Made by a program: the position numbers and the translations under genes. Positions 1-64,000 of a stretch of DNA of 64,000 nt are shown one piece after another. Positions within the stretch are counted from its first letter, which is position 1. Every line of letters starts with the position of its first letter. The DNA lies in the IMG/VR virus record IMGVR_UViG_3300034103_000398, positions 7,028 through 71,027 of that record. One strand, written 5' to 3'. The notes beneath the pieces are model-generated. The model searched no databases. It was not told where the DNA came from and was given only the letters and a program-made list of their open reading frames with translations. The stretch is from a virus.

Positions 1-128
1 TAGTTTGGTTCCTATTACTGGAACAGGACTGATAATAAGGGCCAGAAGACACAAAAGTATTACAAAAGGAACCATTGGAATAGTAATCATCCAAAAGATA
101 ACATTTAGTTTAAGTTTAGGATTTATTC

Positions 129-458
129 TCATTTGACTCCGAATGTGTTAAGTGCAGGTTGCAATGTGTTAATCAATTCAGTCTCGCGGCTATGAGCAGG
201 ACGCTTGCCGCGTACAACTTCAACAGTACCAAAAACAAAACGCTCGGCACCACGCTCACGCAATGCACGGCTCAGACCCCAATCTTTGTTTTCAGCGAGG
301 GCCCTCTGGAGATGTTTCTGCATCCTGCGATTCAATGTTTTACGCACATTGCCTTTAAAAGACAGCACGGTCAATCCAATGTAATACTCAAGTGTTACAG
401 TATCTTGAATATAATACAAGATGTGATTGCGGTCAGTTCGGCGTTTTCTTGAGTTCAT
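129..458 (-). CDS. GIY-YIG-like small nuclease/hypothetical
   Basis: N-terminal LYYI-x8-YYIG resembles the GIY-YIG motif; has its own sigma70 promoter. Confidence 0.5.
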   Translation of the reverse strand: MNSRKRRTDRNHILYYIQDTVTLEYYIGLTVLSFKGNVRKTLNRRMQKHLQRALAENKDWGLSRALRERGAERFVFGTVEVVRGKRPAHSRETELINTLQPALNTFGVK

Positions 459-464
459 GCATGA

Positions 465-493
465 ATTATAACGCCAAATTCATTTATTGTCAA
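465..493 (-). promoter_or_regulatory. sigma70-type promoter
   Basis: TTGACA-17 nt-TATAAT. Confidence 0.85.
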
Positions 494-501
494 GTTTTGG
501 G

Positions 502-589
502 ATAAATAAAAGTGAGGGTCACGGAATTGCAGTTCCCACCCTCTCTAATGCTAAAGTTTTACAAAAGGAGCACCAGCATGAATATTTAT
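502..589 (+). promoter_or_regulatory. conserved structured leader of HNH gene with late-type promoter (ATAAATA)
   Basis: Similar copy at 47557-47638 upstream of the other plus-strand HNH gene. Confidence 0.65.
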
Positions 590-1162
590 TCAGAAACCAA
601 TTACCGCAAAATATACGAACAAAATAATGGTCCTATTCCAAAAGATACTGATGGTAGGAGTTATGAAATTCATCACATTGACGGTAATCATAATAACAAC
701 GATATTAATAATCTTAAATTAGTTACTATCCATGAGCATTATGATATTCATTATGCTCAGGGTGATTACGGTGCATGTCATGCAATGGCAATTAGATTAA
801 AGAAAACACCTAAAGAAATTTCAGAATTAGCACGATTATCTAATCAGAAAAGAGTCCAAGAAAATAATCACAATTTTATTGGCGGCGATATTCAAAGAGA
901 ACATAATAAGCGTAGAGTTAAAAATAGAACACACCATTTTGTCGGAGATACTAATCCAGCTATTATCAGAGTTAAAGAAAAAACACATCATTTATTAAAA
1001 AGACCCGATGGTTCTTCAATATGCTCAGATAATGTTAAAAATGGAAAACATGCAACACAGAAAAAATGGATTTGTCCTCACTGCGGACTAGAAGGAAAAA
1101 ATGCCTCGGCTGGTAAGCGTTGGCACTTTGATAATTGCAAGTCAGTTATCAGCCCTGAATAA
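578..1162 (+). CDS. HNH homing endonuclease
   Basis: EIHHIDGNHNNN...HYDIH motif, C-terminal CPHC zinc knuckle; AGGAG RBS precedes ATG at 578 (ORF track starts at 512). Confidence 0.85.
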   Translation: MNIYSETNYRKIYEQNNGPIPKDTDGRSYEIHHIDGNHNNNDINNLKLVTIHEHYDIHYAQGDYGACHAMAIRLKKTPKEISELARLSNQKRVQENNHNFIGGDIQREHNKRRVKNRTHHFVGDTNPAIIRVKEKTHHLLKRPDGSSICSDNVKNGKHATQKKWICPHCGLEGKNASAGKRWHFDNCKSVISPE

Positions 1163-1233
1163 AGTATCGGTCCTAGCGTCCCTGAGGTAGTAAAATGAGT
1201 ACTTTAGTTTCAGAAAAATGTAGTACTAAAGTA

Positions 1234-1644
1234 TTACCATAGATGCGGTTCGTGTGTAGGTACATCTTTTAGGATCATGACAATTTCCGTTTGCTCAGAA
1301 TACACCAATCCCATCGCTTCTAAAATGTCGCGGCGTTCTTCTGCTGGCTTTTTCAACCATTCTTTAACAACTTCATAAGAGCCATGAGTTACCCCATTTA
1401 CCAAATGATTCATGATCCACGATACTGTTTTCTTCAATGCAACTATTGTATTTGCAGGATGACTTCCACTTATTGCCGACATAAAATCATTTGCAAATAC
1501 TGCATTCCAGAAGCCGCCGGGATGAAAACCATGAACAAGATAATTGAAAATAGGATCGGCGTATTCTTTTGGAACTTCGTATTGTGCGAAAGTTTCTAAC
1601 AATTTATTTCTACTATGTGCTGTCAATGTCACGGTCAATGTCAT
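1234..1644 (-). CDS. hypothetical protein
   Basis: 136-aa ORF with ATGA overlap to upstream gene. Confidence 0.7.
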   Translation of the reverse strand: MTLTVTLTAHSRNKLLETFAQYEVPKEYADPIFNYLVHGFHPGGFWNAVFANDFMSAISGSHPANTIVALKKTVSWIMNHLVNGVTHGSYEVVKEWLKKPAEERRDILEAMGLVYSEQTEIVMILKDVPTHEPHLW

Positions 1645-2162
1645 ACAAACCTCGCTACCAAATTGTTTACAAATTCATCCGAGCTATCACCCAGGTCGTG
1701 GTCTTCACAGAATACAGCAACATCACCGAACTTGGCAAGCTTCCTACCGGCGGTGTCGTTGTCACAAACGGCTACTACTTTTCTATTCAACATGAACAGG
1801 AAGTTTTTCAAGTCTGTGCCGGTGTTATTACTGAGGACTGCAAGGGCACTGTAGCCCTTTTCAGTGAGCCTACATGCATCGAACACCCCCTCAGTCAAGA
1901 AAACAACATGGGGTGACAAATGTAAACTTTCTACTCCCCAAACACCCAGTGTAGGTTGCTTTCGGTATGTGAAATACTTACCCGATTTTGGATTGTTGTT
2001 TGGTTTCTTTTCGCCCTCTGGTCTGTATTGTTGGTAGCCAACAACTTGACCGCTCAAATTGTACAGGAAGAATGTAGCAACACGCTCAACTTCGTCAACC
2101 ATTGGACGATGCAACTCAAGATTGAGGTGTCTGTCTTTGAGGTGTTCTGTAACTGTCTTCAT
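1641..2162 (-). CDS. Toprim-domain (primase-like) protein
   Basis: VFLTEGVFDA and DND Toprim motifs. Confidence 0.7.
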   Translation of the reverse strand: MKTVTEHLKDRHLNLELHRPMVDEVERVATFFLYNLSGQVVGYQQYRPEGEKKPNNNPKSGKYFTYRKQPTLGVWGVESLHLSPHVVFLTEGVFDACRLTEKGYSALAVLSNNTGTDLKNFLFMLNRKVVAVCDNDTAGRKLAKFGDVAVFCEDHDLGDSSDEFVNNLVARFV

Positions 2163-2168
2163 GCTCAC

Positions 2169-2197
2169 AGTATAACATTTTGGGCATTTGTTGTCAA
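2169..2197 (-). promoter_or_regulatory. sigma70-type promoter
   Basis: TTGACA-17-TATACT. Confidence 0.8.
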
Positions 2198-2640
2198 CCT
2201 TTATAATTCAAAACCTGCTCTAATATGAAGTTTTCTTTTTCTGCTACATCTATCTCCCAAGGTAATTTACTCCATTCTTGTACTGTGGGAATCTTTGGTG
2301 CATAATATATTTTACTATTCCAAAGAAACGATCCGTCTCTTCTACCAGATAATTTACCAGTATAAGTTTGATTCAAATGAAGTAATTCATGTATCAATGG
2401 AACAATAACTTCTTTTACTGATAACCCTTCGTGCAATCTTATTCTATTTTTATAACGCTTATCCAATAAGGTTTCACCGTATATTGATTGTGATAATAAT
2501 CGAAACTCTACTTCTATAGAATCTGGTATTTCTATAATACTAGAAACTATACGGAAAACATTTTCTACTACTAACTCTCGGTTTCTATCATACTTGTCGC
2601 TGGAATATATAAACTTAATCATAGTTATATTTAGCCACAA
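2194..2640 (-). CDS. putative zinc metallopeptidase-like protein
   Basis: HELLH (HExxH) plus downstream PWE motif; start uncertain. Confidence 0.5.
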   Translation of the reverse strand: MWLNITMIKFIYSSDKYDRNRELVVENVFRIVSSIIEIPDSIEVEFRLLSQSIYGETLLDKRYKNRIRLHEGLSVKEVIVPLIHELLHLNQTYTGKLSGRRDGSFLWNSKIYYAPKIPTVQEWSKLPWEIDVAEKENFILEQVLNYKG

Positions 2641-2664
2641 AAAAAGGGACCTAAGTCCCTTTTT
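2640..2664. terminator. intrinsic terminator (bidirectional shape)
   Basis: AAAAAAGGGAC-CTAA-GTCCCTTTTT. Confidence 0.7.
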
Positions 2665-2833
2665 GTAAACGCTCTATTTCGTTGGCGGCTTCTTCTAATA
2701 AGTTGGCAATTTTATCAGGTGCACCTTCTTCTACTGATTTTCTATTTGGAATCTGTCTGCGAATCTCAGCACGTTTCCTGAGACGGAATACTAGGCTTTG
2801 TTGTGCTACTGGTAAATGTGATTCGTCAATCAT
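2651..2833 (-). CDS. hypothetical protein
   Basis: 60-aa ORF overlapping upstream stop. Confidence 0.6.
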   Translation of the reverse strand: MIDESHLPVAQQSLVFRLRKRAEIRRQIPNRKSVEEGAPDKIANLLEEAANEIERLQKGT

Positions 2834-3114
2834 TCTTCAACTCCAAAAAAGTGTTCTCTAACAGAGACATAACTATCAACACCACATTGAACATAACCAT
2901 CCCAATGTGTGTCCTTCATCATTTCCTTATCTTCCATTACAGGCTTATATTCTTCTTCAATTTTCTTTAGGCATTCTCGCACAATCAACTCGGCGAATTT
3001 TTCAAACACTACTTGAGAATCTGGTGGAACATAAACTTCCCAATCCTCGTAACCTGATTGTTTCTTGGCCTGATATTCTGCTCGTTCGATAAGTGATTTA
3101 ATTTGTTCGTTCAT
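2830..3114 (-). CDS. hypothetical protein (EKFAELI family)
   Basis: MNEQIK...EKFAELIVREC...HFFGVEE; paralogue of 3227-3469. Confidence 0.7.
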   Translation of the reverse strand: MNEQIKSLIERAEYQAKKQSGYEDWEVYVPPDSQVVFEKFAELIVRECLKKIEEEYKPVMEDKEMMKDTHWDGYVQCGVDSYVSVREHFFGVEE

Positions 3115-3226
3115 AAAAACCACTCCATGTAAATCCAAGCCACAATGCAAGCAACATTAAACCATACAGCAAACAATATCATGTAGAGCATCACCTGAGC
3201 CCGTCGCCCTGCTTGTTCACCTTCGT

Positions 3227-3469
3227 TCATTCTTCTACTCCAAAATGTTTTCTAATCTTATTGGCAATGATAGCACCCATATCATCTTCTCTATGACTTG
3301 ATCCTAGCGCAAGGTCGATGCATTCGTAAGCAATCAACTCAGCAAACTTTTCGTAAACTTGCTGACTGAATCCTTTTATATCTTCTACTGCACAATTTTC
3401 AATATCAATTGGTTCATTGAAAGCCTCTTGTTGCGCCTGTATATGAAGTTCTCGAATTCGTTCATTCAT
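3227..3469 (-). CDS. hypothetical protein (EKFAELI family)
   Basis: MNERIR...EKFAELIAYEC...HFGVEE. Confidence 0.7.
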   Translation of the reverse strand: MNERIRELHIQAQQEAFNEPIDIENCAVEDIKGFSQQVYEKFAELIAYECIDLALGSSHREDDMGAIIANKIRKHFGVEE

Positions 3470-3882
3470 GGATGCGGCCCTCTTCCCATGTAATAATCTG
3501 CCAATCGTTCCTCTTGCAGTTCCTGCATTTCTGGAATCATCTTTTCCAACACTTTGAGAACCTTTTTCAGTCTACCTGGCTTATCACCAAAGGCAAAGAT
3601 AATGGCTCTACGAATATCTAATTCTTCATGACTTTTCATTTTTGATTCCTTACCATGTCATTCCATTCATTCACACTACGACCCTGCATTTCTATGATGT
3701 GGTGATACCCAGCAAACTTTACAAGTATAGGATACCAAAGATGGTCCACATATCTTGGAATTACTCTCACTGAGGTCATTCTACTACCTTATATTGTGAA
3801 AAAGGATACGTTTCAATCAGCCACTCTAATAGTTCTTCACTGTAGGGCAGTCTGATTGAATCGTATTTGTTTGTAATGTAGG

Positions 3883-4140
3883 TCATAGTGCGTGACTCCT
3901 CAGTTTAATCCAAAAGAACTCTTTCATATCAACTGGAGTATTATTTTTCTCGGTACGTCGATTTTTAATAAATTTAACACCGTGATCTTCTTCTGACCAC
4001 ATCCTATCGGAAAAAGCCTTTATCTCCCAAAGGCGGTGAACAGGTACAGGTCTAATCACGTTGTCGGCATCGTAGATAGCAAGGTACTTGTGCCCATACT
4101 TCTCTACGAATGTATCTGAAATTTCAAAAAACACATTCAT
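3883..4140 (-). CDS. hypothetical protein
   Basis: 85-aa ORF in tightly packed co-oriented run. Confidence 0.6.
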   Translation of the reverse strand: MNVFFEISDTFVEKYGHKYLAIYDADNVIRPVPVHRLWEIKAFSDRMWSEEDHGVKFIKNRRTEKNNTPVDMKEFFWIKLRSHAL

Positions 4141-4157
4141 CAGTTACCCTTAGACAT

Positions 4158-4361
4158 TTATCTACCTACTGCAATCAATCGTACACGAAGGTTATTTAAA
4201 CTTGACTGGATAGTCATAAGTTCTGCCAACGCTTTAGTATAGTGTCCATTAGGATGTTTATCATGTCCTAATTTACGATCCACACCCAGAGCCATTTTAA
4301 CACTGGCAATGGCTGTATCAACTGCTTCAATTCGTGCTTCAAGTTTTTCTAAATCTGTCAT
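4158..4361 (-). CDS. hypothetical protein
   Basis: 67-aa ORF in co-oriented run. Confidence 0.6.
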   Translation of the reverse strand: MTDLEKLEARIEAVDTAIASVKMALGVDRKLGHDKHPNGHYTKALAELMTIQSSLNNLRVRLIAVGR

Positions 4362-4362
4362 A

Positions 4363-4665
4363 TCATCCCCACTTTAACATAAAGAACACAGCGTCCTTTT
4401 CGTTTTTAAATCTATACTCAAACGGTCCAGTACTCCAGCGAGGATTATTATATCCTTCGTTTCTGTGTCCAAAACACTTTGAGCACCACTCTGTCATTTC
4501 GTCCTTGTCTTCCCACCAATCACCGCCTGAATAATATACAGTGTATTTTTGAGGAGCAAGTTCTTCACGCACTCGCATCTCAAGAGTCCGAGGTCTTCGT
4601 TTTCCACTCATCCAGCTAAAGGTACTCATAGGATACATGCTCTCTATGTCGTAGTTAACAATCAA
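4363..4665 (-). CDS. hypothetical protein
   Basis: 100-aa ORF ending FKNEKDAVFFMLKWG. Confidence 0.6.
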   Translation of the reverse strand: MIVNYDIESMYPMSTFSWMSGKRRPRTLEMRVREELAPQKYTVYYSGGDWWEDKDEMTEWCSKCFGHRNEGYNNPRWSTGPFEYRFKNEKDAVFFMLKWG

Positions 4666-5204
4666 GAGCCTGTACCTACAAATCGACTGGCTTCGGCGTG
4701 CAAATCTGCGTCACCCTTAGTCATCACAGCCAATAACAATCTCTTTTCCTCCAAGTAAGTCTTGGCGAAAGCTGGATCGTGAGCCATGATGCTACGGCTG
4801 TTGCTGATCAAATCTGCCAACTTGATAGTCTGTGCTTCTGCAGGAGCTTCGGCAGTGTGAGCACGATCCATAGCCTTACGAACTGCACGATTGCCATCTT
4901 CGGGCTTGCTAACGTCAGTTAACCAGCCAACCAAGGTAGCGATATCGATACCAAAAGCCATATGGATGTCAGTGTATGTGCAACCAGTGTCTTCCACAAC
5001 ATCATGCAACCAAGCAGCCGCAACCATGTCAGGAGTTGAACCTGGAACACCTGCTACGATCTTGGCAACCTCTGCAGGGTGGACGATGTAGGGTTCGTTG
5101 GTATACTTGCGCCTCTGTCCAACAGCCGCATGAGCAGCCATGGCATAGACTTGGGCCTTACGCACAACGTCCATGCCACTTTGATCCATTGTGAAGTTTT
5201 CCAT
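4662..5204 (-). CDS. HD-domain hydrolase, SpoT/Mesh1-like (putative (p)ppGpp hydrolase)
   Basis: H-x3-Q-RK-x4-PYIVHP, AAAWLHDVVEDT and IKLADLISN motifs; RBS AAGGAG. Confidence 0.8.
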   Translation of the reverse strand: MENFTMDQSGMDVVRKAQVYAMAAHAAVGQRRKYTNEPYIVHPAEVAKIVAGVPGSTPDMVAAAWLHDVVEDTGCTYTDIHMAFGIDIATLVGWLTDVSKPEDGNRAVRKAMDRAHTAEAPAEAQTIKLADLISNSRSIMAHDPAFAKTYLEEKRLLLAVMTKGDADLHAEASRFVGTGS

Positions 5205-5389
5205 ACTGTTCTCCTTTAATCTAAGAACCAAACTCGACCTTCGTCAACAGTCACTTCGCCGGAGAAGTCACCTTCGTACTCTCCGCCGTTCTGAGAAACC
5301 ATTATTTCCATTTCCCCGTCTAACTGAGACAGCAATTCTATTAATTCACGTACCAACATGTCTATCTCCTTTAATCAATCTAAGTATAG

Positions 5390-5418
5390 ATTATATGCCC
5401 AAAATGATTTATTGTCAA
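5390..5418 (-). promoter_or_regulatory. sigma70-type promoter
   Basis: TTGACA-17-TATAAT. Confidence 0.85.
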
Positions 5419-5421
5419 CCT

Positions 5422-5670
5422 TTAGACTGATACTGTTTCACAGAACCAACCTTCACGTTCAATCTTACGCTTTGCGGACATCATAGTCTTGCGATGTGCA
5501 ATGAACTCAGGTGTCAGTTTAGCGTGGATGCCACCCATTTCCATCATTGCCAGCAGTGCGGCGTCACGCTTTGCATACGTCTTAATTGCGTTTAGGGGAA
5601 TCATGAATTGACGACCAGAGCCATCAGCGTTTTTGAAAGCTGGGCTAGTGTACAGAATTTTGAATTTCAT
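5422..5670 (-). CDS. hypothetical protein
   Basis: 82-aa ORF with AAGGAG RBS and own promoter. Confidence 0.7.
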   Translation of the reverse strand: MKFKILYTSPAFKNADGSGRQFMIPLNAIKTYAKRDAALLAMMEMGGIHAKLTPEFIAHRKTMMSAKRKIEREGWFCETVSV

Positions 5671-5700
5671 TTCGATCTCCTTTAATCAATCTATACATGT

Positions 5701-5729
5701 ATTATATGCCCAAAACGAATTAAAGTCAA
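5701..5729 (-). promoter_or_regulatory. sigma70-type promoter
   Basis: TTGACT-17-TATAAT; leader resembles that of the 5390-5418 promoter. Confidence 0.8.
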
Positions 5730-5747
5730 CCTTTGAAAAGTAGTACT

Positions 5748-6209
5748 TTATACTACCCTAATTTCAGTGAACCCTTCATCTAATGTAGGTTCTTCCCAAG
5801 AGCCAATCATGCTATAGATAACATGATCCGGAATTTCCTTGCCGGGACGATTCATCAATCTACGCATAAGTTCTGTATGCTCGGGTGTGCGAAACACTAT
5901 AGCAATATGCTCATAGTCTGGCAACATGTTGAACTTGCGAGCACGACTCTTAACAGTAGTACTAGTTTGATCCCAGATAATATCTCGACCCATTTCACGT
6001 GCCGCAATGACTTCTTTCGCCATTAAGTCTACCGCAGTGGGCATAAAATCTACAAACACTTGAGAATAGTTACGACCTACTTCCTTAGCATAAATTTCAA
6101 CCCACTTGTCTGTACTAACTTTTGCACAGCTTAGGGCCCAGTCTTGTTTGTCAATCCAAGTACTCTTACCTGAACCGGGCACTCCTACTAACTGATAACA
6201 CTTTGGCAT
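5748..6209 (-). CDS. P-loop kinase, polynucleotide-kinase-like (AAA_33)
   Basis: GVPGSGKST Walker A, IIWDQT, R-x3-R lid. Confidence 0.8.
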   Translation of the reverse strand: MPKCYQLVGVPGSGKSTWIDKQDWALSCAKVSTDKWVEIYAKEVGRNYSQVFVDFMPTAVDLMAKEVIAAREMGRDIIWDQTSTTVKSRARKFNMLPDYEHIAIVFRTPEHTELMRRLMNRPGKEIPDHVIYSMIGSWEEPTLDEGFTEIRVV

Positions 6210-6218
6210 TCTTACTCC

Positions 6219-6761
6219 TTAGTGGTGACTACGAATCTCACCCTTCAATGCATCCTTGACCATGTAGTCAAAGTTGCTAACCACTCGACCAGTAGCGTCA
6301 AACGCAACATCACGGGCACGATACTTCTCCATGCCAGTTGGCTTACCGTGTACATGTCCATAGAAGTGAACCGCACCACGGTGCATTTGGTCCCACTCCC
6401 AGATAGGATAGTGCATCATAATCACTGTAGTACCTTCATGTACATAACGCAAGTAATTATGAATCTCCTGGAATTCTCTACGGAAGCTAGGGTCGTTCAA
6501 CAACTTGCGGTCGTGATTTCCCTCAACCAAAATCTTAGTACCGTTCAATCGGCGCAATACAGCTACTGCATCCTTAGCAGGCAAGAATGCAAAGTCACCA
6601 AGAATAAAAACTTCATCCTCAGGCTTCACATCCCTGTTCCACTCTTGTATCATTACTTCATTCATGTGCTTTACGTCAGTAAAGCCTGCCCGTGTTACTG
6701 GGCAAAACTTCATAATGTTTGCGTGACCAAAGTGCAGGTCACTTGTAATCCATTTTGTCAT
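6219..6761 (-). CDS. calcineurin-like metallophosphoesterase
   Basis: SDLHFGH, LGDF, GNHD, HYP, GHVH motifs. Confidence 0.9.
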   Translation of the reverse strand: MTKWITSDLHFGHANIMKFCPVTRAGFTDVKHMNEVMIQEWNRDVKPEDEVFILGDFAFLPAKDAVAVLRRLNGTKILVEGNHDRKLLNDPSFRREFQEIHNYLRYVHEGTTVIMMHYPIWEWDQMHRGAVHFYGHVHGKPTGMEKYRARDVAFDATGRVVSNFDYMVKDALKGEIRSHH

Positions 6762-6970
6762 TTTCTTTTTCCAATCTTGCTCACAACATCAGCCTTGCTG
6801 GTTTGCAGTTGATTCAGGAATCTGCGATAGACACGCAATGCGGCGATGCTCATTGGGTCATCTTTAGCTTCAAGTTCCTGAATACGGTCTTGTAATTCTT
6901 TCTCTTTAGCACGATGACGTTCAACATCGGCTTTGAGACCTTTGGCGTCTTGCCAAAAATATTTCAACAT
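6758..6970 (-). CDS. hypothetical protein
   Basis: 70-aa ORF with AAGGAG RBS. Confidence 0.65.
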   Translation of the reverse strand: MLKYFWQDAKGLKADVERHRAKEKELQDRIQELEAKDDPMSIAALRVYRRFLNQLQTSKADVVSKIGKRK

Positions 6971-6991
6971 ATCGTGCTCCTTTCTTAAAAA

Positions 6992-7219
6992 TTAAACTCG
7001 TTCTTTTTTTACTCTACCGATACGTGCTGACTTGTCCCAATCGTACTTTATTCCATCTGGGCACTTGCCGTCTTTGACGGAGTCAACGCCAAACATACCG
7101 CATACTTCAAACCCGTGACCCTTGATAGTCACAAACTCGTTCATTGCCTTGGCCTTGTGCATTGCTTCATCCAATGTCGTTACATCAAATGCTACAACCT
7201 TACCTTTTACATTATACAT
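6992..7219 (-). CDS. hypothetical protein
   Basis: ORF overlapping upstream stop; start set to ATG 7219. Confidence 0.6.
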   Translation of the reverse strand: MYNVKGKVVAFDVTTLDEAMHKAKAMNEFVTIKGHGFEVCGMFGVDSVKDGKCPDGIKYDWDKSARIGRVKKERV

Positions 7220-7862
7220 CAATATTCCTATTTTTACATTTATCAAAGTGCCATTGAATCATTGAACCACCGCCCCCTGTTTTACCGCAATGTGGGCAAG
7301 TGATTTTCTCTTTTGGTTTTCTCAAATTTTCCTTAAACTCTTCGGTTCTTTTTATACCTGCGCTTAACATTTTTTCAGAAATTTTCTTCTTCAAAGATAC
7401 TGCATCTTCCCCGTGAATATCATTATATGACTTTCCCTTTAAAGGAGATTCTCCCATAACTTGAAGTGCTCGTTTTTGTTTTATTTTCTGCCTGGTATCA
7501 TCAGTTCGGCTATATAACCCTGTTCTTCCTTTATTCCACGGTGGTGCTGATCTTCTGAATTGTTGTTCATTGTGACAGCAATGTTCGTTCAAGAGTAATG
7601 GTTCATTCCAGTGCTCATGAATCAATTTTTGCTCAAATGAATACGCATCTTTACCAGTCTCAAATTCTGCTACGATAGTCCATTCAAAATTGTCAAAGTT
7701 GTCCTTAACTGCTTTTGAAGAACTCTTATATAACGGAAAATCAATTTCTGGTATCCTATTCAGTTTAACATTCGCCTCACGATATCCTATATAAAAATGA
7801 CCAGTGATTTTGTTAGTACAGCGATAAACATACGGTTTTGCTTTAGTTGGATAAGTATTCAT
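7212..7862 (-). CDS. GIY-YIG-like homing endonuclease with NUMOD-type DNA-binding tail
   Basis: YVYRCTNKITGHFYIG, PWNKG, C-terminal CPHC...WHFDKC; preceded by GATAAATA and GGAG. Confidence 0.75.
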   Translation of the reverse strand: MNTYPTKAKPYVYRCTNKITGHFYIGYREANVKLNRIPEIDFPLYKSSSKAVKDNFDNFEWTIVAEFETGKDAYSFEQKLIHEHWNEPLLLNEHCCHNEQQFRRSAPPWNKGRTGLYSRTDDTRQKIKQKRALQVMGESPLKGKSYNDIHGEDAVSLKKKISEKMLSAGIKRTEEFKENLRKPKEKITCPHCGKTGGGGSMIQWHFDKCKNRNIDV

Positions 7863-7907
7863 GATTTCTCCTATATACTTATTTATCCCAACCAAGCACT
7901 TTTATCA

Positions 7908-8372
7908 TTAATTGTCGTTCCTAAAAGTTCTCCAGTCATCGACATTCGGTTTCTCATCCTCATCGTAGGTCCAGCCGAGGGCGCGCATCATGCGATGCTT
8001 GACCAATAAGTTTGGACTGCGAAATCTACCAGTGTCATCAAAACCCATCATGACACCTACTTCACACACTGCACCACTGCGACAGATACCTGCAAAGCAA
8101 TGAACAACAACATTCATTCTATTGTCTTTGGCATGTTGCAATAATCTAACCAATTCGTTTGCTTGCTCCTGACTGCAACGCATTGCCTCGTCAAGAACAA
8201 TATCATTCTTTTCTACATCCAAGAATTCAAAATTGTGAATCTCTTTGAACTTGTGAGCAGGAGTTGGTCTCCAGCTAGCTGGGTCAACAATGCTAATTAG
8301 CATACTATTCTCACCGGCTTCGTGATGAAACCTAGTAGGTATATCTGCCGCCGCTACGTTTTCAATCCACAT
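7908..8372 (-). CDS. PTP/DSP-fold phosphatase
   Basis: VVVHCFAGICRS (CX5R) motif. Confidence 0.8.
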   Translation of the reverse strand: MWIENVAAADIPTRFHHEAGENSMLISIVDPASWRPTPAHKFKEIHNFEFLDVEKNDIVLDEAMRCSQEQANELVRLLQHAKDNRMNVVVHCFAGICRSGAVCEVGVMMGFDDTGRFRSPNLLVKHRMMRALGWTYDEDEKPNVDDWRTFRNDN

Positions 8373-8392
8373 TTTTTATCTCCTATACTAGT

Positions 8393-8421
8393 ATTATACT
8401 CCCAAACTTATTTAATGTCAA
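8393..8421 (-). promoter_or_regulatory. sigma70-type promoter
   Basis: TTGACA-17-TATAAT. Confidence 0.85.
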
Positions 8422-8435
8422 ATTTTAGATATGGG

Positions 8436-8464
8436 AAAAGGTGTTGTATTTCTACAACACCTTT
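8436..8464 (-). terminator. intrinsic terminator after Ro-like gene
   Basis: AAAGGTGTTGTA-GAAA-TACAACACCTTTT. Confidence 0.7.
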
Positions 8465-8482
8465 GGGGGTTACGTTAGCACT

Positions 8483-9898
8483 TTAACATGCGTAACGATA
8501 GTTCATAATTGTCTTGAGCATGACGCCTTCTGGAGTGAACTCAGAAGGATCCGCACCTAGCAAACTTGCCATGATGCTTGGGCTAAAGCCAGAGACTAGA
8601 GCCGCACCAGACTTGTCTGACTTGACAGGACTGTTACCAGAACTGTTCAAGTTCCAGAACACTACGCTAGGCGCAGTGTAGCCGGCTTGTTCGTACTTGC
8701 GTTGGATCATTTCCATTGCAGAATCATCGTGGGTTACACATTGATTAAACTGCATGTCAGAAAGGATCAATAACATCTTAGGCATGTCACTTTCAGGAAC
8801 AGAGTTCTTGACTGCAACACTTAGGATCTTGTCCATAGCCTTGTGCAAGTTAGTGTCCATTGCCCACTTAGATTGAACCATTTGGTTGATCTTCTGAACG
8901 ATATCACCCTTTAGAGTAATCAGTTCAGGAGTACCACTGAAAGTCAAGAATGTGTCCTTGAACGCACCCCTGTTCTTGTCAGCTAGGTATAGACCAAGTG
9001 AAACAGAAACGTCCAAACATGTTACAGAACCAGTTCCGCCTGCTGGGCAAGTCATAGAACCAGATACGTCTACCAATGGTAGAATGTTTGCATCGTTCAT
9101 GTAGTTAGGCAATGCATCCCATTGTGCGGTTACGTGATCCAATTCGGTCTTACCCAAAGTAGAACGGCCGTACGCAGAGATTAGACCCTTCAAGACTTCA
9201 TGAGGGAACACTGCCGAAGCATTGACCTTCACAGTCTTGTCACCACTAACCAACTTAGCCACATATTCAGCGAATGTAGTAGAATGACGGTTGAACGCCT
9301 TCTTGTAGATTCGTGATGCCTGTGAAGGCACATGACTGAAGTTGATGTTATCCCAATCATTCGCACACATTTGTGTTTCAACAACCTTAGTCATTGCCAC
9401 AAGTTGCTTACGATATTGCTTAGGAGTCATTCCGAAGAATTCACGGATTTCACGTGCGACTTCACCCTTACGAGGAGTCCACTTAGCTGCCAAGCCATTC
9501 TTTTCACGAAGGGCGTTACCCAACATGGTGTAAGCCTTGGCCTTCATGTCTTGAGTCTTAAAGACAAACAAGTCATCGTAACGACCGATTTCTGGCACCT
9601 TTGTCATAAGACGAGTTGCCGATTCAGGATCGGTATTTTCCAAGTGAGTCAAAATGTCACGGAACAGTTGACGTTCACCTGCACCACCACGTACATCACG
9701 TGCCCACAATGCCACACGCAATGCTAGATCCTTGTTTTCGACCATAGCGGCAGTGAATTGAGGGATGATGTTCTTACCACGGCTTGCACCGATGTTGTAG
9801 AACAGATCAACCACTGAGTTAGCGGTTGACTTACGAGCCTTCATACCGTTTGTAGTACGGGCTTCTTGGTTTGCGACTGCGTTTACAAATGCGTTCAT
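8483..9898 (-). CDS. DUF2828-type TROVE/Ro60-like protein with C-terminal vWA domain
   Basis: ARDVRGGAGER, AAKWTPR, DVSGSM (MIDAS), ILSDMQF, VFWNL, VSGFSP motifs; ATG 9898 follows AAGGA RBS. Ro/TROVE relationship is from family knowledge, not computed. Confidence 0.75.
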   Translation of the reverse strand: MNAFVNAVANQEARTTNGMKARKSTANSVVDLFYNIGASRGKNIIPQFTAAMVENKDLALRVALWARDVRGGAGERQLFRDILTHLENTDPESATRLMTKVPEIGRYDDLFVFKTQDMKAKAYTMLGNALREKNGLAAKWTPRKGEVAREIREFFGMTPKQYRKQLVAMTKVVETQMCANDWDNINFSHVPSQASRIYKKAFNRHSTTFAEYVAKLVSGDKTVKVNASAVFPHEVLKGLISAYGRSTLGKTELDHVTAQWDALPNYMNDANILPLVDVSGSMTCPAGGTGSVTCLDVSVSLGLYLADKNRGAFKDTFLTFSGTPELITLKGDIVQKINQMVQSKWAMDTNLHKAMDKILSVAVKNSVPESDMPKMLLILSDMQFNQCVTHDDSAMEMIQRKYEQAGYTAPSVVFWNLNSSGNSPVKSDKSGAALVSGFSPSIMASLLGADPSEFTPEGVMLKTIMNYRYAC

Positions 9899-9913
9899 TT
9901 TCTTTTCCTTTGT

Positions 9914-9970
9914 CAGAATGTGTTTTGTTTTCAGATATTGGTTGAAATTTAAATTTGCTGTTAACATTCT
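9914..9970 (-). ncRNA. CAGCAA-stem RNA element 1 (leader of Ro-like gene)
   Basis: AGAATG-TTAACAGCAAA...CATTCTG, 3 nt upstream of the RBS. Confidence 0.7.
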
Positions 9971-9980
9971 ATGTCTCTAG

Positions 9981-10235
9981 CAGGATGAGCGTAACTGGTG
10001 TTTTTATTTTCTGGTCAGCCTTTCCCCTGTATATCGGTTCAGTTACCTTGACCCTATCAACGATTCACGTTGACTATCTAAACTTGTGTCTGCGTTAGAA
10101 ACATAGTATGTCTTTCCATGCTGTCGTCTATTCCTTCAATGTCTAGTTTCCTAGAACAGTATTTCTACTGTGTCCTGCAACCATCTTCTATAGCAGTTAG
10201 TTCAGATTTAATGTTTAATTTGCTGTAATCATCCT
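9981..10235 (-). ncRNA. CAGCAA-stem RNA element 2 (255 nt, multi-hairpin)
   Basis: AGGATGA-TTACAGCAAA...TCATCCTG; internal GAAA-tetraloop hairpins; no ORF. Confidence 0.75.
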
Positions 10236-10245
10236 AGAATACAAA

Positions 10246-10409
10246 CAGGTTAGTTGTTGACTGCTTTTATTTTACTCAGGCCATCACTCTGAGCTTGTTA
10301 GTCTATTTCAATAGCAACCTTCAACGTTCTCGGGAAAACCTCCGAACTCCAGTTGACTACCATAGGGTCTAACGATCCATAGTATTATGAATATTGCTGT
10401 ACCTAACCT
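10246..10409 (-). ncRNA. CAGCAA-stem RNA element 3 (164 nt)
   Basis: AGGTTAG-GTACAGCAAT...CTAACCTG; several internal hairpins. Confidence 0.75.
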
Positions 10410-10429
10410 TTTAATCATTCAATATATGT

Positions 10430-10458
10430 ATTATACATGTATTTCGAATTAATATCAA
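10430..10458 (-). promoter_or_regulatory. sigma70-type promoter of RNA3-RNA2-RNA1-Ro-like unit
   Basis: TTGATA-17-TATAAT. Confidence 0.75.
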
Positions 10459-10691
10459 TACTCTTTGGGTATCTTCTTTGTTGCTAATCGTTTTAAGTAG
10501 TCTCTGCCAACGAGACCCTTTTCGATTTCTTGTAGTGCGGTCACGATTGGACCTGCTTTGGTAACGAGTTTTGGTTGATGACCTCGTTTTAGTTCTCTGA
10601 CTCTGGCTGATGCAATCAAGACCAAATCGAACCTATTGCCTACCATGCTAACGGCATCCTCACTTGTGTATCTTGCTCTACTTTGTGTCAT
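10455..10691 (-). CDS. rpoZ: RNA polymerase omega subunit
   Basis: ARYTSEDAV..VGNRFDLVLIASARVREL...ALQEIEKG. Confidence 0.85.
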   Translation of the reverse strand: MTQSRARYTSEDAVSMVGNRFDLVLIASARVRELKRGHQPKLVTKAGPIVTALQEIEKGLVGRDYLKRLATKKIPKEY

Positions 10692-10706
10692 AGTTTCTTT
10701 CTTTGG

Positions 10707-11339
10707 TTAAAATGTGTTACTTTTTGGACTTAATAAAATATTTCCGGATATAGAAATTCTATAATCATCTGATGTAAAAAATGGATACACTATATGACTT
10801 AAATAACTAGGAAATATTATAATTTTACCTTCCCAAGACTTATCAATTTCTAATTTGTGTTGTGTTATTTCCCCGTTTAATTTTGAGAATATGAATTTAA
10901 ATCTAGAATTAGTTTTTATATTTGATCTTTTAGTATTGAACATATTATCTTCGTCCGCAAGTGAATACGGTATACGTGTCCAAGCTACCCAACTTAAATT
11001 AGCAGAATGCGTATGAATAGGATTATATTCATTTTTTTGTTGTATATTCAACCATGAATTCATGTCATGTATTTTCAATTCATTGAATACATTAAAATAC
11101 TTAGAATATTCAGAATACAATTCTGATAGAAAAATTTCAAAGTCTTTTGGTAAATCAAAACTATATTCTTTTTCTATTTGACCTGCCAACATTCTATTAA
11201 CCGCTCGTATTTTTTCTTTTATAGGAAACTTGAAAGTAGATTGTTTATCAACTTCTTTCTTTACATTTTCTAAAATATCAGAAGAAATTTCTGCTAATAG
11301 AATTCCCGGATTTGGTAATTTTAATTCTTCAAAATTCAT
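10707..11339 (-). CDS. 2OG-Fe(II) oxygenase-like protein
   Basis: YNPIHTH, FPSYLSHIVYPF, RISISGN. Confidence 0.75.
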   Translation of the reverse strand: MNFEELKLPNPGILLAEISSDILENVKKEVDKQSTFKFPIKEKIRAVNRMLAGQIEKEYSFDLPKDFEIFLSELYSEYSKYFNVFNELKIHDMNSWLNIQQKNEYNPIHTHSANLSWVAWTRIPYSLADEDNMFNTKRSNIKTNSRFKFIFSKLNGEITQHKLEIDKSWEGKIIIFPSYLSHIVYPFFTSDDYRISISGNILLSPKSNTF

Positions 11340-11352
11340 AATAGTACTTTAC

Positions 11353-11426
11353 TGGAGCGGGTACCGAGAATCGAACTCGGGCTCTAACCTTGGCAAGGTC
11401 ACAGGCTACCATTACATCATACCCGC
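11353..11426 (-). tRNA. tRNA-Gly(GCC)
   Basis: cloverleaf, loop TTGCCAA, CCA end. Confidence 0.92.
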
Positions 11427-11577
11427 AATTTTCGTTTCAACATGATGTAGTAGTATTTAATACCACGCCATGTTGGATACACATTAATTTCAATAATAGG
11501 AGTAACTTCTTTTGGAAAGTTTCCATAAGCACGATCAATAACATCTTTACTCTTGCTCATAATTACTCCTGTGTGTT

Positions 11578-11653
11578 TGGTACCTGGTGTCAGACTCGAA
11601 CTGACATCGTTCTCCGTGTAAAGGAGATGCATAACCTCTCTGCGCAACCAGGC
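11578..11653 (-). tRNA. tRNA-Val(TAC)
   Basis: loop TTTACAC, CCA. Confidence 0.9.
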
Positions 11654-12007
11654 TTAATTTTATTTAGCAACCTTGTGTGCTATCTTTAATTTCTTTTTGT
11701 TTTTCTACTTGTTCAAAAGCCTCATCTTCTAGCTTTTGATCTTCTTCATCTTTTAAGTCTCTACAAAAGATTGCGTCCCATCTTGTGTCGTATTCTTTTT
11801 GCGAGACACTATATGGTCTCGGACTAGAACCTTTGCTCACTTGGAATCCTTTCGTGAGCCTCGTGATTGTTCTTTTTCAATAACAACAAAGCTACGCAAG
11901 TATGCTCCACGAGCATGATTGTCCCGAATGGTTGACGCCATACGCTTTACTGTTTTGGACACCTTAACTGCCCTTGAATCATAACCTCTGCATGTCATAT
12001 TTTTTCC

Positions 12008-12784
12008 TTAAATAATTTTTTTGTATTTCAACCAAGGTAAAATTACCTTTTCTGTAAACTCATGATGCTGTCTAGAACTCGGGTGATCACCTTCGTGTAT
12101 ATCAGCAGTACCGTATACACTAGTATTTTCTACCCAACTGCCCATGCTTTTCACCGGCAAGAAATTAGTGAAGTCTATCATATCGTAGAGATGTTTGACT
12201 TCCTTGTGTTCTCTCCAAGGATTCTTAGTCAATACATAATCTTGATATGTACTAAAGAAATATCGTATATTATATTTCCCTAAGAACCACTGTATTCTTA
12301 ACATGTGTTCAAATGTACTTATAGTTGCGCCCACATCATCGTAAAAATATTTGTAGTACAACTTAGCTTCTTCATTTATTACCGGTGCTTTGATACTAGC
12401 CCAGTGATGATTTAATATCACCCAATTCTTTGTAGAACCTTTGACAAAGCCAGTTGGATTTTCCATCCACTGATTATCTACACCGTCAATGTTAAATTGA
12501 AGTAATGAAGGATCAGTGCATCGAAAATCGACACGATTAGGGCCTGACCACATTACACCAACTGTTATATCTTCTGGCTTATATTTTTTTAATGCCTCGG
12601 ATACAAAGTACATTACTTTTCTACTGATTAGACCATTACCTTGACTTCCTAATCCACCGCTCTTATGTTCAACATAAGAATGATTTTTTGAAAGTTCATC
12701 AAACAGATACATAGGCCATGTGTTAATGACTCCGCTAGTCGTTTCAGTAAAGCTACAGCCTGATGTTATTAGAATTTTAGACAT
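12008..12784 (-). CDS. hypothetical protein (SGNH-like)
   Basis: ITSGCSFT N-terminus and DHPS C-terminus. Confidence 0.55.
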   Translation of the reverse strand: MSKILITSGCSFTETTSGVINTWPMYLFDELSKNHSYVEHKSGGLGSQGNGLISRKVMYFVSEALKKYKPEDITVGVMWSGPNRVDFRCTDPSLLQFNIDGVDNQWMENPTGFVKGSTKNWVILNHHWASIKAPVINEEAKLYYKYFYDDVGATISTFEHMLRIQWFLGKYNIRYFFSTYQDYVLTKNPWREHKEVKHLYDMIDFTNFLPVKSMGSWVENTSVYGTADIHEGDHPSSRQHHEFTEKVILPWLKYKKII

Positions 12785-13887
12785 GCTTTTACTTTATCGT
12801 ATAATGAGTCGTGCGGAAAATTGATAACCAATTTTCTGTTGAACTTTTTAATATCAATATCATTGTTAGCCATTCTAGTTAAACTGTCTAATGGAATTTT
12901 CTTCAAATTGTTAACAACCTTTAGGTAGGCTCTCAATCTAATTTCATCATTATCTATCGAATCGTAGCTGTAGTCAATCCATTCTGGAAACTTAAATCCA
13001 TAATGTGTTCTTAAATTTTCTACAAATCCCACTGCACTGAATGGTAGTATAAAGTGCCCTTTTATAAGGGGTACAAATGTTTTTTCAGTGATTGCTCCTA
13101 CTTGATTCTGTTGATTATTAGAACCACCGATTGTTTCTACATAAACAGAAACTACACTGTCTTCATAGTACTTATTAGCAATTGGAATAAATCCAGCGCC
13201 GTCGTTAGAATAACAGTTTATAGTTTCAGTTTCTTCTGGATCTAGTAATACACCTCGTTGAAAGTCACTAAAGTAACATTCATCATCCGAAGTTATTTTT
13301 CTTAACTCCATTCTTGCATGTTCTTTGTACTCACCGGTATGAAATCTAACATTATTAGGTACAAGAAACTTTTTAGTAGGTCTAACTTCTTTTATAGTCT
13401 TTAATGCAAATGCTTTGCTACTAGAATTCTGTGTCCACAATCTACTCCACTGTAAATCGTAGTTTGAGTATTTGAAAAAATATGCCTTACACATATTAAA
13501 ATAGAAATCATAAAATATATGATTAGGATAATCAATTTTGTTATTTACTGTAACATGATATACATGATCTGATACTGATCTAAAAGGATCGATTGCCATG
13601 TCAGTTACATTAAATCCTTGACTTTCCGACACATGAGTATGTGCCATAATCAATATGCATTTACCTTTTGCTACTTCATTCAAGTATTGAACTTGTTCAT
13701 CTAATGATACATTGAAGTTAGAAGGAGCACCTAATTCAAACGGTGCTTTGATTATAGGTATTACATCAGCATCACGTATGTCATCAACAAATTCCCATTG
13801 ATCTTGTTCTAAGTGAAATGGTAAATCATTGTGTCTAACAAAACCCATCAAAATGTCTGCACTAGACTTAGTTATAAAAATTCTCAT
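12769..13887 (-). CDS. hypothetical protein (possibly glycosyltransferase-related)
   Basis: 372-aa ORF with VYVET...ITEKTF..P...F..WIDYSYD tail. Confidence 0.5.
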   Translation of the reverse strand: MRIFITKSSADILMGFVRHNDLPFHLEQDQWEFVDDIRDADVIPIIKAPFELGAPSNFNVSLDEQVQYLNEVAKGKCILIMAHTHVSESQGFNVTDMAIDPFRSVSDHVYHVTVNNKIDYPNHIFYDFYFNMCKAYFFKYSNYDLQWSRLWTQNSSSKAFALKTIKEVRPTKKFLVPNNVRFHTGEYKEHARMELRKITSDDECYFSDFQRGVLLDPEETETINCYSNDGAGFIPIANKYYEDSVVSVYVETIGGSNNQQNQVGAITEKTFVPLIKGHFILPFSAVGFVENLRTHYGFKFPEWIDYSYDSIDNDEIRLRAYLKVVNNLKKIPLDSLTRMANNDIDIKKFNRKLVINFPHDSLYDKVKACLKF

Positions 13888-13901
13888 CGTCTATTTATAG
13901 A

Positions 13902-13979
13902 TGGTCCGAGTGGTGGGATTCGAACTCACGACCCTCTGCTCCCAAAGCAGATGCGCTAACCAGACTGCGCTACACTCGG
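13902..13979 (-). tRNA. tRNA-Pro(TGG)
   Basis: loop TTTGGGA, CCA. Confidence 0.93.
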
Positions 13980-13985
13980 ATTGTT

Positions 13986-14059
13986 TGGATGCGGGTGACA
14001 GATTCGAACTGCCGATGCACCTGGCTTATGAGACCGGTGTGGTGACCACCCTACCCGCG
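13986..14059 (-). tRNA. atypical tRNA-Met(CAT), minimal D arm, C1:A72
   Basis: loop CTCATAA, T arm, CCA; D arm only GGTGGTCACC. Confidence 0.7.
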
Positions 14060-14066
14060 TAATTCT

Positions 14067-14140
14067 TGGTGGAGGATAACAGAATCGAACTGTTGCGAAA
14101 ACCTTGCAAAGGTCCCAGGCTACCATTACATCAATCCCCC
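14067..14140 (-). tRNA. tRNA-Ala(TGC)
   Basis: loop TTTGCAA, G3:U70, CCA. Confidence 0.9.
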
Positions 14141-14192
14141 AAGTTAACATACTACTTATCTCATTGTACTCCGTATGTAAGGGAGAGTTCTT

Positions 14193-14276
14193 TGGTGCGT
14201 CAGGTGAGACTCGAACTCACAATCCTTTCGGCGCTGGCTTCTAAGACCAGAGTGTATACCATTCCACCACTAACGC
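14193..14276 (-). tRNA. tRNA-Leu(TAG)
   Basis: loop CTTAGAA, long variable arm, CCA. Confidence 0.92.
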
Positions 14277-14287
14277 ATTAAATTTAT

Positions 14288-15574
14288 TTAGTATCTGTAT
14301 GTTTCTGATTTGTAAGGACCTTCTGTCGAAACTCCTATGTACTTAGCTTGTTCATCAGTTAATGTTGTTATTATAGCACCTAATTTATTTAAATGCAACC
14401 TTGCAACCTTCTCATCCAAGTGTTTTGGTAAAACGTACATCTGACCAACTTCATATTTTTCAGAATTTGTCCAGAGTTCAACCTGTGCAATCACTTGGTT
14501 AGTAAAGCTATTGCTCATTACAAAGCTTGGGTGACCAGTAGCACAACCTAAGTTGACCAATCGACCTTTTGCAAGAATGATAATCTTACGACCGTTGCTT
14601 AGGGTAACATGATCTACTTGTGGTTTGATTTCATCCCACTTAGCGTCAGCTAACCCTGCAATGTCAATCTCACTGTCAAAGTGACCAATGTTACATACGA
14701 TAGAATTTTCTTTCATCTGTAGCATATGATCTACAGTGATAACATTTACATTACCTGTAGCAGTTACAAAGATATCTGCTTCTCTACATGCTTGATCCAT
14801 TGACACGACACGAAAGCCTTCCATTGCGGCTTGTAATGCACAGATAGGATCAACCTCTGTAACCCAAACTTGGGCACTCAATGCACGTAATGCTTGCGCT
14901 GATCCTTTACCAACATCACCGAAGCCACAAACGACTGCAACTTTACCTGCAATCATAACGTCGGTTGCACGTTTAATCGAGTCAACTAGACTTTCACGAC
15001 AGCCATATAGGTTGTCAAACTTAGTTTTAGTCACGGAATCGTTTACATTGATAGCACGTAACTTAAATTTACCTTGTTCAATTGCTTCTTTAATACGATG
15101 AATACCCGTTGTTGTTTCTTCACTGACACCAACAATGCCAGCTAACAACTCAGGTTCTTTTTCATGTACATACCATGTCAAGTCATGACCATCGTCAAGC
15201 AACATGTTTGGAGTCCAATTATTAGGTCCACGTACAGTTTGTTCAATGCACCACCAGTATTCATCTTCAGTTTCGCCTTTCCAAGCAAATACAGGAATAC
15301 CTAAATCAGCAATAGCTGCCGCGGCGTGATCTTGTGTACTGTAGATGTTACAGCTAGACCAACGAACTTCGGCGCCAAGGTCAACTAGTGTCTTGACCAA
15401 AACGGCTGTTTGTATCGTCATGTGTAAGCTGCCTGCAATTCTTGCGCCACTGAGTGGTTTCTGTGACAAGTATTCGTCACGAATTGCCATCAATCCGGGC
15501 ATTTCACCCTCAGCAATTTCAATCTCTTTGTGGCCCCATTGAGCCAATGTTATATCTTTTACTTTGTAGTCCAT
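14288..15574 (-). CDS. ahcY: S-adenosylhomocysteine hydrolase
   Basis: [52 protein letters not shown]. Confidence 0.97.
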
Positions 15575-15592
15575 GTGTTCTTTCTGTATATT

Positions 15593-15666
15593 TGGAGCGG
15601 GGTACGAGGATCGAACTCGTCTTACTAGCTTGGAAGGCTAGAGCACAGCCACTATACCAACCCCGC
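15593..15666 (-). tRNA. tRNA-Gly(TCC)
   Basis: loop CTTCCAA, CCA. Confidence 0.92.
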
Positions 15667-16005
15667 ATAAATATACTTATGCACATTTATGACGCTATCA
15701 CAAAAACCGGACTAGTTATCCACTTATCTATGAGTGACGATCATACTTTTTATATTCTTGTTTTTGATGTTTATACCTTAAACTTAACGATGAAATTCTT
15801 CAACAACCTTGAAACCGCACTTGCGTTCATACATACATTATGATTAGTGCTGAAGAAAGTTACCGAATATTGTACGAAGGAATCAATTCGTTACCACCGT
15901 ATCAACCAACCAGTAGTTGGTGTTTACATGATGGCTTTAAACCTGATCTTTTCTTGAATAAGAAAAAAGAATTTGTACTGGATAAGTTTCTTCATCCAAA
16001 ATCTG

Positions 16006-16080
16006 TGGTAGAAGCGAGTGGATTCGAACCACCGACCTGCTCCGTATGAAGGAGATGCACTACCGCTGTGCTACGCTTCC
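16006..16080 (-). tRNA. tRNA with CAT anticodon (Met/Ile2) on a Val-like anticodon arm
   Basis: CTCC-TTCATAC-GGAG, CCA. Confidence 0.8.
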
Positions 16081-16081
16081 A

Positions 16082-16279
16082 TTAAACACTAACATCAACA
16101 TTAGACCCCTTCACTTTATCATCCATAGATCCATCTGATTTATAGAAATAAAAAGTTTGGGATTGACGTTCTACTATCTTAACATCGTTTCCGCTATCGT
16201 ACTTGTAGGTCTTATATGTGTCGATTGTTCGCACATTGCCACTCCAGCTTACTTGTGAGCTTATTTCAGATACTACCAT
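16082..16279 (-). CDS. hypothetical protein
   Basis: 65-aa ORF preceded by ATAAATA. Confidence 0.5.
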   Translation of the reverse strand: MVVSEISSQVSWSGNVRTIDTYKTYKYDSGNDVKIVERQSQTFYFYKSDGSMDDKVKGSNVDVSV

Positions 16280-16294
16280 CTTTTATTTATTGAA

Positions 16295-16504
16295 TTTGTA
16301 AGTCGTTGCGTCCCTCATATCGCAACCATTTTCCCTTGTAATAAAGCCGGCAGGGTCAAGATTCGTCACTTGGGCTTTGTCCAGACGATACTCCAACTGT
16401 ATTCCGATCTTCCGATCGGACGGGGATCGAACCCGCTACCTTCTACTGCTTCGGTAGTTCGAACATACCTAAACAGCGTGACTCCACTTGCTGACACTTA
16501 CAAA
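16295..16504 (-). ncRNA. YrlA-like RNA (CAGCAA variant) with permuted tRNA-like domain
   Basis: TTTGTAAGT-GTCAGCAA...ACTTACAAA closing stem; internal T arm GCGGGTTCGATCCCCGT, closed hairpin CCGATC-GGAA-GATCGG, D-like ATAC-AGTTGGA-GTAT. Confidence 0.7.
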
Positions 16505-16507
16505 ACT

Positions 16508-16591
16508 TGGCGTGTGTTACAGGATTCGAACCTGCATCCCGAGGTTTTTAGGCCCCGTGTGATGGTGCCCTATCATTTATACTAAACACAC
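16508..16591 (-). tRNA. atypical tRNA-like gene, 8-nt anticodon loop CCTAAAAA, enlarged D region
   Basis: acceptor GTGTGTT/AACACAC-GCCA and canonical T arm. Confidence 0.6.
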
Positions 16592-16597
16592 ATAACT

Positions 16598-16674
16598 TGG
16601 CGCACCGTAGGGGACTCGAACCCCTGGCCTCCGCCGTGACAGGGCGGCGTTATAACCAACTTAACTAACGGTGC
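16598..16674 (-). tRNA. tRNA-Asp(GTC)
   Basis: loop CTGTCAC, CCA. Confidence 0.93.
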
Positions 16675-16680
16675 TAAATT

Positions 16681-16855
16681 AGATGCTCTGCATCCCTCGG
16701 CGGTAATTATAGTACATCAGACCTTTGGAGTCATCACACGTACCTTCCACCCGCTTCCCGACAGGGACCGTTCTCGCATTGCTAGCGGCCTTTCGGTTCA
16801 AAGACTACCACCCGTACATATCACTGTACTTCCTATCCTGTGGGTCACAGTATCT
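16681..16855 (-). ncRNA. unassigned structured RNA with box C/D-type kink-turn
   Basis: GC-rich; GGTGGTAGT/ATTACCGCC helix, GTAC-GTGTGATGAC...GTCTGA-TGTAC. Confidence 0.55.
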
Positions 16856-16876
16856 GTTGATTAGACAGAACGTTCT

Positions 16877-16963
16877 TGGTGGAGACGACTGGAGTCGAAC
16901 CAGTAGTGCCTTTCGGGCGGCGGATTTACAGTCCACTGGGGTTACCAATTTTCCTACATCTCC
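16877..16963 (-). tRNA. tRNA-Tyr(GTA)
   Basis: loop CTGTAAA, variable arm, CCA. Confidence 0.92.
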
Positions 16964-16969
16964 AAGATT

Positions 16970-17044
16970 TGGAAGAGCTACGGGGAATCGAACCCCGCTT
17001 CTCAGGATGAAAACCTGATGTCCTAACCGATAGACGATAGCTCC
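16970..17044 (-). tRNA. tRNA-Glu(TTC)
   Basis: loop TTTTCAT, CCA. Confidence 0.9.
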
Positions 17045-17054
17045 ATAATTCTTC

Positions 17055-17154
17055 ATTTGTAAACACACTAGTGAAATCACACTACCCCAGTTTCACGCTG
17101 AGTTCCCAGTAGCTACAGAGGCATTGTCCTCCTGTGAATAATGTGCTCACAAAT
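17055..17154 (-). ncRNA. long-stem-closed RNA (family B)
   Basis: ATTTGTGAGCACATTA...TAGTGTGTTTACAAAT terminal helix. Confidence 0.5.
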
Positions 17155-17159
17155 AAAGA

Positions 17160-17239
17160 ATACACTAGCCGACCCCGGGATTTTAACCCAGTATTCATAT
17201 TAGTTTTGCACGAGTTTTTCGCTCGGTCAACTAGTGTAT
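17160..17239 (-). ncRNA. stem-closed RNA with T-arm-like hairpin
   Basis: ATACACTAGTTGACC/GGTCGGCTAGTGTAT; CTGGG-TTAAAAT-CCCGG. Confidence 0.5.
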
Positions 17240-17242
17240 CAA

Positions 17243-17358
17243 AATCATATAAAAACACACAAAAGCAATACTAACCTGCAATTCTAGCTCTTTCCACGTC
17301 TTACGGCAGATGCTCAACTTAGCTGGACTTTCAAACTAATATGCGTTTTTATATGATT
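17243..17358 (-). ncRNA. long-stem-closed RNA (family B)
   Basis: AATCATATAAAAACGCATA...TGTGTGTTTTTATATGATT. Confidence 0.5.
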
Positions 17359-17602
17359 CCTCGCTACATGTTCTTTCACAAGATTACGGACTGTTATCAC
17401 TCAGCATCATTATCGTGCTTTGTGTTGTCTTGCGAGGATATCACATTCTACAAATTTTTAATGAACAATGTTCAAAACATATCTGATAGGATGTACTTAG
17501 TACACATTACATGCTTAGGCCTCAAGGGCTTTCTCACAAACTTTCGTTCACCTCACTCCAAAGAGCTACCATTCTCATTATCGAGACAGAACCTATCAAT
17601 AT

Positions 17603-17689
17603 ATTTTTAAAGAACACTGTTGAAAAGTGCGATGACTTTCTCAACTCATGCTATGATTGTATCATAGTCACGATTTATTGTCAAATTTT
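17603..17689 (-). promoter_or_regulatory. promoter plus boxB-like hairpin plus boxA-like leader (copy 1)
   Basis: TTGACA-17-TACAAT (17656-17684), hairpin, TGTTCTTTAAAAAT; repeated at 19001-19087. Confidence 0.75.
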
Positions 17690-17693
17690 TGTT

Positions 17694-17768
17694 ACCATAT
17701 AGAAACACACTAGGCTACTTACCGATTTATCTCGGAATTCTTTTTCGCAAAATGTGTTTTTATATGGT
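17694..17768 (-). ncRNA. long-stem-closed RNA (family B) overlapping tRNA-Lys CCA end
   Basis: ACCATATAAAAACACATT...AGTGTGTTTCTATATGGT. Confidence 0.5.
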
Positions 17769-17842
17769 AGGGGCACAGGGATTCGAACCCTGACCTGGCA
17801 GATTAAAAGTCTGCTGTGCTAAACCGTTAACACTATACCCCC
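17765..17842 (-). tRNA. tRNA-Lys(TTT)
   Basis: loop CTTTTAA, CCA. Confidence 0.9.
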
Positions 17843-17845
17843 ATA

Positions 17846-17920
17846 TGGTCCCTCCGCTCAGAATCGAACTGAGTCTTCTCGGATTAAGAGTCCGGTATGC
17901 TACCGTAACATCTCGAAGGG
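17846..17920 (-). tRNA. tRNA-Lys(CTT)
   Basis: loop CTCTTAA, CCA. Confidence 0.88.
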
Positions 17921-17982
17921 ATGAATCGTAAATAATTTTCTTTTACGTGCCATCCCTGACCATACGGGGGTCAAGAATGACA

Positions 17983-18006
17983 CTATCGTTTACCTGAACG
18001 TTTCAT
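17983..18006 (-). CDS. minigene MKRSGKR
   Basis: AAGGAG RBS, own promoter, stop codon abuts a 15-bp hairpin. Confidence 0.5.
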   Translation of the reverse strand: MKRSGKR

Positions 18007-18035
18007 GTCGTTCTCCTTTTCTTTAACTTGTTGAT

Positions 18036-18064
18036 ATTATATGCTAAACAGGATTATTTGTCAA
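18036..18064 (-). promoter_or_regulatory. sigma70-type promoter
   Basis: TTGACA-17-TATAAT. Confidence 0.85.
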
Positions 18065-18079
18065 GCCTATACAAAAATT

Positions 18080-18287
18080 AGTTGTCTAGCTACTCACACC
18101 ACATGAGCCCTAAACTGAGCAGTTACTCTGTCCATGATATTTTCTTCTTCTGGAAAGGCTATCAATCCTCACCCTAGGTAGTTTTCAGTATCCCCCAACA
18201 GGGACTGTAAGGTCAGGTCCTAGTGTACCCCCTGGTCTATCGTTACAGGGACGCACTTTCATAACGTGAAAGTGTAAGCCGGGTGTT
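18080..18287 (-). ncRNA. unassigned structured RNA
   Basis: ORF-free, multiple hairpins (CACTTTCA/TGAAAGTG, CCCTG/CAGGG, CAGT-CCC/GGG-ACTG). Confidence 0.5.
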
Positions 18288-18364
18288 TGGTACCCCAACC
18301 TTGACTCGAACAAGGGACCCTCGCCTTATCAAGACGATGCTCTAACCAACTGAGCTATTGAGGC
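18288..18364 (-). tRNA. tRNA-Ile(GAT)
   Basis: loop TTGATAA, CCA. Confidence 0.92.
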
Positions 18365-18375
18365 ATAAACATAAT

Positions 18376-18436
18376 CAGGATGCATTTTTACGTTTTCAAT
18401 TAAAAGTTGAGTGTATAAATTTGCTGTTAGCATCCT
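18376..18436 (-). ncRNA. CAGCAA-stem RNA carrying Lys(UUU) anticodon loop
   Basis: AGGATGC-TAACAGCAAA...TCAA-CTTTTAA-TTGA...GCATCCTG. Confidence 0.75.
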
Positions 18437-18441
18437 TGTTC

Positions 18442-18531
18442 TGGCGGAAGCGGTGAGATTCGAACTCACGGGACGCTTTCACGTCCGGCAGTTTTCAAGA
18501 CTGCTGCCATAGACCACTCGGCCACACTTCC
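18442..18531 (-). tRNA. tRNA-Ser(TGA)
   Basis: loop CTTGAAA, long variable arm. Confidence 0.93.
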
Positions 18532-18538
18532 ATAATTT

Positions 18539-18616
18539 TGGAGGTTCGAGTCAGATTTGAACTGACGGTTTTACGGATTTGCAATCCGTTGCATTGGACC
18601 ACTCTGCCACCGAACC
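18539..18616 (-). tRNA. tRNA-Cys(GCA)
   Basis: loop TTGCAAA, U73. Confidence 0.9.
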
Positions 18617-18623
18617 ATTGTTT

Positions 18624-18719
18624 TGGCGGAGACGGTGAGATTCGAACTCACGGAGCCACGTTTTAGCGTGACTCGACAGGTTAGCAACCTGCTGCCTTAG
18701 GCCACTCGGCCACGTCTCC
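18624..18719 (-). tRNA. tRNA-Ser(GCT)
   Basis: loop TTGCTAA, long variable arm. Confidence 0.93.
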
Positions 18720-18728
18720 ATAAACGTT

Positions 18729-18805
<77 letters not shown>

Positions 18806-18812
18806 ATTTAAA

Positions 18813-18903
18813 CCATTATAGAAACACATTTAAACAGTCCTTCAACGGTTAGTCGCTATCTCCCTTACTACTCGGGCGGATCTGTATGTGCTTCTATAAT
18901 GGT
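18813..18903 (-). ncRNA. long-stem-closed RNA (family B) overlapping tRNA-Leu CCA end
   Basis: ACCATTATAGAAGCACAT...ATGTGTTTCTATAATGGT. Confidence 0.55.
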
Positions 18904-18984
18904 GCTCCGAGCCGGACTCGAACCGGCACACCTTTCGGCGAGAGATTTTAAGTCTCTTGTGTCTACCTATTTCACCATCGGAGC
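18900..18984 (-). tRNA. tRNA-Leu(TAA)
   Basis: loop CTTAAAA, variable arm. Confidence 0.93.
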
Positions 18985-19000
18985 AAAATCGTAACTATGT

Positions 19001-19087
19001 ATTTTTAAAGATCGTTGTTAAGAAGTGCGATGACTTTCTCAACTCATGTAATGATTGTAACACCATCACGATTTATTGTCAAATTTT
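19001..19087 (-). promoter_or_regulatory. promoter plus boxB-like hairpin plus boxA-like leader (copy 2)
   Basis: TTGACA-17-TACAAT (19054-19082), GATCTTTAAAAAT. Confidence 0.75.
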
Positions 19088-19106
19088 ATTTTGTACTACT
19101 TTTGTT

Positions 19107-19180
19107 TGGCATCCCCTGAAGGACTCGAACCTTCACTAACGGTTTTGGAGACCGGTATGCTGCCATTACACTAAGGAGAT
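19107..19180 (-). tRNA. tRNA-Trp(CCA)
   Basis: loop CTCCAAA. Confidence 0.9.
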
Positions 19181-19186
19181 ATATCT

Positions 19187-19263
19187 TGGCGTGACTAGAG
19201 GGATTCGAACCCCCGACCGTTTGCTTAGAAGGCAAATGCTCTATCCTACTGAGCTATAGTCAC
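19187..19263 (-). tRNA. tRNA-Arg(TCT)
   Basis: loop CTTCTAA. Confidence 0.93.
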
Positions 19264-19272
19264 ATTATTTAT

Positions 19273-19301
19273 ATTATAACAAGGGTTTGATTACTAGTCA
19301 A
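19273..19301 (-). promoter_or_regulatory. sigma70-type promoter
   Basis: TTGACT-17-TATAAT. Confidence 0.75.
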
Positions 19302-19307
19302 ATTGTT

Positions 19308-19382
19308 TGGCTCCCCAGCGTGGGCTCGAACCACGGACCAATTGATTAACAGTCAACTACTCTACCACTGAGCTACAAGGGA
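19308..19382 (-). tRNA. tRNA-Asn(GTT)
   Basis: loop CTGTTAA. Confidence 0.92.
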
Positions 19383-19390
19383 ATAAATTT

Positions 19391-19810
19391 TTAATAACTT
19401 TTACCTTCTTGATATCTTTGCCGTCTACTGTGTCTGCCTTTGCCCCTATTCTTAGACTTGTAAGTAGGAGTCTGGCTGTGACAATTAGGACACAATAATA
19501 TCAAGTTTTCTTCTGTCTGATTCAAAGAGTCGCCATCCTTATGTTCAATTTCTAAGGATATCGGTTCTCCTTGCCAACTATCAATACCGCACTTACAGCA
19601 TTTGTTTTCAAATTTAGTAAACAAATATCTGCGTACATATCCACTTATCTCACCTTGACCCTTAGCACCACTTTGGTTGCCTTGTTGCCATTCAGTAATG
19701 TAAGTTTTGTACTGATATTCTTGTTGACATTTTGTATCACAGTACTTGTTTGTCTTGGCATGAGACCAAGTACAATCTTTTCCGCAATTCAGACATTGGT
19801 AAATTTTCAT
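19391..19810 (-). CDS. HNH endonuclease inserted in tRNA array
   Basis: CCKCG...LEIEHKDG..N....NL.LLCPNCH. Confidence 0.85.
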   Translation of the reverse strand: MKIYQCLNCGKDCTWSHAKTNKYCDTKCQQEYQYKTYITEWQQGNQSGAKGQGEISGYVRRYLFTKFENKCCKCGIDSWQGEPISLEIEHKDGDSLNQTEENLILLCPNCHSQTPTYKSKNRGKGRHSRRQRYQEGKSY

Positions 19811-19864
19811 TGGTTGAGCACTCCTATATTACTATTTATGCTCAACCGATAAAAACTTAAATTT

Positions 19865-19940
19865 TGGTGCTCCCTGTCGGATTCGAACTGACCACCTCCG
19901 CATTACAAGTGCGATGCTCTACCAAATGAGCTAAGAGAGC
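19865..19940 (-). tRNA. tRNA-Thr(TGT)
   Basis: loop CTTGTAA. Confidence 0.92.
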
Positions 19941-20016
19941 GTTTGTCTTTCAACAAAATTATTTAGTGAGTATATCAGCCTGACAATTTTTTGTCAATCA
20001 TCAGGCTGACCTCATT

Positions 20017-20577
20017 CTACGACAACAGAATCCTGCTATGCTTTGGAACACCTGCAAGCAAGTATTCCATTTGATCTGCTAGGATCGTGCGATGTTGCAG
20101 AATCATGTTTTCGTAATGGTTGGGTGCATAGGGTGCGTACAACAGTTCCATACGTGCTTCTTTCAAAGACTTGTGGCCCTTCTTGCTGTTACATTCCTTA
20201 CATGCAGTAACTACGTTCATCCAAGTGTTTTCACCACCGTGATACCGAGGTACAATGTGGTCACGACTTAGATGGTTGTAGTTAGGGTGATGTTCCCCGC
20301 AGTATGCACAAACATATCGGTCACGACCAAACAATGTTCGGTTAGTAAGTGCTACGGTAGTGTGCTTATGTGGGTTAAAGCTATGACCCTTGATTGCAAT
20401 AATCGAAGGAGTTTCTAGGTAGCTTAGAGTTCCGTCATTTTGGATTCCCCCGCGATACTTAGCCACAATTTCACCCATTGACCAAGCAACTGAATTGGTT
20501 GCGTGGTAGGCGATTGCGTCATCGTATGAGATCCACTGCCGGGGAACTCCTGAGATATCTAATGCTAGAACGGACAT
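20017..20577 (-). CDS. HNH endonuclease (McrA-like)
   Basis: RD..VCAYCG...DHIVPR..GG.NTW.NVVTAC..CN..KG. Confidence 0.88.
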   Translation of the reverse strand: MSVLALDISGVPRQWISYDDAIAYHATNSVAWSMGEIVAKYRGGIQNDGTLSYLETPSIIAIKGHSFNPHKHTTVALTNRTLFGRDRYVCAYCGEHHPNYNHLSRDHIVPRYHGGENTWMNVVTACKECNSKKGHKSLKEARMELLYAPYAPNHYENMILQHRTILADQMEYLLAGVPKHSRILLS

Positions 20578-20622
20578 GCTATACTCCTTTGTGTTACTGT
20601 CTACATCTATTTAATGTTCCTT

Positions 20623-20697
20623 TGGAGGGTCATGTAGGAATCGAACCTACGTCAAGAGTTTCGAAGACTCGTATGTTATCCATTACACTAATGACCC
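20623..20697 (-). tRNA. tRNA-Arg(TCG)
   Basis: loop CTTCGAA. Confidence 0.88.
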
Positions 20698-20705
20698 ACG
20701 TTATG

Positions 20706-20734
20706 ATTATACAACAAATACCATTATTTGTCAA
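20706..20734 (-). promoter_or_regulatory. sigma70-type promoter
   Basis: TTGACA-17-TATAAT. Confidence 0.85.
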
Positions 20735-20739
20735 ATTTT

Positions 20740-20814
20740 TGGTCCCGCTGCCAAGAATCGAACTTGGATCTAGGCGTTAGGAGTGCCTCGTACTATCCAT
20801 TGTACTACAGCGAT
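20740..20814 (-). tRNA. tRNA-Arg(CCT)
   Basis: loop CTCCTAA. Confidence 0.88.
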
Positions 20815-20815
20815 A

Positions 20816-21427
20816 TTAAACTGACCCCGGGTCTACTAAGCCCAATTCACTAAACGCCCATTCACGTTCTACACATCTATTGCAAATTCTGCATCTATTC
20901 TCGGGGTATACACAACTATGTGTAATATTAAATAGCCCTTGTTGACCTAACTTTATTACCAAGTCAACAATATGTGCCTTTGTTAAATCCTTTAATGGAT
21001 ACGAGCATCCATATGAGTCTTTCGGTTTAGGGTACACCGGGACATGCAACGTGTGCTCCGACATAGTGTCTATTAGACCTATGAATATCTTATTCACATT
21101 GAACTTTGATATTTCTCGCATGCCTGCTGCCACTTGATTCTCAGTATCCTGCTCAGTGATATCTAAGTATGTTGTAGTTATCGGTTCTAAACCTAATGAC
21201 ATTGTTACATAGTCAATTACAGGCTGTGCGTGTGAACTCGACCCGTCGTTCCTTCTTATAGTAAATGGTACAATTTTGTATCTCTCATTTGTCATAGACA
21301 TTAACAAGTAAAACAACAATGCACTATCTAGTCCTCCGCTGACTAATACACCGATTCTCCTATGCATTGGGGGTAATTTGAAATCAAGTTCTCTTATATC
21401 GTTAGATGGCCCACATAATATTTTCAT
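20816..21427 (-). CDS. QueC-like PP-loop protein
   Basis: SGGLDS plus THSC...CRICNRC.ER..AF. Confidence 0.65.
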   Translation of the reverse strand: MKILCGPSNDIRELDFKLPPMHRRIGVLVSGGLDSALLFYLLMSMTNERYKIVPFTIRRNDGSSSHAQPVIDYVTMSLGLEPITTTYLDITEQDTENQVAAGMREISKFNVNKIFIGLIDTMSEHTLHVPVYPKPKDSYGCSYPLKDLTKAHIVDLVIKLGQQGLFNITHSCVYPENRCRICNRCVEREWAFSELGLVDPGSV

Positions 21428-21442
21428 ATTACTATTTAGTGT

Positions 21443-21527
21443 TGGTACTCCTAGTGAGATTCAAACTCGCACTAATAGGTCATAGTGTTCTCAACATTGC
21501 CGGTGCACTAATTATCTGGATCGGAGC
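21443..21527 (-). tRNA. degenerate/atypical tRNA-Leu(GAG)-like
   Basis: loop TTGAGAA, T-like arm, ACCA end; D arm poorly paired. Confidence 0.5.
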
Positions 21528-21535
21528 AATATTTT

Positions 21536-21613
21536 TGGTACTCCCTCTCGGAGTCGAACCGAAAACACTCTTCCTTTTGAGAGAAGCGACTTTGCCAATT
21601 CCACCACAAGGGC
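21536..21613 (-). tRNA. atypical tRNA-Leu(CAA), short variable region, weak acceptor
   Basis: loop CTCAAAA, CCA. Confidence 0.6.
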
Positions 21614-21620
21614 ATTATTA

Positions 21621-21708
21621 TGGAGGAAAGCCAGAGAATCGAACTCTAACCGTTTTCACGATCCTGCTGTTTTCGAGACAGCGGCCAGCCCAGCTGACAT
21701 AACCTTCC
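21621..21708 (-). tRNA. tRNA-Ser(CGA)
   Basis: loop CTCGAAA, long variable arm. Confidence 0.8.
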
Positions 21709-21717
21709 ATTGTAAAA

Positions 21718-21824
21718 CAGGATGCTGTAGTATCGCCGGGAATCGAACCCCTATTTCAACTACGGTGCCCAACTGCACGGCCTGCCAGATTGTTAGCGGC
21801 ATAGGTGTTTGCTGTAGTCATCCT
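21718..21824 (-). ncRNA. CAGCAA-stem RNA with D-like and T-arm hairpins
   Basis: AGGATG-ACTACAGCAAA...GTGC-AGTTGG-GCAC...GGG-TTCGATT-CCC...CATCCTG. Confidence 0.75.
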
Positions 21825-21828
21825 AAAC

Positions 21829-21918
21829 TGGCAGCGAGTGAGAGATTCGAACTCTCGTGCCCCTTTCGGGACCATCACCTTTCCAAGATGCGCCAATAGG
21901 CCACTCTGGCAACTCGCT
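21829..21918 (-). tRNA. tRNA-Ser(GGA)
   Basis: loop TTGGAAA, long variable arm. Confidence 0.85.
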
Positions 21919-21925
21919 ATATAAC

Positions 21926-22003
21926 TGGTACCCTAGGTCGGATTCGAACCGACACGATTCTCCTTTTGAGAGAGACACCTCATTCCAATTGGGTTACTAG
22001 GGC
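21926..22003 (-). tRNA. tRNA-Leu(CAA), short variable region
   Basis: loop CTCAAAA, CCA. Confidence 0.8.
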
Positions 22004-22010
22004 ATAAATT

Positions 22011-22085
22011 TGGTAGTCGATAGTGGTGTCGAACCACTGACCTCTTCGATGTCAACGAAGCGTTCTACCGCTGAACTAATCGACT
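22011..22085 (-). tRNA. tRNA-Val(GAC)
   Basis: loop TTGACAT. Confidence 0.9.
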
Positions 22086-22093
22086 ATATAAAA

Positions 22094-22209
22094 CAGGATA
22101 CTTTTTTCTAACGCTCTACCAAATGAGCTAATCAGGCATGAAGCCTAATGTTGGATTCGAACCAACTACCTTTCGATTTCAAGTCGATAAGATTTGCTGT
22201 TAGTATCCT
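22094..22209 (-). ncRNA. CAGCAA-stem RNA containing a circularly permuted tRNA (Ser UGA loop)
   Basis: order: anticodon arm, T arm, loop-closed acceptor, D arm, inside AGGATAC/GTATCCT stem. Confidence 0.85.
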
Positions 22210-22214
22210 AAAAC

Positions 22215-22290
22215 TGGTCTCCGTGATAGGTCTCGAACCTACGGCCTCAAGTTCCCCGAACTTGCGCTCTTCCAACTGAGCTACACAGAG
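22215..22290 (-). tRNA. tRNA-Pro(GGG), C33
   Basis: loop TCGGGGA. Confidence 0.8.
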
Positions 22291-22297
22291 ATAATTC

Positions 22298-22666
22298 TTA
22301 CAAAGAAGAAATACTCTTCCATTTATACTTTCTAGCGCAATGAATGCTATTATTCAGTGCGCTTGCACACGGAAACCTGTGACCTTTTCTAAAAGTCCAT
22401 TCGTTTATTTTGAATGACTTCAACACCTGATCACCGTTCCACCATCCACGTTCACACTTAATGTAACCTAGTTCTTCTAACTGGTTACGCAACTTTGTAA
22501 ACTCGTCATGGTCTTTGTTACTGATGCTGACACCCTTGTCATATCCCTTAAGAACTTTGATAAGGTCATCATGTGTAGGGTTGTTACGATCTTTGATAAA
22601 GTCGTGTTCAGTCCTAACAGTAACATCACAAATAAAACTTTCATCAATTGTGAATTGTTTCAACAT
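22298..22666 (-). CDS. hypothetical protein
   Basis: 122-aa ORF with AAGGA RBS. Confidence 0.7.
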   Translation of the reverse strand: MLKQFTIDESFICDVTVRTEHDFIKDRNNPTHDDLIKVLKGYDKGVSISNKDHDEFTKLRNQLEELGYIKCERGWWNGDQVLKSFKINEWTFRKGHRFPCASALNNSIHCARKYKWKSISSL

Positions 22667-22831
22667 TATAGTTCCTTATAGATTGGGAGCCTAACTATCT
22701 GACGTTACTCAGCCTTGCTAGATTGTCTCGTACACAAGAGTTTATGCTACCTATGTAATCATACTATAGTGTCACACACCAGCATAGTGTGCTAGATTAC
22801 TCGGGACTCATCGTGCCGTCTATCCCTTAAC

Positions 22832-22906
22832 TGGTACCCGGTGATGGTTACGATCCATCTACAGCTGCCTTATCAAGACAGTACCTCACCATTCGGTCTA
22901 CCGGGT
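22832..22906 (-). tRNA. tRNA-Ile(GAT), atypical T loop
   Basis: loop TTGATAA; T loop ATCGTAA. Confidence 0.75.
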
Positions 22907-22919
22907 ATAAAATTAAATT

Positions 22920-22993
22920 TGGTGCTCCTTGACAGAATCGAACTGCCGTATCCGCGTTACAAAGGCGGTGTAATACCATTATACGAAAAGAGC
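22920..22993 (-). tRNA. tRNA-Thr(TGT)
   Basis: loop TTTGTAA. Confidence 0.85.
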
Positions 22994-22997
22994 TAAT

Positions 22998-23123
22998 TGG
23001 TGGAGATGCCGGGATTCGAACCGCGGACAAGAACTTTTACAGAGTTAGAGCTATAGATTGCTGTGCGAATTCTTGTCAGAATTCGTTTTTTGCTATGCTA
23101 TGCTACCATTACATCACATCTCC
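22998..23123 (-). ncRNA. tRNA-Tyr-like RNA with CAGCAA stem inserted between D and anticodon arms
   Basis: GGAGATG/CATCTCC-ACCA acceptor, D arm, CGAATTCT-GACA-AGAATTCG-CACAGCAAT, AACT-CTGTAAA-AGTT, T arm. Confidence 0.8.
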
Positions 23124-23131
23124 AAAAACAA

Positions 23132-23192
23132 CAGGATGTATTTTTACGTTTTCAATTAAAAGTTGAGTGTATAAATTTGCTGTTAACATCCT
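23132..23192 (-). ncRNA. CAGCAA-stem RNA carrying Lys(UUU) anticodon loop (near-identical to 18376-18436)
   Basis: differs from the other copy by a compensatory C-G to T-A pair in the closing stem. Confidence 0.78.
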
Positions 23193-23197
23193 AAAAC

Positions 23198-23272
23198 TGG
23201 CGTACCCCCAAGGACTCGAACCCTGACCTAACGGATTTGGAATCCGCGATGCTGCCATTACACTAGAGATAC
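23198..23272 (-). tRNA. tRNA-Trp(CCA)
   Basis: loop TTCCAAA. Confidence 0.88.
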
Positions 23273-23280
23273 ATAAAATC

Positions 23281-23378
23281 GGCCCACTGTACGGGAATCG
23301 AACCCGCTTTGTCCATTGAACGGAATCGAACCGTCTCTTCGGGGTGCGCGCCAACCCGGGCCCCAAGCCTACAGTGGA
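23281..23378 (-). ncRNA. tRNA-like RNA with two T arms and no anticodon arm
   Basis: TCCACTGTA/TACAGTGGG stem enclosing ACGG-TTCGATT-CCGT and GCGGG-TTCGATT-CCCGT. Confidence 0.65.
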
Positions 23379-23384
23379 TTTGTT

Positions 23385-23460
23385 TGGTGCCTGAGACTGG
23401 ACTCGAACCAGTATCGCTCACTGTGTAAAAGTGACGTATGACCTCTCTACGCACTCAGGC
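23385..23460 (-). tRNA. tRNA-Val(TAC)
   Basis: loop TTTACAC. Confidence 0.88.
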
Positions 23461-23468
23461 AAATTGTT

Positions 23469-23545
23469 TGGAACATGGAGTGAGATTCGAACTCACGAAC
23501 AACTGGTTTGCAATCAGTCACATTAGGCCACTCTGTCATCCATGC
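23469..23545 (-). tRNA. tRNA-Cys(GCA)
   Basis: loop TTGCAAA. Confidence 0.88.
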
Positions 23546-23553
23546 ATAAAATT

Positions 23554-23627
23554 TGGTGCTCAAACTAAGAATCGAACTTAGATTTCATTCGTACCAAGAA
23601 TGTGTTCTACCATTGAACTATAAGAGC
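23554..23627 (-). tRNA. tRNA-Thr(GGT)
   Basis: loop TTGGTAC. Confidence 0.85.
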
Positions 23628-23640
23628 AAATTTACTTAGG

Positions 23641-23711
23641 GGTGACCAACGGGGCTCGAACCCGTACTACCAGAGTCACAGTCTAGGTTGCTACCATTAC
23701 AACATGGTCAC
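23641..23711 (-). tRNA. tRNA-His(GTG) without encoded CCA or G-1
   Basis: loop CTGTGAC; 3' end CCCTA; flanks form an extra 10-bp helix. Confidence 0.8.
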
Positions 23712-23738
23712 ACCTAAGTAAACTTAGGAAAAATATAA

Positions 23739-23796
23739 CAGGATCGTTTTTGTCGCTAGACATCCAAAGTTAGCTTTTGTTTGCTGAACCGATCCT
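23739..23796 (-). ncRNA. CAGCAA-stem RNA (58 nt)
   Basis: AGGATCG-GTTCAGCAAA...GCTAAC-TTTGGAT-GTCTAGC...CGATCCTG. Confidence 0.72.
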
Positions 23797-23801
23797 AAAA
23801 C

Positions 23802-23879
23802 TGGCGCCCACGAAAGGATTCGAACCTCTGACCCCTTGTTTCGTAGACAAGTGCTCTAATCCAACTGAGCTACGCGGGC
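23802..23879 (-). tRNA. tRNA-Arg(ACG)
   Basis: loop CTACGAA. Confidence 0.92.
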
Positions 23880-23887
23880 ATAAATTT

Positions 23888-23962
23888 TGGTACTCAGTAC
23901 GGGAATCGAACCCGTCTTTACAACTTGAAAGGCTGTCGTCCTTACCGATAGACGAACTGAGT
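23888..23962 (-). tRNA. tRNA-Glu(TTC)
   Basis: loop CTTTCAA. Confidence 0.88.
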
Positions 23963-23971
23963 ATGTGTTCT

Positions 23972-24061
23972 TTAGTAAAGAGACTCCTTGTACACATTGC
24001 ATAAATGTGTCCATGCTTCAATCTCTTGTTTATGTTTTTCTACTGATTGATTCCAACTCAT
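23972..24061 (-). CDS. 29-aa small ORF MSWNQSVEKHKQEIEAWTHLCNVYKESLY
   Basis: AAGGAG RBS; 3' end complementary to own RBS. Confidence 0.5.
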   Translation of the reverse strand: MSWNQSVEKHKQEIEAWTHLCNVYKESLY

Positions 24062-24146
24062 GTGAGTCTCCTTTAAATATGGCGCCGATTTTTGTCATTT
24101 TAACTCAGGCTAACGTACACTCTCTGAGATTAGTTGCAACACAACT

Positions 24147-24219
24147 TGGTAGCCATGGCCAGTTTCGAAATGTCGACCTATCGCTTAAAGCGATTGCTCT
24201 TCCTCTGAGCTACACGGCT
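24147..24219 (-). pseudogene. tRNA-like gene with 5-nt anticodon loop (likely decayed tRNA-Ile)
   Basis: ATCGC-TTTAA-GCGAT; weak T stem; ACCA end. Confidence 0.6.
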
Positions 24220-24227
24220 GTATTGTT

Positions 24228-24302
24228 TGGTGGATGTAAGTAGATTTGAACTACTGACCTGCTCCGTATGAAGGAGATGCACTACCGCTGTGCTATACAT
24301 CC
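24228..24302 (-). tRNA. tRNA with CAT anticodon on a Val-like arm (second copy)
   Basis: D and anticodon arms identical to 16006-16080. Confidence 0.8.
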
Positions 24303-24307
24303 AAAAA

Positions 24308-25009
24308 TTACCAAAAGATGTTTATCTCATTTTCTTTTATGTTCAAATGCATTTGAATTGTAATTCTACATTCATTCTCACTTAAATTAAAAGGTTCAAT
24401 AGAATGTGTAATATCACTTCCCCACTGTGCTAATATTCCAGGCTTATATTCAAGTTTTACATATTCATCGGGTAATACATTTTTGTTAGAAACGGATTCT
24501 TGTGTTGTATATAACAAAGCCCCACCTGAACTAGGAATAGAAATTGGTATAATAACTGATACTATTTCCCCAACATCCGTAATGTTTTGTAAGAAAGAAA
24601 ATTTATCTCTGTGAAAATTATAATAGCCATATGAAGAAGGTTGATTTTCTCTTAATACATATACATGAAATCCAGGATAGTGAGTTTTATCTAAATAAAC
24701 TACCGGTTTATTATATACCGCTTCTATTTTTGTTTTAATCTTATCGTAGTATGTATTAAAGTGCTCTTTCATGATGGGTCTGAATTTCTTCACATTTATC
24801 ATATATAAAATCTGACTACTAGCGTACATACCAGGTGGCAACATTTGTGTTGTGACTGAATTAATACCTAAATCTTTTTCTTTGATATTAGTATTTGTAT
24901 ATTTCCATAGTTTTTTTAAATCAAATACTTTATTCTTTATATCAAGAAGTTCATCTTGAGTAAAAAAGTTATGTTGAATTATTCCTGGTACAATTTTATT
25001 GTATGTCAT
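24308..25009 (-). CDS. 2OG-Fe(II) oxygenase-like protein
   Basis: FHRD, GGAL, HSIEP, RITIQ motifs. Confidence 0.6.
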   Translation of the reverse strand: MTYNKIVPGIIQHNFFTQDELLDIKNKVFDLKKLWKYTNTNIKEKDLGINSVTTQMLPPGMYASSQILYMINVKKFRPIMKEHFNTYYDKIKTKIEAVYNKPVVYLDKTHYPGFHVYVLRENQPSSYGYYNFHRDKFSFLQNITDVGEIVSVIIPISIPSSGGALLYTTQESVSNKNVLPDEYVKLEYKPGILAQWGSDITHSIEPFNLSENECRITIQMHLNIKENEINIFW

Positions 25010-25022
25010 TTTGTATTTAGTT

Positions 25023-25098
25023 TGGGGTGAAGGATGGGACTCGAACCCACAACGACTGGAATCACAATCCAGGACTCTACCATTGAGCTACCGACACC
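25023..25098 (-). tRNA. tRNA-His(GTG)
   Basis: loop TTGTGAT, G-1, CCA. Confidence 0.88.
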
Positions 25099-25104
25099 AT
25101 ATCT

Positions 25105-25182
25105 TGGCGGAAAGCAGAGGAGTCGAACCTCAGAATGCTGGAATCAAAATCCGATGCCTTAGACCAACTTGGCGAACAGGGT
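25105..25182 (-). pseudogene. chimeric tRNA-Gln(TTG) with non-pairing acceptor stem
   Basis: 5' ACCCTGT versus 3' GCTTTCC-GCCA. Confidence 0.65.
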
Positions 25183-25187
25183 ATAAT

Positions 25188-25258
25188 TGGTTGCGGAGGA
25201 GGAATTCGAATCCTCAGGGCCGAGCTTATGAGACTGACCGATCGCCTGAATCCCCGCA
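25188..25258 (-). tRNA. atypical tRNA-Met(CAT), D arm reduced
   Basis: loop CTCATAA, TGCGGGG/CTCCGCA-ACCA. Confidence 0.6.
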
Positions 25259-25265
25259 ATATATT

Positions 25266-25341
25266 TGGTGCCACAAGCTGGACTCGAACCAGCAACACAC
25301 GAATTTTCAGTCCGCTGCTCTACCATTGGAGCTACTGTGGC
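25266..25341 (-). tRNA. tRNA-Phe(GAA)
   Basis: loop CTGAAAA. Confidence 0.9.
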
Positions 25342-25349
25342 AAATTGTT

Positions 25350-25424
25350 TGGTGGAAGCCGAGGGAGTTGAACCCTTCTAGACAAGATTCTTGCAAGGAA
25401 TCCCCGTAGCCCGCTACTGCCCCC
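25350..25424 (-). tRNA. atypical tRNA-Ala(TGC), minimal D loop
   Basis: loop CTTGCAA; GTAGC-GG-GCTAC D hairpin. Confidence 0.7.
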
Positions 25425-25435
25425 ATTGAATTGTT

Positions 25436-25522
25436 TGGTGGAGTGTGAAGGAATCGAACCTCTTGTCGCCACCCTGCTTAATTTGACCATCGGGTTACAG
25501 CCGACGACAGGGAACACACTCC
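25436..25522 (-). tRNA. atypical tRNA-Tyr(GTA), D-armless with long variable region
   Basis: TCGG-CTGTAAC-CCGA; T arm; ACCA. Confidence 0.65.
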
Positions 25523-25531
25523 ATTAAATTT

Positions 25532-25605
25532 TGGTCACCGAGGGCAGAGTCGAACTGCCGCTTCCTGGTTCCAGGCCAGGGATGCTACCGTAACATCTCT
25601 CGGAG
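25532..25605 (-). tRNA. tRNA-Pro(TGG), loop CCTGGAA
   Basis: cloverleaf with C33, CCA. Confidence 0.75.
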
Positions 25606-25612
25606 ATAAACT

Positions 25613-25688
25613 TGGTAGGGGTACTTGGAATCGAACCAAGATTATCGAGTTCAAAGCCCGATGTGATAAGCCATTACACTATACCCCA
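25613..25688 (-). tRNA. tRNA-Gln(TTG)
   Basis: loop CTTTGAA. Confidence 0.88.
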
Positions 25689-25696
25689 ACAAATAC

Positions 25697-25771
25697 TGGC
25701 GATGCGTGGGAGAATCGAACTCCCGTCTTCGGATAGACAATCCGAGATAATGACCATTATATGAACGCACC
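25697..25771 (-). tRNA. tRNA-Asp(GTC), U37
   Basis: loop TTGTCTA. Confidence 0.82.
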
Positions 25772-25777
25772 TAAATT

Positions 25778-25855
25778 TGGCTCCGTGACCTGGGATCGAA
25801 CCAGGCTTATTTCTGATTAACAGTCAGACGCCTACACCTTGCTTGCTCTCACGGA
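25778..25855 (-). tRNA. tRNA-Asn(GTT)
   Basis: loop CTGTTAA. Confidence 0.85.
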
Positions 25856-25913
25856 ATAAAAACATGTCACTACAGCATACCGTCAGAGGGTATGTGTTGT
25901 TCTTCTGTAGTAA

Positions 25914-25984
25914 GCATTCTAAAACATACTAAATTACTTAGGCTGCAATAGGAGCCATTGTTCACAAAGTATGTTTTAGAATGC
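25914..25984 (-). ncRNA. long-stem-closed RNA (family B)
   Basis: perfect 17-bp GCATTCTAAAACATACT/AGTATGTTTTAGAATGC. Confidence 0.55.
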
Positions 25985-26262
25985 CGTGTATTGCTACACG
26001 ACATGATAGGGTTGATACCCTACCCAGTAGTCTTACTAATGTGTTATCGCCACACGTTCATGTATACTGTCCGCCCATTCGATACATTTTACGCTGTATT
26101 CCGGCTCTCGTTGCCTATTCACGTGCTATCATTTAAGATGAAACATCTTACGATAGACTTTTGCACGTTCAATCTTGTTACGGATCAATTGTGCGACTTG
26201 TTCTTTTGACAATGTGTGATTAGTTACCCAATCACTTTTGTCATTAGAAGAAGTTTTTTTAT

Positions 26263-26291
26263 ATTGTATCTTAACTTCCATTTACTGTCAA
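26263..26291 (-). promoter_or_regulatory. sigma70-type promoter at head of tRNA array
   Basis: TTGACA-17-TACAAT. Confidence 0.8.
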
Positions 26292-26319
26292 ATTTCCTTT
26301 TGTTGTTTTTTCACAACAC

Positions 26320-26362
26320 AAAAACAGAAACCCCTGAGACTTTTTAGTTTCCCAGGGGTTTC
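26320..26362 (-). terminator. intrinsic terminator with overlapping antiterminator
   Basis: GAAACCCCTGGGA...TCTCAGGGGTTTC-TGTTTTT; 5' arm also complementary to 26403-26420. Confidence 0.8.
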
Positions 26363-26384
26363 ATAAATTTGTTAGAGTGTTACT

Positions 26385-26561
26385 TTAAGTGTAACTTGCT
26401 CCTTCTATGAAACTCCCCGGAATTCTCGCATCATAATTAAACTCTGACCCGCGAATACTCGGTGTAGACATCTGACCCTCAAAGGCTGCTAATACTGGAG
26501 TCTGAGGTGCTATTGACCAAAGTCCTGTATGTTTCAGCGATTGCGTACAAATGTTTTTCAT
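26385..26561 (-). CDS. putative leader peptide (58 aa, all 20 amino acids)
   Basis: MKNICTQSLKHTGLWSIAPQTPVLAAFEGQMSTPSIRGSEFNYDARIPGSFIEGASYT. Confidence 0.6.
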   Translation of the reverse strand: MKNICTQSLKHTGLWSIAPQTPVLAAFEGQMSTPSIRGSEFNYDARIPGSFIEGASYT

Positions 26562-26638
26562 AGTAAATCTATTTAGTCCTGGTTAAAAATTCTGTCTTTT
26601 AAGGCTCTTTTTTGTGCCTTTTGTTAATTCATGTATGA

Positions 26639-26667
26639 ATTGTAGCAGAAGATCGAATTAGTGTCAA
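26639..26667 (-). promoter_or_regulatory. sigma70-type promoter
   Basis: TTGACA-17-TACAAT. Confidence 0.75.
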
Positions 26668-27068
26668 CACTTTTTTCAACTATCTACCCAACTTCAAAAA
26701 TTCTTTTATGAATCGATTTCTCAATTAATGAGTGAAGTATAACAGAGATAGGAATAGTTGTCAACAACTTTTTTCTATCATCTTGCCCAAACTTCAATAC
26801 AACGATTTCTCGATGCAAGTGTGTAGTATATATGCCTTTTGAATTGTTGTCAAATTTTTTGTTGCCCGGCGGGATCAGACCAATTTGGTCTGTACTGCGG
26901 TGTACCAAAAATATCCTCGTACGGATATCGTAATAGCAAATCAAATACTCGCCTACTGGCCTTTTGTGAATACTTTAATCTACACAGTGGGGAGACCATA
27001 TGTGAGTAGTGTTCATCATAGTAATCTTTCACTACTTCAAAACCTGAAAATTTATTCTCCGATAGTAT

Positions 27069-27560
27069 TTATCTTGGTTGGGCCTTTGATGTTAAATATT
27101 TATTATATTTTACTTCAGCAATCAAAAAAGAGCAGTATGCGTTGCTATCGCTAGTCTCAGATTGTTCCCAATTACTAGTTAATTCGAACCCGGCACCTTT
27201 ATATGTTGACCAGCTGGTTTTTCTAGGGAAACTCCAGACTTGATTGAAATTTTCGAGTTTGGCTTGATTTATGGTTGCAGTCAATAACGATACACCAATA
27301 CCATTGTTTCTATAGTTAGGATCTACCCAAAGACCTCTACTTCGGTATCCATGGTTCATGCAACCATGACCACTGTTAACCCCTACTATTTTATCATCAA
27401 GCATGTATCCAAAAAAAGTAGTAGGGTATTTCATATTTTCTAAATCATACCCGCCCAAGTAGCACATTGCGCTAGTAGGTTCGATTGGACTTATTCGTCC
27501 TGGCCATAACTGATCGGACCATATTTCTGATATAGTAGTCCAGTCTATATGTACTATCAT
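27069..27560 (-). CDS. GNAT acetyltransferase
   Basis: LWVDPNYRNNGIGVSLL motif A, Y...GF. Confidence 0.85.
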   Translation of the reverse strand: MIVHIDWTTISEIWSDQLWPGRISPIEPTSAMCYLGGYDLENMKYPTTFFGYMLDDKIVGVNSGHGCMNHGYRSRGLWVDPNYRNNGIGVSLLTATINQAKLENFNQVWSFPRKTSWSTYKGAGFELTSNWEQSETSDSNAYCSFLIAEVKYNKYLTSKAQPR

Positions 27561-28000
27561 TAATCACCAGACACAAGACCGTTACTATGTTTATCTGTAG
27601 TTTTCTCTACATCTTGAAACATTCGTTTCTCTTGTGCAGTTAGTTTATCTTTATGAGTCTTGCGAGGATTACCACACATCATACAACCGGGTTGACCGCA
27701 ATCCATAGCGTGATGTATTCTATGAATATATACCCAACCTAAGGGACTTCCTCGACCGGCTAATACAGCAAATACAGTGTAAAACCATTTAGCTAAATTG
27801 TCTAACTTAAAACTTTTATGACTATAATAACGGTGTAGCATCATGCTGATACCCAAAATACTATAAGAGTAAAACATGATTATTGCTAATAGAACATATT
27901 GCCAAGTAAACGCCGCGGTTAGGGGGCTTGTCACCAATATTACCAATGACAATAATTGTACTATTCGTAAGGAGTTGGGTGACGATGAAAATATGTTCAT
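27560..28000 (-). CDS. chimera: fatty-acid desaturase N-half fused to homologue of 37573-37878 C-half
   Basis: HRYYSHKSF, GSPLGWVYIHRIHH, then AMDCG..C..CGNPRKTHKDKLTAQEKR. Confidence 0.8.
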   Translation of the reverse strand: MNIFSSSPNSLRIVQLLSLVILVTSPLTAAFTWQYVLLAIIMFYSYSILGISMMLHRYYSHKSFKLDNLAKWFYTVFAVLAGRGSPLGWVYIHRIHHAMDCGQPGCMMCGNPRKTHKDKLTAQEKRMFQDVEKTTDKHSNGLVSGD

Positions 28001-28035
28001 TAGGTATTTATCATAAATACCGTTGGGAACAATAA

Positions 28036-28287
28036 ATGCAAGATGAATTATTTTTTAACACTGAATTTTCACCTACCGGTATATTAGATAAATTATACCA
28101 GGAAGCCAGCGTAGAGGAAAATTATTATTGGAGTCCGGCTCAGCCCCCAGTTATGAGATGTGATGTAAGTGATGAGATAAGAGATTATTTTAAAAGATTA
28201 ATAAATGCCCCATTCAATGATTGCGGGTTATTGAAAACTTACCCAAATACTATCTATCCAATACACAAAGCAATGGTTAATCTATGA
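28036..28287 (+). CDS. hypothetical protein (possibly truncated)
   Basis: 83-aa ORF after ATAAATA. Confidence 0.5.
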   Translation: MQDELFFNTEFSPTGILDKLYQEASVEENYYWSPAQPPVMRCDVSDEIRDYFKRLINAPFNDCGLLKTYPNTIYPIHKAMVNL

Positions 28288-28880
28288 AAGATTGTCAGAT
28301 TGGGACTTCGATTGGAAAACTATTGAGTGGAAAAATGATTGACAGCTTTAGTCACGGACAAATAGGTAGCAAATTATGGTTATGTGAACAATTAGAACCT
28401 CACATTAAAAACAATGCTACTGTTGCTATATTAGGTAGTTGGATAAATGTATTAGGGTTTATGTTGTTGACTAGACAACCCTATAAGTATTCGCATATTA
28501 AGGGCATAGACCTAGACATTGAAGCTGTCAATACTGCTAATCAAATTTGTAATTACTGGTATATTAATGGTATACAACACTCAGTACAAGACAATGCAAA
28601 TACTGTATCACTTCAAGGATTTGATGTTGTGATTAATTGTAGCAGTGAACATATAGAAGGATCAGATTGGTTTGATAACATTAGTTCGGGTACGCTTGTA
28701 TGCATACAGTCTAGTAACGTCACAGATACAACTGAGCCATGGTTAATAAAAAACCCCAGCCCAACGATTGATAGTTTCAAAGAAAAGTATCCACTAAGAG
28801 ATATCAAATTCTGTGACACACTACCAATACGGTATGGTGACTGGGGTTATGATAGATATATGATTATCGGAATCAAATAG
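28284..28880 (+). CDS. SAM-dependent methyltransferase-like protein
   Basis: SKLWL, ILGSW, IDLD, DVVINCSSEH. Confidence 0.6.
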   Translation: MKDCQIGTSIGKLLSGKMIDSFSHGQIGSKLWLCEQLEPHIKNNATVAILGSWINVLGFMLLTRQPYKYSHIKGIDLDIEAVNTANQICNYWYINGIQHSVQDNANTVSLQGFDVVINCSSEHIEGSDWFDNISSGTLVCIQSSNVTDTTEPWLIKNPSPTIDSFKEKYPLRDIKFCDTLPIRYGDWGYDRYMIIGIK

Positions 28881-29430
28881 CAATCTTGCCGATTGCGTTG
28901 ATTGTAGCCGCAATCTTGCCGATGTGATGTAACTGTTGGACAGTCACACCCTCTTTCTTTAGTGTCTCATAGTGACTCTTGACACAGAAGTGACATTTGC
29001 CAATTATACTAGCGGCTAGTGAGTACATCTCAAACTTTACCTTAGTAACTCCACCGTGCGTTGCGTATGCATTCATACGTAAGCCAGCTGGCAATCCCTT
29101 TAATGCAGGATCATCACACATTTCGACAAATGGGTACCAAACATTGTTCTGGCCCATCAATGCGGCCGCTGTCTTTGCGGCTTCACGTGATTTTTCATCT
29201 GTGAATAGAGGACTATTCATTTCGATTTCAAATGCTAAACCTCCGTTGCCAGCTGCAAGTGCTGCCACGTATGCGATTGCATGTGTATCAATTGGATCGA
29301 ATGGACTACGATTGATGACTGCATCAAGATTCAACTTAATATCCTTTGCGTGATCCGGGATACTTTCTTTCACGCTATCTACCCAATTTCCACCGATTGT
29401 GATTGGTGGAACTGACGCTGTTGCTTCCAT
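28873..29430 (-). CDS. ahpD: alkyl hydroperoxide reductase D
   Basis: IPDHAKDIKLNL, NNVWYPF, CHFCVKSH. Confidence 0.9.
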   Translation of the reverse strand: MEATASVPPITIGGNWVDSVKESIPDHAKDIKLNLDAVINRSPFDPIDTHAIAYVAALAAGNGGLAFEIEMNSPLFTDEKSREAAKTAAALMGQNNVWYPFVEMCDDPALKGLPAGLRMNAYATHGGVTKVKFEMYSLAASIIGKCHFCVKSHYETLKKEGVTVQQLHHIGKIAATINAIGKIAI

Positions 29431-29431
29431 G

Positions 29432-30217
29432 TTATTCTCCTTTATGTTGCAAGCTTTCTAGTGTTTTTGACATGTCTGCACATGTGTACGATTGATAACT
29501 GTCACGTAACTTCTCTGGCATTGAAATGTATTCAATAGCTTCAACGGGTGCTATGCTTAGTGCAACGTCTAAGAAACTCTTAGGTGTTCCTGTTCCCACA
29601 TTCCACACTCCAGATTCTTTTACGTCAAAGAAATCTATGTGTGTTTTACACACTTGTTCTACGGGTATAAAGTCTCGTAGATAATTTTCACTGTTTTCAA
29701 ATAACTTAATTTTACCTGTTTCACGATATTGTTTAGTAAACGTATGATACGGACTGGCTTGACCTTCTTTGTGATCCTCCCCTTTTCCGTACACGTTAAA
29801 ATATCTGAACCCCTGCACTCTAATTCCCTTTAAAGCTTTTGGTTCTATATTGCTAACATGTCGCTCAAACAAATACTTTGTCCATGCATACGGGTTGCGA
29901 GGATCGACCGGTTGATCTTCTTTAAAGTTTTCTTTACGCATTCCATATACACTAGCACTACTAGAATACTGTAGGTCAATACCATGCTTGATACATTGAT
30001 TCAATAGCCAAACGCTAAAGTCAACATTCTGATGCATTATCTTTTCAATATTGCGTTCAGTAGTAGAACTGTTAGCGCCCATATGAACTACCCAATCATG
30101 CCCTTTAATGCTTGGTAAGGTCTCGCCCCATTCGAATGTTGTGACTTCATGTTCTTTTAGGGCATTTAGCATATTCGACCCAATGAACCCTTTATGACCA
30201 GTTAACAAAATTTTCAC
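29432..30217 (-). CDS. hldD: ADP-L-glycero-D-manno-heptose 6-epimerase
   Basis: TGHKGFIGS, HMGANSSTTE, YSSSASVYG, FRYFNVYG..EDHK. Confidence 0.85.
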   Translation of the reverse strand: MKILLTGHKGFIGSNMLNALKEHEVTTFEWGETLPSIKGHDWVVHMGANSSTTERNIEKIMHQNVDFSVWLLNQCIKHGIDLQYSSSASVYGMRKENFKEDQPVDPRNPYAWTKYLFERHVSNIEPKALKGIRVQGFRYFNVYGKGEDHKEGQASPYHTFTKQYRETGKIKLFENSENYLRDFIPVEQVCKTHIDFFDVKESGVWNVGTGTPKSFLDVALSIAPVEAIEYISMPEKLRDSYQSYTCADMSKTLESLQHKGE

Positions 30218-30513
30218 TTGAAGAAATCCTCTGAGTTAATCGCTTTGTCATCTACCCATATATCGTACGGTGGCTTACCCATACGAATTTCATCGTACTT
30301 GCAGCCCCAGGCTGCTAACTGACTGTATGTTTTATCTTTCCAATCAATACCACTATTGCCACCACGTGCTGTCCAATAGATAACCTTATGGCCCTGATCG
30401 TATAAATCGTTTATTTTCTGTATGCGGTCTGTCATTGGTTTACTGTTGGCATAGTCACTATTTTCAGATATACAGATCGTGTTGTCTATGTCAACCATAT
30501 ATGTCTTTATCAT
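30214..30513 (-). CDS. small HAD-family phosphatase
   Basis: DIDNTIC, WTARG, GKP...VDDKA. Confidence 0.75.
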   Translation of the reverse strand: MIKTYMVDIDNTICISENSDYANSKPMTDRIQKINDLYDQGHKVIYWTARGGNSGIDWKDKTYSQLAAWGCKYDEIRMGKPPYDIWVDDKAINSEDFFK

Positions 30514-30869
30514 TTCTGGCTATCTCCTTTCCTTACTCTATAGTTGTCTTCTACACTGTCGGGTGTAGATACTTCAATTATAGCTCCCTCTTCTAAACAA
30601 ATCACTTGGTGCGGGAATAATGGTTTGTTTCTCCACACATCATTTATTTCTAAAATTTCTTCATGCTCAGTTGCATCAGTAGTATCAATCCAAATTACTT
30701 TAAACTTACCACTGAGAACAAACCATGTCTCGTCTTTTTCACTGTGAAAGTGCATACTGAACTTAGCATCTTTATTGAACTTGAGAACCTTGCCACAATA
30801 CAAATCGTTTGAAGCAAAGATAAACTCGTGTCCCCATCCTTTTTCTACATAACCTTCTAGTCTACTCAT
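30510..30869 (-). CDS. cupin (sugar isomerase-like)
   Basis: KGWGHE, SMHFHSEKDETW. Confidence 0.75.
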   Translation of the reverse strand: MSRLEGYVEKGWGHEFIFASNDLYCGKVLKFNKDAKFSMHFHSEKDETWFVLSGKFKVIWIDTTDATEHEEILEINDVWRNKPLFPHQVICLEEGAIIEVSTPDSVEDNYRVRKGDSQK

Positions 30870-31633
30870 GGTATTAATTCCTCTATGCTAGGAGCGTAAA
30901 CTCCTACATGCTGCACTGTTATCCCGGCCGCCTTGTTTGCAAATACGATTGACTTGCGAACATCTTTCGTGTCTAGATATCTGTAGGCAAGTGCTGATAA
31001 GAATGTGTCTCCGGCACCGCATACATCAATAACATCGTCGGTAAGATCAGGAGTAAGGGTATGACCCATGTACTCTGCGCCTTTTTCACCCTTAGTGACG
31101 ATCAACCATTGATCATCGGGTAATGTTTTTGCTAGATTTTTCTCTAGTTGATTGATTTTTATAAAACAACCATTGAATCTGGCTAAGTCTGTTTTCTTTG
31201 TGTCAATAAAGATAGGACCTTTGAACTCGTCTCGAATCCATTCTATCAATGTAGCTGGTACTGTGCCCTTATTATAATCACTAATGACAACTGCATCATA
31301 CGAATTAAGTTCGGTAGTATCAACGAATGATCCTAGTATAGGAGAACATTTTGCATCATTATCTATTCTAATCAAGTGCTGTTTACTGCGCTCGTCTATC
31401 AATCGTTTCTTTTCACTGGTTTCAGTGTGATGAAACTTTACTTGACAATTTAAAGCCTCTAAGTTTCTAGCTACATTCCCTGCCATACCCTCTAGTATAA
31501 TTTCATTGTTGGGTTGAAACACCGGTACGGGTGCTTCGGGGCTAAGTCGTGAAACGACACCGTAGACATAAGTGTCTTTACAATTATCCCCGATCAATAA
31601 TATGTTGAATTTTCTTCGTGCTGGAGTACTCAT
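30866..31633 (-). CDS. heptose-7-phosphate kinase (HldE/RfaE kinase domain)
   Basis: RLSPEAPVPV, ISDYNKG, DVCGAGDTF. Confidence 0.9.
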   Translation of the reverse strand: MSTPARRKFNILLIGDNCKDTYVYGVVSRLSPEAPVPVFQPNNEIILEGMAGNVARNLEALNCQVKFHHTETSEKKRLIDERSKQHLIRIDNDAKCSPILGSFVDTTELNSYDAVVISDYNKGTVPATLIEWIRDEFKGPIFIDTKKTDLARFNGCFIKINQLEKNLAKTLPDDQWLIVTKGEKGAEYMGHTLTPDLTDDVIDVCGAGDTFLSALAYRYLDTKDVRKSIVFANKAAGITVQHVGVYAPSIEELIP

Positions 31634-31976
31634 CTATTCTTTCAAATAAAACAACGGTAACGTATTCTTTACCAATTATGGGTAGTGTCTTGTAGTCACC
31701 TCCCTTGACCATGATATCACAGGTCTTTATTATATTAATCAAATCTTCATCAGTGTCAAAAATTTCTACTTGATCTACCGCTTTAAGATTCTCCAACATA
31801 ACCTTTCGTTCATTCACATTATTAATAGGTCTACTAGGACCCTTTAATCTTTTGACACGTTCATCCGAATCAATAGCCACTACTAAATGATCACCAAGAG
31901 TCTTGGCATAGTTTAGCATAGCTAGATGACCCAAATGAAGCACATCAAAGGTGCCGTTCACGAAAACTCTTTTCAT
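31584..31976 (-). CDS. heptose-1-phosphate adenylyltransferase (HldE/RfaE domain II)
   Basis: NGTFDVLHLGH, LKGPSRPIN, VKGGDY, SSTK. Confidence 0.9.
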   Translation of the reverse strand: MKRVFVNGTFDVLHLGHLAMLNYAKTLGDHLVVAIDSDERVKRLKGPSRPINNVNERKVMLENLKAVDQVEIFDTDEDLINIIKTCDIMVKGGDYKTLPIIGKEYVTVVLFERIDEYSSTKKIQHIIDRG

Positions 31977-32371
31977 TTAGTTTTTTCGGCTAACTCTTTG
32001 TAACCCGCCCAACTAGGATGTACGCCATCTTTTTGTAATCGGGTAATAGGCAGTACAGTATCTCCGTACTCTTTTGCCATGGCATTGACAATTGCTTGAA
32101 TCTCAGGTTTAATAGCAGGCAATATCCAAAATACTCTAGCAGTGGTTCCAACTTTCTCTCGAATTCGTTGTAACTCTGCTTTTGTTTTAACTCCTTTATG
32201 ATCATTACTACCTAAACTGATAATCACAGTTTTAGCAGTTAGATCGTTCTTTAAGTAGTCCCGATTCCATTGCCATGTATTCCACCCGCCCTTTGCGTAA
32301 GCAACACATTCAGGTCTAGCCTGATGTGTTCCCACTGCAATACTATCCCCCATAATTAAGCAATCAATCAT
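31973..32371 (-). CDS. SGNH/GDSL hydrolase-like protein
   Basis: GDSIAVG, LGSND, DGVHP. Confidence 0.75.
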   Translation of the reverse strand: MIDCLIMGDSIAVGTHQARPECVAYAKGGWNTWQWNRDYLKNDLTAKTVIISLGSNDHKGVKTKAELQRIREKVGTTARVFWILPAIKPEIQAIVNAMAKEYGDTVLPITRLQKDGVHPSWAGYKELAEKTK

Positions 32372-32387
32372 TTAACTTCCATTCCGT

Positions 32388-33023
32388 TTATTCATTTTTT
32401 TCATCAATAGAGTAGAACCAATCATCGCCTGCACTCCACTTTCGAGTGCCATCTACAGTAAATATTGTCTGTGCGGCTTTAAAGTCTGGGAACTTAACGT
32501 TACCTGAAATCAAACTTTGATCGTACCATAAACATCTGTTGTTGGGCTGACAAGCAAACTGGCCGTTTTCTAACCTAATAAAGTTAAACGATTTGTGTTC
32601 TTCGGCAACTTCTGTAAAACCAGTGTCTACATCCATGCCATCAGCACAAAAATCTACAGTGAACAAATAGGTGCCGTGATGCCATTCTTTGTCTTTGCCT
32701 AGAAACTTTACTCCTAGATTACGCAAACCTATCTTTTCAATGATAGTAAAACGATAACCCATACAGTCCCAAAGCTGTAGAATGTCTATAGGTAACGTAC
32801 CTGTATAATCTTCTTTCCATACGTAAGCATGAATAGGCAACTTGTCATACAGTGCGCCATAATTAGGTAATAGTGATTCAATGCGAAACACTTGTCCCCT
32901 TAACGCTTTAAGACTTACCCATATAGCAGGTTCTAATTCCCCATGACCTTTTTCAAAGTTATAGAGAAACTCTCTTTTAACAAAGCATTTAATCGGTGGC
33001 AATGATCCTACAACATAACTCAT
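32388..33023 (-). CDS. hypothetical phage protein
   Basis: 211-aa ORF in operon. Confidence 0.7.
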   Translation of the reverse strand: MSYVVGSLPPIKCFVKREFLYNFEKGHGELEPAIWVSLKALRGQVFRIESLLPNYGALYDKLPIHAYVWKEDYTGTLPIDILQLWDCMGYRFTIIEKIGLRNLGVKFLGKDKEWHHGTYLFTVDFCADGMDVDTGFTEVAEEHKSFNFIRLENGQFACQPNNRCLWYDQSLISGNVKFPDFKAAQTIFTVDGTRKWSAGDDWFYSIDEKNE

Positions 33024-33040
33024 TTAATATTTACCTGATG

Positions 33041-33247
33041 CTAATACGATTTGACAGCACTTTCAAAAAAGTTAAATAATTTTTCATGGTAATAATTATT
33101 ATAAATATTGCCTGTTTCGGGTGAGTCTACCCTAAAATTTTTAGTTTTAACATCGGCTAAAACCTCTTCAGCTAATTCTCTACCACTATTAAATTCATAA
33201 AAAGGTATGTTTATTGCATTTATTTTTTCATAATTATTTCTGTTCAT
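33041..33247 (-). pseudogene. truncated paralogue of adjacent 2OG-Fe(II) oxygenase
   Basis: PFYEF...NYYHEKLFNFF..AV matches N-terminus of 33234-33875. Confidence 0.55.
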
Positions 33248-33875
33248 TGGATTTAATTTTATCTTCTACTGATAATGTATCTAGTGTTAATCTACCAGTA
33301 ATCATTTCACCTATTACACCTTTCGGAAAACAATTAAAAGAAATAGTATAACGGGTTTCTATTTTTTTCATAGTCATCACGGAATGTTTCATATGAGATG
33401 GAAACAGCAAAAGAGTTCCTGCTTTAGGATAAATCTTGCTAGTAACAAACTTCGGCTCATCATACATGTGCAACATATGGTATGGACTGTCATAAAAATC
33501 AGTCCAAGGATTATTTATGTTGAATAATGTAGGGGCAGAATCTTCATGGGTAGTAACATAAAACAAACCACTAATTACACCATTACTATGGGTATGATCG
33601 TTCATACGTTGCATCATATTATATTTGTTAGCCCAACATGCTACTATAGGAAATTCTATAGATTTTTTGTAGTATAAATTTTTAACTGTTGTAACACTTA
33701 CATTAAAGAATTGGAAAAGTTCTTTATGATAATAGTTATCAAATAATTGAGATGTACCTACCTGACCAATGTCCTTGTGTGATATTTGTTCAATATGCTT
33801 CTTTACATCATTAACTAAATTTTCATCACATGAAAACTCGTAAACCGGATAACTTAATATTTCTAGTTGTTTCAT
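33234..33875 (-). CDS. 2OG-Fe(II) oxygenase-like protein
   Basis: WAN, HTHSN..ISGLFY, FPSHMKHSV, RYTISFN. Confidence 0.8.
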   Translation of the reverse strand: MKQLEILSYPVYEFSCDENLVNDVKKHIEQISHKDIGQVGTSQLFDNYYHKELFQFFNVSVTTVKNLYYKKSIEFPIVACWANKYNMMQRMNDHTHSNGVISGLFYVTTHEDSAPTLFNINNPWTDFYDSPYHMLHMYDEPKFVTSKIYPKAGTLLLFPSHMKHSVMTMKKIETRYTISFNCFPKGVIGEMITGRLTLDTLSVEDKIKSNEQK

Positions 33876-34075
33876 TTAATATCTTTCATAATTGCTCTAC
33901 CCAATTGAGCAAGGCATTGTCTGGTGTCAATGCGCCTGGCCGGAGTATTCCAAACATTACGATTGTTCCACTCACGTATGCAGTCCGATCGATCCTGTTC
34001 TGTCATTTCATAACATCTAGGATTACGATCGGGCTGCCGTAATGCTTCAATACCTCGTTGAAGTAGTTGCAACAT
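33872..34075 (-). CDS. hypothetical protein
   Basis: 67-aa ORF translationally coupled on both sides. Confidence 0.5.
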   Translation of the reverse strand: MLQLLQRGIEALRQPDRNPRCYEMTEQDRSDCIREWNNRNVWNTPARRIDTRQCLAQLGRAIMKDIK

Positions 34076-34620
34076 TAAAGAGTGTCACCACCGATTGGAC
34101 GTGAGCATGGGCATAGTTCACCAGTCTGTAATGCGTCAAGAATACGCAATGTTTCATCTGGGTTACGACCAACGTCCAAGTTGTTAACTGTAACGTGTTG
34201 AATAACGTTCTGTGGGTCAACAATGAATGTAGCACGTAGTGCCGCACCTGCTGGACCGTAGAAGATACCCAATTGACCTGCTAGTGATAGATCATCACGG
34301 GCAACGTCAGCGAATGACCAAGAATTTGTTTTCTTTAGGTCTTCATGTGCATTGCGCCATGCTAACTTACAGAACTCATTGTCTGTACTACCGACCAGTA
34401 ACACAGCATCGCGGTCACTGAAATCATTAACCAACTTATCATATGCCACGATCTCCGTAGGACATACAAAAGTAAAGTCCTTAGGATAGTAAACGATAAC
34501 TTTCCATTTTCCTTCAAAGCTCTTCTCCGTAATTGTTTCAAATGCATTGTCTGGTGTCAATGCTCCTGGCTTAACGCCTGTAACTGCAAAACTTGTAATT
34601 TTGTCGCCAATTGTTTTCAT
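34075..34620 (-). CDS. ahpC: peroxiredoxin AhpC
   Basis: YPKDFTFVCPTE, GRNPDE, GELCP. Confidence 0.95.
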   Translation of the reverse strand: MKTIGDKITSFAVTGVKPGALTPDNAFETITEKSFEGKWKVIVYYPKDFTFVCPTEIVAYDKLVNDFSDRDAVLLVGSTDNEFCKLAWRNAHEDLKKTNSWSFADVARDDLSLAGQLGIFYGPAGAALRATFIVDPQNVIQHVTVNNLDVGRNPDETLRILDALQTGELCPCSRPIGGDTL

Positions 34621-34738
34621 TGTGTTCTCCTTGTGTGTATAATGAATTATTTTTATGACTTGCGATTAGGGCAAGTCTCTACAGTATTATAACTGTTATT
34701 GTCTATATAGTATAGCCTATATATGATACTATATTTAC

Positions 34739-35488
34739 TTATTTACCCTTAAATATTCTATCAATAAAATTAGTGCAATCAGTTTCACCTTGAGCAATAA
34801 ACTCAGTGTGCATTCTGTATAGTTCATTGAATGAAAGACCATTCTTATCTACATAGTGATGATTACCAATACCTTTTTCAATATCTGATGGACTAACTTT
34901 ATTCTGGATCTGTAGCCTACGATGTAGCATCTCTTTGCCTACAATACAATGTGCATAATGAAAGATTAACACATCTTCGGTATTAGGTGGCCAATAATGT
35001 CTACCGGTCGTATATTCAATATCATTAAAATTGTGTAGACTACGAGCCTGATGTGCGATGGGATTATCATAGTACGATATGCCTGTATGTACTTGTTCCC
35101 ACAACGGCTTTGACCTATTTAATTTGCCACGTGGATTCCATTTAGTAAATCTGATTCCGGGAATCAAATATTGGCAATTCTCAGGAGTGGCAGTCATCAG
35201 TTTATCAGTATCTCCTACTAAAAATTCGGTTACAGTTAATGCGATTCTCCAACCTTGCAGTTGCCGTTCGTAACCCATAATTTCCTGGTCACACTTTGAA
35301 GCATTGAAATAAGTGTTCTCTGATGTTACAACTTTCCAGTTTGGGCATATTTCTTTACATATTTCTACTGATCGGTCGGTACTACCGTAGTCAATAATTA
35401 CACCATAATCAAAAATATTTTTATGATGATGGAGCCACCATGGTAACAAGTATTCTTCATTATACATGTGTGTTATTACTGTTGTCAT
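34739..35488 (-). CDS. glycosyltransferase family 2-like
   Basis: YNEEYLLPWWLHHH, IDYGSTDRS. Confidence 0.75.
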   Translation of the reverse strand: MTTVITHMYNEEYLLPWWLHHHKNIFDYGVIIDYGSTDRSVEICKEICPNWKVVTSENTYFNASKCDQEIMGYERQLQGWRIALTVTEFLVGDTDKLMTATPENCQYLIPGIRFTKWNPRGKLNRSKPLWEQVHTGISYYDNPIAHQARSLHNFNDIEYTTGRHYWPPNTEDVLIFHYAHCIVGKEMLHRRLQIQNKVSPSDIEKGIGNHHYVDKNGLSFNELYRMHTEFIAQGETDCTNFIDRIFKGK

Positions 35489-36708
35489 TCTTTGTTCTCA
35501 TCCAATATAACTTGCATGTTTGGAAAGTACTTTATGAATACAGTCGGGTCATGATACTTGTTTTTAATTCGTTCCCTAATCTCATTGAAGAAGTTCCAGG
35601 ATAGTGGTACCCAGACTATAGGTTTATTACTGGCAATTTTAATCAATTCATCCAATGATACTATCTTAATCTTTCTGCCCGGAGTATATAGACCTTGTTT
35701 CAATGGATTGTCATCTACGATATAATCTAAGTCTATCTCACCAAAATTTAGTAGTGTGTTACCCTTTGCCGCGGCGCCGTAGCCCACAATTAATGAATCA
35801 CTATGTCTATTCAATTCATCTTTTAATTCAGTTACCACCCTAATTGCAGTATCGGTAAACTTCTTAACTACATCTAGTGTTTGCTTAGTTTCGTTATCTA
35901 TCAATGATTGAGTGTTATTATGTTTAGGATCCGTAGTCAACACAAATACATAACTAGTGCCATGTATATCTGTTTTGAAGACATTTTCTAAATACATGCC
36001 TGACTGTTGTGCTAGTGTTCCCATAGACCTGACATTGAAGAAAGATATATGTTCATGATAGATGGTATCGAACTGTCCATATGCAACCATATCTGCTTGA
36101 CTTGTTTGAATGAATAATCGACCATTGTTAGACAACCTATCTTTGCAAACTCGCAAGAATTCTTTAGGATATGTATTATGTGCAAAGACATTTTGAGCAA
36201 TGATTACATCATATCTATCTGCTCCCAATCTAGCAACAGATTCTTCATTAAAGTAATCACAAATCACAGTATGGTTCTTACTACTACGATCATGTAAGTT
36301 TTCTGCAGGATCTACCCCGTATGTTTGATGACCATGTTTCTTAAAGGCATCAAGTTGCGAACCGTCGTTACATGCAATATCCAAAACCTTATAAGGTCCG
36401 TCGACCGGCATAGCATCAGTAACTATGTCAACAAACTTATCAAAATAATCTTTCAATGTCTGTGTCGTGCCACTTACATAAAGATAGTTTTTGAATAGCA
36501 AGTCAGGATTAACTCCGTGAGTCAATTGCAAGTGTGTGCAATCGTTGCAGTAGTTAAGTGCAAGTGGGTAAAATTCTTCGGCCTCTTCCTTATCTGTAAG
36601 ATAAGAATTTGCTAACGGTTGGTCGTGTAAATCTAAGACAGTGGTTAAGTTTTCTCCACCGCAACATAAGCATTTATCAAGATAAGTAATACTGGAAAGT
36701 TCTGTCAT
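35485..36708 (-). CDS. NDP-hexose C-methyltransferase
   Basis: QPLAN, LDIACNDG, NVFAH, FDTIYHEH, YGAAAKGNT. Confidence 0.88.
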   Translation of the reverse strand: MTELSSITYLDKCLCCGGENLTTVLDLHDQPLANSYLTDKEEAEEFYPLALNYCNDCTHLQLTHGVNPDLLFKNYLYVSGTTQTLKDYFDKFVDIVTDAMPVDGPYKVLDIACNDGSQLDAFKKHGHQTYGVDPAENLHDRSSKNHTVICDYFNEESVARLGADRYDVIIAQNVFAHNTYPKEFLRVCKDRLSNNGRLFIQTSQADMVAYGQFDTIYHEHISFFNVRSMGTLAQQSGMYLENVFKTDIHGTSYVFVLTTDPKHNNTQSLIDNETKQTLDVVKKFTDTAIRVVTELKDELNRHSDSLIVGYGAAAKGNTLLNFGEIDLDYIVDDNPLKQGLYTPGRKIKIVSLDELIKIASNKPIVWVPLSWNFFNEIRERIKNKYHDPTVFIKYFPNMQVILDENKE

Positions 36709-37576
36709 TGTCTCTAACATCGAAATTTATATAATGTCTATTTTGTAATAAGCCTGCGATTAGGCTATCAATTGTATCTTTGAATTCAAAACCAGTTGCA
36801 TTGCAAAACTTTTCAGTACTCAGTTCAAAGTCATATGCCAATGCGTCATTGGGTAGTTCTACTATAGTAGAATTAGTTATACTTGCTACAGTGTTTGCTA
36901 TTGCTCCTACTGTGCTGTTGAACGATGCTAGATTATATTGACCCGGTGTCACATAAGTATCTACTAGCATGTTCAATGCCCTAGTCACATCGCCTATGCC
37001 TAATATTGCCCGGCGTATTTGAATGTTTTTTACTTTAACGGTGTTGGTTTCTACTGCTGATTTAACCATAGAGTTAATCATAAGATCATTTCGTGTGTTT
37101 GGACTAGCACCATTGACTGTTCCAAATCTCAAACCTACTATGTTTTTACCTTCAGCTATATACTTGTTAGCAATAAGATCAACCGTAATTTTTTGCAAGT
37201 CGTAATGATTTAACACATTGAAATTTATGTCAGAGGTCTCATACGAAACACCGATGGTCTTACCATATACACTGGCGCTTGACGCATAGATTAGTTTTTG
37301 ATTAGGTTTTAATTTCTCACACAGGTTTCTAAAGTAATCAACATTATTAATCCAAGACCTTGACGGGCTATGTTCGCACATTGGCACACTACTGTGTCCT
37401 GCTAGACAAACAATAACGTCACATTCTGATGTATCAAATGTGTTGAAATTTTGTCCAGTAGAATAACCTAGATTGGCATTAAACAAACACAGGTCCACAC
37501 TGTGTATTTCATGCGTGGTTCTGTGATAGAATGATGATCCTATGTATCCGTTTCCACCTATCAACAATACTTTCAT
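36677..37576 (-). CDS. NAD-dependent epimerase/dehydratase
   Basis: GGNGYIGS, YASSASVYG, YDLQK, LRFGTV. Confidence 0.85.
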   Translation of the reverse strand: MKVLLIGGNGYIGSSFYHRTTHEIHSVDLCLFNANLGYSTGQNFNTFDTSECDVIVCLAGHSSVPMCEHSPSRSWINNVDYFRNLCEKLKPNQKLIYASSASVYGKTIGVSYETSDINFNVLNHYDLQKITVDLIANKYIAEGKNIVGLRFGTVNGASPNTRNDLMINSMVKSAVETNTVKVKNIQIRRAILGIGDVTRALNMLVDTYVTPGQYNLASFNSTVGAIANTVASITNSTIVELPNDALAYDFELSTEKFCNATGFEFKDTIDSLIAGLLQNRHYINFDVRDNDRTFQYYLS

Positions 37577-37878
37577 TCGTCCCCTGCTATCGGCAATCCA
37601 TTACTGTGTTTATCTGTAGTTTTTTCTACATCCTGAAACAAACGTTTTTCTTGTGCTGTTAATTTGTCTTTGTGAGTTTTACGTGGATTACCGCATAGAT
37701 AGCAATCAGGATTACCACAATCCATTGCATGATGCTTGACTAAACGATGAGGCTCTTTGATAGCTTTATCGTGAAATCCTAAACCATGTGCTTTGGCAAT
37801 CTTAACTTGTTTCTGTACGGCAACTTCATCTTTATATCTACGTTTAGAATTAAGATACTTTGCAAGTTCATTAGCCAT
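37573..37878 (-). CDS. hypothetical protein with CxxxxCxxC motif
   Basis: HHAMDCGNPDCYLCGNPRK. Confidence 0.7.
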   Translation of the reverse strand: MANELAKYLNSKRRYKDEVAVQKQVKIAKAHGLGFHDKAIKEPHRLVKHHAMDCGNPDCYLCGNPRKTHKDKLTAQEKRLFQDVEKTTDKHSNGLPIAGDE

Positions 37879-38254
37879 TGTGTTTCTTTCTATAGTCTTC
37901 TACCGCTGCCTTTATGGCGTCTTCGGCGAGGATGGAGCAGTGGATTTTGACTGGCGGGAGACTGAGTTCTTCCGCGATTTGTGAGTTTCTAATTGTTGCA
38001 GCCTGGTCGAGGGTCTTTCCTTTAACCCATTCTGTGACAAGACTTGAGCTAGCAATCGCTGACCCGCACCCATACGTTTTAAATCTAGCATCTGTTATAA
38101 CTCCTGTAGACTCGTCTACTTTAATTTGTAATTTCATTACGTCCCCGCATGCAGGGGCGCCGACCATGCCAGTACCTACACTGTCGTCAATCTCAAACTT
38201 ACCCACATTTCGTGGATTTTCATAGTGGTCAACTACTTGTGCGCTATAAGCCAT
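37871..38254 (-). CDS. iscU: Fe-S cluster scaffold IscU
   Basis: DHYENPRNVG, GAPACGDVM, FKTYGCGSAIASSS, LPPVKIHCS. Confidence 0.97.
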   Translation of the reverse strand: MAYSAQVVDHYENPRNVGKFEIDDSVGTGMVGAPACGDVMKLQIKVDESTGVITDARFKTYGCGSAIASSSLVTEWVKGKTLDQAATIRNSQIAEELSLPPVKIHCSILAEDAIKAAVEDYRKKHNG

Positions 38255-38267
38255 GTTTATCTCCTAA

Positions 38268-39182
38268 TTACATAGTGTATTTAGCACGCCAAATTTCAAT
38301 GGTTTTATCTAGTCCGTCGCTGAGACTGGTTTTAGGTGACCAACCCAACATTGCTGTTGCTTTGTCATTGGTAGAATTAAGAACATAAATTTCACCAGGT
38401 CTTGCTGGTTTAGTGTCCCAATTTATCTTACCTTTCCAGTCCAATTTCTTTGCAATAGTGTCAACTAATTGCTCAATAGACAATGCATTGTTAGGGCCAG
38501 CACAGAAAATTTCACCACGTGCTTCTACATGTTTATCGAGGATAGCTTCATACATATCTACCAAATCCTCAATGAACAAGAAATTTCTATAAGGATCTTT
38601 GTATCCCAAATTAATCTCATTAGGATTCTTCAACATCTGTGTGATGATTTGCTCAACTACAAAGAAATCATTGTCTACACGACCATATGAATTTGTTTGT
38701 CGAATCGCACAGAACGGATAGTTATACGCTCTTTTCGCATAGTTGAAATATAGCTCACATGCCATTTTTGCAACAGCATAAGGTGCATTTGGATTTTGCT
38801 GAGTTTCTTCATTGAAGACCGGTATGTCTACTGGCATATGATCTTTGATAAGATCACTTTCAGGTTGCCAACCATAAGTTTCCATTGTGCTACTGAATAT
38901 ACACAACTTTAAGTTACTTAGGTTTTTGCTTGATTCGATTAGATTAACAGTACCGGTGTAGTTTATCTGACTAAATGTAGTTTGTTCGTAAAAGCTTTTT
39001 TCGACTTCTGTTCTAGCCGCTAAGTGAATAATAAAGTCAGGATTGACTTCATGCAATCTATCTTTGACTTTATCAAACTCTAATAGATTACAGCCCAAAT
39101 CATAAATCTCATATTTTGAGTTAAATCTTTTGTTAAGATAACCGCCGATAAACCCACTCAATCCTGTTATTAGTATTTTCAT
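38268..39182 (-). CDS. NDP-sugar dehydratase/epimerase
   Basis: TGLSGFIG, HLAA, PYAVAK, R.FL. Confidence 0.85.
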   Translation of the reverse strand: MKILITGLSGFIGGYLNKRFNSKYEIYDLGCNLLEFDKVKDRLHEVNPDFIIHLAARTEVEKSFYEQTTFSQINYTGTVNLIESSKNLSNLKLCIFSSTMETYGWQPESDLIKDHMPVDIPVFNEETQQNPNAPYAVAKMACELYFNYAKRAYNYPFCAIRQTNSYGRVDNDFFVVEQIITQMLKNPNEINLGYKDPYRNFLFIEDLVDMYEAILDKHVEARGEIFCAGPNNALSIEQLVDTIAKKLDWKGKINWDTKPARPGEIYVLNSTNDKATAMLGWSPKTSLSDGLDKTIEIWRAKYTM

Positions 39183-39718
39183 TTTGTTATTTCTTCATTG
39201 TCTACTACTATCCAACCCAACTTTAATAGGTCAGCACGTATTTCATCAGTAACCACACTTTCAGGTACAAACCCGTTTGGATACTTTACATCTAAACTTG
39301 GATCGTACCCGGTATCGTTTCGTATACCAGAGCAGTACCAATCCATGTAGTCGCCTTCTTCCACCATGTTAGCAACAATGCCGCCGGCACTGCGCCAACT
39401 AGCGCTCCAAGTTTTACCTTGTAACAAGGGCCATATATCGTTCTTTGTAAAATCATTATTACATATTGCCGCATATATATTCTGTGCATATGATTCACTT
39501 GCTTTTGCTTTATCGCATATCCACTTAGTGGATCGCAAGTCATATTCCATATTGTCTTTTTTCCATTCTTCAGTTTCTTCGAGTTCGACACGGTGCTCTC
39601 TCATGGTCTTAAATAATTCCATTATAGGCTTTGCATCTTCTAAAGACTTCTCACCTTCTTCAACTTTTTTAATCAAGTTGTTAAGTTGAAAAGTTCCGCG
39701 GTCTGGACTAGAGTTCAT
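39179..39718 (-). CDS. hypothetical phage protein
   Basis: 179-aa ORF in operon. Confidence 0.7.
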   Translation of the reverse strand: MNSSPDRGTFQLNNLIKKVEEGEKSLEDAKPIMELFKTMREHRVELEETEEWKKDNMEYDLRSTKWICDKAKASESYAQNIYAAICNNDFTKNDIWPLLQGKTWSASWRSAGGIVANMVEEGDYMDWYCSGIRNDTGYDPSLDVKYPNGFVPESVVTDEIRADLLKLGWIVVDNEEITK

Positions 39719-39719
39719 A

Positions 39720-40817
39720 TTAGAATAGATTTACTTTTTCCCATGGCATATCAGGTTTACCAAAATGACCATAGTTTGTTGTTTTGCTATAAATTGGTTT
39801 GAATAGATCAAATCTATCAATGATACCCTTAGGTGTTAGGTCAACGTTGTCTTGTACCCATTTGGTAAGATCACGTCCTTGTGGTGTATCTGCTGTTTCA
39901 ATATAGAAACTCATTGGATCAGCTAGACCAATGGCATAGCTAATTTGCACTGTTGCCCAATCTGCCTTGCCGCTAGCTACGATATTTTTAGCAATCCATC
40001 TGGTTAAGTAAGCCGCACTGCGATCTACTTTAGTAGGGTCTTTACCACTGAAAGCGCCACCACCATGAGGACTATAACCACCGTAGGTGTCCACAATAAT
40101 TTTTCTTCCAGTGAGCCCAGTGTCGCCATCAGGACCACCAATAACGAAGCGACCAGTAGGATTAATAAAAAACTCGGTAGCATTGTCTATGTACTGTTTG
40201 GGTAGGATATCAATAATAATTCGTTTAACAAACTCTCGGACAAACTCAATATCTGCGCTTGCATCATGCTGTGTTGAGCACACAACCTTAGCAATACGCT
40301 TTGGTGTGCCATTGTCATTATATTCAAAGGTTACCTGACTCTTTGCATCAGGGCCTAGAACAGTTGATCCTTGTTTTCGCATACGAGTTAGTTCTTCAAC
40401 GATGCGATGTGACCAATATATTGCACTGGGCATGTGATTTTCGGTTTCACTACATGCGTATCCAAACATTAAACCTTGATCGCCGGCGCCAAATGTATCA
40501 GTACCTAATGCAATATCTGCACTTTGCCCATGCAATAAATTGGTAACTTTTAACTTGCGCCAATCAAATCCTTCTTGTTCATAACCTATTAGTTTAACAA
40601 CACGACGGATTGCGCTATCAACTTGCAAATCATGCAGTGTACCTTTATATTCACCGGCTACTACTACTTGATTAGTAGTAACCAGTGTTTCACAGGCACA
40701 TCGTAGTGACGAATCACCACTCTCCATGATTAAATCTAAAATAGCATCACTGATAGCGTCTGCTACTTTATCGGGATGCCCCTCGCTCACACTTTCACTT
40801 GTAAAAAGATAACTCAT
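39720..40817 (-). CDS. metK: S-adenosylmethionine synthetase
   Basis: FTSESVSEGHPDK, GAGDQG, GGGAFSGKD. Confidence 0.97.
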   Translation of the reverse strand: MSYLFTSESVSEGHPDKVADAISDAILDLIMESGDSSLRCACETLVTTNQVVVAGEYKGTLHDLQVDSAIRRVVKLIGYEQEGFDWRKLKVTNLLHGQSADIALGTDTFGAGDQGLMFGYACSETENHMPSAIYWSHRIVEELTRMRKQGSTVLGPDAKSQVTFEYNDNGTPKRIAKVVCSTQHDASADIEFVREFVKRIIIDILPKQYIDNATEFFINPTGRFVIGGPDGDTGLTGRKIIVDTYGGYSPHGGGAFSGKDPTKVDRSAAYLTRWIAKNIVASGKADWATVQISYAIGLADPMSFYIETADTPQGRDLTKWVQDNVDLTPKGIIDRFDLFKPIYSKTTNYGHFGKPDMPWEKVNLF

Positions 40818-40852
40818 ATTTTTCCTTAGTGAAGTATTTACTAGGTATTAGG

Positions 40853-41164
40853 TCACTTGAAAAATATCAGTGCCATTGCAGTTGCTTGTAACAAGAAACC
40901 AATACCAATTGTAATAATGTTGAGCAAGTCTTTAGTTAATACTGCTTTGAAGAACAATAAACCAAGTGTAGTCCAAATCATCAATACTAGATCCACAGCA
41001 GGTGGTTTATCAGTTAGGCCAGTCATTAGTGCAAAAAATGACGGGATAGTCGCACAATGAAGTGCAATGTTAGCTAACCACCCTAGAGTTTCTGCTGACA
41101 TTTTACCCAATTTGTTAGCAAAAAAGTCTTTGATGTATTCCATTGTTTGAAGCATATAGCTCAT
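40853..41164 (-). CDS. small membrane protein
   Basis: three hydrophobic segments. Confidence 0.6.
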   Translation of the reverse strand: MSYMLQTMEYIKDFFANKLGKMSAETLGWLANIALHCATIPSFFALMTGLTDKPPAVDLVLMIWTTLGLLFFKAVLTKDLLNIITIGIGFLLQATAMALIFFK

Positions 41165-41727
41165 GATCGTACCTTTGTTTTATAAAAAATGTGAGTTCCC
41201 ACTTTAGTAATACGCTCATGCGGCCAGCGTGGGTTTACATAATCCGCATGATAAAAGAGAGCATCCTCTAGAGAATCCAATCTAAAACCTTCTAACAAAA
41301 CCTTCTTAGCGACTGCATAGCTATCAGCATATGAATCTTTATTGATAGGTCTTGTTCTATGTGCGCTGTCACAATACCAACTAAATTGGCACACTACTTT
41401 TTCCATGACAACATTCTTTTGATAAACTACTCCGCATACACCAGAACCAAAACGACCATCATCGACCCGGTTCAGTGTTACTTGAGCTACTGCAACTTTA
41501 CCTTCAAACGGTTCATTACCTGCTTCTCGGTAGATGTTTAGTGCCAAACATTCTAGTGTTCTGTCTACATTCTTTATGTCTACATACGACTTGTGTTCTC
41601 GGGCAATTTCTAAAATTCCTCCGGCGTTTGTACTACTCTGTAGTTTGTACGTAGTAACTATATTGACTATTAATAAAATAAAAAACAGACCCAAAAGCCT
41701 ATTAAATGTTTTTATAGTTGTTTCCAT
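41161..41727 (-). CDS. cell-wall hydrolase, SleB/Hydrolase_2 family
   Basis: CLALNIYREA.NE, VAQVTLNRV, CQFSW, YHADYVNP.W, HIFY. Confidence 0.9.
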   Translation of the reverse strand: METTIKTFNRLLGLFFILLIVNIVTTYKLQSSTNAGGILEIAREHKSYVDIKNVDRTLECLALNIYREAGNEPFEGKVAVAQVTLNRVDDGRFGSGVCGVVYQKNVVMEKVVCQFSWYCDSAHRTRPINKDSYADSYAVAKKVLLEGFRLDSLEDALFYHADYVNPRWPHERITKVGTHIFYKTKVRS

Positions 41728-41826
41728 TTTCAACTTCCTTTCTTAAAAGATACCTACAATAGGTAAAAATACTTAGATGCTACAAGTATAGCACCAAAAC
41801 GAATTTGTATCAACAAAAACGGTTAA

Positions 41827-44800
41827 TTAGTCTATCCAGCAGTCACAATTGCACTTCACAACTTCATCTATAGCGTCCTGTACGCTTAAAGTAGATGGTA
41901 GTAATACGGAAGATGTATATGCTGTGTTTAATGTCGCGGGTAACAAGTTTGATTCTTGTGATCCGGCTAGGCTTCCTGGAAATTCCGGCGCACCGGTGTC
42001 CAGTGGACTAGCATCACCGGTTGGTATTCTTGTCCCTGTCTTGAATACACCAATCGGTTGCAGGTTATTAGAGAATTTATCATCTGGTGAAAAGTTCTCT
42101 GTTGTTCCTGTTTGTAGTGAGTTAGGGTCTGCGGCTGATGAGCCGAATAATGCAGGCCCTGTACCATTGTTGTTTGGTCCCAATAAGCTAGTGTTATTAG
42201 GGTCTGATGTGCTTGATTGAACCAATGTACCTATTGCCGGCACTTCATTTATTGCAGTGACACTTGTTGTCTTCATGAATTGGTTCGTGTTTGGATCAAA
42301 GTAACCTTGTGGAATAGGTGCAATAGTATCACCACTATCACAGTCACTCTGTAACATTAAGCTAGGCAATGTAAATACTGTAGTGGGATTTGTCGCATTA
42401 CCGTTTATGCCTTCTACTGATATACCAGTCTTTGCAGTAGGTGCTGTTCCGTTGGAAAGTAAAACGGGTGCTACAGCAGGGTTAGGTTGATCGGGTATAG
42501 ATGTATCGGTTGTTATACCAAGTTCTTGTAACTTTGCTTGATTTCTAATTTGTCTACCCAATGCAATAACACTTTGTCCTCCCACTGAGCACAAATCAGT
42601 GATTGCTTCCAATGTCTGACCATACATATGAGGATATGTGTTAGTCATAAAATCAGTCATCGAGTCAACGAATGTTATCTGAGATGTAGGACTTAGGTTC
42701 AACCAAATATCTCTAATCTCATCAACTGGTGGAATTCCATGATATCTAGCTCTTTGCTCAACTAATAACTGATTGCCAAACACATTGTATACTGTGTTTA
42801 GTTTGTTGGTATCTGTTAATTTGGTTGTGCTTATTGAAGCAATCTCATCGTTGGCTTGTGCAATATATGCACTAACTACAGTGTTCATTCCAGGCCAGCC
42901 TGCTGTACCGCTTGCTGTATTTGTTCCGCCTGTTGCGATACTTCCATCTATTGCTACTGCTAATGTTGCAGTAGGAGGACATTGTACTGTTGCAGTAGGA
43001 ATTGTTCCTGTTGCTGATCCTGCTGAAGTTAACGTTACACTTGTAACTCTACCATATGTTGAAACATTACTAGGATCTGTTCCTATAGTACATGTTGCAG
43101 TTGCGCCCGAACCGCCGGCAATAGTAATAGTAGGGGCAGATGCAGTACCTCTATAATAGCCGCCGCCCGGATCAGTTACGGTTAATCCTGTAATCGTATA
43201 AAGAGGGCCGCCTGCAGTTGTATATTGAACAGATAGTGTAGCACCTTCCCATGTCGTAGCAAGATACAATTGATTGTATATGTTGGACAGCTTTGTTGTT
43301 TGTGCCGCAAGTATATTCTTTTGCAATTCATTCCAACTATAAGGTAAACCTGACATGCATCCAAAGAAGTCGCTCATTGTGTAAGTGCCTTCTGGGCCGC
43401 TGCCTAATGCGACTTTATCATAAGTTTGTTGTGCAAGTATTGTGTTGGTTGGAACATCAGTACCATTAACTAAGTTCAACCCTACATTACTTACTTCTAT
43501 TGATGCGGCCACTTGTGCAAATTTTTCAAAGCTAACATTTCTGATGTTAGAGATTTGAAGCATACTAAATGCAAATGCACCTGATGCTGTCCCAATGTCA
43601 TCTGGAACCGCTTCTTGTAAATATGAATTAAACCCAACAGGTAATATTTGGATGTTCGTTGTTGTGTTATTGCTTATCGGCGGAGTACCAAACGGGGTGT
43701 TGATTCCTACTTGTTGTGTAAGCCCTGGATTATTCAACCTAGAACTTACACCGCCTTCTTCGTAGATAGGGTAATATGTTTTGCTGTTTGTAGGATTAGC
43801 AGTTGTGTTATACATCGGAACTGTCATCGATGCATAACTGTTAGGGAACATCTTCTTCACATCTAGCAAATCTGCTAATGTCGTTAGACCTTTTGTTTTG
43901 CAGTTCAATGGAACTACAATGTCTATTAAGTCTATACCCACTATAACTAAGAATGAACCGTATATCTGTTGCTCTTGTTGTTTTGTTACTGAAGTTATTT
44001 CACCTGAAGCAATGCCTAACGCTTCGTCAGGGGTCATTCCAGAGGATAACAATGCCAGTGTAAGTGATTCAGTTAGTGCATTGTAGTTGTATATTGATTG
44101 CAACAAAGTAGACGGCAACCCAAACTTACCAAGCTTACTCAAATCTATCACTTTACCTAAAGTGATACAGTCTCGACCAAATGTTGCTGTTGCTAAATTC
44201 ACACCAGTGATATCACCACTGGTAAGGTCGTTCATGTTGCTGTAGGTGCCTTGCAAGAAAGTTATGCTTCTGCCTGCAATATTTATAAAAGGATTATTAG
44301 ATTCGATAAAGCTCTGTGAACTCATAAACGAACTTACAAAATCTTTATATTGAACAGTAGAGCTACTTGGTATGCCGTTCCAATTGTATTCATTCCATGC
44401 TTGCAATGCATAGTTGCGCAAGAATCCCCATTGTGTTATTGATCCATTGGGGTTAGTTAAATCATACGGTAACCAACTAGCTTCTTGCCCTTGACCTTCG
44501 TCATTGTTTGGGTAGTCAGGGTTTACATCATTACCATAGCCACTAGTTGCGGGTGTCCCGTAATCAGTCCATAGACCACTAGGATCAGTTGCAACATATG
44601 TAGGTGGTTTGCTATTACCTAGTGCAGGACACACATTAGCACCTATGCTAATTAGTGTATCATATACAGATGTTCCTGCAGGCGTAGTAGTTACTTGTCC
44701 TCTAATATACGCATCATTAATTGCGTATGTTAACAAATTCAAACATGTGTTAGTGACTATTGTACCGGGAGTGTATGTTGCATTTACTTTACTTACACCC

Positions 44801-44898
44801 ATATAGGATGCTGCTACTGGATTTATCTGAAACCCAGTATTATTGATTAACGATCCAATTGCGTTAACGCCTAGCGGAGACTGTTTAGGTGTTGTCAT
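41827..44898 (-). CDS. large putative virion structural protein
   Basis: about 1020 aa, T/G/S-rich, GGGY...PTITIAGGSGATAT motif; coupled to PAAR gene. Confidence 0.55.
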   Translation of the reverse strand: MTTPKQSPLGVNAIGSLINNTGFQINPVAASYMGVSKVNATYTPGTIVTNTCLNLLTYAINDAYIRGQVTTTPAGTSVYDTLISIGANVCPALGNSKPPTYVATDPSGLWTDYGTPATSGYGNDVNPDYPNNDEGQGQEASWLPYDLTNPNGSITQWGFLRNYALQAWNEYNWNGIPSSSTVQYKDFVSSFMSSQSFIESNNPFINIAGRSITFLQGTYSNMNDLTSGDITGVNLATATFGRDCITLGKVIDLSKLGKFGLPSTLLQSIYNYNALTESLTLALLSSGMTPDEALGIASGEITSVTKQQEQQIYGSFLVIVGIDLIDIVVPLNCKTKGLTTLADLLDVKKMFPNSYASMTVPMYNTTANPTNSKTYYPIYEEGGVSSRLNNPGLTQQVGINTPFGTPPISNNTTTNIQILPVGFNSYLQEAVPDDIGTASGAFAFSMLQISNIRNVSFEKFAQVAASIEVSNVGLNLVNGTDVPTNTILAQQTYDKVALGSGPEGTYTMSDFFGCMSGLPYSWNELQKNILAAQTTKLSNIYNQLYLATTWEGATLSVQYTTAGGPLYTITGLTVTDPGGGYYRGTASAPTITIAGGSGATATCTIGTDPSNVSTYGRVTSVTLTSAGSATGTIPTATVQCPPTATLAVAIDGSIATGGTNTASGTAGWPGMNTVVSAYIAQANDEIASISTTKLTDTNKLNTVYNVFGNQLLVEQRARYHGIPPVDEIRDIWLNLSPTSQITFVDSMTDFMTNTYPHMYGQTLEAITDLCSVGGQSVIALGRQIRNQAKLQELGITTDTSIPDQPNPAVAPVLLSNGTAPTAKTGISVEGINGNATNPTTVFTLPSLMLQSDCDSGDTIAPIPQGYFDPNTNQFMKTTSVTAINEVPAIGTLVQSSTSDPNNTSLLGPNNNGTGPALFGSSAADPNSLQTGTTENFSPDDKFSNNLQPIGVFKTGTRIPTGDASPLDTGAPEFPGSLAGSQESNLLPATLNTAYTSSVLLPSTLSVQDAIDEVVKCNCDCWID

Positions 44899-45176
44899 GG
44901 GCAATATACATTAGAGCTACCTTGTGCGATTCTATGCCCACATGTATTTCCTGAACCTACTCTTAGTACAGGTGCGCCTTCAGCAAATACTGTAGGGCTA
45001 CCTTGAGTTGTCTTAGCAGCTCTATGAGGCGGATGTGGTCTACCAAAAGGTGAATGCGGTGTGATTTGACTCACATGCAACCCTACTGGAATTCCATTGG
45101 CAAAAACTGTGCCGGCCCCACGCATAATTGCGCCGCCTGCATTGTTTTTGTCACCTTTTCTGCTAAGTTGTGGCAT
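44895..45176 (-). CDS. PAAR-domain spike protein
   Basis: RKGD, GSPTVFAEG, TCGH.IAQGSSNV. Confidence 0.85.
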   Translation of the reverse strand: MPQLSRKGDKNNAGGAIMRGAGTVFANGIPVGLHVSQITPHSPFGRPHPPHRAAKTTQGSPTVFAEGAPVLRVGSGNTCGHRIAQGSSNVYCP

Positions 45177-45177
45177 A

Positions 45178-45483
45178 TTATCCTAATACGATTTTCTTGT
45201 CCGGTACCTTAATACCGGTAGTTGCTTCTAAATATTTCATTTTGATACTGTCATCAGTTTCAGCATAGATAGCAATGCTATTAGTATTTAGTCTAAAAAT
45301 ACCCTTCGGTTCTGCTGTAAATACGCTAGGAATCATTTGCATACCCTGCTGTGTAGGTGCAATAGAGACTGGTTCTTCTAATTCAATGAATTCACCACCT
45401 GATTGTCTTACTTTAGCGATAAGTTCTTCTCCTGAGTTGAGTTTGAATGTGTATACTGAGTTTGGTTGTAGTGCTATTTGCAT
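45178..45483 (-). CDS. hypothetical phage protein (possible Sm-like fold)
   Basis: FKLNSGEELIAK. Confidence 0.6.
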   Translation of the reverse strand: MQIALQPNSVYTFKLNSGEELIAKVRQSGGEFIELEEPVSIAPTQQGMQMIPSVFTAEPKGIFRLNTNSIAIYAETDDSIKMKYLEATTGIKVPDKKIVLG

Positions 45484-45713
45484 TATTTGCTTTCTGTTAA
45501 TTTTTGCTTGAGTTCAGTGAACCCACCGATTAATTGATCGTCTAAAAAGATTTGAGGTACTGTTCGTGCAGTAGGAACTGCTTCTAGTAAATCTTCTTTT
45601 GTATAACCGTCTCCGATTTTCTTTTCTTCGAATTCAATTCCTTTTTGTGTTAGTAATGCCTTTGCTTGATCGCAATAAGGGCAGTGATACTTACTCCATA
45701 CTGTTGCTTTCAT
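45483..45713 (-). CDS. glutaredoxin
   Basis: CPYC, TVPQIF, IGGF. Confidence 0.95.
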   Translation of the reverse strand: MKATVWSKYHCPYCDQAKALLTQKGIEFEEKKIGDGYTKEDLLEAVPTARTVPQIFLDDQLIGGFTELKQKLTESK

Positions 45714-46435
45714 AGTTTTCCTTTATTTAATTGTTCTATTTTTTCCATTATCATGTCTACAAGAAGTAGCGCTCCATTAGCATTTAAATGACCTGAATCA
45801 GGAAGTGTGAATTTATTTTTAGAATCATCAGATTCCCATTCTTTTATGCTATCATATAAAAATATTACCAAATCACGATCCCACGTATCATCTACACGGT
45901 CAGTAATGTCAGTTGCTAATTTCAATATACCAAAAGGATTAGCTTTACCTAGAAGCTGAGACATAATGCATTCAGAAACTAAGTGAAGATTAGTTCTATC
46001 GGGTAGCATATCAAATACATGTTTATGTATCGTACTTTGCCCACCCAATAATAATACTTGTTGGTTGTTTTCTTTAGCCCAAGATTGTAGCTTAGTCAAT
46101 TCTTTAATTGTTATTAGGTCAAATTCTTTTATAAATTTGTCTTTAGAAGTCAAGGACATGTCATTTATAGTTGTCCGTCGGAGATGTGAGGAGAAAAATA
46201 CAATATTGTATTCTACATCACTGCGGTCATGAGAATCTAACACTGTTCTAACGGTGTTTGAAAAGCTATTGCCAGGTTGATTGTAAGATATACAGTTCAT
46301 TCCTAAATAGTTAAAGTATGCCTCCAGTGCCGGAAATCCCGCGTTATTTACTAATCTGTTTTTTACCGCAGTAGATTTAAGCTCGTTCCAATACCAAGAC
46401 CAATACCAACTATCTCCAAAAAAGCGTATATTCAT
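45710..46435 (-). CDS. hypothetical protein (SGNH-like)
   Basis: FFGDSW ... DSGHLN. Confidence 0.5.
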   Translation of the reverse strand: MNIRFFGDSWYWSWYWNELKSTAVKNRLVNNAGFPALEAYFNYLGMNCISYNQPGNSFSNTVRTVLDSHDRSDVEYNIVFFSSHLRRTTINDMSLTSKDKFIKEFDLITIKELTKLQSWAKENNQQVLLLGGQSTIHKHVFDMLPDRTNLHLVSECIMSQLLGKANPFGILKLATDITDRVDDTWDRDLVIFLYDSIKEWESDDSKNKFTLPDSGHLNANGALLLVDMIMEKIEQLNKGKL

Positions 46436-46441
46436 ATTAAA

Positions 46442-47542
46442 TTACATCTGAGGTAGCTCATCGTAGTTAACTGAATCACTCATTACGCCTATAACATAAT
46501 TAGTTGATTCATTTTCCTGCAATGCGGTTTGTTTCTTACTAGTGTCAGAATGTTTGTTGAACCACGGAATAGGTGTAGATTTTGGACTAGGGTTCCAATA
46601 CTTAATGCCTATTTCTTTTAATGCGCCAACAGCGGTAAAATCAACAAAGTCTCTCAAGATGTTTGCATTCAAACCAATGACTGGACCAAACTTGAATAGA
46701 TATTCTGCCCATTCTTTTTCTTCGCGGATAACGTCAATGTAAATTCTATTCACTTCGTCTTTGCATTCTTCCGCAACTTTAGCAAACCTAGGATCTTCTT
46801 TTACTACCTGATTGATAATAAAAGCAGTCCATCCCTTGTGCAATAACTCATCTTGTAAGATCAACCCAATGATATTACCGTTACCAATAAAGATTTTATT
46901 TTCTACCATTGCTAAACTTGTAGCAAATGATACCATAAAGCGGAATGCTTCTAGCGCATAGCTTGCATGTAGTGCTAGCCAAATTGCCTTGATGTGTTCA
47001 TGTTCTACAATCTCTTCGCCCAATTCTTTGCGGCAGTTGATACGATGCAATGTGTCGTAATACATACCCACGCTACTTGCCATACTGATTATAGGCTGGG
47101 TGTCGTGAATTGTGTTAAACACATCTTTTGGTACATTGTAAATATTACGAATGATATGACTGTAGCTCTTGCTGTGAATATTTGTCTCAAAGAATCCCCA
47201 GTTCAGCATCAGTGCTTCAAGTTCTGGCAACGAACAAACAGGTGAGAATACCTGTGTCGGGCCGCGACCTTGCAAACTGTCAAGTGCTGTTTGACGCAAT
47301 AGGTTGCTAGTGAATATATGTTTAACTGCATCACTAGCATCTTTGAAGTCTGCACTGTCTTTAGTTAAACTGACTTCTTGTGGTCTCCAGAAGAATCCTT
47401 GCGCAGTATCATCATAGTCTGCGATCTTTTTGTATTTTACCTCTTCAAAACGCTGAACAGTTACTGGTCCAGCAGGATCTAGGAACATCTTACGTGAAAG
47501 ATAGTCTGTTTTTTTAGTTAGGTTATATTGTTGTTTGGACAT
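46442..47542 (-). CDS. nrdB: ribonucleotide reductase class Ia beta subunit
   Basis: FFWRPQEV, ETNIHSKSY, ALEAFRFMVSFA, DELLH. Confidence 0.97.
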   Translation of the reverse strand: MSKQQYNLTKKTDYLSRKMFLDPAGPVTVQRFEEVKYKKIADYDDTAQGFFWRPQEVSLTKDSADFKDASDAVKHIFTSNLLRQTALDSLQGRGPTQVFSPVCSLPELEALMLNWGFFETNIHSKSYSHIIRNIYNVPKDVFNTIHDTQPIISMASSVGMYYDTLHRINCRKELGEEIVEHEHIKAIWLALHASYALEAFRFMVSFATSLAMVENKIFIGNGNIIGLILQDELLHKGWTAFIINQVVKEDPRFAKVAEECKDEVNRIYIDVIREEKEWAEYLFKFGPVIGLNANILRDFVDFTAVGALKEIGIKYWNPSPKSTPIPWFNKHSDTSKKQTALQENESTNYVIGVMSDSVNYDELPQM

Positions 47543-47626
47543 ATTTTGTTATTTTTGATAAATAAAAGTGAGAGTCGCGGTACTGGTAATACCCACCCTC
47601 TCTAACGCTATTAAGGAGCAATCAGC

Positions 47627-48118
47627 ATGAGTATTTATAAGAGAATACATATCAACTATCGCCATATTTTTATTAAACATCATGGCCCCATCCCAATTGA
47701 TTCAGACGGTCGTTCATATGACATACACCATATAGACGGGAATCATCAAAACAACGATCCATCCAACCTACGAGCGGTGTCTCTACAAGAGCATTATAAT
47801 ATACATTTTTTACTAGGACAATATCCTGCCTGCCAAATGATAGCGCATAGGATGAATCTCTCAAAATCTGAGATGTCAACACTCGCATCTCTCGCAAATC
47901 AACAGAGAGTTGATGACGGGACTCACCATTTTTTGAGTAAAGGGAAAGAACATCCATCATATGACCATACCGTTCATACTTTTAAACACAAGACGAGTGG
48001 AAACATTGTTAGTGCCACACAATACGAAATGGTTAAAAATTTTAGCGTTCATCAGAGTAATCTCATTGAGGTTATTTCAGGTAAGCGCAAGTCAGTGAAT
48101 GGATGGTCATTGGCTTGA
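47627..48118 (+). CDS. HNH homing endonuclease
   Basis: YDIHHIDGNHQNNDPSNL; paralogue of 578-1162. Confidence 0.88.
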   Translation: MSIYKRIHINYRHIFIKHHGPIPIDSDGRSYDIHHIDGNHQNNDPSNLRAVSLQEHYNIHFLLGQYPACQMIAHRMNLSKSEMSTLASLANQQRVDDGTHHFLSKGKEHPSYDHTVHTFKHKTSGNIVSATQYEMVKNFSVHQSNLIEVISGKRKSVNGWSLA

Positions 48119-48121
48119 CGT

Positions 48122-48880
48122 TTACTCATGTTTAAAATTATCGTAATAAAATTTTCTAGGTTTTTTAATAGTAACATCCAAGAAACCTGAATGATCCCAT
48201 TTGCCTGTTTGTATCTTCTTGTACACCATATTTGCAAAGAATATGTTAAATTCTTCAGTCAGGTGTCCACATAGATTTTTAGTTTCTATTGCAGTGAAAG
48301 TGTTTGGTTCTATTCCAAAAATTTCAAGTTGTCTGAACCAAAATGAATGCATGTAATGAATGTCTTTATCTAAGTCAAGCTTCTTTAATTGTTCTTTGTT
48401 CAACGAATCACTAAAGCAAGGATATAGAATAGTGTTTTTAACAGAATCTAGTTTAGAAACCATTAGTTCTGACATGTCTTGAAAATATTTGTAATCTATA
48501 CTTGCATTAAACCATCCAATAATATCATTTAACATTACCACATCATCTTTAGATAGCATCTGCTGTTGTGTATTTAGATAATGTTGTACATCTTCTTTGC
48601 AAGTAAAGGTTCGTGAATTACCCGGAACTGATAGTTCAACTACATGTGGATATCGGCCTGGCCCAGTTACTAAAATGATGTTAAGATCATTCTCGTGGTT
48701 TGTGTCTAAAAACTTTCTATAAGAATAGTATAATGATGAGCCGGCTCTACCGTAATGATTAATAGTTGTTGAATTATGAGTGTCACTTAACAAACTAGCT
48801 AAATGATTATACCAGTTGGTTGGCGCATCAAACTTTCCGTGAGGAGTAGTATAACTGTCACCGTATATACCTATCTTCAT
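48122..48880 (-). CDS. hypothetical protein (SGNH-like)
   Basis: IYGDSY ... GHL. Confidence 0.5.
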   Translation of the reverse strand: MKIGIYGDSYTTPHGKFDAPTNWYNHLASLLSDTHNSTTINHYGRAGSSLYYSYRKFLDTNHENDLNIILVTGPGRYPHVVELSVPGNSRTFTCKEDVQHYLNTQQQMLSKDDVVMLNDIIGWFNASIDYKYFQDMSELMVSKLDSVKNTILYPCFSDSLNKEQLKKLDLDKDIHYMHSFWFRQLEIFGIEPNTFTAIETKNLCGHLTEEFNIFFANMVYKKIQTGKWDHSGFLDVTIKKPRKFYYDNFKHE

Positions 48881-49569
48881 AGCTTGATCCATTCTGCGTC
48901 TTCGGCCGGATTCCAACCATTTCTAAAATATTTTACCAAGTTCATATAGGGACCTATCGCTTCCCAATCTTTACCAACTGCTTTTCCATTAACTAGCGAA
49001 TACAGTTTGCAATATGATGGTTTGTTATTTTCTTCCCAAATTAGCTTTATTTCATTTGCCTTTGACCACACACTCTTGGTGTAAGTTGTTGCTCTAGGGT
49101 GATTCCACGGTTTAACTCCGGCGCAAGGATTCTTGTCACCTATCATCTTGTCTGTCAGAATCTTTCTACCGGTAGTAGTTAACCATTCAAATGAAGGAGG
49201 TCTTCCTTTGCCAAAATAATGATGACGGTCACCGCTACGTGGATTTAATTTCTGAGGATTATTTGGGCCCTTCATGTATTCAGAATACTGTCGTTTAATC
49301 CATCCGTACATTTTATTATTTCGTTTAACATCTTTATTAGATGCTGTCAAAAACATGGCTGCTCGTACTAACCCAATGTGACCACGGTGTATTTTTACCA
49401 ATAACAAATGACAAACATAATGTTCTTCAGGAGTCAAATCTACTAGATTATGTGGATCGTCTGTACCACCCATACACCTAGGTAGAATATGATGATTCTC
49501 TTTGTATTCTGTTAGCACTCTATTCTTACCTCTATTGACAATATTATCGTATATTTTTTGATAGTCCAT
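48877..49569 (-). CDS. HNH homing endonuclease between nrdA and nrdB (MobE-like position)
   Basis: ENHHILPRCMGGTD...NLVDLTPEEHYVCH. Confidence 0.88.
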   Translation of the reverse strand: MDYQKIYDNIVNRGKNRVLTEYKENHHILPRCMGGTDDPHNLVDLTPEEHYVCHLLLVKIHRGHIGLVRAAMFLTASNKDVKRNNKMYGWIKRQYSEYMKGPNNPQKLNPRSGDRHHYFGKGRPPSFEWLTTTGRKILTDKMIGDKNPCAGVKPWNHPRATTYTKSVWSKANEIKLIWEENNKPSYCKLYSLVNGKAVGKDWEAIGPYMNLVKYFRNGWNPAEDAEWIKL

Positions 49570-49625
49570 ATAAATTTCCTATACATTTATTTATCACAAC
49601 TTACAGGAAACTCATAGTTTACATG

Positions 49626-51953
49626 TTATAATTTGCAGGCAATGCAATCCTCCTCATCTTCAAATTCAATCTGTGATGGTAATAGAGGTAGTTCAACTTC
49701 ATCTTGTGCTTTAGAACCTTGCTTATTGATTAGGCTGTAATACAATGTTTTTCCGCCCCAGTTCCAAAAGTTCATCAAGTTTTTAGCAATCAATGTAGTT
49801 GGAACTTTACGATCTGGAAAGTGTGCTGGGTTGTAGAATGTATTGGTAGAGATTGACTGGTCAACATACGCTTGAATGACCGCACTAGTCTTCAAGTATG
49901 CTTCGCAATCTTTCTGCTCCCACATTAACTGATAATTCTTGCGTACTTTTAAGTTTTGATATTCAGGAACAACCTGAACAAACGATCCTGCTTTAGATTC
50001 TTTGACACTAATCAAACTCATTGGCATTTCTATACCGTTAGTTGAGTTGATAACGACACTGCTAGATTCTACTGGAGCGACTGCCATTTGTGTAGCATTA
50101 CGGACTCCGCATGAGCGCATCATAGCACGTAAGCCTTCCCAATTCAATTCAGGAGTGAAGTTCGCAAGTTCATTGACTCCATTTGCTCTGCGTTCCCAAG
50201 GGAAGATACCTTGACCATATAGTGTCTTATCTGAATCTACACAACGTCCACGCTCTTGTGCCAACTCAACACTAGATTCAGTCAAGTAATAGGCTTGATG
50301 CTCCATCCAAGTTTTAACTTCTTGTAAAGAATCTTTCTCACCGTATTTGAAACCACGCTTGGCATGCCAGTAAGCCAAGTTAGTAATGCCAATACCTAGA
50401 GGACGAATTTCATCATTAGATAGTTTACTTTGAATGCTTAAAAAGTCCTGGTAATCAAGTATATTATTGAGGCTGCGATGGAGGATACGGCAAGCACGGC
50501 GCATGTCTTCTGGATTACGGAAAGCGCCCCAGTTGATGCTGCCCAATGTGCATAGTGCAATGCGACCATCAGGATCATCAAGACGTTTAAAAGACTTAGT
50601 AGGTAATAGGATTTCACAGCAAAGGTTACTCTGGTAGATTGTATGATACTCAGGATCAAACGGACCCTGGTTCATAACGTTGTCGATAAACACAAGGTAG
50701 ATACGTCCTGTATCAGTACGCTCTTTTAGTATACCACTCTTAAATACTTCTTCAGCACTCATGGTCTTTTTACGTAGACCTTTTTGTTTTTCGTACTTGA
50801 CATAGAGTTCTTCGAATCTTGCTGTGTTAGCATAGAACGCTTCATACAAGTCAGGCACTTCGTTGGGGTCAAAGAAGGTAATATTCTCTTTATTCTTGAA
50901 TCGTCTCCAAAAGAATGCAGAAAGCACAACACCGTAGTCCATGTGTCGTACTCTTGTTTCTTCGGTTCCTTGATTGTTTTTGAGAACAATAAGGTCATCG
51001 AATTGATGATGCCAGATGGGATAGAAAACCGTAGCACTAGCATTACGAATGCCTCCTTGTGAACAACTGCGTAAATCACCAAACCATTTTTTCAGGAATG
51101 GTATCATACCTGTGTGCATAATCTCACCACCGCGGATAGGTGAGCCTAGTGGACGTAGACGACCAATCTCTAGACCTATGCCAGCACGTTTGCTAGCATA
51201 CTTGGCCATCATCTCGCCAGAAGCGAAAATAGAATCTAGATCATCATCCGAACGAATGAGTACGCAAGAGCTAAACTGTTTAGTAGGAGTACCAAGGCCA
51301 GCCAATACAGGAGTAGCAAGAGTAAAAAGTCCGTCGCTCGCGGCGTTGTAGTACTCTTTGATGTAGCGCATTCTCGCTGAGTTCGGTTCTTCTTTGTGAA
51401 ATACAGTAGCGGCCGCGACCATGTATCTAATTTGCGGAGTTTCATATGTTTGCTTTGTTGAACGATTCTTAACCAGATACTTTTCAATTAACTGCTCAAT
51501 GGCAGCATAGCTATAACTTTCATCTTTAGAATGGTCTAAAATTTCATCCATTTTATTCCACTCGTCTTCTGAATACCACTCCAAGAGTTCCGGTGTGTAT
51601 AAGCCAGTAGCTACATTAGTTTTTACAATTTCATACAGGCGAGGCGGTTCATAATTTCCATAAACATCTTTGCGTAGCATACTTAGACGTTGTTTGCCTG
51701 CTACGTATTGATAATTAGTATGACCTAGATCAGGATTTGATTCCACATCAATAAGGTCTACGATAGCACGTAGAGTTATTTCATCAATTTCTTGTGTAGT
51801 GATTCCGTCGTAGAAATGCGGTTGAGCCTTAATCTCAATCATAGACTGACTTACATCAGCTATCCCGGTACATATTTTTGCTATTTGTGCTTGCCATTTT
51901 TCAATTGTCAGTAACTCTTTTTGTCCGGATCGTTTTATTACATGTATCTTCAT
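49626..51953 (-). CDS. nrdA: ribonucleotide reductase class Ia alpha subunit
   Basis: ATP cone, QFSSCV, SNLCCEI, APVESSS, C-terminal CIAC. Confidence 0.97.
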   Translation of the reverse strand: MKIHVIKRSGQKELLTIEKWQAQIAKICTGIADVSQSMIEIKAQPHFYDGITTQEIDEITLRAIVDLIDVESNPDLGHTNYQYVAGKQRLSMLRKDVYGNYEPPRLYEIVKTNVATGLYTPELLEWYSEDEWNKMDEILDHSKDESYSYAAIEQLIEKYLVKNRSTKQTYETPQIRYMVAAATVFHKEEPNSARMRYIKEYYNAASDGLFTLATPVLAGLGTPTKQFSSCVLIRSDDDLDSIFASGEMMAKYASKRAGIGLEIGRLRPLGSPIRGGEIMHTGMIPFLKKWFGDLRSCSQGGIRNASATVFYPIWHHQFDDLIVLKNNQGTEETRVRHMDYGVVLSAFFWRRFKNKENITFFDPNEVPDLYEAFYANTARFEELYVKYEKQKGLRKKTMSAEEVFKSGILKERTDTGRIYLVFIDNVMNQGPFDPEYHTIYQSNLCCEILLPTKSFKRLDDPDGRIALCTLGSINWGAFRNPEDMRRACRILHRSLNNILDYQDFLSIQSKLSNDEIRPLGIGITNLAYWHAKRGFKYGEKDSLQEVKTWMEHQAYYLTESSVELAQERGRCVDSDKTLYGQGIFPWERRANGVNELANFTPELNWEGLRAMMRSCGVRNATQMAVAPVESSSVVINSTNGIEMPMSLISVKESKAGSFVQVVPEYQNLKVRKNYQLMWEQKDCEAYLKTSAVIQAYVDQSISTNTFYNPAHFPDRKVPTTLIAKNLMNFWNWGGKTLYYSLINKQGSKAQDEVELPLLPSQIEFEDEEDCIACKL

Positions 51954-52396
51954 TTTAAACCTATTTTTTTAATTATTGGCATAGTATCAATATGCTTAAC
52001 TATTTTGAAATCTTGTAGATTGTTATTTACTACCGAATCGGGCCAGTAATTAAGTATATATTTTGCGTGGTCTGCTAGTATAAGGACTACGTCTTCGTTA
52101 TTGTAGTCTTTTGCTTGAACAAAATCAAGCTCTCGTACACCCAATAGATACAACGTATAAAACATACCCAATCCACGAGCAATGTGGCAATAGTGATTAT
52201 CTGATATCAGTTCCCATGGGTTGGGCCATTCTTCTACCAAATCAGGGTGCAGATAATGATTTACTAAAGGCGCAGTCTGCCACCACTTATCAACTTCTAC
52301 ACATTGCGTTTGAATGTCTTTTTCTTCCAAAGATGTCCTCATACGATACCATTGTTTGAATATAGTATCGTATGAATTTTGAAATAAGTTTTCCAT
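51950..52396 (-). CDS. hypothetical phage protein
   Basis: 148-aa ORF coupled to nrdA. Confidence 0.7.
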   Translation of the reverse strand: MENLFQNSYDTIFKQWYRMRTSLEEKDIQTQCVEVDKWWQTAPLVNHYLHPDLVEEWPNPWELISDNHYCHIARGLGMFYTLYLLGVRELDFVQAKDYNNEDVVLILADHAKYILNYWPDSVVNNNLQDFKIVKHIDTMPIIKKIGLK

Positions 52397-52848
52397 TATT
52401 TAGTTATCACGCCAAATTTCTTCAATGCCTCGACTACAACGTCAGGACTAACAAATGCTTCTTCAATGAACTCTGCTTGTTCCCAAATCCAAAATTGCTT
52501 TTCTCTGAGATATTTTCGATCTTTCAGTAGATTAGTATTTTCAGGGTGACCAAAAATATTTGGATCAGACTGACCAAACACAACAACTCCGGGCTTGTTT
52601 AGGTCCCAGCAAAAATGTTGCAAGAAACTATCACAACTCATCCATGTCTTGCATTCGTTTACTAGCGTAGCCAATTCGGTCAACGACAAATTCTTTCTGA
52701 AATCATCGACAATTTGTGTTTCACCGTTAACTCCAACTTGAATAACTGGCTCATCAATATGAGCTAACACTTCTTTCCAATATGGATAGTTCTTTGGGTG
52801 TTGTTGTCCATTACGCATGAACTTAGAGAAAGGAGAAATAATAATCAT
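52396..52848 (-). CDS. GT9 (heptosyltransferase-like) C-terminal domain
   Basis: ISPF, KNYPYW, LSLTEL...CDSFLQH...PGVVVFG.SDP. Confidence 0.65.
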   Translation of the reverse strand: MIIISPFSKFMRNGQQHPKNYPYWKEVLAHIDEPVIQVGVNGETQIVDDFRKNLSLTELATLVNECKTWMSCDSFLQHFCWDLNKPGVVVFGQSDPNIFGHPENTNLLKDRKYLREKQFWIWEQAEFIEEAFVSPDVVVEALKKFGVITK

Positions 52849-53822
52849 ATTACATTATAGAATTTTTTAAACGCATCTTCAAGTGACCCTGTCCAGTTCC
52901 AACGATCCATGTGTGCATAGACATTGTAATCATGAATGTCACCAAATAATGCTTGTGCTTCAGCTATACTACGTCCTGGAATAATTTCAGGATAGCACGT
53001 AAAGAGTACAGGGTTTTTAATATAAGGAAGAATCTTCTTAAAGACAATATGGTCACCCATACCACAATCTAAGATAACAATTGTTTGGTCTTTGAAGTTC
53101 ATTATGTTTTGAAATATACGCTCATCATGTTCGAACATTTCATGAACGCCATCTCTAATTCCACCAACTTTGTTTTTCAAATGCCAGGTTATAGCTTCAG
53201 GAACAACATAGTTCTTGTAGCCTTTTTTAATTAATTCATACGTGAACAATGTTTCTTCACGGTGTGCAATACGTGATAAACTTAAACAATAATCAGCGAC
53301 ACCTGCACGGTATAAAAAAGAACAATGCAAGTGATCTACTTCTTTCTTTTGTTTTATACGACCCCATTGTAAATTAGGTTCACTGTAAATGTCTTCTATT
53401 TTACCTGTAGCGTTTACTTCTCCCATTGAAGGAGGTGTAAGAACAGACCCTCCTACCGCGCCTACATTTTCATTTTCATTTGCATGTAAATAGAGTGTTT
53501 GCAATACATTGCTGTCAGCTATAGTGTCATCATCTAATCTCCACACCCATTTAAATCCCATATGATTTGCACGTTGGTGATTGTGATGTTGACCTTTCTT
53601 TTCAGCATATAGCCATTCCCACGCAATACCAGATTCACTGAGCATTTGCATTAGGTAGTTGTAGTGCTGTATCTCACGCACATCTATTGGTTGATCATTA
53701 TCATCCTGAATGATAATATAATCAGGCTTCAATGTCTGCGTGATTACAGATGAAATTGCCATTGGCAACGTTGTATCGTATCTACCTTTAGTAGAGATTG
53801 AGCATAAGATTTCTTTTTTCAT
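52845..53822 (-). CDS. GT2 glycosyltransferase with C-terminal GT9 N-domain-like segment
   Basis: WVWRLDDD, HREET; GMGDHIV motif. Confidence 0.7.
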   Translation of the reverse strand: MKKEILCSISTKGRYDTTLPMAISSVITQTLKPDYIIIQDDNDQPIDVREIQHYNYLMQMLSESGIAWEWLYAEKKGQHHNHQRANHMGFKWVWRLDDDTIADSNVLQTLYLHANENENVGAVGGSVLTPPSMGEVNATGKIEDIYSEPNLQWGRIKQKKEVDHLHCSFLYRAGVADYCLSLSRIAHREETLFTYELIKKGYKNYVVPEAITWHLKNKVGGIRDGVHEMFEHDERIFQNIMNFKDQTIVILDCGMGDHIVFKKILPYIKNPVLFTCYPEIIPGRSIAEAQALFGDIHDYNVYAHMDRWNWTGSLEDAFKKFYNVI

Positions 53823-55945
53823 TTTTTCCAGTATTGATTTACGAATGGTGCTTCACGGTAATTTACAGGTTGACCATTTTGATCCCAGTCCCAGTAATAG
53901 ATTTGAACTGAGTCTTTCTTTTCAAATCCAAAGTCAATTAGCTTTTGTTCAATGACCTCTTTACCTTTATATTTAGGATGTAGATCAGTATGTATCTCCA
54001 TCATGATTTCATTGATTCTGACCATATCATGTTCATTAGCATTCATGATAACATCGTATTCACCACCTTCACAGTCTAGTTTTAATATAATGTCATGTCC
54101 TGCAATTTGATTCATGATTTCAGAAAATGTAATTGTCTCAACAACTTCATAGTTTTCTGAAACATTGTACATACTGTTTGCGCCTGCGTTATCATTTAAA
54201 CTAACAGGTAAAAAGTTGTTGTCTTTGTCTGACACAATCTTTTTATATGTGGTTATGTTCTTTAGACCTAATCTATGAATGTTCTTTAAGAAAGTATTGT
54301 ATGACGCACTGATCGGCTCTACAGATATAACCTTTTTAGCACCCAATGCGGCAGCATATAACGAGAACGCACCTATGTTGGCCCCAATGTCAATTACTAT
54401 TCTATCTTTTACACGCTCAGGTGTTAGGTGATACTGATTAGCTTCGATAACTTCTCTGTGCATTGCAGGGTCTTGTTCCTTCAAAAAATCTAAATTAATT
54501 TCTTGATTATTAACAGGCTTTACCCAACGTTGTCTAGAGAAGGGCAATTCACTTTGTTGAGTTACTTTTCCCTCACTATCAAACTGCCAATATTGCATAG
54601 GTTGAATATTAGTAGCACTAAAACCTAAACTACGCAACTTATCTTCTATATGCTGCCTATCTTTATATATAGGATGTAATTTTGAATGTACTTCTAATGC
54701 TATGGTGCTAACCATTTTTAAATCTTCACTAGATGCATTCATCAGAATATCAAATTCTGCACCTTCACAGTCTAATTTTAATATTACTTCACACCCATCA
54801 GTCATTTTTAACAGGTCATTTAGACTCACCGTTTCAACTTCTTCGTAATCAGTGTCAATGTTATGCATTCCATTAGCACCGTCATTTTGATTATGACTTA
54901 TTTTTACCATGTTTCCTGTTACATTACTTACTGCTTTTTGCAATGCAATAATGTTAGAGTAACCTGATAGTGATATGTTGTTGACTAATTTATCATATGT
55001 AACTTTTGTTGGCTCTACACTGATAACTTTTTTAGCACCAAGTGATGCTGCATATACTGATGCTATACCTACATTTGCACCTATATCTATAACCACTCTG
55101 TTTGAAACACTTTGCGTAGAAAACTCGTAGTAGTTTTCTTCTACTATCTCTTTATAAAAACCTTCATGTTGTTTCTTTAAATATGTTATGTCCATTTCTG
55201 TAAATCCATTCTTTATCAACCAATTAACATTATATTTTCTAGCTAATGTTTTTGAGTTAGCAATGAAAATACTATCCCATTCAGGAACTAAATTTTTATC
55301 ATGTACTGTGCCTTCACCTAAGTGATAGATAGGGAAATCACCACAGTACATACCTACTTCGGGACTCCATGTCTTAGTAACACACTCTAGTACTTGAAAG
55401 CCGGCACGTTCACATTCAATACTGAACTCAGTATCTTCACCGCCGCCCGCGCCATAATCAAGACTCAACAACCCAATCTTGTCAAATACTCTACGATGAA
55501 TCATCACGCAGAAGAAGATAGCAAATTCGTGTCCTGCAGGCTCTGACTCGCTTTTAATCAAACAACTGATGCCTGCTTTTTCATTTCCTTGAAACACTGA
55601 AGATAATTGTGTTAACCAACGATTCTTTTCTTGTGGAAGTAACACAGTGTCGTTGTTCAACAATACTATTAAATCAGTAGTTGCAACTTCAATACCCGCG
55701 TTACATGCACGTGAGTATCCTAAGGCTTCATCGTTCCAAACTACTTTTAAATTTTCACTTATACCTAATAAAGAATAATGACTTTGTAGTTCGGTTACAT
55801 ATGCCAATGTTTCGTCTTTGCATCCATTGGCACTTATAATAAGTTCAACATCGGTTACATCAGTGTACTTGAAGATAGATTCAACACATGGCTTTAGTAG
55901 ATCATTACAATGGTTGTAGGTAGGTATTATTACGCTGTATTTCAT
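53819..55945 (-). CDS. GT2 glycosyltransferase fused to two FkbM methyltransferase domains
   Basis: VIIPTYN, LLNND, GED; twice IDIGAN.G...EP...LKLDCEG.E. Confidence 0.88.
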   Translation of the reverse strand: MKYSVIIPTYNHCNDLLKPCVESIFKYTDVTDVELIISANGCKDETLAYVTELQSHYSLLGISENLKVVWNDEALGYSRACNAGIEVATTDLIVLLNNDTVLLPQEKNRWLTQLSSVFQGNEKAGISCLIKSESEPAGHEFAIFFCVMIHRRVFDKIGLLSLDYGAGGGEDTEFSIECERAGFQVLECVTKTWSPEVGMYCGDFPIYHLGEGTVHDKNLVPEWDSIFIANSKTLARKYNVNWLIKNGFTEMDITYLKKQHEGFYKEIVEENYYEFSTQSVSNRVVIDIGANVGIASVYAASLGAKKVISVEPTKVTYDKLVNNISLSGYSNIIALQKAVSNVTGNMVKISHNQNDGANGMHNIDTDYEEVETVSLNDLLKMTDGCEVILKLDCEGAEFDILMNASSEDLKMVSTIALEVHSKLHPIYKDRQHIEDKLRSLGFSATNIQPMQYWQFDSEGKVTQQSELPFSRQRWVKPVNNQEINLDFLKEQDPAMHREVIEANQYHLTPERVKDRIVIDIGANIGAFSLYAAALGAKKVISVEPISASYNTFLKNIHRLGLKNITTYKKIVSDKDNNFLPVSLNDNAGANSMYNVSENYEVVETITFSEIMNQIAGHDIILKLDCEGGEYDVIMNANEHDMVRINEIMMEIHTDLHPKYKGKEVIEQKLIDFGFEKKDSVQIYYWDWDQNGQPVNYREAPFVNQYWKK

Positions 55946-55953
55946 TTTTGCCT

Positions 55954-56706
55954 TTAGACTGTATGTTTGTGGGCTTCATACCAAGCCATGTTGTATTTTT
56001 GAGCTAGCTTTAATTCATTGATTCTGAATGTTCGTTCCCAATCGCTAACTAGCTCAGGGTTGTGAACTGTGCCTTCACCTTGATGCCATAATGGGAATGT
56101 GCCTACATATAGATTTGCAGCATCACTCCATACTAATGGTACGGGTTGAACTACTTCATATCCCAAAAGTTGAGCGGCTGCACAGAAATCAATATCTTCA
56201 TTGCCGCCCTTTTCGTAACGCTCATCTAAGTATCCAACTTTGTTCAACACTTCTCTTGTGAACATTACACAGAAAAAGACACCAAAATCCATTTGAGTGA
56301 TAGGTGAGTACTTCTTTAATGAGCAAGTTATTCCGCATTTAGGATTATCTTCAAAACCCTGATTCAATAGTTTAAGCCAATCACCTCTGTGTTGACCAAG
56401 AAGAATAGCGTCATTGTTTAGCATGACGAGTTTGTCACAAGTTGATACTCTGATTCCTGCGTTTGTCGCTCTTGCGTATCCAAGTGCATCTTTATTCCAT
56501 ACAACTTTTAAGTGATCTGATAGGCCTAAGTAGTCAAAACTAGCTTTTAGTTTGTCCAAATATTCAGATGTGTTGTCAGTGCAACCATTGGCACTTATTA
56601 TAAGTTCAATGTCGTTGATATGTGAGTACTTCAACAGTGCTTCTATACACGGTTTTAAGAATTTGTCACAATTGTTATATGTTGGTATTACTATACTATA
56701 TTTCAT
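55954..56706 (-). CDS. GT2 glycosyltransferase
   Basis: IVIPTYN, MLNND, EDIDF; paralogue of the adjacent GT2 domain. Confidence 0.88.
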   Translation of the reverse strand: MKYSIVIPTYNNCDKFLKPCIEALLKYSHINDIELIISANGCTDNTSEYLDKLKASFDYLGLSDHLKVVWNKDALGYARATNAGIRVSTCDKLVMLNNDAILLGQHRGDWLKLLNQGFEDNPKCGITCSLKKYSPITQMDFGVFFCVMFTREVLNKVGYLDERYEKGGNEDIDFCAAAQLLGYEVVQPVPLVWSDAANLYVGTFPLWHQGEGTVHNPELVSDWERTFRINELKLAQKYNMAWYEAHKHTV

Positions 56707-56754
56707 TTAAAACTCTTTCTACTATATATGACAAAGTAGAAAGAGTCTTAAATT

Positions 56755-59700
56755 TTAAGCATATGTGGCGTTCAATGTGTACCAGTTTGTAGCATTCATT
56801 GCTATGAATTCTACACATCCGCCTACAGGCAATGCATAAGCAACGTTGATTGCTGCGGCATTAATCGAATCTGATGTGTTTGGATAAACATTCAATGCGT
56901 TTGCGCCGCCGTTTCTAACAATAACTCGTAAACCTGCTTCTGCTGTCGGTAGTAAAACACCAGTACTTGCACCAACTGTGGTAACGTTGTTGATAGCTGT
57001 TACTATAACAGTAGCTGTACCTTGGGTAGATCCAGCCGCAGATACTGCATCTGTTGTACCAAAATCAAAGTACGTTGATCCTAGAGCACCGGTTGATGCG
57101 TTGAATGTTAACTTAGTTGTAGTTGCTTTTGCTGTTTGATTAGAGCCAGTTGCACCAACCATGACAGGATACAATGCAGTAGTTGCTACATCCTGTGTTG
57201 CATTAATTGTAGTGCTAGGACCTGCTTGTCCTGACGTACCGCTAATACCTGACGTACCGCTAATACCTGAAGTTCCACTCCATCCTGAAGTACCACTCCA
57301 ACCTGATCTACCACTGACACCAGTAGTACCACTTGCCCCACTCCAACCTGATGTTCCGCTGATGCCTGACACGCCTGACCATCCACTTGTACCACTGATA
57401 CCTGATGTTCCGCTTATACCTGTTGTACCTGACCATCCACTTGTACCACTGATACCTGATGTTCCGCTTATACCCGATGTACCACTGATACCAGTAGTAC
57501 CACTCCAGCCTGATGTACCACTAAAGCCTGATCTTCCACTGACACCAGAAGTACCTGAGATACCTGAGGTACCACTAACACCCGAAATACCTGTAGTACC
57601 TGACCAACCTGATGTTCCACTAAAGCCTGATGTGCCACTGACACCAGTAGTACCACTTGCTCCACTAGCACCTGACGTTCCACTCCAGCCTGACGTTCCA
57701 CTCCAGCCTGACGTTCCACTGATACCGGTAGTACCTGACTGTCCACTAGTACCACTGGTGCCGCTGAAGCCTGATGTGCCACTAATACCAGTAGTACCTG
57801 AAGTACCTGATATACCAGTAGTACCTGATGTGCCGCTGATACCTGAAGTGCCACTCCAACCAGACACACCTGTTGTTCCTGATGTGCCGCTGATACCTGA
57901 TGTGCCGCTGATGCCTGACGTGCCACTATATCCTGATGTTCCACTAAAGCCTGATGTGCCACTGACACCAGTAGTACCACTTGCTCCACTAGCACCTGAT
58001 GTACCTGAAGTTCCACTGAATCCTGATGTACCACTAAATCCACTAGTACCTGATAATCCAGAAGTGCCAGATGTACCTGAAGTTCCACTGAATCCACTAG
58101 TACCTGATAATCCAGAAGTGCCACTCCAACCAGACACACCAGTAGTACCACTTGCTCCACTAGCACCTGAAGTGCCTGACCATCCGCTGATACCAGTCGT
58201 ACCACTATAACCGCTGATACCAGTCGTGCCGCTTGTTCCACTTATACCTGATGTGCCTGATGTTCCGCTTATACCAGTAGTACCTGAATAACCACTGATA
58301 CCTGTAGTTCCGGACCATCCACTGACGCCTGTAGTACCACTTGCACCACTGACACCTGTTGTACCTGAGATACCACTTGTACCTGAGATACCACTTGTGC
58401 CTGAGATACCACTTGTACCACTATATCCGCTAATACCTGTTGTTCCGCTATAGCCGCTAATACCTGTTGTGCCCGACCATCCACTGACACCAGTTGTTCC
58501 GCTTATACCCGAAGTTCCTGATATACCCGAAGTTCCTGATGTGCCACTCCATCCTGAGGTACCACTGATACCTGAGGTACCACTATATCCACTGATACCA
58601 GTAGTGCCACTTATACCCGATGTACCACTATATCCACTGACACCAGTAGTACCACTCCATCCTGATGTACCACTGATACCGGTTGTACCTGATGTACCGC
58701 TTATACCTGACGTACCACTCCATCCTGACACACCTGACCATCCTGATCTACCACTTACACCTGTTGTACCTGAAATACCACTAGTTCCACTAGCACCAGA
58801 AACTCCAGATGCACCACTAACACCTTGAACTAACGCTAAGATTATTTCTAGTCCATTAGTAAATCCAGTAGTACCTGTTCCTCCTGAATTTAAGAATGTT
58901 ACCGGCACTGTCCAATAATTACCTATATCAGTTGGGTTACTAATAATCTCCCAACGTTGGAAGTTAGCACTGTTTGATTTGTCTTGTAACGTGATAGCTT
59001 CAGTAGTAGTTAACAGTGCAAGATATATGTCAATGTCAATACCATCATTAGTTAGTTTGCTGACATTCAATTGAGTTGCACTCGTTTGAGTTACATTATT
59101 CCATAGTATGTCTCCGTTACCTGGATCTCCTGATGTAGCACTTGTATCTGCGAAATATTCAAAGATAGTTGACGAGATGCCAGGAATACCTGAGGTACCA
59201 CTTATACCTGATGTTCCTGAATAACCACTAACACCAGTAGTACCACTATAACCACTAATACCGGTTGTGCCAGATGTTCCGCTTATACCCGAAGTACCTG
59301 AAGTACCGCTAAATCCACTGACACCAGTTGTTCCTGAAGTACCGCTAAATCCACTAACACCGGATGTTCCTGAAGTACCGCTTACGCCACTTATACCTGA
59401 TGTTCCTGAAGTACCGGAAGTACCTGACCAACCGCTAACGCCTGATGTTCCGCTTGTACCTGACCATCCACTGACACCGGTTGTGCCCGATGTACCTGAT
59501 GTACCGCTATAACCAGATATACCTGTTGTACCTGATGTACCGCTATAACCAGATATACCTGTTGTACCGCTAGTACCCGAGATACCTGATGTACCGCTAG
59601 TACCTGAATATCCACTTATACCTGTAGTTCCGGACCATCCACTAACTCCTGAAGTACCTGAGGTGCCGCTAAATCCACTAACACCAGATGTTCCTGATGT

Positions 59701-62700
59701 ACCACTTATACCGGATGTTCCACTATAACCGGATGTTCCACTTATACCTGATGTGCCTGATGTACCACTTATACCAGTAGTACCTGATGTGCCGCTGGCG
59801 CCACTTAAACCGCTCCATCCTGATGTTCCGCTGTATCCACTAGTACCTGATACGCCGGACTCACCGGACCATCCACTAGTACCTGATACACCTGAGTGAC
59901 CACTGATGCCTGAAGTTCCTGAAATACCCGAAGTACCTGACCAACCGCTAACACCTGAAGTACCGGTTGTACCTGATTGACCACTAATGCCTGAAGTGCC
60001 TGAAGTGCCGCTATAACCGCTAACACCGCTATAACCACTAACACCGGTTGTTCCGCTATAACCACTAACACCGGTTGTTCCGCTTATACCAGATGTGCCA
60101 CTAGTACCACTGTAGCCAGTAGTACCGCTTGTTCCTGATTCACCACTTGTTCCTGATTCACCACTTGTACCCGATGCACCTGACCATCCACTGACACCAG
60201 ATGTTCCTGAGATACCACTTGTACCACTATAACCACTAACACCGGTTGTACCAGAAACACCTGAAATACCACTCCAACCTGATGTTCCGCTGATACCAGT
60301 TGTACCTGAAATACCAGTTGTGCCACTCCAGCCCGAAACTCCAGATGTTCCTGAAGTACCGGAGATACCTGATTCACCTGACGTGCCACTATATCCACTG
60401 ATACCTGAAGTACCTGAGACACCCGATTCACCCTGAGTACCAACTGCTCCGTCTAAGTTTACCGTCCATGCAGCATACGTTCCAGACCCTGTAACAGTAA
60501 GAACGTTAACAGTCATGCTACCAGTACCACTGTCATAGGCTGTAATCGGACCGTTCATTGTATCTAGTGCATCAAAAGCAATAACAACGTCTTGTCCAAG
60601 TGTATATGCTAGACCAGTAGCAACTGTAAATGTTTTTGAGCCTGTGCCAATAGTCAATGTTGTTGAGCTAGTAGTTGCGTAAACATCACCTCGTTGACCA
60701 CTAGTACCTGAAATACCCGATGTGCCGCTAGTACCTGAATATCCACTTACACCTGATGTGCCACTAGTGCCACTTAATCCACTCCATCCTGAAGTGCCAC
60801 TTACTCCTGATGTACCTGATACACCGCTGATTCCACTCCATCCTGAGGTACCACTGATACCTGATGTACCGGACTCACCTGATGTACCGGACTCACCTGA
60901 TGTACCACTATATCCTGATGTTCCACTAATACCTGTTGTACCTGATATACCCGAAGTTCCTGAATATCCACTTACACCTGTAGTACCACTATATCCACTT
61001 ACACCTGTAGTACCACTATATCCACTTACACCGGTTATGCCGCTAAAGCCTGATATACCACTAAAGCCTGATTCACCTGACGTGCCAGATGTACCGCTGA
61101 TACCTGATGTGCCACTCCATCCGGATACACCTGATTCACCTGATGTGCCAGATGTACCGCTGATTCCACTCCATCCAGATACACCTGATTCACCTGATGT
61201 GCCAGATGTACCGCTAGTGCCGCTTATACCTGTAGTACCGCTTATACCTGTAGTGCCACTATAGCCACTTATACCTGACGCTCCAGATACACCTGATTCA
61301 CCTGATGTGCCACTAAATCCTGACGTTCCGCTTACGCCACTTATACCTGATGTTCCGCTAGCACCTGATTCACCTGATGTGCCACTAACGCCCGATGCTC
61401 CACTAGTACCTGATTCACCTGATGTGCCACTATAGCCACTTATACCAGATGTGCCTGACCAACCGCTTGTACCTGATTCACCAGATGTACCTGATTCACC
61501 GGATGTGCCGCTAAAACCACTCACCCCGGTAGTTCCTGAGAATCCGCTAACACCTGACAAACCTTGGGCGCCGGTCAATTCCATAGTCCAACTAGATGAA
61601 GGGTCACCGTTAGGAGTGCCACCATCGCCTATTATATCAGCATGTACTGCCCAACCAAAACCACCTGCAAATTGAATTAATGTTATTCTACCAAAGTAAT
61701 AGTATGTAGATCCGCTAGTATTATCAACTAAATTAACAAAGTTACCTACAGCATATGCACCAATATCTAATACATACCAATAAATGTTTGTGCCAACTAG
61801 TGATCCATCAGTTACGATTGAGTTACCAACCGATTGTGACGTATATCCGAGGCCTGAATATCCACTTACACCGCTGAACCCTGATTCACCTGATGTGCCT
61901 GATTCACCTGATGTACCACTGAATCCACTTATGCCGCTTCCTGAAAAACCACTAACCCCTGACGGGCCCTGTAACGGACCAATGTTAGTCCAGGTATCAT
62001 CTCCGTTTGATAATGCACCATCACCTGCATCATACCCACCACCTGAGTTTTCTACAATATAAAGTGTTCCTGCAGGAACACCATTTGGTAAGTATGTATA
62101 ATCAATAACACTGCCCGCAATATTCAATGATTTACCTGAGTAACCACTTATACCACTAGTACCACTGATACCTGAAGTACCTGATTCACCGCTTGTACCT
62201 GAATAACCACTGATACCTGTTGTACCTGATTCACCGCTTGTACCTGAATAACCACTGATACCTGAAGTACCTGATTCACCGCTTGTACCTGAATAACCAC
62301 TGATACCTGTTGTACCACTATATCCACTTATACCAGTAGTACCGCTTATGCCTGAATAACCACTTATACCAGTAGTTCCTGAGATACCACTAGTTCCTGA
62401 GATACCACTAGTTCCTGATTCACCTGATGTGCCACTATAACCGCTAACGCCGGTTGTACCTGAATAGCCACTAACACCAGTGGTACCTGAATAGCCACTA
62501 ACACCAGTGGTACCTGATTCACCACTTGTTCCTGATATACCTGAAATACCTGACCAACCACTTGTTCCAGACTCACCTGAAGTTCCTGATATACCTGAAA
62601 TACCTGACCAACCACTTGTTCCAGACTCACCTGAAGTGCCTGATATGCCTGATGTGCCTGATATGCCTGATGTGCCGCTATAACCACTTATACCAGTGTA

Positions 62701-64000
62701 TCCACTGATACCTGAAGTACCACTGATACCTGAAGTACCGGATACACCACTGATACCTGTTGTACCTGACCAACCACTTGTTCCAGACTCACCGCTTGTG
62801 CCTGATATGCCTGATATGCCTGATGTACCGCTATATCCACTTATACCGGTGTATCCGCTTATACCGGTGTATCCGCTTATACCTGAAGTACCGCTGATAC
62901 CTGAAGTACCGCTGATACCTGAAGTACCGCTGATACCTGAAGTACCGCTAGCACCAGAGGCGCCGCTGACACCTTGTACTAGAGCTAGAATTATCTCTAA
63001 CCCGTTATTAAAATTAGTAGTTCCTGTTCCGCCTGAACTCAAGAACGTTACTGGTAAAGTCCAATAATCGCCTACATCTGTCGTAGTTCCTGTTATTTCC
63101 CAACGTTGGAAGTTAGCACTATTTGATTTGTCTTGTAGAGTAATAACTTCGGTGTTTGTCAATAACGCAAGATAGATATCAATATCAATACCATCATTTG
63201 TTAGTCTGCTTACATTTATTTGTGTTGCATTTATTTGAGTTGAGTCATTCCATAAAACATCACCATTACCTGGATCTCCTGATGTAGCAGTTGTGTCTGC
63301 AAAGTATTCAAAAATAGTTGACGAGATACCAGGGATACCTGATGTACCACTTATACCTGATGTACCTGAATATCCACTAACACCTGTAGTACCACTGTAA
63401 CCACTAATACCTGTTGTTCCGCTGATACCCGAAGTTCCTGATATGCCTGAAGTTCCTGAAGTACCGCTTTCACCTGAAGTACCACTATATCCACTTATAC
63501 CCGAACCGCTATAACCACTTATACCCGAAGTACCGCTAGTGCCTGATTCACCTGAAGTTCCTGAATAGCCACTAACACCTGTGGTGCCCGACTCACCACT
63601 AGTTCCACTTATACCTGATGTACCTGACTCACCGCTAGTTCCACTATACCCTGATGTGCCTGATGTTCCACTAACACCACTCCAACCACTTGTTCCTGAA
63701 GCACCGCTTGTGCCTGATACACCACTAATACCTGACCAGCCCGATGTTCCTGAAGCACCGCTAGTACCACTTATACCTGATGTTCCGCTTAATCCTGATG
63801 TTCCGCTTGTGCCGCTATAACCTGATTCACCTGATGTACCGGACTCACCTGAAGTTCCTGAATAACCACTGATACCTGATGTACCGGACTCACCTGAAGT
63901 TCCTGAATAACCACTGATACCTGATGTTCCACTATAACCTGACTCACCTGATGTTCCACTATAACCTGACTCACCTGATGTTCCACTATAACCTGACTCA
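56755..64000 (-). CDS. giant (Gly-X-Ser/Thr)n repeat fibre-like protein, 5' end outside window (>2400 aa)
   Basis: frame continues upstream of 63162 ([12 protein letters not shown] domain repeat and more GxS repeats) with no stop seen. Confidence 0.85.

What the first reader, a model, noticed from the sequence alone, without database searches (positions are those of the whole stretch)
22094..23123. Two RNAs that are circular permutations of one design: tRNA inside the CAGCAA stem, and CAGCAA stem inside a tRNA
22094-22209 reads: stem 5' strand and CAGCAA; anticodon arm (TCGA-CTTGAAA-TCGA); AAGGTA; T arm (GTTGG-TTCGAAT-CCAAC); acceptor closed by a loop (ATTAGGC-TTCAT-GCCTGAT); D arm (GCTC-ATTTGGTA-GAGC); stem 3' strand. 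22998-23123 has the same circular order opened at the acceptor: GGAGATG; D arm; A-rich linker; stem 3' strand CGAATTCT-GACA then stem 5' strand AGAATTCG-CACAGCAA; anticodon arm (AACT-CTGTAAA-AGTT); T arm; CATCTCC-ACCA. Its acceptor and loop match the phage's own tRNA-Tyr (16877-16963). In both, the putative protein-binding stem is grafted at the D-arm/anticodon-arm junction. As I recall, described YrlA RNAs lack an anticodon arm, whereas these keep one, and the second could be aminoacylated (inference).
Basis: partly seen in the sequence, partly recalled or inferred. Interest (0 to 1): 0.88.

Follow-up and report, generated by a model that had tools for sequence, protein, structure and literature searches.

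The report
Phage tRNA look-alikes sharing one handle
A large lake phage encodes two conserved small RNAs that combine tRNA parts with one shared "handle", once around a closed tRNA mimic and once as an extra arm inside an open tRNA-like RNA, and they are probably partners of the phage's Ro60-shaped protein.

Summary
Both RNAs exist as described, on the minus strand of a 49-tRNA island.

**22095-22209.** This is a YrlA-type closed tRNA mimic: T arm, loop-closed 7-bp acceptor, D arm. It sits inside an AGGAT/ATCCT + CAGCAA "handle". It scores below threshold on Rfam YrlA (29.4 bits against 69). In 18 relatives, 10 of 24 pairs covary.

**22998-23123.** This is a cloverleaf with an ACCA end. The same handle, capped by a loop, sits between the D and anticodon arms. 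I found 22 distinct copies. In 19 aligned, 13 of 31 pairs covary, including the handle hairpin and the anticodon stem.

**Handle polarity is the same in both forms.** The order is an A-rich strand, ATYCT-G, AGRAT, 1-4 nt, then CNGCAA. The "circular permutation" therefore holds as architecture, but the two tRNA bodies are not one sequence.

- The extra hairpin of the first RNA has a 7-nt anticodon-like loop in only 3 of 23 relatives.
- The second RNA's anticodon is GUA in 16 of 19 and GUG in 3 of 19. This argues against faithful tyrosine decoding.
- One close relative has the handle replaced by an endonuclease-like ORF.

**Likely partner.** A DUF2828 protein at 8483-9967 folds like Ro60. Binding, RNA ends and charging are untested.

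This scan had already noted the handle family, and a tRNA-shaped handle RNA, on other DNA.

The parts
22202..22209 (-). EL1 handle, 5' strand (AGGATACT)
   Evidence: Pairs with 22095-22102. Closing helix 96.5% paired in 18 relatives; 2 of 8 pairs change on both sides.
22194..22199 (-). EL1 CAGCAA motif, 2 nt after the helix
   Evidence: Invariant in alignment A3.
22173..22187 (-). EL1 extra hairpin TCGA-CTTGAAA-TCGA (extendable to 22168-22192)
   Evidence: A hairpin is present in 21 of 23 relatives; its loop is 7 nt in only 3.
22150..22166 (-). EL1 T arm
   Evidence: 3 of 5 pairs covary. Aligned to the Rfam YrlA and tRNA models.
22131..22149 (-). EL1 acceptor-like stem closed by a loop (7 bp)
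   Evidence: 5 of 7 pairs covary.
22113..22128 (-). EL1 D arm (GCTC-ATTTGGTA-GAGC)
   Evidence: Invariant in 18 relatives. Matches the YrlA consensus D arm.
22095..22112 (-). EL1 A-rich strand and handle 3' strand (AGTATCCT)
23117..23123 (-). EL2 acceptor 5' strand (GGAGATG)
   Evidence: Pairs with 23002-23008. 5 of 7 pairs covary.
23100..23114 (-). EL2 D arm (ATGT-AATGGTA-GCAT)
   Evidence: Invariant in 19 relatives. RNAalifold offers another pairing of the same invariant letters.
23086..23099 (-). EL2 invariant A-rich linker (AGCATAGCAAAAAA)
   Evidence: Almost every column is invariant in 19 relatives.
23066..23085 (-). EL2 capped handle hairpin (CGAATTCT-GACA-AGAATTCG)
   Evidence: 4 of 8 pairs covary. 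The distal ATYCT/AGRAT positions are fixed, and G is the first loop base in all 19.
23058..23063 (-). EL2 CAGCAA motif, 2 nt after the hairpin
   Evidence: Reads C-N-G-C-A in all 19; the sixth base is A in 17.
23032..23046 (-). EL2 anticodon-like arm (AACT-CTGTAAA-AGTT; GUA)
   Evidence: 2 of 4 pairs covary (AU to CG in 3 sequences). Loop is GUA in 16 of 19 and GUG in 3 of 19.
23009..23026 (-). EL2 T arm with one bulged pyrimidine
   Evidence: 2 of 5 pairs covary, 100% paired. Also predicted by RNAalifold.
22998..23008 (-). EL2 acceptor 3' strand, discriminator A and CCA
8483..9967 (-). DUF2828 + DUF7788 protein with a Ro60 fold, the presumed partner of the handle
   Evidence: Pfam. AlphaFold2 pLDDT 86.8. 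The top 13 Foldseek PDB hits are all Ro60/TROVE chains over the full length.
16877..16963 (-). Canonical phage tRNA-Tyr(GUA) with a long variable arm, used for comparison
23133..23192 (-). Short open-form handle RNA directly upstream of EL2, near-identical to 18377-18436

Best explanation
EL1 and EL2 are two members of one phage-encoded family of small stable RNAs. Each joins a conserved handle to tRNA-mimicking cargo.

The handle is a 7-9 bp helix ending in AGGAT/ATCCT-G. An A-rich strand lies on one side and CNGCAA lies 1-4 nt beyond the helix on the other.

- EL1 carries the handle at its paired 5' and 3' ends, around a YrlA-type closed tRNA mimic (T arm, closed acceptor, D arm).
- EL2 is a cloverleaf with a free ACCA end. 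The same handle, capped by a loop, forms a fifth arm between the D stem and the anticodon stem. EL2 shows a GUR anticodon loop on a tRNA-Tyr-like body.

Inferred: the handle is bound by the phage's Ro60-fold DUF2828 protein, as Y RNA stems are bound by Ro60. The tRNA-like part would then bring or hold tRNA-recognising factors (modification, repair or processing enzymes, or host tRNA-cutting defence nucleases) at that particle during infection.

Shown here: the sequences, their conservation, the covariation, the shared handle and the protein's fold. Inferred: binding, the mature RNA ends, and the function.
For: Structure and conservation:
- EL1 class: 23 distinct copies. In 18 aligned, 10 of 24 pairs change on both sides.
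- EL2 class: 22 distinct copies from 28 loci. In 19 aligned, 13 of 31 pairs change on both sides. RNAalifold agrees for four helices.

Same handle in both forms:
- Fixed ATYCT/AGRAT positions and CNGCA.
- G follows ATCCT in 205 of 209 open-form elements and is the first loop base in 31 of 32 capped forms.
- Neither feature was required by the search patterns used.

Other topologies in relatives:
- handle in place of the acceptor (L193:2775-2875)
- handle in an RNA with only an acceptor and a T arm (L204, L234, L245)
- handle in a minihelix (L232)

YrlA likeness: Rfam RF02553 scores 29.4 bits on EL1 and 40.1 and 31.2 bits on two relatives.

Protein:
- DUF2828/DUF7788 folds as Ro60. The 13 best PDB matches are all Ro60/TROVE chains, E 2.3e-8 to 1.5e-5, with about 510-560 aligned columns.
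- A handle element ends within 150 nt upstream of this gene in 59 of 71 related loci.
- Handle elements lie 158 to 1 on the gene's strand.

Precedent in passages read:
- Phage Ro60 binds phage Y-like RNAs (PMC12135203).
- YrlA is a closed, permuted tRNA mimic.

RNA-library contigs cover EL1 at 100% identity and cover EL2 of this phage and of a relative with the insert in place.
Against: - No binding, expression level or RNA end was measured. The contigs from RNA libraries could contain DNA and cannot show ends.
- The 59-of-71 linkage comes from related phages (72-99% protein identity). It is conserved synteny, not independent association.
- EL1 and EL2 lie 12-14 kb from the protein gene.
- Pfam TROVE (PF05731) finds nothing in the 71-kb record, and no PDB chain is found by sequence. 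The Ro60 link rests on a predicted fold.
- EL1 is far below the Rfam YrlA threshold, and the Ro60-binding part of that model did not align.
- In the close relative L001 the EL2 handle is replaced by a 179-aa ORF while the flanks stay 100% identical. The handle can therefore be lost, at least for a time.
- A rival pairing of the handle's 3' strand with the anticodon arm's 3' strand is possible in 90.4% of cells.
- The anticodon hairpin is weak in energy terms.
Confidence: 0.55

Rival explanations
1. EL2 is a working, aminoacylated tRNA, charged by TyrRS and used in translation. Its extra arm replaces the long variable arm of bacterial tRNA-Tyr, emerging from position 26 next to where that arm normally starts. 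Any protein binding would be secondary.
For: - 7-bp acceptor with G1-C72, discriminator A and encoded CCA in all 19 copies.
- The first four acceptor pairs, GGAG/CUCC, are typical of the co-resident tRNA-Tyr genes.
- Anticodon loop CUGUAAA is identical to that of the phage tRNA-Tyr.
- U8, A14, G18G19, a T loop UUCGAAU and a 5-nt variable loop are all present (read).
- After in-silico removal of the insert, ARAGORN of 19 as tRNA, 14 of them Tyr.
- The gene is spaced like the neighbouring tRNA genes.
Against: - The anticodon is GUG (His) in 3 of 19 copies on the same Tyr-like body. L126 and L237 differ at two positions, one of them position 36.
- A second subfamily with the same build has unrelated anticodon-like loops (UGU, GCU, GUU, UAU, GAU, GCA).
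- The anticodon stem has only 4 bp, and the T stem has a bulge.
- About 53 nt are inserted, and the linker and motif are invariant and shared with non-tRNA handle RNAs.
- Canonical tRNA-Tyr genes sit in the same phages.
- ARAGORN and the Rfam tRNA model do not call any intact copy.
Confidence: 0.15
2. The tRNA-like RNAs are stand-alone decoys, or nuclease-resistant substitutes, for host defence enzymes that cut or deplete tRNAs at the anticodon loop. The handle only stabilises or processes them, without a Ro60-like partner.
For: - G34 and U35 are invariant while position 36 varies (GUA or GUG) in EL2.
- From recall, G34-U35 is the part of the loop read by enzymes acting on GUN anticodons, such as queuine insertion and colicin E5-type cleavage.
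- Short handle RNAs in the window show a CUUUUAA loop, like the tRNA-Lys anticodon loop.
- The whole set lies in a 49-tRNA island.
- From recall, phage tRNA sets are thought to offset tRNA-targeting defences.
Against: - Nothing here shows any nuclease or any resistance.
- EL1 relatives mostly carry 4-6-nt loops that mimic no anticodon.
- The handle is tightly linked to the Ro60-fold gene in related phages. This reading does not need that linkage.
Confidence: 0.12
3. The handle is a processing signal that is cut out and the ends are ligated. EL2 would then mature to a normal-sized tRNA, and EL1 would circularise, as in the split or permuted tRNA genes of archaea and red algae (recalled).
For: - In-silico removal of the insert leaves a sequence that ARAGORN calls tRNA in 16 of 19 cases.
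- EL1 has the gene order of a permuted tRNA.
- A kinase (AAA_33) and a phosphatase lie near the Ro60-fold gene.
Against: - No joint across the insert appears in four RNA-library runs, and three contigs carry it in place. Contigs do drop rare forms.
- No intron family or bulge-helix-bulge-type match in Rfam at E up to 10.
- The linker and motif are invariant, which is unexpected for discarded sequence.
- EL1 relatives would give tRNAs with 4-6-nt 'anticodon' loops.
- In Dictyostelium Class I RNAs the look-alike stem and motif are part of the mature RNA (PMC7919456, passages).
Confidence: 0.06
4. The EL2 hairpin is an intrinsic terminator for the opposite (+) strand, or the inverted repeats act at the DNA level. 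The tRNA likeness would be a decayed tRNA gene.
For: On the + strand, 23065-23086 followed by a T run matches the terminator pattern.
Against: - That scan found 3 terminator-like sites against 2.2 expected from shuffles.
- No + strand gene runs into the site.
- The whole cloverleaf covaries and keeps CCA.
- The one-sided CNGCAA motif and the 158-to-1 strand bias point to a feature of the RNA.
Confidence: 0.02

Closest known systems
YrlA, the bacterial and phage Y RNA that mimics tRNA (Rfam RF02553; Chen et al. 2014, PMC4201824; Wang et al. 2018 preprint, 10.1101/312249)
   Same: EL1 has the same order of parts: T arm, loop-closed acceptor, D arm, all enclosed by a stem formed from the 5' and 3' ends. 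Its D and T arms align to the model. A Ro60-fold protein is encoded in the same phage.
   Different: - The score is 29.4 bits against a threshold of 69.
- The Ro60-binding stem of the model is not matched; it is replaced by the AGGAT/ATCCT + CAGCAA handle.
- A local hairpin stands where YrlA has the long 'anticodon stem' that leads into the Ro60 site.
- The protein is DUF2828/DUF7788, not Pfam TROVE.
- EL2 has what YrlA is stated to lack: a free CCA end and an anticodon loop.
Deinococcus radiodurans Yrn1 (Chen et al. 2014, passages)
   Same: It is a Y RNA in which the T and D arms have the other orientation and a possible 'anticodon arm' lies between them. More than one tRNA-like topology within Y RNAs therefore has a precedent.
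   Different: Yrn1 has no open acceptor with CCA and a different Ro60-binding stem. Its D arm is doubtful according to the authors.
Thermus phage phiLo Ro60 with Yrl1 and Yrl2 (PMC12135203, passages; PDB 9L5Y and 9KOP among the fold matches)
   Same: A phage-encoded Ro60-fold protein, with phage-encoded RNAs that have a stem formed by the 5' and 3' ends, a bulge and a short conserved motif.
   Different: The motif there is CGAA, and the RNAs lie just upstream of the gene. No tRNA-like cargo or CCA end is mentioned in the passages I read.
Class I RNAs of dictyostelid amoebae (Kjellin et al. 2021, PMC7919456, passages)
   Same: - A short stem joins the 5' and 3' ends.
- An 11-nt motif lies next to the 5' strand, with T, C, C, A, A fixed at positions 3, 6, 9, 10 and 11. 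This fits ACTAACAGCAA here.
- The RNAs start with (A)AG and end with CUGU, which fits AGGAT...ATCCTGT here.
   Different: These are eukaryotic RNAs of 42-65 nt with no tRNA-like cargo described. I compared only with the paper's wording, not its logos or sequences. Homology is not shown.
tmRNA and viral tRNA-like structures
   Same: An acceptor and T arm with a free CCA end joined to a non-tRNA domain. Rfam tmRNA gives a weak match to EL2 (18 bits).
   Different: The match is below threshold (47 bits). There is no tag reading frame and no ARAGORN tmRNA call. The third acceptor pair is A-U or G-C, not G-U. A full D arm and an anticodon arm are present.

Membership tests
YrlA (Rfam RF02553) | Score at or above the curated gathering threshold (69 bits) | tested here: not met
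   EL1 scores 29.4 bits over model positions 24-84 only. Relatives score 40.1 bits (L084) and 31.2 bits (L008). The L001 and L240 copies are not listed at E up to 0.01.
YrlA (Rfam RF02553) | tRNA-like domain in the order T arm, loop-closed acceptor stem, D arm | tested here: met
   Met for EL1: (T arm 3 of 5 and acceptor 5 of 7 pairs covary). EL2 does not have this order, because its acceptor is open.
YrlA (Rfam RF02553) | Stem equivalent to the anticodon stem runs on into the Ro60-binding stem; no anticodon loop, no free CCA | tested here: not met
   EL1 has a local hairpin instead. EL2 has an anticodon-like loop and ACCA.
YrlA (Rfam RF02553) | Partner is a Ro60 (TROVE) protein encoded nearby, and the RNA is bound by it | tested here: inconclusive
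   No PF05731 match in the 71-kb record. A DUF2828/DUF7788 protein with a Ro60 fold lies 12-14 kb away. Binding cannot be tested with these tools.
tRNA (Rfam RF00005 / ARAGORN) | Recognised as tRNA by the standard detectors | tested here: not met
   EL2 is not called in the window. None of 25 copies in 24 loci is called, and none of 19 intact copies even with the intron option. After in-silico removal of the insert, 16 of 19 are called.
tRNA (Rfam RF00005 / ARAGORN) | Cloverleaf with 7-bp acceptor, D, anticodon and T arms, and a CCA end | tested here: met
   Met for EL2 with three departures: about 53 nt inserted between the D and anticodon stems, a 4-bp anticodon stem, and a bulge in the T stem.
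tRNA (Rfam RF00005 / ARAGORN) | Aminoacylation and use in decoding | not testable with these tools
   Indirect evidence only. A73, CCA and GUA fit Tyr. GUG in 3 of 19 copies on the same body argues against faithful decoding.
tmRNA (Rfam RF00023) | Gathering score, tag reading frame, G3-U70 alanine identity | tested here: not met
   18 bits against 47. No ARAGORN tmRNA call. Pair 3-70 is A-U in 13 and G-C in 6 of 19.
CAGCAA-handle RNAs of DUF2828 phages (family seen in this scan; not in Rfam 15) | Helix ending in AGGAT/ATCCT followed by G; CNGCAA 1-4 nt after the AGGAT strand; A-rich opposite strand | tested here: met
   EL1 has the open form. EL2 has the capped form, with ATYCT-G and AGRAT fixed in 19 of 19. 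Statistics on 209 open and 32 capped forms are. The A-rich strand is less general: 5 or more A in 77 of 209 open forms and 24 of 32 capped forms.
tRNA intron (self-splicing or enzyme-cut) | Insert removed from the mature RNA; intron family or splice motif present | tested here: inconclusive
   No intron family at E up to 10. No joints, and three contigs from RNA libraries hold the insert. These are contigs, which drop rare forms.

The most novel reading that the evidence does not exclude
EL2 is a chargeable tRNA-like RNA that carries a docking site for the Ro60-shaped protein. It would be an open, CCA-ended Y RNA. It could be aminoacylated, or bound by TyrRS, EF-Tu, the CCA-adding enzyme or queuine-inserting enzymes, while tethered to an RNA-surveillance ring. 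This would physically link a phage Ro60-like particle to the host's tRNA or translation machinery. The closed (EL1) and open (EL2) forms would be two states of one adaptor design.
Probability: 0.15. Interest if true: 0.9.

Novelty: new variant of a known kind. Interest (0 to 1): 0.7.

Why it matters
The effector that the tRNA-like half of YrlA recruits is still unknown. The DUF2828 family is very large, with 6121 cluster representatives at E up to 0.001, and has no assigned function.

This phage group offers a natural series in which one protein-binding handle is joined to tRNA parts in several topologies:
- closed mimic
- whole cloverleaf with a CCA end
- acceptor and T arm only
- anticodon stem-loop only

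Such a series says which tRNA features matter to the particle. It also gives ready-made constructs for binding, charging and nuclease assays.

An RNA with both a Y-type handle and a free CCA end was not described in any paper I found. If it is charged or bound by translation factors, it would tie Ro60-type RNA surveillance to tRNA biology more directly than any known Y RNA.

Tried and rejected
- **Whole-window Rfam at gathering thresholds:** only tRNAs.
- **megablast of 21500-24500 against named phages:** one 70-nt tRNA-Trp match, so there is no cultured relative to lean on.
- **Sequence search of the DUF2828 protein against PDB:** nothing at E up to 1.
- **Literature search for DUF2828:** five papers, none on RNA by their titles and abstract openings in the search listing.
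- **Candidate 3-bp helix AGC (30-32) with GCT (77-79) in EL2:** 89.5% paired but never varies, so it is undecided. RNAalifold instead pairs G31 and C32 with the GC of CAGCAA; those columns are also invariant.
- **Alternative helix between the handle's 3' strand and the anticodon arm's 3' strand:** 90.4% pairable, one pair with changes on both sides, weakened in the CCCT/AGGG group. It is neither adopted nor excluded.
- **Permuted-tRNA-gene reading of EL1:** rejected, because most relatives have 4-6-nt loops.
- **Promoter and terminator scan:** counts no higher than in shuffles.
- **RNA-library runs X15-X18:** only contigs were available. Parts without cover, including ORF 22298-22666, say nothing. 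Depths cannot rank genes, and DNA carry-over cannot be excluded. The habitat labels (lake water) come partly from possible source samples.
- **Rows left out of counts:** L072, L244:7513-7631 and L187 from alignment A2 (a divergent subfamily); L008, L084, L090, L240 and L222 from A3 (too divergent for MAFFT).
- **Supplements are closed.** Supplemental Fig. S1 and Table S2 of Chen et al. 2014, which list phage YrlA RNAs and their drawn structures, might show YrlA variants with an extra hairpin. I could not check this.
- **Recalled, from no call:** T4 'species 1 and 2' stable RNAs, permuted tRNA genes of red algae, colicin E5, PrrC, and retron or PARIS targeting of tRNAs.
Full report
**Setting.** The window is a 64-kb part of a 71-kb viral contig, judged about 20% complete. 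ARAGORN finds 49 tRNA genes, all on the minus strand between 11353 and 25855. Both RNAs of the finding lie in gaps of this array on the same strand. Neither ARAGORN nor Rfam at curated thresholds calls them. DNA holders of the stretch are lake-water metagenomes, some of which may be the source sample. No cultured phage is close.

EL1 (22095-22209, 115 nt) reads in order:
- AGGATACT, AA, CAGCAA
- a hairpin TCGA-CTTGAAA-TCGA, extendable to 9 bp
- T arm
- a 7-bp acceptor-like stem closed by TTCAT
- D arm
- an A-rich run, then AGTATCCT

EL2 (22998-23123, 126 nt) reads in order:
- GGAGATG
- D arm ATGT-AATGGTA-GCAT
- AGCATAGCAAAAAA
- hairpin CGAATTCT-GACA-AGAATTCG
- CA-CAGCAA, then 11 nt
- AACT-CTGTAAA-AGTT, then CTTGT
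- a T arm with one bulged C
- CATCTCC-ACCA

The phage's canonical tRNA-Tyr (16877-16963) has the same acceptor 5' strand and the same anticodon loop. Its 3' strand differs by one base.

**EL1 is a real, conserved structure.**
- Its single-sequence fold gives exactly the five helices, with z -4.55.
- Rfam's YrlA model aligns its T arm, closed acceptor and D arm at 29.4 bits. This is far below the 69-bit threshold, and the Ro60-binding part of the model does not align.
- I found 23 distinct relatives in related viral contigs.
- In a MAFFT alignment of 18 of them, 98.6% of cells pair and 10 of 24 pairs change on both sides: T arm 3 of 5, closed acceptor 5 of 7, closing helix 2 of 8. Slid controls give at most 3. 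Five divergent copies were left out.
- The D stem never varies.
- Two divergent relatives score 40.1 and 31.2 bits on the full YrlA model.

**The extra hairpin of EL1.**
- A hairpin of at least 4 bp stands between CAGCAA and the T arm in 21 of 23 relatives.
- There is one clear compensatory change: CTATC/GATAG to CTAAC/GTTAG.
- Its loop is 7 nt only in the window, L053 and L232. It is 4-6 nt in 17 relatives (typically CTATC-AAAC-GATAG) and 8 nt in L084.
- It therefore occupies the topological place of the anticodon arm but is not generally an anticodon arm.
- Two relatives (L090, L240) carry a further hairpin after the D arm.

**EL2 is a real, conserved structure.**
- Two pattern scans of viral contigs gave 28 loci with 22 distinct copies.
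- In 19 aligned copies, 95.9% of cells pair and 13 of 31 pairs change on both sides: acceptor 5 of 7, handle hairpin 4 of 8, anticodon stem 2 of 4, T stem 2 of 5. Slid controls give at most 3. Three copies of a divergent subfamily were left out.
- RNAalifold, given only the alignment, predicts the acceptor, the handle hairpin, the anticodon hairpin and the bulged T arm.
- The linker AGCATAGCAAAAA is almost invariant.

Weak points of the EL2 fold:
- The window's own minimum-free-energy fold pairs the handle strand elsewhere.
- The 4-bp anticodon hairpin is in the minimum-free-energy fold of only 4 of 19 copies. The handle hairpin is in 16 of 19 and the full acceptor in 18 of 19.
- A rival 6-bp helix between the handle's 3' strand and the anticodon arm's 3' strand is possible in 90.4% of cells.

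**Same handle, same polarity.**
- In EL2 the five distal pairs read ATYCT/AGRAT. The base after ATYCT is G in all 19. C-N-G-C-A follows AGRAT after a few nt.
- Among 209 distinct open-form elements in the fetched loci, the helix is 7 bp in 149 and CNGCAA starts 3 nt after it in 148. The base after ATCCT is G in 205.
- Among 32 capped forms with a T loop downstream, the loop starts with G in 31.
- The search patterns did not require these G positions.
- The idea holds as architecture only. The two tRNA bodies differ in their D arm, acceptor and T stem.

**More topologies than two**. Relatives carry the handle:
- in place of the acceptor, on a D arm + anticodon arm (CAU) + T arm body (L193:2775-2875)
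- around a T arm + acceptor hairpin + D arm with the EL2-type D arm (L026, L053, L085, L086, L143)
- capped, inside a second cloverleaf subfamily whose anticodon-like loops differ from copy to copy (L006, L008, L069, L071, L072, L075, L091, L244, L187)
- capped, inside RNAs with only an acceptor and a T arm and a GCCA end (L204, L234, L245)
- capped, inside a bare minihelix (L232)

**Is EL2 a tRNA?**

For:
- G1-C72, A73 and encoded CCA are present in all copies.
- GGAG/CUCC is shared with the co-resident tRNA-Tyr genes. The whole 5' strand is identical in 3 of 15 loci that hold both.
- The standard tertiary-contact letters are present.
- ARAGORN of 19 as tRNA (14 Tyr, 2 His) once alignment columns 26-80 are removed in silico. 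It of 19 intact.

Against:
- The anticodon is GUG in 3 of 19 copies on the same Tyr-like body. L126 and L237 differ at two positions, one of them position 36.
- The sister subfamily has unrelated loops.
- The anticodon stem has 4 bp, the long variable arm of bacterial tRNA-Tyr is missing, and canonical tRNA-Tyr genes are present as well.
- G34 and U35 are invariant while position 36 is free. This looks like recognition of a loop shape rather than decoding. That is inference.

**Is the insert an intron?**
- No intron family matches.
- In four RNA-library runs no joint was seen. A 271-nt contig (1 difference) runs from the downstream tRNAs into the insert. Two contigs of a relative (17 differences) cover all of EL2 with the insert in place. 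A 151-nt contig covers EL1 at 100% identity.
- These are contigs. They do not prove transcription, cannot show ends, and drop rare forms.
- In L001 the neighbouring ORF is 97% identical to the window's. There, EL2 positions 26-68 are replaced by about 550 nt holding a 179-aa ORF with a weak GIY-YIG match (17 bits, below threshold). The flanks are 100% identical. The handle can therefore be displaced by a mobile gene, at least for a time.

**Likely partner.**
- The ORF at 8483-9967 matches DUF2828 and DUF7788, not TROVE.
- With an alignment of 45 relatives, AlphaFold2 gives pLDDT 86.8 and pTM 0.86.
- The 13 best Foldseek matches in the PDB are all Ro60 chains aligned over about 510-560 columns: Xenopus, human, Deinococcus and Thermus phage phiLo.
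- In 59 of 71 related loci a handle element ends within 150 nt, mostly 7-18 nt, upstream of this gene. Handle elements lie 158 to 1 on its strand. These phages are related, so this is conserved synteny.
- A dual-specificity phosphatase, a P-loop kinase (AAA_33) and an HD-domain protein lie just downstream. This fits RNA end-healing only loosely.

**Literature.**
- Chen et al. 2014 (passages) report YrlA-like RNAs near Ro60 in over 250 bacteria and phages. They note that Yrn1 has the other orientation, with a possible anticodon arm.
- The Wang et al. [quoted passage not shown]
- The phiLo paper (passages) shows a phage Ro60 binding two phage Y-like RNAs.
- Iyer et al. 2021 (passages) mention TROVE proteins with a tRNA-like partner in a few jumbo phages.
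- Kjellin et al. 2021 (passages) describe Class I RNAs whose worded features fit the handle here: a 6-bp end stem; an 11-nt motif with T3, C6, C9, A10 and A11; a start of AAG and an end of CUGU.
- I found no paper on DUF2828 and RNA, or on a Y-type RNA with a CCA end.

**Earlier notes of this scan.** The handle family with DUF2828 has been noted many times on other genomes. A 'tRNA-shaped handle RNA' sharing words with EL2 was followed up on another genome. That note says the anticodon arm is replaced by the handle. In the copies studied here the anticodon-like arm is kept beside the handle.

**Verdict.** EL1 is a new variant of the YrlA kind. EL2 is an open, CCA-ended tRNA-like RNA carrying the same handle, a form not described in the papers I could search. 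Partnership with the Ro60-fold protein and any role in tRNA surveillance or counter-defence are inferences that await binding, end-mapping and charging experiments.

Noticed in passing
L001:2695-3244: In a close relative the EL2 handle is replaced by a 179-aa ORF with a weak GIY-YIG endonuclease match, while the tRNA-like flanks stay 100% identical to the window. This looks like a homing-type gene landing inside an RNA gene.
   Followed up: partly
window 24147-24219 (-): ARAGORN calls a tRNA with anticodon TTA, which would read the stop codon UAA. Relatives carry tRNAs with anticodon CTA, which would read UAG (L204, L230, L234, L245), and L228 also has a TTA one. These could be suppressor tRNAs or signs of stop-codon reassignment in this phage group.
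   Followed up: no
window 18377-18436 and 23133-23192 (-): Two near-identical 60-nt open-form handle RNAs differ by a compensatory change in the closing helix (GC/GC against GT/AC). Their cargo is a 4-bp hairpin with the loop CTTTTAA, like a tRNA-Lys(UUU) anticodon loop. Relatives show other 7-nt loops at this place.
   Followed up: partly
window 23066-23085 with 23026-23031 (-): The 3' strand of the EL2 handle (AGRATT) can also pair with the 3' strand of the anticodon arm plus the variable loop (AGTTCT). This holds in 90.4% of cells across 19 relatives, with one C-G change on both sides in two copies where the handle pair is broken. It may be an alternative conformer.
   Followed up: partly
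window 23283-23378 (-): A GC-rich stretch between tRNA-Trp and tRNA-Val gives only a weak tRNA-Sec match (21.2 bits, E 0.59) and no ARAGORN call. It may be another unusual tRNA-like RNA.
   Followed up: no
window 9982-10235 (-) and relatives: A 254-nt handle RNA with a large structured cargo ends a few nt upstream of the Ro60-fold gene. It is conserved at that place in most related loci. A second element of about 160 nt precedes it in many of them.
   Followed up: partly
window 8483-9967 (-): Most of the 150 best relatives of the Ro60-fold protein align only from residue 24 of this ORF, and residues 1-24 have low model confidence. The true start may be the later methionine.
   Followed up: no
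window 17768-17842 (-): Rfam calls a tRNA here (61.4 bits) that ARAGORN does not list, so the tRNA count of the island is at least 50.
   Followed up: no
L126:4722-4815, L193:3537-3628, L204:6252-6346 and others: Relatives carry unusually long (91-95 nt) tRNA-Ile(TAT) calls. They may hold an extra arm or insert.
   Followed up: no

What the first reader, a model, noticed from the sequence alone, without database searches (positions are those of the whole stretch)
26320..26667. All-20-amino-acid leader peptide with terminator/antiterminator upstream of the tRNA array: possible general tRNA-starvation attenuator
A 58-codon ORF (26385-26561), too short for the ORF track, uses all 20 amino acids by codon 45. 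It has about 40 different codons by hand count, including GC-rich ones in an AT-rich genome. Its 3' part (CCGGGGAGTTTCATAGAA, 26403-26420) is complementary to the 5' arm of the downstream terminator (TTTATGAAACCCCTGG). By analogy with amino-acid attenuators, stalling at any earlier codon would free the antiterminator and allow read-through into the tRNA genes, while smooth translation would terminate. Caveats: there is no strong RBS, and a separate promoter (26263-26291) lies downstream of the terminator.
Basis: partly seen in the sequence, partly recalled or inferred. Interest (0 to 1): 0.85.

Follow-up and report, generated by a model that had tools for sequence, protein, structure and literature searches.

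The report
Twenty-amino-acid leader gating phage tRNAs
An uncultured giant lake phage, like about 170 relatives, heads its tRNA gene cluster with a tiny translated gene that evolution keeps stocked with all 20 amino acids and that ends inside a stop/go RNA switch, so slow decoding of any amino acid probably lets transcription run on towards the phage's own tRNA genes.

Summary
A 58-codon ORF (26561-26385, minus strand) lies behind near-consensus sigma-70 promoters. It ends inside a hairpin that competes with an intrinsic terminator, 476 nt upstream of a 49-gene tRNA array. Using all 20 amino acids is not rare for one ORF of this length (8-14%). The comparative data make the case. Of 173 distinct homologous peptides (43-59 aa), 160 have all 20 and 13 lack exactly one. 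Cys, Trp and His occur about once per peptide and are almost never absent. When lost from their usual column they reappear elsewhere. Two relatedness-aware nulls are exceeded. The frame is kept, with dN/dS 0.2-0.5. In 58 of 66 peptides all 20 amino acids lie upstream of the antiterminator strand. That helix shows compensatory changes. A same-strand tRNA follows wherever enough sequence is held. Best reading (0.62): a ribosome-timed attenuator that senses overall decoding capacity. Main caveat: 69 of 81 units have another promoter just after the terminator. There is no direct expression evidence. I found no published account; the nearest published functional analogue is the mycobacterial whiB7 uORF. 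This scan had already noted all-20 leaders of this kind on other genomes, two with look-alike sequence.

The parts
26825..26853 (-). Promoter P1 (TTGACA-17-TATACT)
   Evidence: 11 of 12 consensus positions; first of three tandem promoter units about 90-100 nt apart
26736..26764 (-). Promoter P2 (TTGACA-17-TATACT, TG extension)
   Evidence: of 78 units with enough upstream sequence, 46 have 2-3 promoter-like sites (>=10 of 12) within 480 nt upstream of the leader
26639..26667 (-). Promoter P3 (TTGACA-17-TACAAT), nearest to the leader
   Evidence: a >=9 of 12 site at this place in 74 of 81 related units
26601..26620 (-). 5' UTR hairpin (AAGGC...GCCUU)
   Evidence: seen in folds; relatives have AGUG...CACU and AGUUA...UAACU at this place in the alignment (read by eye, not counted)
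26570..26580 (-). Conserved 5' UTR motif AGGACTAAATA, 12-15 nt before the ATG
   Evidence: exact in 78 of 81 units; role not known (unusual ribosome-binding or standby site is inferred)
26385..26561 (-). Leader ORF, 58 codons plus TAA, all 20 amino acids
   Evidence: coding signature; completeness in 160 of 173 distinct homologues
26404..26422 (-). Antiterminator 5' strand (B), codons 47-53
   Evidence: pairing kept in 86% of cells of 29 long-family sequences against 26-57% for slid controls
26374..26402 (-). Apical part of the antiterminator: GGAG/CUCU helix and hairpin S (26395-26391 with 26383-26379), with stop codon 26387-26385 in its loop
   Evidence: compensatory pairs in hairpin S (columns 50-65 UA15/GU6/AU3, columns 52-63 AU18/UA6)
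26350..26367 (-). Shared strand (C): pairs with B (antiterminator) or, from 26362, with 26339-26327 (terminator)
26312..26362 (-). Intrinsic terminator: 13-bp hairpin 26362-26350 / 26339-26327, then U tract 26326-26312
   Evidence: -21.5 kcal/mol; at least 6 T in the 10 nt after the stem in 71 of 81 units; missed by the scan, whose loop limit is 8 nt (loop here 10)
26263..26291 (-). Promoter P4 (TTGACA-17-TACAAT) directly after the terminator
   Evidence: a site at this place in 69 of 81 units
26129..26281 (-). ORF2, 50 aa, whose ATG lies between the -35 and -10 of P4
   Evidence: phrog_20536 at E 7e-5; relatives just after the hairpin in 41 of 81 units
25856..26128 (-). Conserved structured RNA between ORF2 and the first tRNA
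   Evidence: fold z-score -5.74; blastn relatives in 52 of 81 units; no Rfam family
25778..25855 (-). tRNA-Asn(GTT), first gene of the array

Best explanation
This is a ribosome-timed transcription attenuator that gauges overall decoding capacity. Host RNA polymerase starts at up to three tandem strong promoters. A ribosome translates the leader, whose first 38-47 codons hold at least one codon for each of the 20 amino acids, including an internal Met. If the ribosome runs through without delay, it occupies strand B and the stop-codon hairpin while polymerase makes strand C and the terminator's 3' arm. C then pairs into the terminator and transcription stops at 26326-26312. If decoding of any codon is slow, B is free when C emerges. 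This would happen when a tRNA is scarce, uncharged or cleaved, or when translation is shut down. The more stable, earlier-made B-S-C hairpin then forms, the terminator cannot, and polymerase reads on. It passes through ORF2 and a structured RNA into the tRNA array, which encodes tRNAs for all 20 amino acids. This adds to the basal transcription from P4. The result is negative feedback on the phage's tRNA supply. Shown by comparison: the coding signature, selection for completeness, the conserved alternative helices, the conserved geometry and the synteny. Inferred: translation, termination, the timing mechanism and the direction of the response.
For: Coding signature. Across 72 distinct ORFs the other two frames are never open. 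In a codon-blind alignment, 29 of 31 distinct gap runs are multiples of 3. Third-position changes are about 2-fold commoner and dN/dS is 0.19-0.52. The terminator-anchored DNA search, which is blind to the ORF, gave 85 unique units; 81 carry the ORF and the other 4 are chance matches without hairpin or tRNA.
Completeness. 160 of 173 distinct peptides have all 20 amino acids and the rest lack exactly one. Expectation for 44-59 residues is 2.4-11.7%.
Zero counts against Poisson expectation: Cys 4 vs 63, Trp 0 vs 59, His 0 vs 60, Asp 2 vs 43.5, Val 5 vs 44, internal Met 1 vs 40.5.
Relocation. Cys is found elsewhere in 14 of 18 peptides lacking the usual column, against 4 of 155 that have it. The figures for Trp are 20 of 20 against 12 of 153, and for His 10 of 10 against 10 of 163.
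Nulls. The tree simulation gave a mean of 36.6 complete tips of 173, maximum 82 in 60 runs. The pair-redraw null expected 40.4 of 78 against 71 observed, reached in 0 of 20,000 draws.
Placement and codons. All 20 amino acids lie upstream of B in 58 of 66 peptides. Codon diversity exceeds expectation in 72 of 72 leaders.
Switch. The antiterminator folds at -28.2 against -21.5 kcal/mol for the terminator. The nascent RNA up to C folds into the antiterminator. The full transcript is bistable, -84.2 against -82.2. Compensatory pairs appear. The CCCGGGGA motif is read in two frames (ARGTE* and GPGTR*). The stop codon lies 20-31 nt before CCCCTGGG in all 81 units.
Synteny. A same-strand tRNA begins 279-1479 nt after the hairpin in 64 of 81 units. 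The other 17 hold at most 1150 nt downstream.
Other. Of the 12 units without P4, 7 have a weakened U tract, against 3 of 69 with P4. AlphaFold2 gives no fold: pLDDT 58.6, pTM 0.12. Published precedent: in the whiB7 uORF a single Trp codon suffices for sensing (PMC10274678, section 7).
Against: A promoter-like site follows the terminator in 69 of 81 units, so the array need not depend on read-through. There is no canonical Shine-Dalgarno. There is no direct evidence of translation, termination or regulation. The metatranscriptome data are low-depth contigs that may be DNA. The last amino acids to appear sit only 1-4 codons before B: only 6 of 66 peptides are complete 4 codons earlier. A ribosome stalled there would partly cover B. 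Several peptide and nucleotide blocks (KHTGLW, PSIRG) are more conserved than the model needs. Ten of 81 units have a weak U tract. A trp-like anti-antiterminator (start-codon region pairing with B) is not evident in the short subfamily. Relatedness inflates all raw counts. The terminator arms are invariant, so they give no covariation. The structure tested was derived from one member, which favours it over the slid controls.
Confidence: 0.62

Rival explanations
1. This is an ordinary small early gene. The 58-aa product has a function of its own. The hairpins are its terminator and an mRNA 3' structure. P4 alone drives the tRNA array, and nothing is regulated by read-through.
For: It has its own promoters and terminator, and P4 follows in 69 of 81 units. 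dN/dS is below 1 and some peptide blocks are conserved. 116 protein clusters are called 'hypothetical protein' in public sets.
Against: No known protein function requires one of each amino acid with relocation of Cys, Trp and His. No column is invariant across 70 peptides. No fold is predicted. There is no Pfam or PHROG family. Selection keeps a helix that competes with the gene's own terminator, across a frame change. ORF2's start lies upstream of the expected P4 start site. Loss of P4 goes with loss of the U tract.
Confidence: 0.13
2. The switch is real, but its output is not mainly the tRNAs. Read-through would serve to express ORF2 and/or the structured RNA, or the terminated about 310-nt leader RNA (or its peptide) would act in trans. 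I recall this for the Sinorhizobium trp attenuator RNA and peptide; I saw only the abstracts listed.
For: ORF2's ATG sits inside P4, so full-length ORF2 needs read-through. ORF2 occurs in 41 of 81 units and the structured RNA in 52 of 81. The terminator loop sequence is conserved in the loci found by protein similarity, not only in those found by the DNA pattern. P4 can supply the tRNAs.
Against: ORF2 is absent from 40 of 81 units, whereas a tRNA array follows in every unit with enough sequence. An array serving all 20 amino acids matches a 20-amino-acid leader. Read-through transcripts continue into the array unless another terminator intervenes; none was looked for systematically.
Confidence: 0.15
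3. The switch is set by something other than the translating ribosome, such as a protein, a small ligand or an uncharged tRNA as in T-box leaders. The ORF would then be secondary.
For: The fold is stable: z -3.3 for 26632-26310. The 5' UTR motif and mid-ORF nucleotide blocks are highly conserved. The Shine-Dalgarno is weak.
Against: No Rfam family, T-box included, matches at E up to 10. The coding signature and the completeness selection are unexplained by an untranslated RNA. The stop codon's position relative to the switch is fixed.
Confidence: 0.06

Closest known systems
whiB7 (wblC) uORF transcription attenuator of mycobacteria (Poulton et al. 2023 preprint, PMC10274678; I read the abstract and section 7)
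   Same: A translated upstream ORF with mixed composition. Stalling at codons for many different amino acids favours an antiterminator and read-through. The uORF's composition decides which starvations are sensed. The M. smegmatis uORF has 19 of 20 amino acids, and its single Trp codon suffices for sensing.
   Different: There is no sequence relation. The whiB7 uORF varies in which amino acids it contains (M. tuberculosis lacks several) and is specifically enriched in Ala. It controls a transcription factor, not tRNA genes. Here completeness itself is under selection (160 of 173), the element is viral, and it heads a tRNA array.
Leader-peptide attenuators of enterobacterial amino-acid operons (trpL, hisL, pheL, leuL; multivalent thrL and ilvGMEDA leader). 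Textbook knowledge, recalled; the pheL paper PMC3082878 was seen only as a search listing and abstract
   Same: A short leader ORF and an intrinsic terminator. A mutually exclusive antiterminator shares the terminator's 5' arm. Ribosome position decides the fold, and the logic is negative feedback.
   Different: Those leaders carry runs of one to three cognate amino acids and control biosynthetic enzymes without an intervening promoter. They use a 1:2 anti-antiterminator, so that no translation means termination. This one samples all 20 amino acids mostly once. Its target is tRNA genes. Its default fold appears to be read-through. A promoter usually follows the terminator. No Rfam leader family matched.
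Inducible tRNA array (trn operon) of Anabaena sp. PCC 7120 (Santamaria-Gomez et al. 2021, PMC8421152, abstract read; TrcR repressor paper PMC10272220, listing and start of abstract only)
   Same: A long supernumerary tRNA array is induced when translation is impaired.
   Different: By those abstracts it is a cellular, megaplasmid-borne array controlled by a transcriptional repressor. No leader peptide or attenuator is mentioned in what I read.
Phage tRNAs as counter-defence to tRNA-cleaving immunity (van den Berg et al. 2023, PMC10264068; PARIS, PMC11464382; listings and starts of abstracts only)
   Same: They give a reason why a phage would need to sense and answer the loss of any tRNA species.
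   Different: Those papers concern what phage tRNAs do. In what I saw they do not address how their expression is controlled.

Membership tests
Ribosome-mediated (leader-peptide) transcription attenuators | Short translated ORF in the 5' leader | tested here: met
   The frame is kept in 72 of 72 distinct ORFs, the other frames are never open, and 29 of 31 gap runs are multiples of 3. dN/dS is 0.19-0.52. Translation itself is not shown.
Ribosome-mediated (leader-peptide) transcription attenuators | Intrinsic terminator (GC-rich hairpin plus U tract) after the leader ORF | tested here: met
   13-bp hairpin of -21.5 kcal/mol plus U tract in the window. At least 6 T of 10 in 71 of 81 units; 10 units have a weak tract. 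Termination itself is not shown.
Ribosome-mediated (leader-peptide) transcription attenuators | Mutually exclusive antiterminator that uses the terminator's 5' arm | tested here: met
   Helix B:C is paired in 86-89% of cells against 26-59% in slid controls, with compensatory pairs. The nascent RNA folds into it.
Ribosome-mediated (leader-peptide) transcription attenuators | The ORF overlaps the switch, so that ribosome position selects the fold | tested here: met
   B is codons 47-53. The stop codon lies in the loop of hairpin S (long subfamily) or within B (short subfamily). The stop-to-CCCCTGGG distance is 20-31 nt in 81 of 81 units.
Ribosome-mediated (leader-peptide) transcription attenuators | Regulatory codons match the product of the controlled genes | tested here: met
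   All 20 amino acids are in the leader (160 of 173), and the array's tRNAs serve all 20 amino acids. This is a new form of the feature: no runs of one amino acid.
Ribosome-mediated (leader-peptide) transcription attenuators | Controlled genes lie downstream without a promoter of their own | tested here: not met
   A P4-like site lies within 160 nt after the hairpin in 69 of 81 units (5 of them weak, 9 of 12 matches). The feature is met only in the 12 units without P4.
Ribosome-mediated (leader-peptide) transcription attenuators | Anti-antiterminator (1:2 pairing) giving termination without translation | tested here: inconclusive
   The window's MFE pairs the start-codon region CUAUGAAA with B. 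By eye I found no matching complementarity in the short subfamily; this was not counted.
T-box leader (tRNA-sensing riboswitch) | Match to the T-box covariance model (specifier loop, T-box sequence) | tested here: not met
   Scanning 24000-29000 at E up to 10 gave only chance-level snoRNA matches in 26278-26642.
Rfam amino-acid operon leaders (His, Trp, Thr, Leu, Phe leaders) | Match to any of these covariance models | tested here: not met
   No such match.
whiB7 uORF attenuator | Homology or synteny with whiB7 | not tested
   No whiB7 sequence was fetched. The likeness is functional only.

The most novel reading that the evidence does not exclude
The leader is a pan-tRNA damage alarm. It carries one codon for every amino acid and needs only a long stall at any one of them. 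It could therefore detect the near-total loss of any single tRNA species. Such loss is caused by host anticodon nucleases (PrrC-, PARIS-, retron- or Schlafen-type defences) or by the phage's own degradation of host tRNAs. The answer would be a surge of transcription from three tandem promoters into ORF2, a structured RNA and an array of replacement tRNAs and tRNA-like RNAs. That would be a sensor-effector circuit for counter-defence, built entirely from a leader peptide.
Probability: 0.3. Interest if true: 0.92.

Novelty: new variant of a known kind. Interest (0 to 1): 0.8.

Why it matters
If the model holds, this would be a natural gauge of whole-cell decoding capacity. It is a leader peptide selected not for a sequence but for containing every amino acid. 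It would also be the first described control circuit for a phage tRNA array. It would show that phages regulate, and do not merely carry, their tRNAs. It ties in with current work on tRNA-cleaving immunity. The element is compact (about 320 nt) and driven by a sigma-70 promoter. It could serve as a generic reporter for depletion of any aminoacyl-tRNA. The 20-of-20 constraint is also an unusual, cleanly testable kind of selection on a coding sequence. The model can be tested directly with 20 drop-out reactions in a reconstituted transcription-translation system.

Tried and rejected
Known RNA family: the Rfam scan of 24000-29000 at E up to 10 gave nothing credible in 26300-26700.

Pure non-coding RNA: this was my first suspicion, because GC reaches 0.46 at 26400-26549 against about 0.30 in the flanks and the fold has z -3.3. 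I rejected it on the coding signature.

'All 20 amino acids' as a surprise in the single sequence: rejected, since it occurs in 8-14% of controls.

Cultured relatives: none in the phage collection by DNA or by tblastn. The GNAT neighbour gave no related viral loci.

Protein families: no Pfam or PHROG match for the leader. AlphaFold2 gave no fold.

Expression: RNA-library contigs of four runs lie on parts of 25700-26803 at depth 2-5. One 151-nt contig spans 26216-26362, across the terminator and P4. Contigs cannot show ends or strand, and DNA carry-over is possible, so I draw nothing from this.

The promoter scan's total (7 sites against 5.9 +/- 2.4 in shuffles) is not above chance. I rely on the four 11-of-12 matches on one strand and on their conservation.

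A joint MAFFT alignment of both subfamilies (A2) was not in structural register, so I did not use it for pair counts and aligned the subfamilies separately.

The four pattern hits without an ORF (L131, L053, L110, L061) are unrelated chance matches.

Literature: searches found no account of a leader peptide or attenuator before tRNA genes. These cover open-access full text only. Supplements were closed.

Full report
Setting. The window is bases 7028-71027 of a 71,027-base IMG/VR virus record estimated to be 20% complete. Relatives lie on contigs of up to about 367 kb. Runs that hold the stretch are mainly lake-water metagenomes. All 49 tRNA genes found by ARAGORN are on the minus strand, from 25855 down to 11353, and serve all 20 amino acids. 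The finding lies just upstream of the first of them. Everything below reads on the minus strand.

Anatomy. Four promoter-like sites match 11 of 12 consensus positions with 17-nt spacers. They lie at 26853-26825, 26764-26736, 26667-26639 and 26291-26263. The first three are tandem units feeding one leader. After the third come a small 5' hairpin and the motif AGGACTAAATA (26580-26570), then the ORF 26561-26385.

ORF nucleotides 26422-26404 (strand B) pair with 26367-26350 (strand C). Between them lie a GGAG/CUCU helix and a 5-bp hairpin S, whose loop holds the stop codon. Together they form one long hairpin of -28.2 kcal/mol. C also supplies the 5' arm of a 13-bp hairpin (26362-26350 with 26339-26327, -21.5 kcal/mol), which is followed by a U tract. 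The two folds exclude each other.

The nascent RNA up to the end of C folds into B:C. The complete transcript is almost bistable: -84.2 kcal/mol with the terminator against -82.2 with the antiterminator.

Is 'all 20' remarkable? Not in one sequence. It holds for 7.8% of 934 57-residue windows of this phage's long ORFs, for 14.3% of 5000 stop-free shuffles, and for 4 of 58 small ORFs of the window. It holds for 2.4% of windows at 44 residues.

Relatives. The peptide found 24 IMG/VR loci. An alignment of ten peptides found 28 loci, 18 metagenome loci and 116 protein clusters. A degenerate pattern for the terminator core, which does not look at the ORF, matched 99 stretches. Pooled with the loci fetched earlier and the window, matches to that pattern gave 85 unique units. 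Of these, 81 carry the ORF. The other 4 are unrelated chance matches with no 3' arm and no tRNA. There are two subfamilies, of 51-59 and 43-48 codons.

The ORF is coding. Across 72 distinct ORF sequences the other two frames are never open. In a codon-blind alignment, 29 of 31 distinct gap runs are multiples of three. Third-position differences are about twice as common as first- or second-position ones. dN/dS is 0.19-0.52 among six clade representatives.

Selection for completeness. I dropped 2 fragments and 5 clusters whose gene call starts at an internal Met, and trimmed 5 N-terminal over-extensions. That left 173 distinct peptides. Of these, 160 contain all 20 amino acids and each of the other 13 lacks exactly one: Cys 4, Val 5, Asp 2, Phe 1, Tyr 1.

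The rare residues are held at about one per peptide and are almost never absent:
- Cys: mean 1.01, 4 zeros, where a Poisson model expects 63.
- Trp: mean 1.07, 0 zeros against 59.
- His: mean 1.06, 0 zeros against 60.
- Asp: 2 zeros against 43.5.
- Val: 5 zeros against 44.
- Internal Met, not counting the start: 1 zero against 40.5.

When the usual column loses the residue, another column has it. Cys is found elsewhere in 14 of 18 such peptides, against 4 of 155 that keep the usual column. At least five alternative positions are used. For Trp the figures are 20 of 20 against 12 of 153. For His they are 10 of 10 against 10 of 163. These Fisher tests are not corrected for relatedness.

I therefore ran two further nulls.
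- Tree simulation. Evolution was simulated down a FastTree tree, with per-site rates taken from parsimony, BLOSUM-weighted replacements and the real gap patterns. It left a mean of 36.6 of 173 tips complete, with a maximum of 82 in 60 runs. The root sequence would make 133 tips complete.
- Pair redraw. I took 78 disjoint pairs at 50-80% identity, each starting from a complete member, and redrew the changed residues. The expectation was 40.4 complete partners. I observed 71, a count reached in 0 of 20,000 draws.

No column is invariant across 70 diverse peptides. The peptide has no Pfam or PHROG family. AlphaFold2 with that alignment gives no secondary structure, with pLDDT 58.6 and pTM 0.12.

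Placement and codons. In 58 of 66 distinct peptides all 20 amino acids lie upstream of the first nucleotide of B, within the first 38-47 codons. The other 8 have 19 there. Four codons further upstream only 6 are complete, so the last-arriving residues sit close to B. Given the amino-acid sequence and this phage's codon usage, the number of distinct codons is above expectation in 72 of 72 leaders. The mean excess is 3.7 codons, and the excess is individually significant in 47%. The caveats are relatedness, RNA constraints, and the use of the window's codon usage for every locus.

The RNA switch is conserved.
- Long subfamily (29 sequences). The antiterminator is paired in 86.2% of cells, against 26-57% when partners are slid. 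One pair in B:C switches U-A (24) to C-G (4). Two pairs in hairpin S show double changes.
- Short subfamily (43 sequences). It is paired in 88.6% of cells against 30-59% for slid partners. Two adjacent pairs in B:C alternate A-U and G-C: 12/12, with 11 G-U, and 21/19.
- Frame change. The motif CCCGGGGA of strand B is read as ..ARGTE* in some members and as ..GPGTR* in others. Conservation there is therefore at the RNA level.
- Geometry. The stop codon ends 20-31 nt before CCCCTGGG in all 81 units, although ORF length varies from 43 to 59 codons.
- Limits. The terminator arms are invariant, so they offer no covariation. The tested structure was derived from one member, which favours it over the slid controls.

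Context. A same-strand tRNA gene begins 279-1479 nt after the hairpin in 64 of 81 units. The other 17 hold at most 1150 nt of downstream sequence. No tRNA lies upstream of the leader in the 22 loci scanned whole. A promoter-like site precedes the leader in 74 of 81 units. Two or three such sites occur in 46 of the 78 units with enough upstream sequence.

A P4-like site follows the terminator in 69 of 81 units, 5 of them marginal. Of the 12 units without P4, 7 have lost the U tract (TTTCCAATTA...), against 3 of 69 with P4. This fits the view that the hairpin really terminates and that the array needs input either from P4 or from read-through.

In the window the ATG of ORF2 (26281) lies between the -35 and -10 hexamers of P4. 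ORF2 has relatives directly after the hairpin in 41 of 81 units and matches phrog_20536 at E 7e-5. I infer that full-length ORF2 can only come from read-through transcripts. A conserved, strongly folding RNA (26128-25856; z -5.74; relatives in 52 of 81 units) then precedes tRNA-Asn.

Mechanism (inferred). Without a ribosome on B or S, the earlier-made and more stable B-S-C hairpin forms, and polymerase reads through. A ribosome that arrives at B, S and the stop codon in step with polymerase holds B and C apart. C then pairs with the terminator's 3' arm and transcription ends. Any long pause upstream of B gives read-through.

Single codons make a weak gauge of mild starvation. They suffice for near-total loss of one tRNA or amino acid. 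A single Trp codon was shown to suffice in the M. smegmatis whiB7 uORF (PMC10274678, section 7). With three promoters upstream and one downstream of the switch, the expected output is modulation above a basal level.

Comparison and novelty. This works like a leader-peptide attenuator and meets five of that class's seven listed features. It fails 'no promoter between switch and target' in most members. The anti-antiterminator is unsettled. No Rfam leader or T-box model matches.

The nearest published functional analogue I found is the whiB7 uORF, a broad translation-stress sensor. It is Ala-enriched, variable in content, and controls a transcription factor. An inducible tRNA array is known in Anabaena, but by the abstracts I saw it is under repressor control. 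Six full-text searches found no leader peptide or attenuator described before tRNA genes.

Earlier notes of this scan describe all-20 leaders before phage tRNA arrays on other genomes, two of them with look-alike sequence. Those are unpublished AI notes. I reached the same reading from my own calls before seeing them. From them I took only the whiB7 and Anabaena leads, which I then read myself.

Verdict. It is a new variant of a known kind.

Noticed in passing
window 26129-26291 (minus strand): The ATG of ORF2 (50 aa, phrog_20536 at E 7e-5) lies between the -35 and -10 hexamers of promoter P4. P4 transcripts should therefore lack its start codon. Relatives of ORF2 begin 20-127 nt after the hairpin in 40 of the 41 units that have one (461 nt in the other, L125).
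   Followed up: partly
window 25856-26128 (minus strand): A conserved structured RNA lies between ORF2 and the first tRNA. Its fold z-score is -5.74. Relatives occur in 52 of 81 units. There is no Rfam match.
   Followed up: partly
window 26302-26317 (minus strand): A small hairpin (GUUGU-GAAAAA-ACAAC) lies between the U tract and P4. Some relatives have GUUGC...GCAAC at the same place, which suggests a conserved second stem. This was not counted.
   Followed up: no
window 26570-26580 (minus strand): The 5' UTR motif AGGACTAAATA is exact in 78 of 81 units and lies 12-15 nt from the ATG. CTAAATA-like strings also precede the ATGs of ORFs at 21427 and 25009 inside the array. This may be an unusual translation-initiation signal.
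   Followed up: partly
window 24147-24219 (minus strand): ARAGORN calls a tRNA with anticodon TTA (it would read the stop codon UAA). Rfam tRNA score is 42.5 bits.
   Followed up: no
window 25439-25523 and 25116-25173 (minus strand): Sub-threshold tRNA-like matches that ARAGORN did not call: tRNA-Sec model at 27.1 bits (gathering 47) and tRNA model at 22.4 bits (gathering 29).
   Followed up: no
window 14288-15574 and 24308-25009 (minus strand): Protein genes sit inside the tRNA array: an S-adenosylhomocysteine hydrolase (Pfam E 2e-130) and a weak 2OG-oxygenase/halogenase-like ORF (WelO5, E 4e-4, below cut-off).
   Followed up: no
loci L018-L021, L119, L125, L142: In units lacking P4, the hairpin is followed by TTTCCA(A/G)TTA instead of a U tract. 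In L018-L021 and L119 it runs straight into the conserved structured RNA. These look like variants in which the leader promoter drives the array constitutively.
   Followed up: partly
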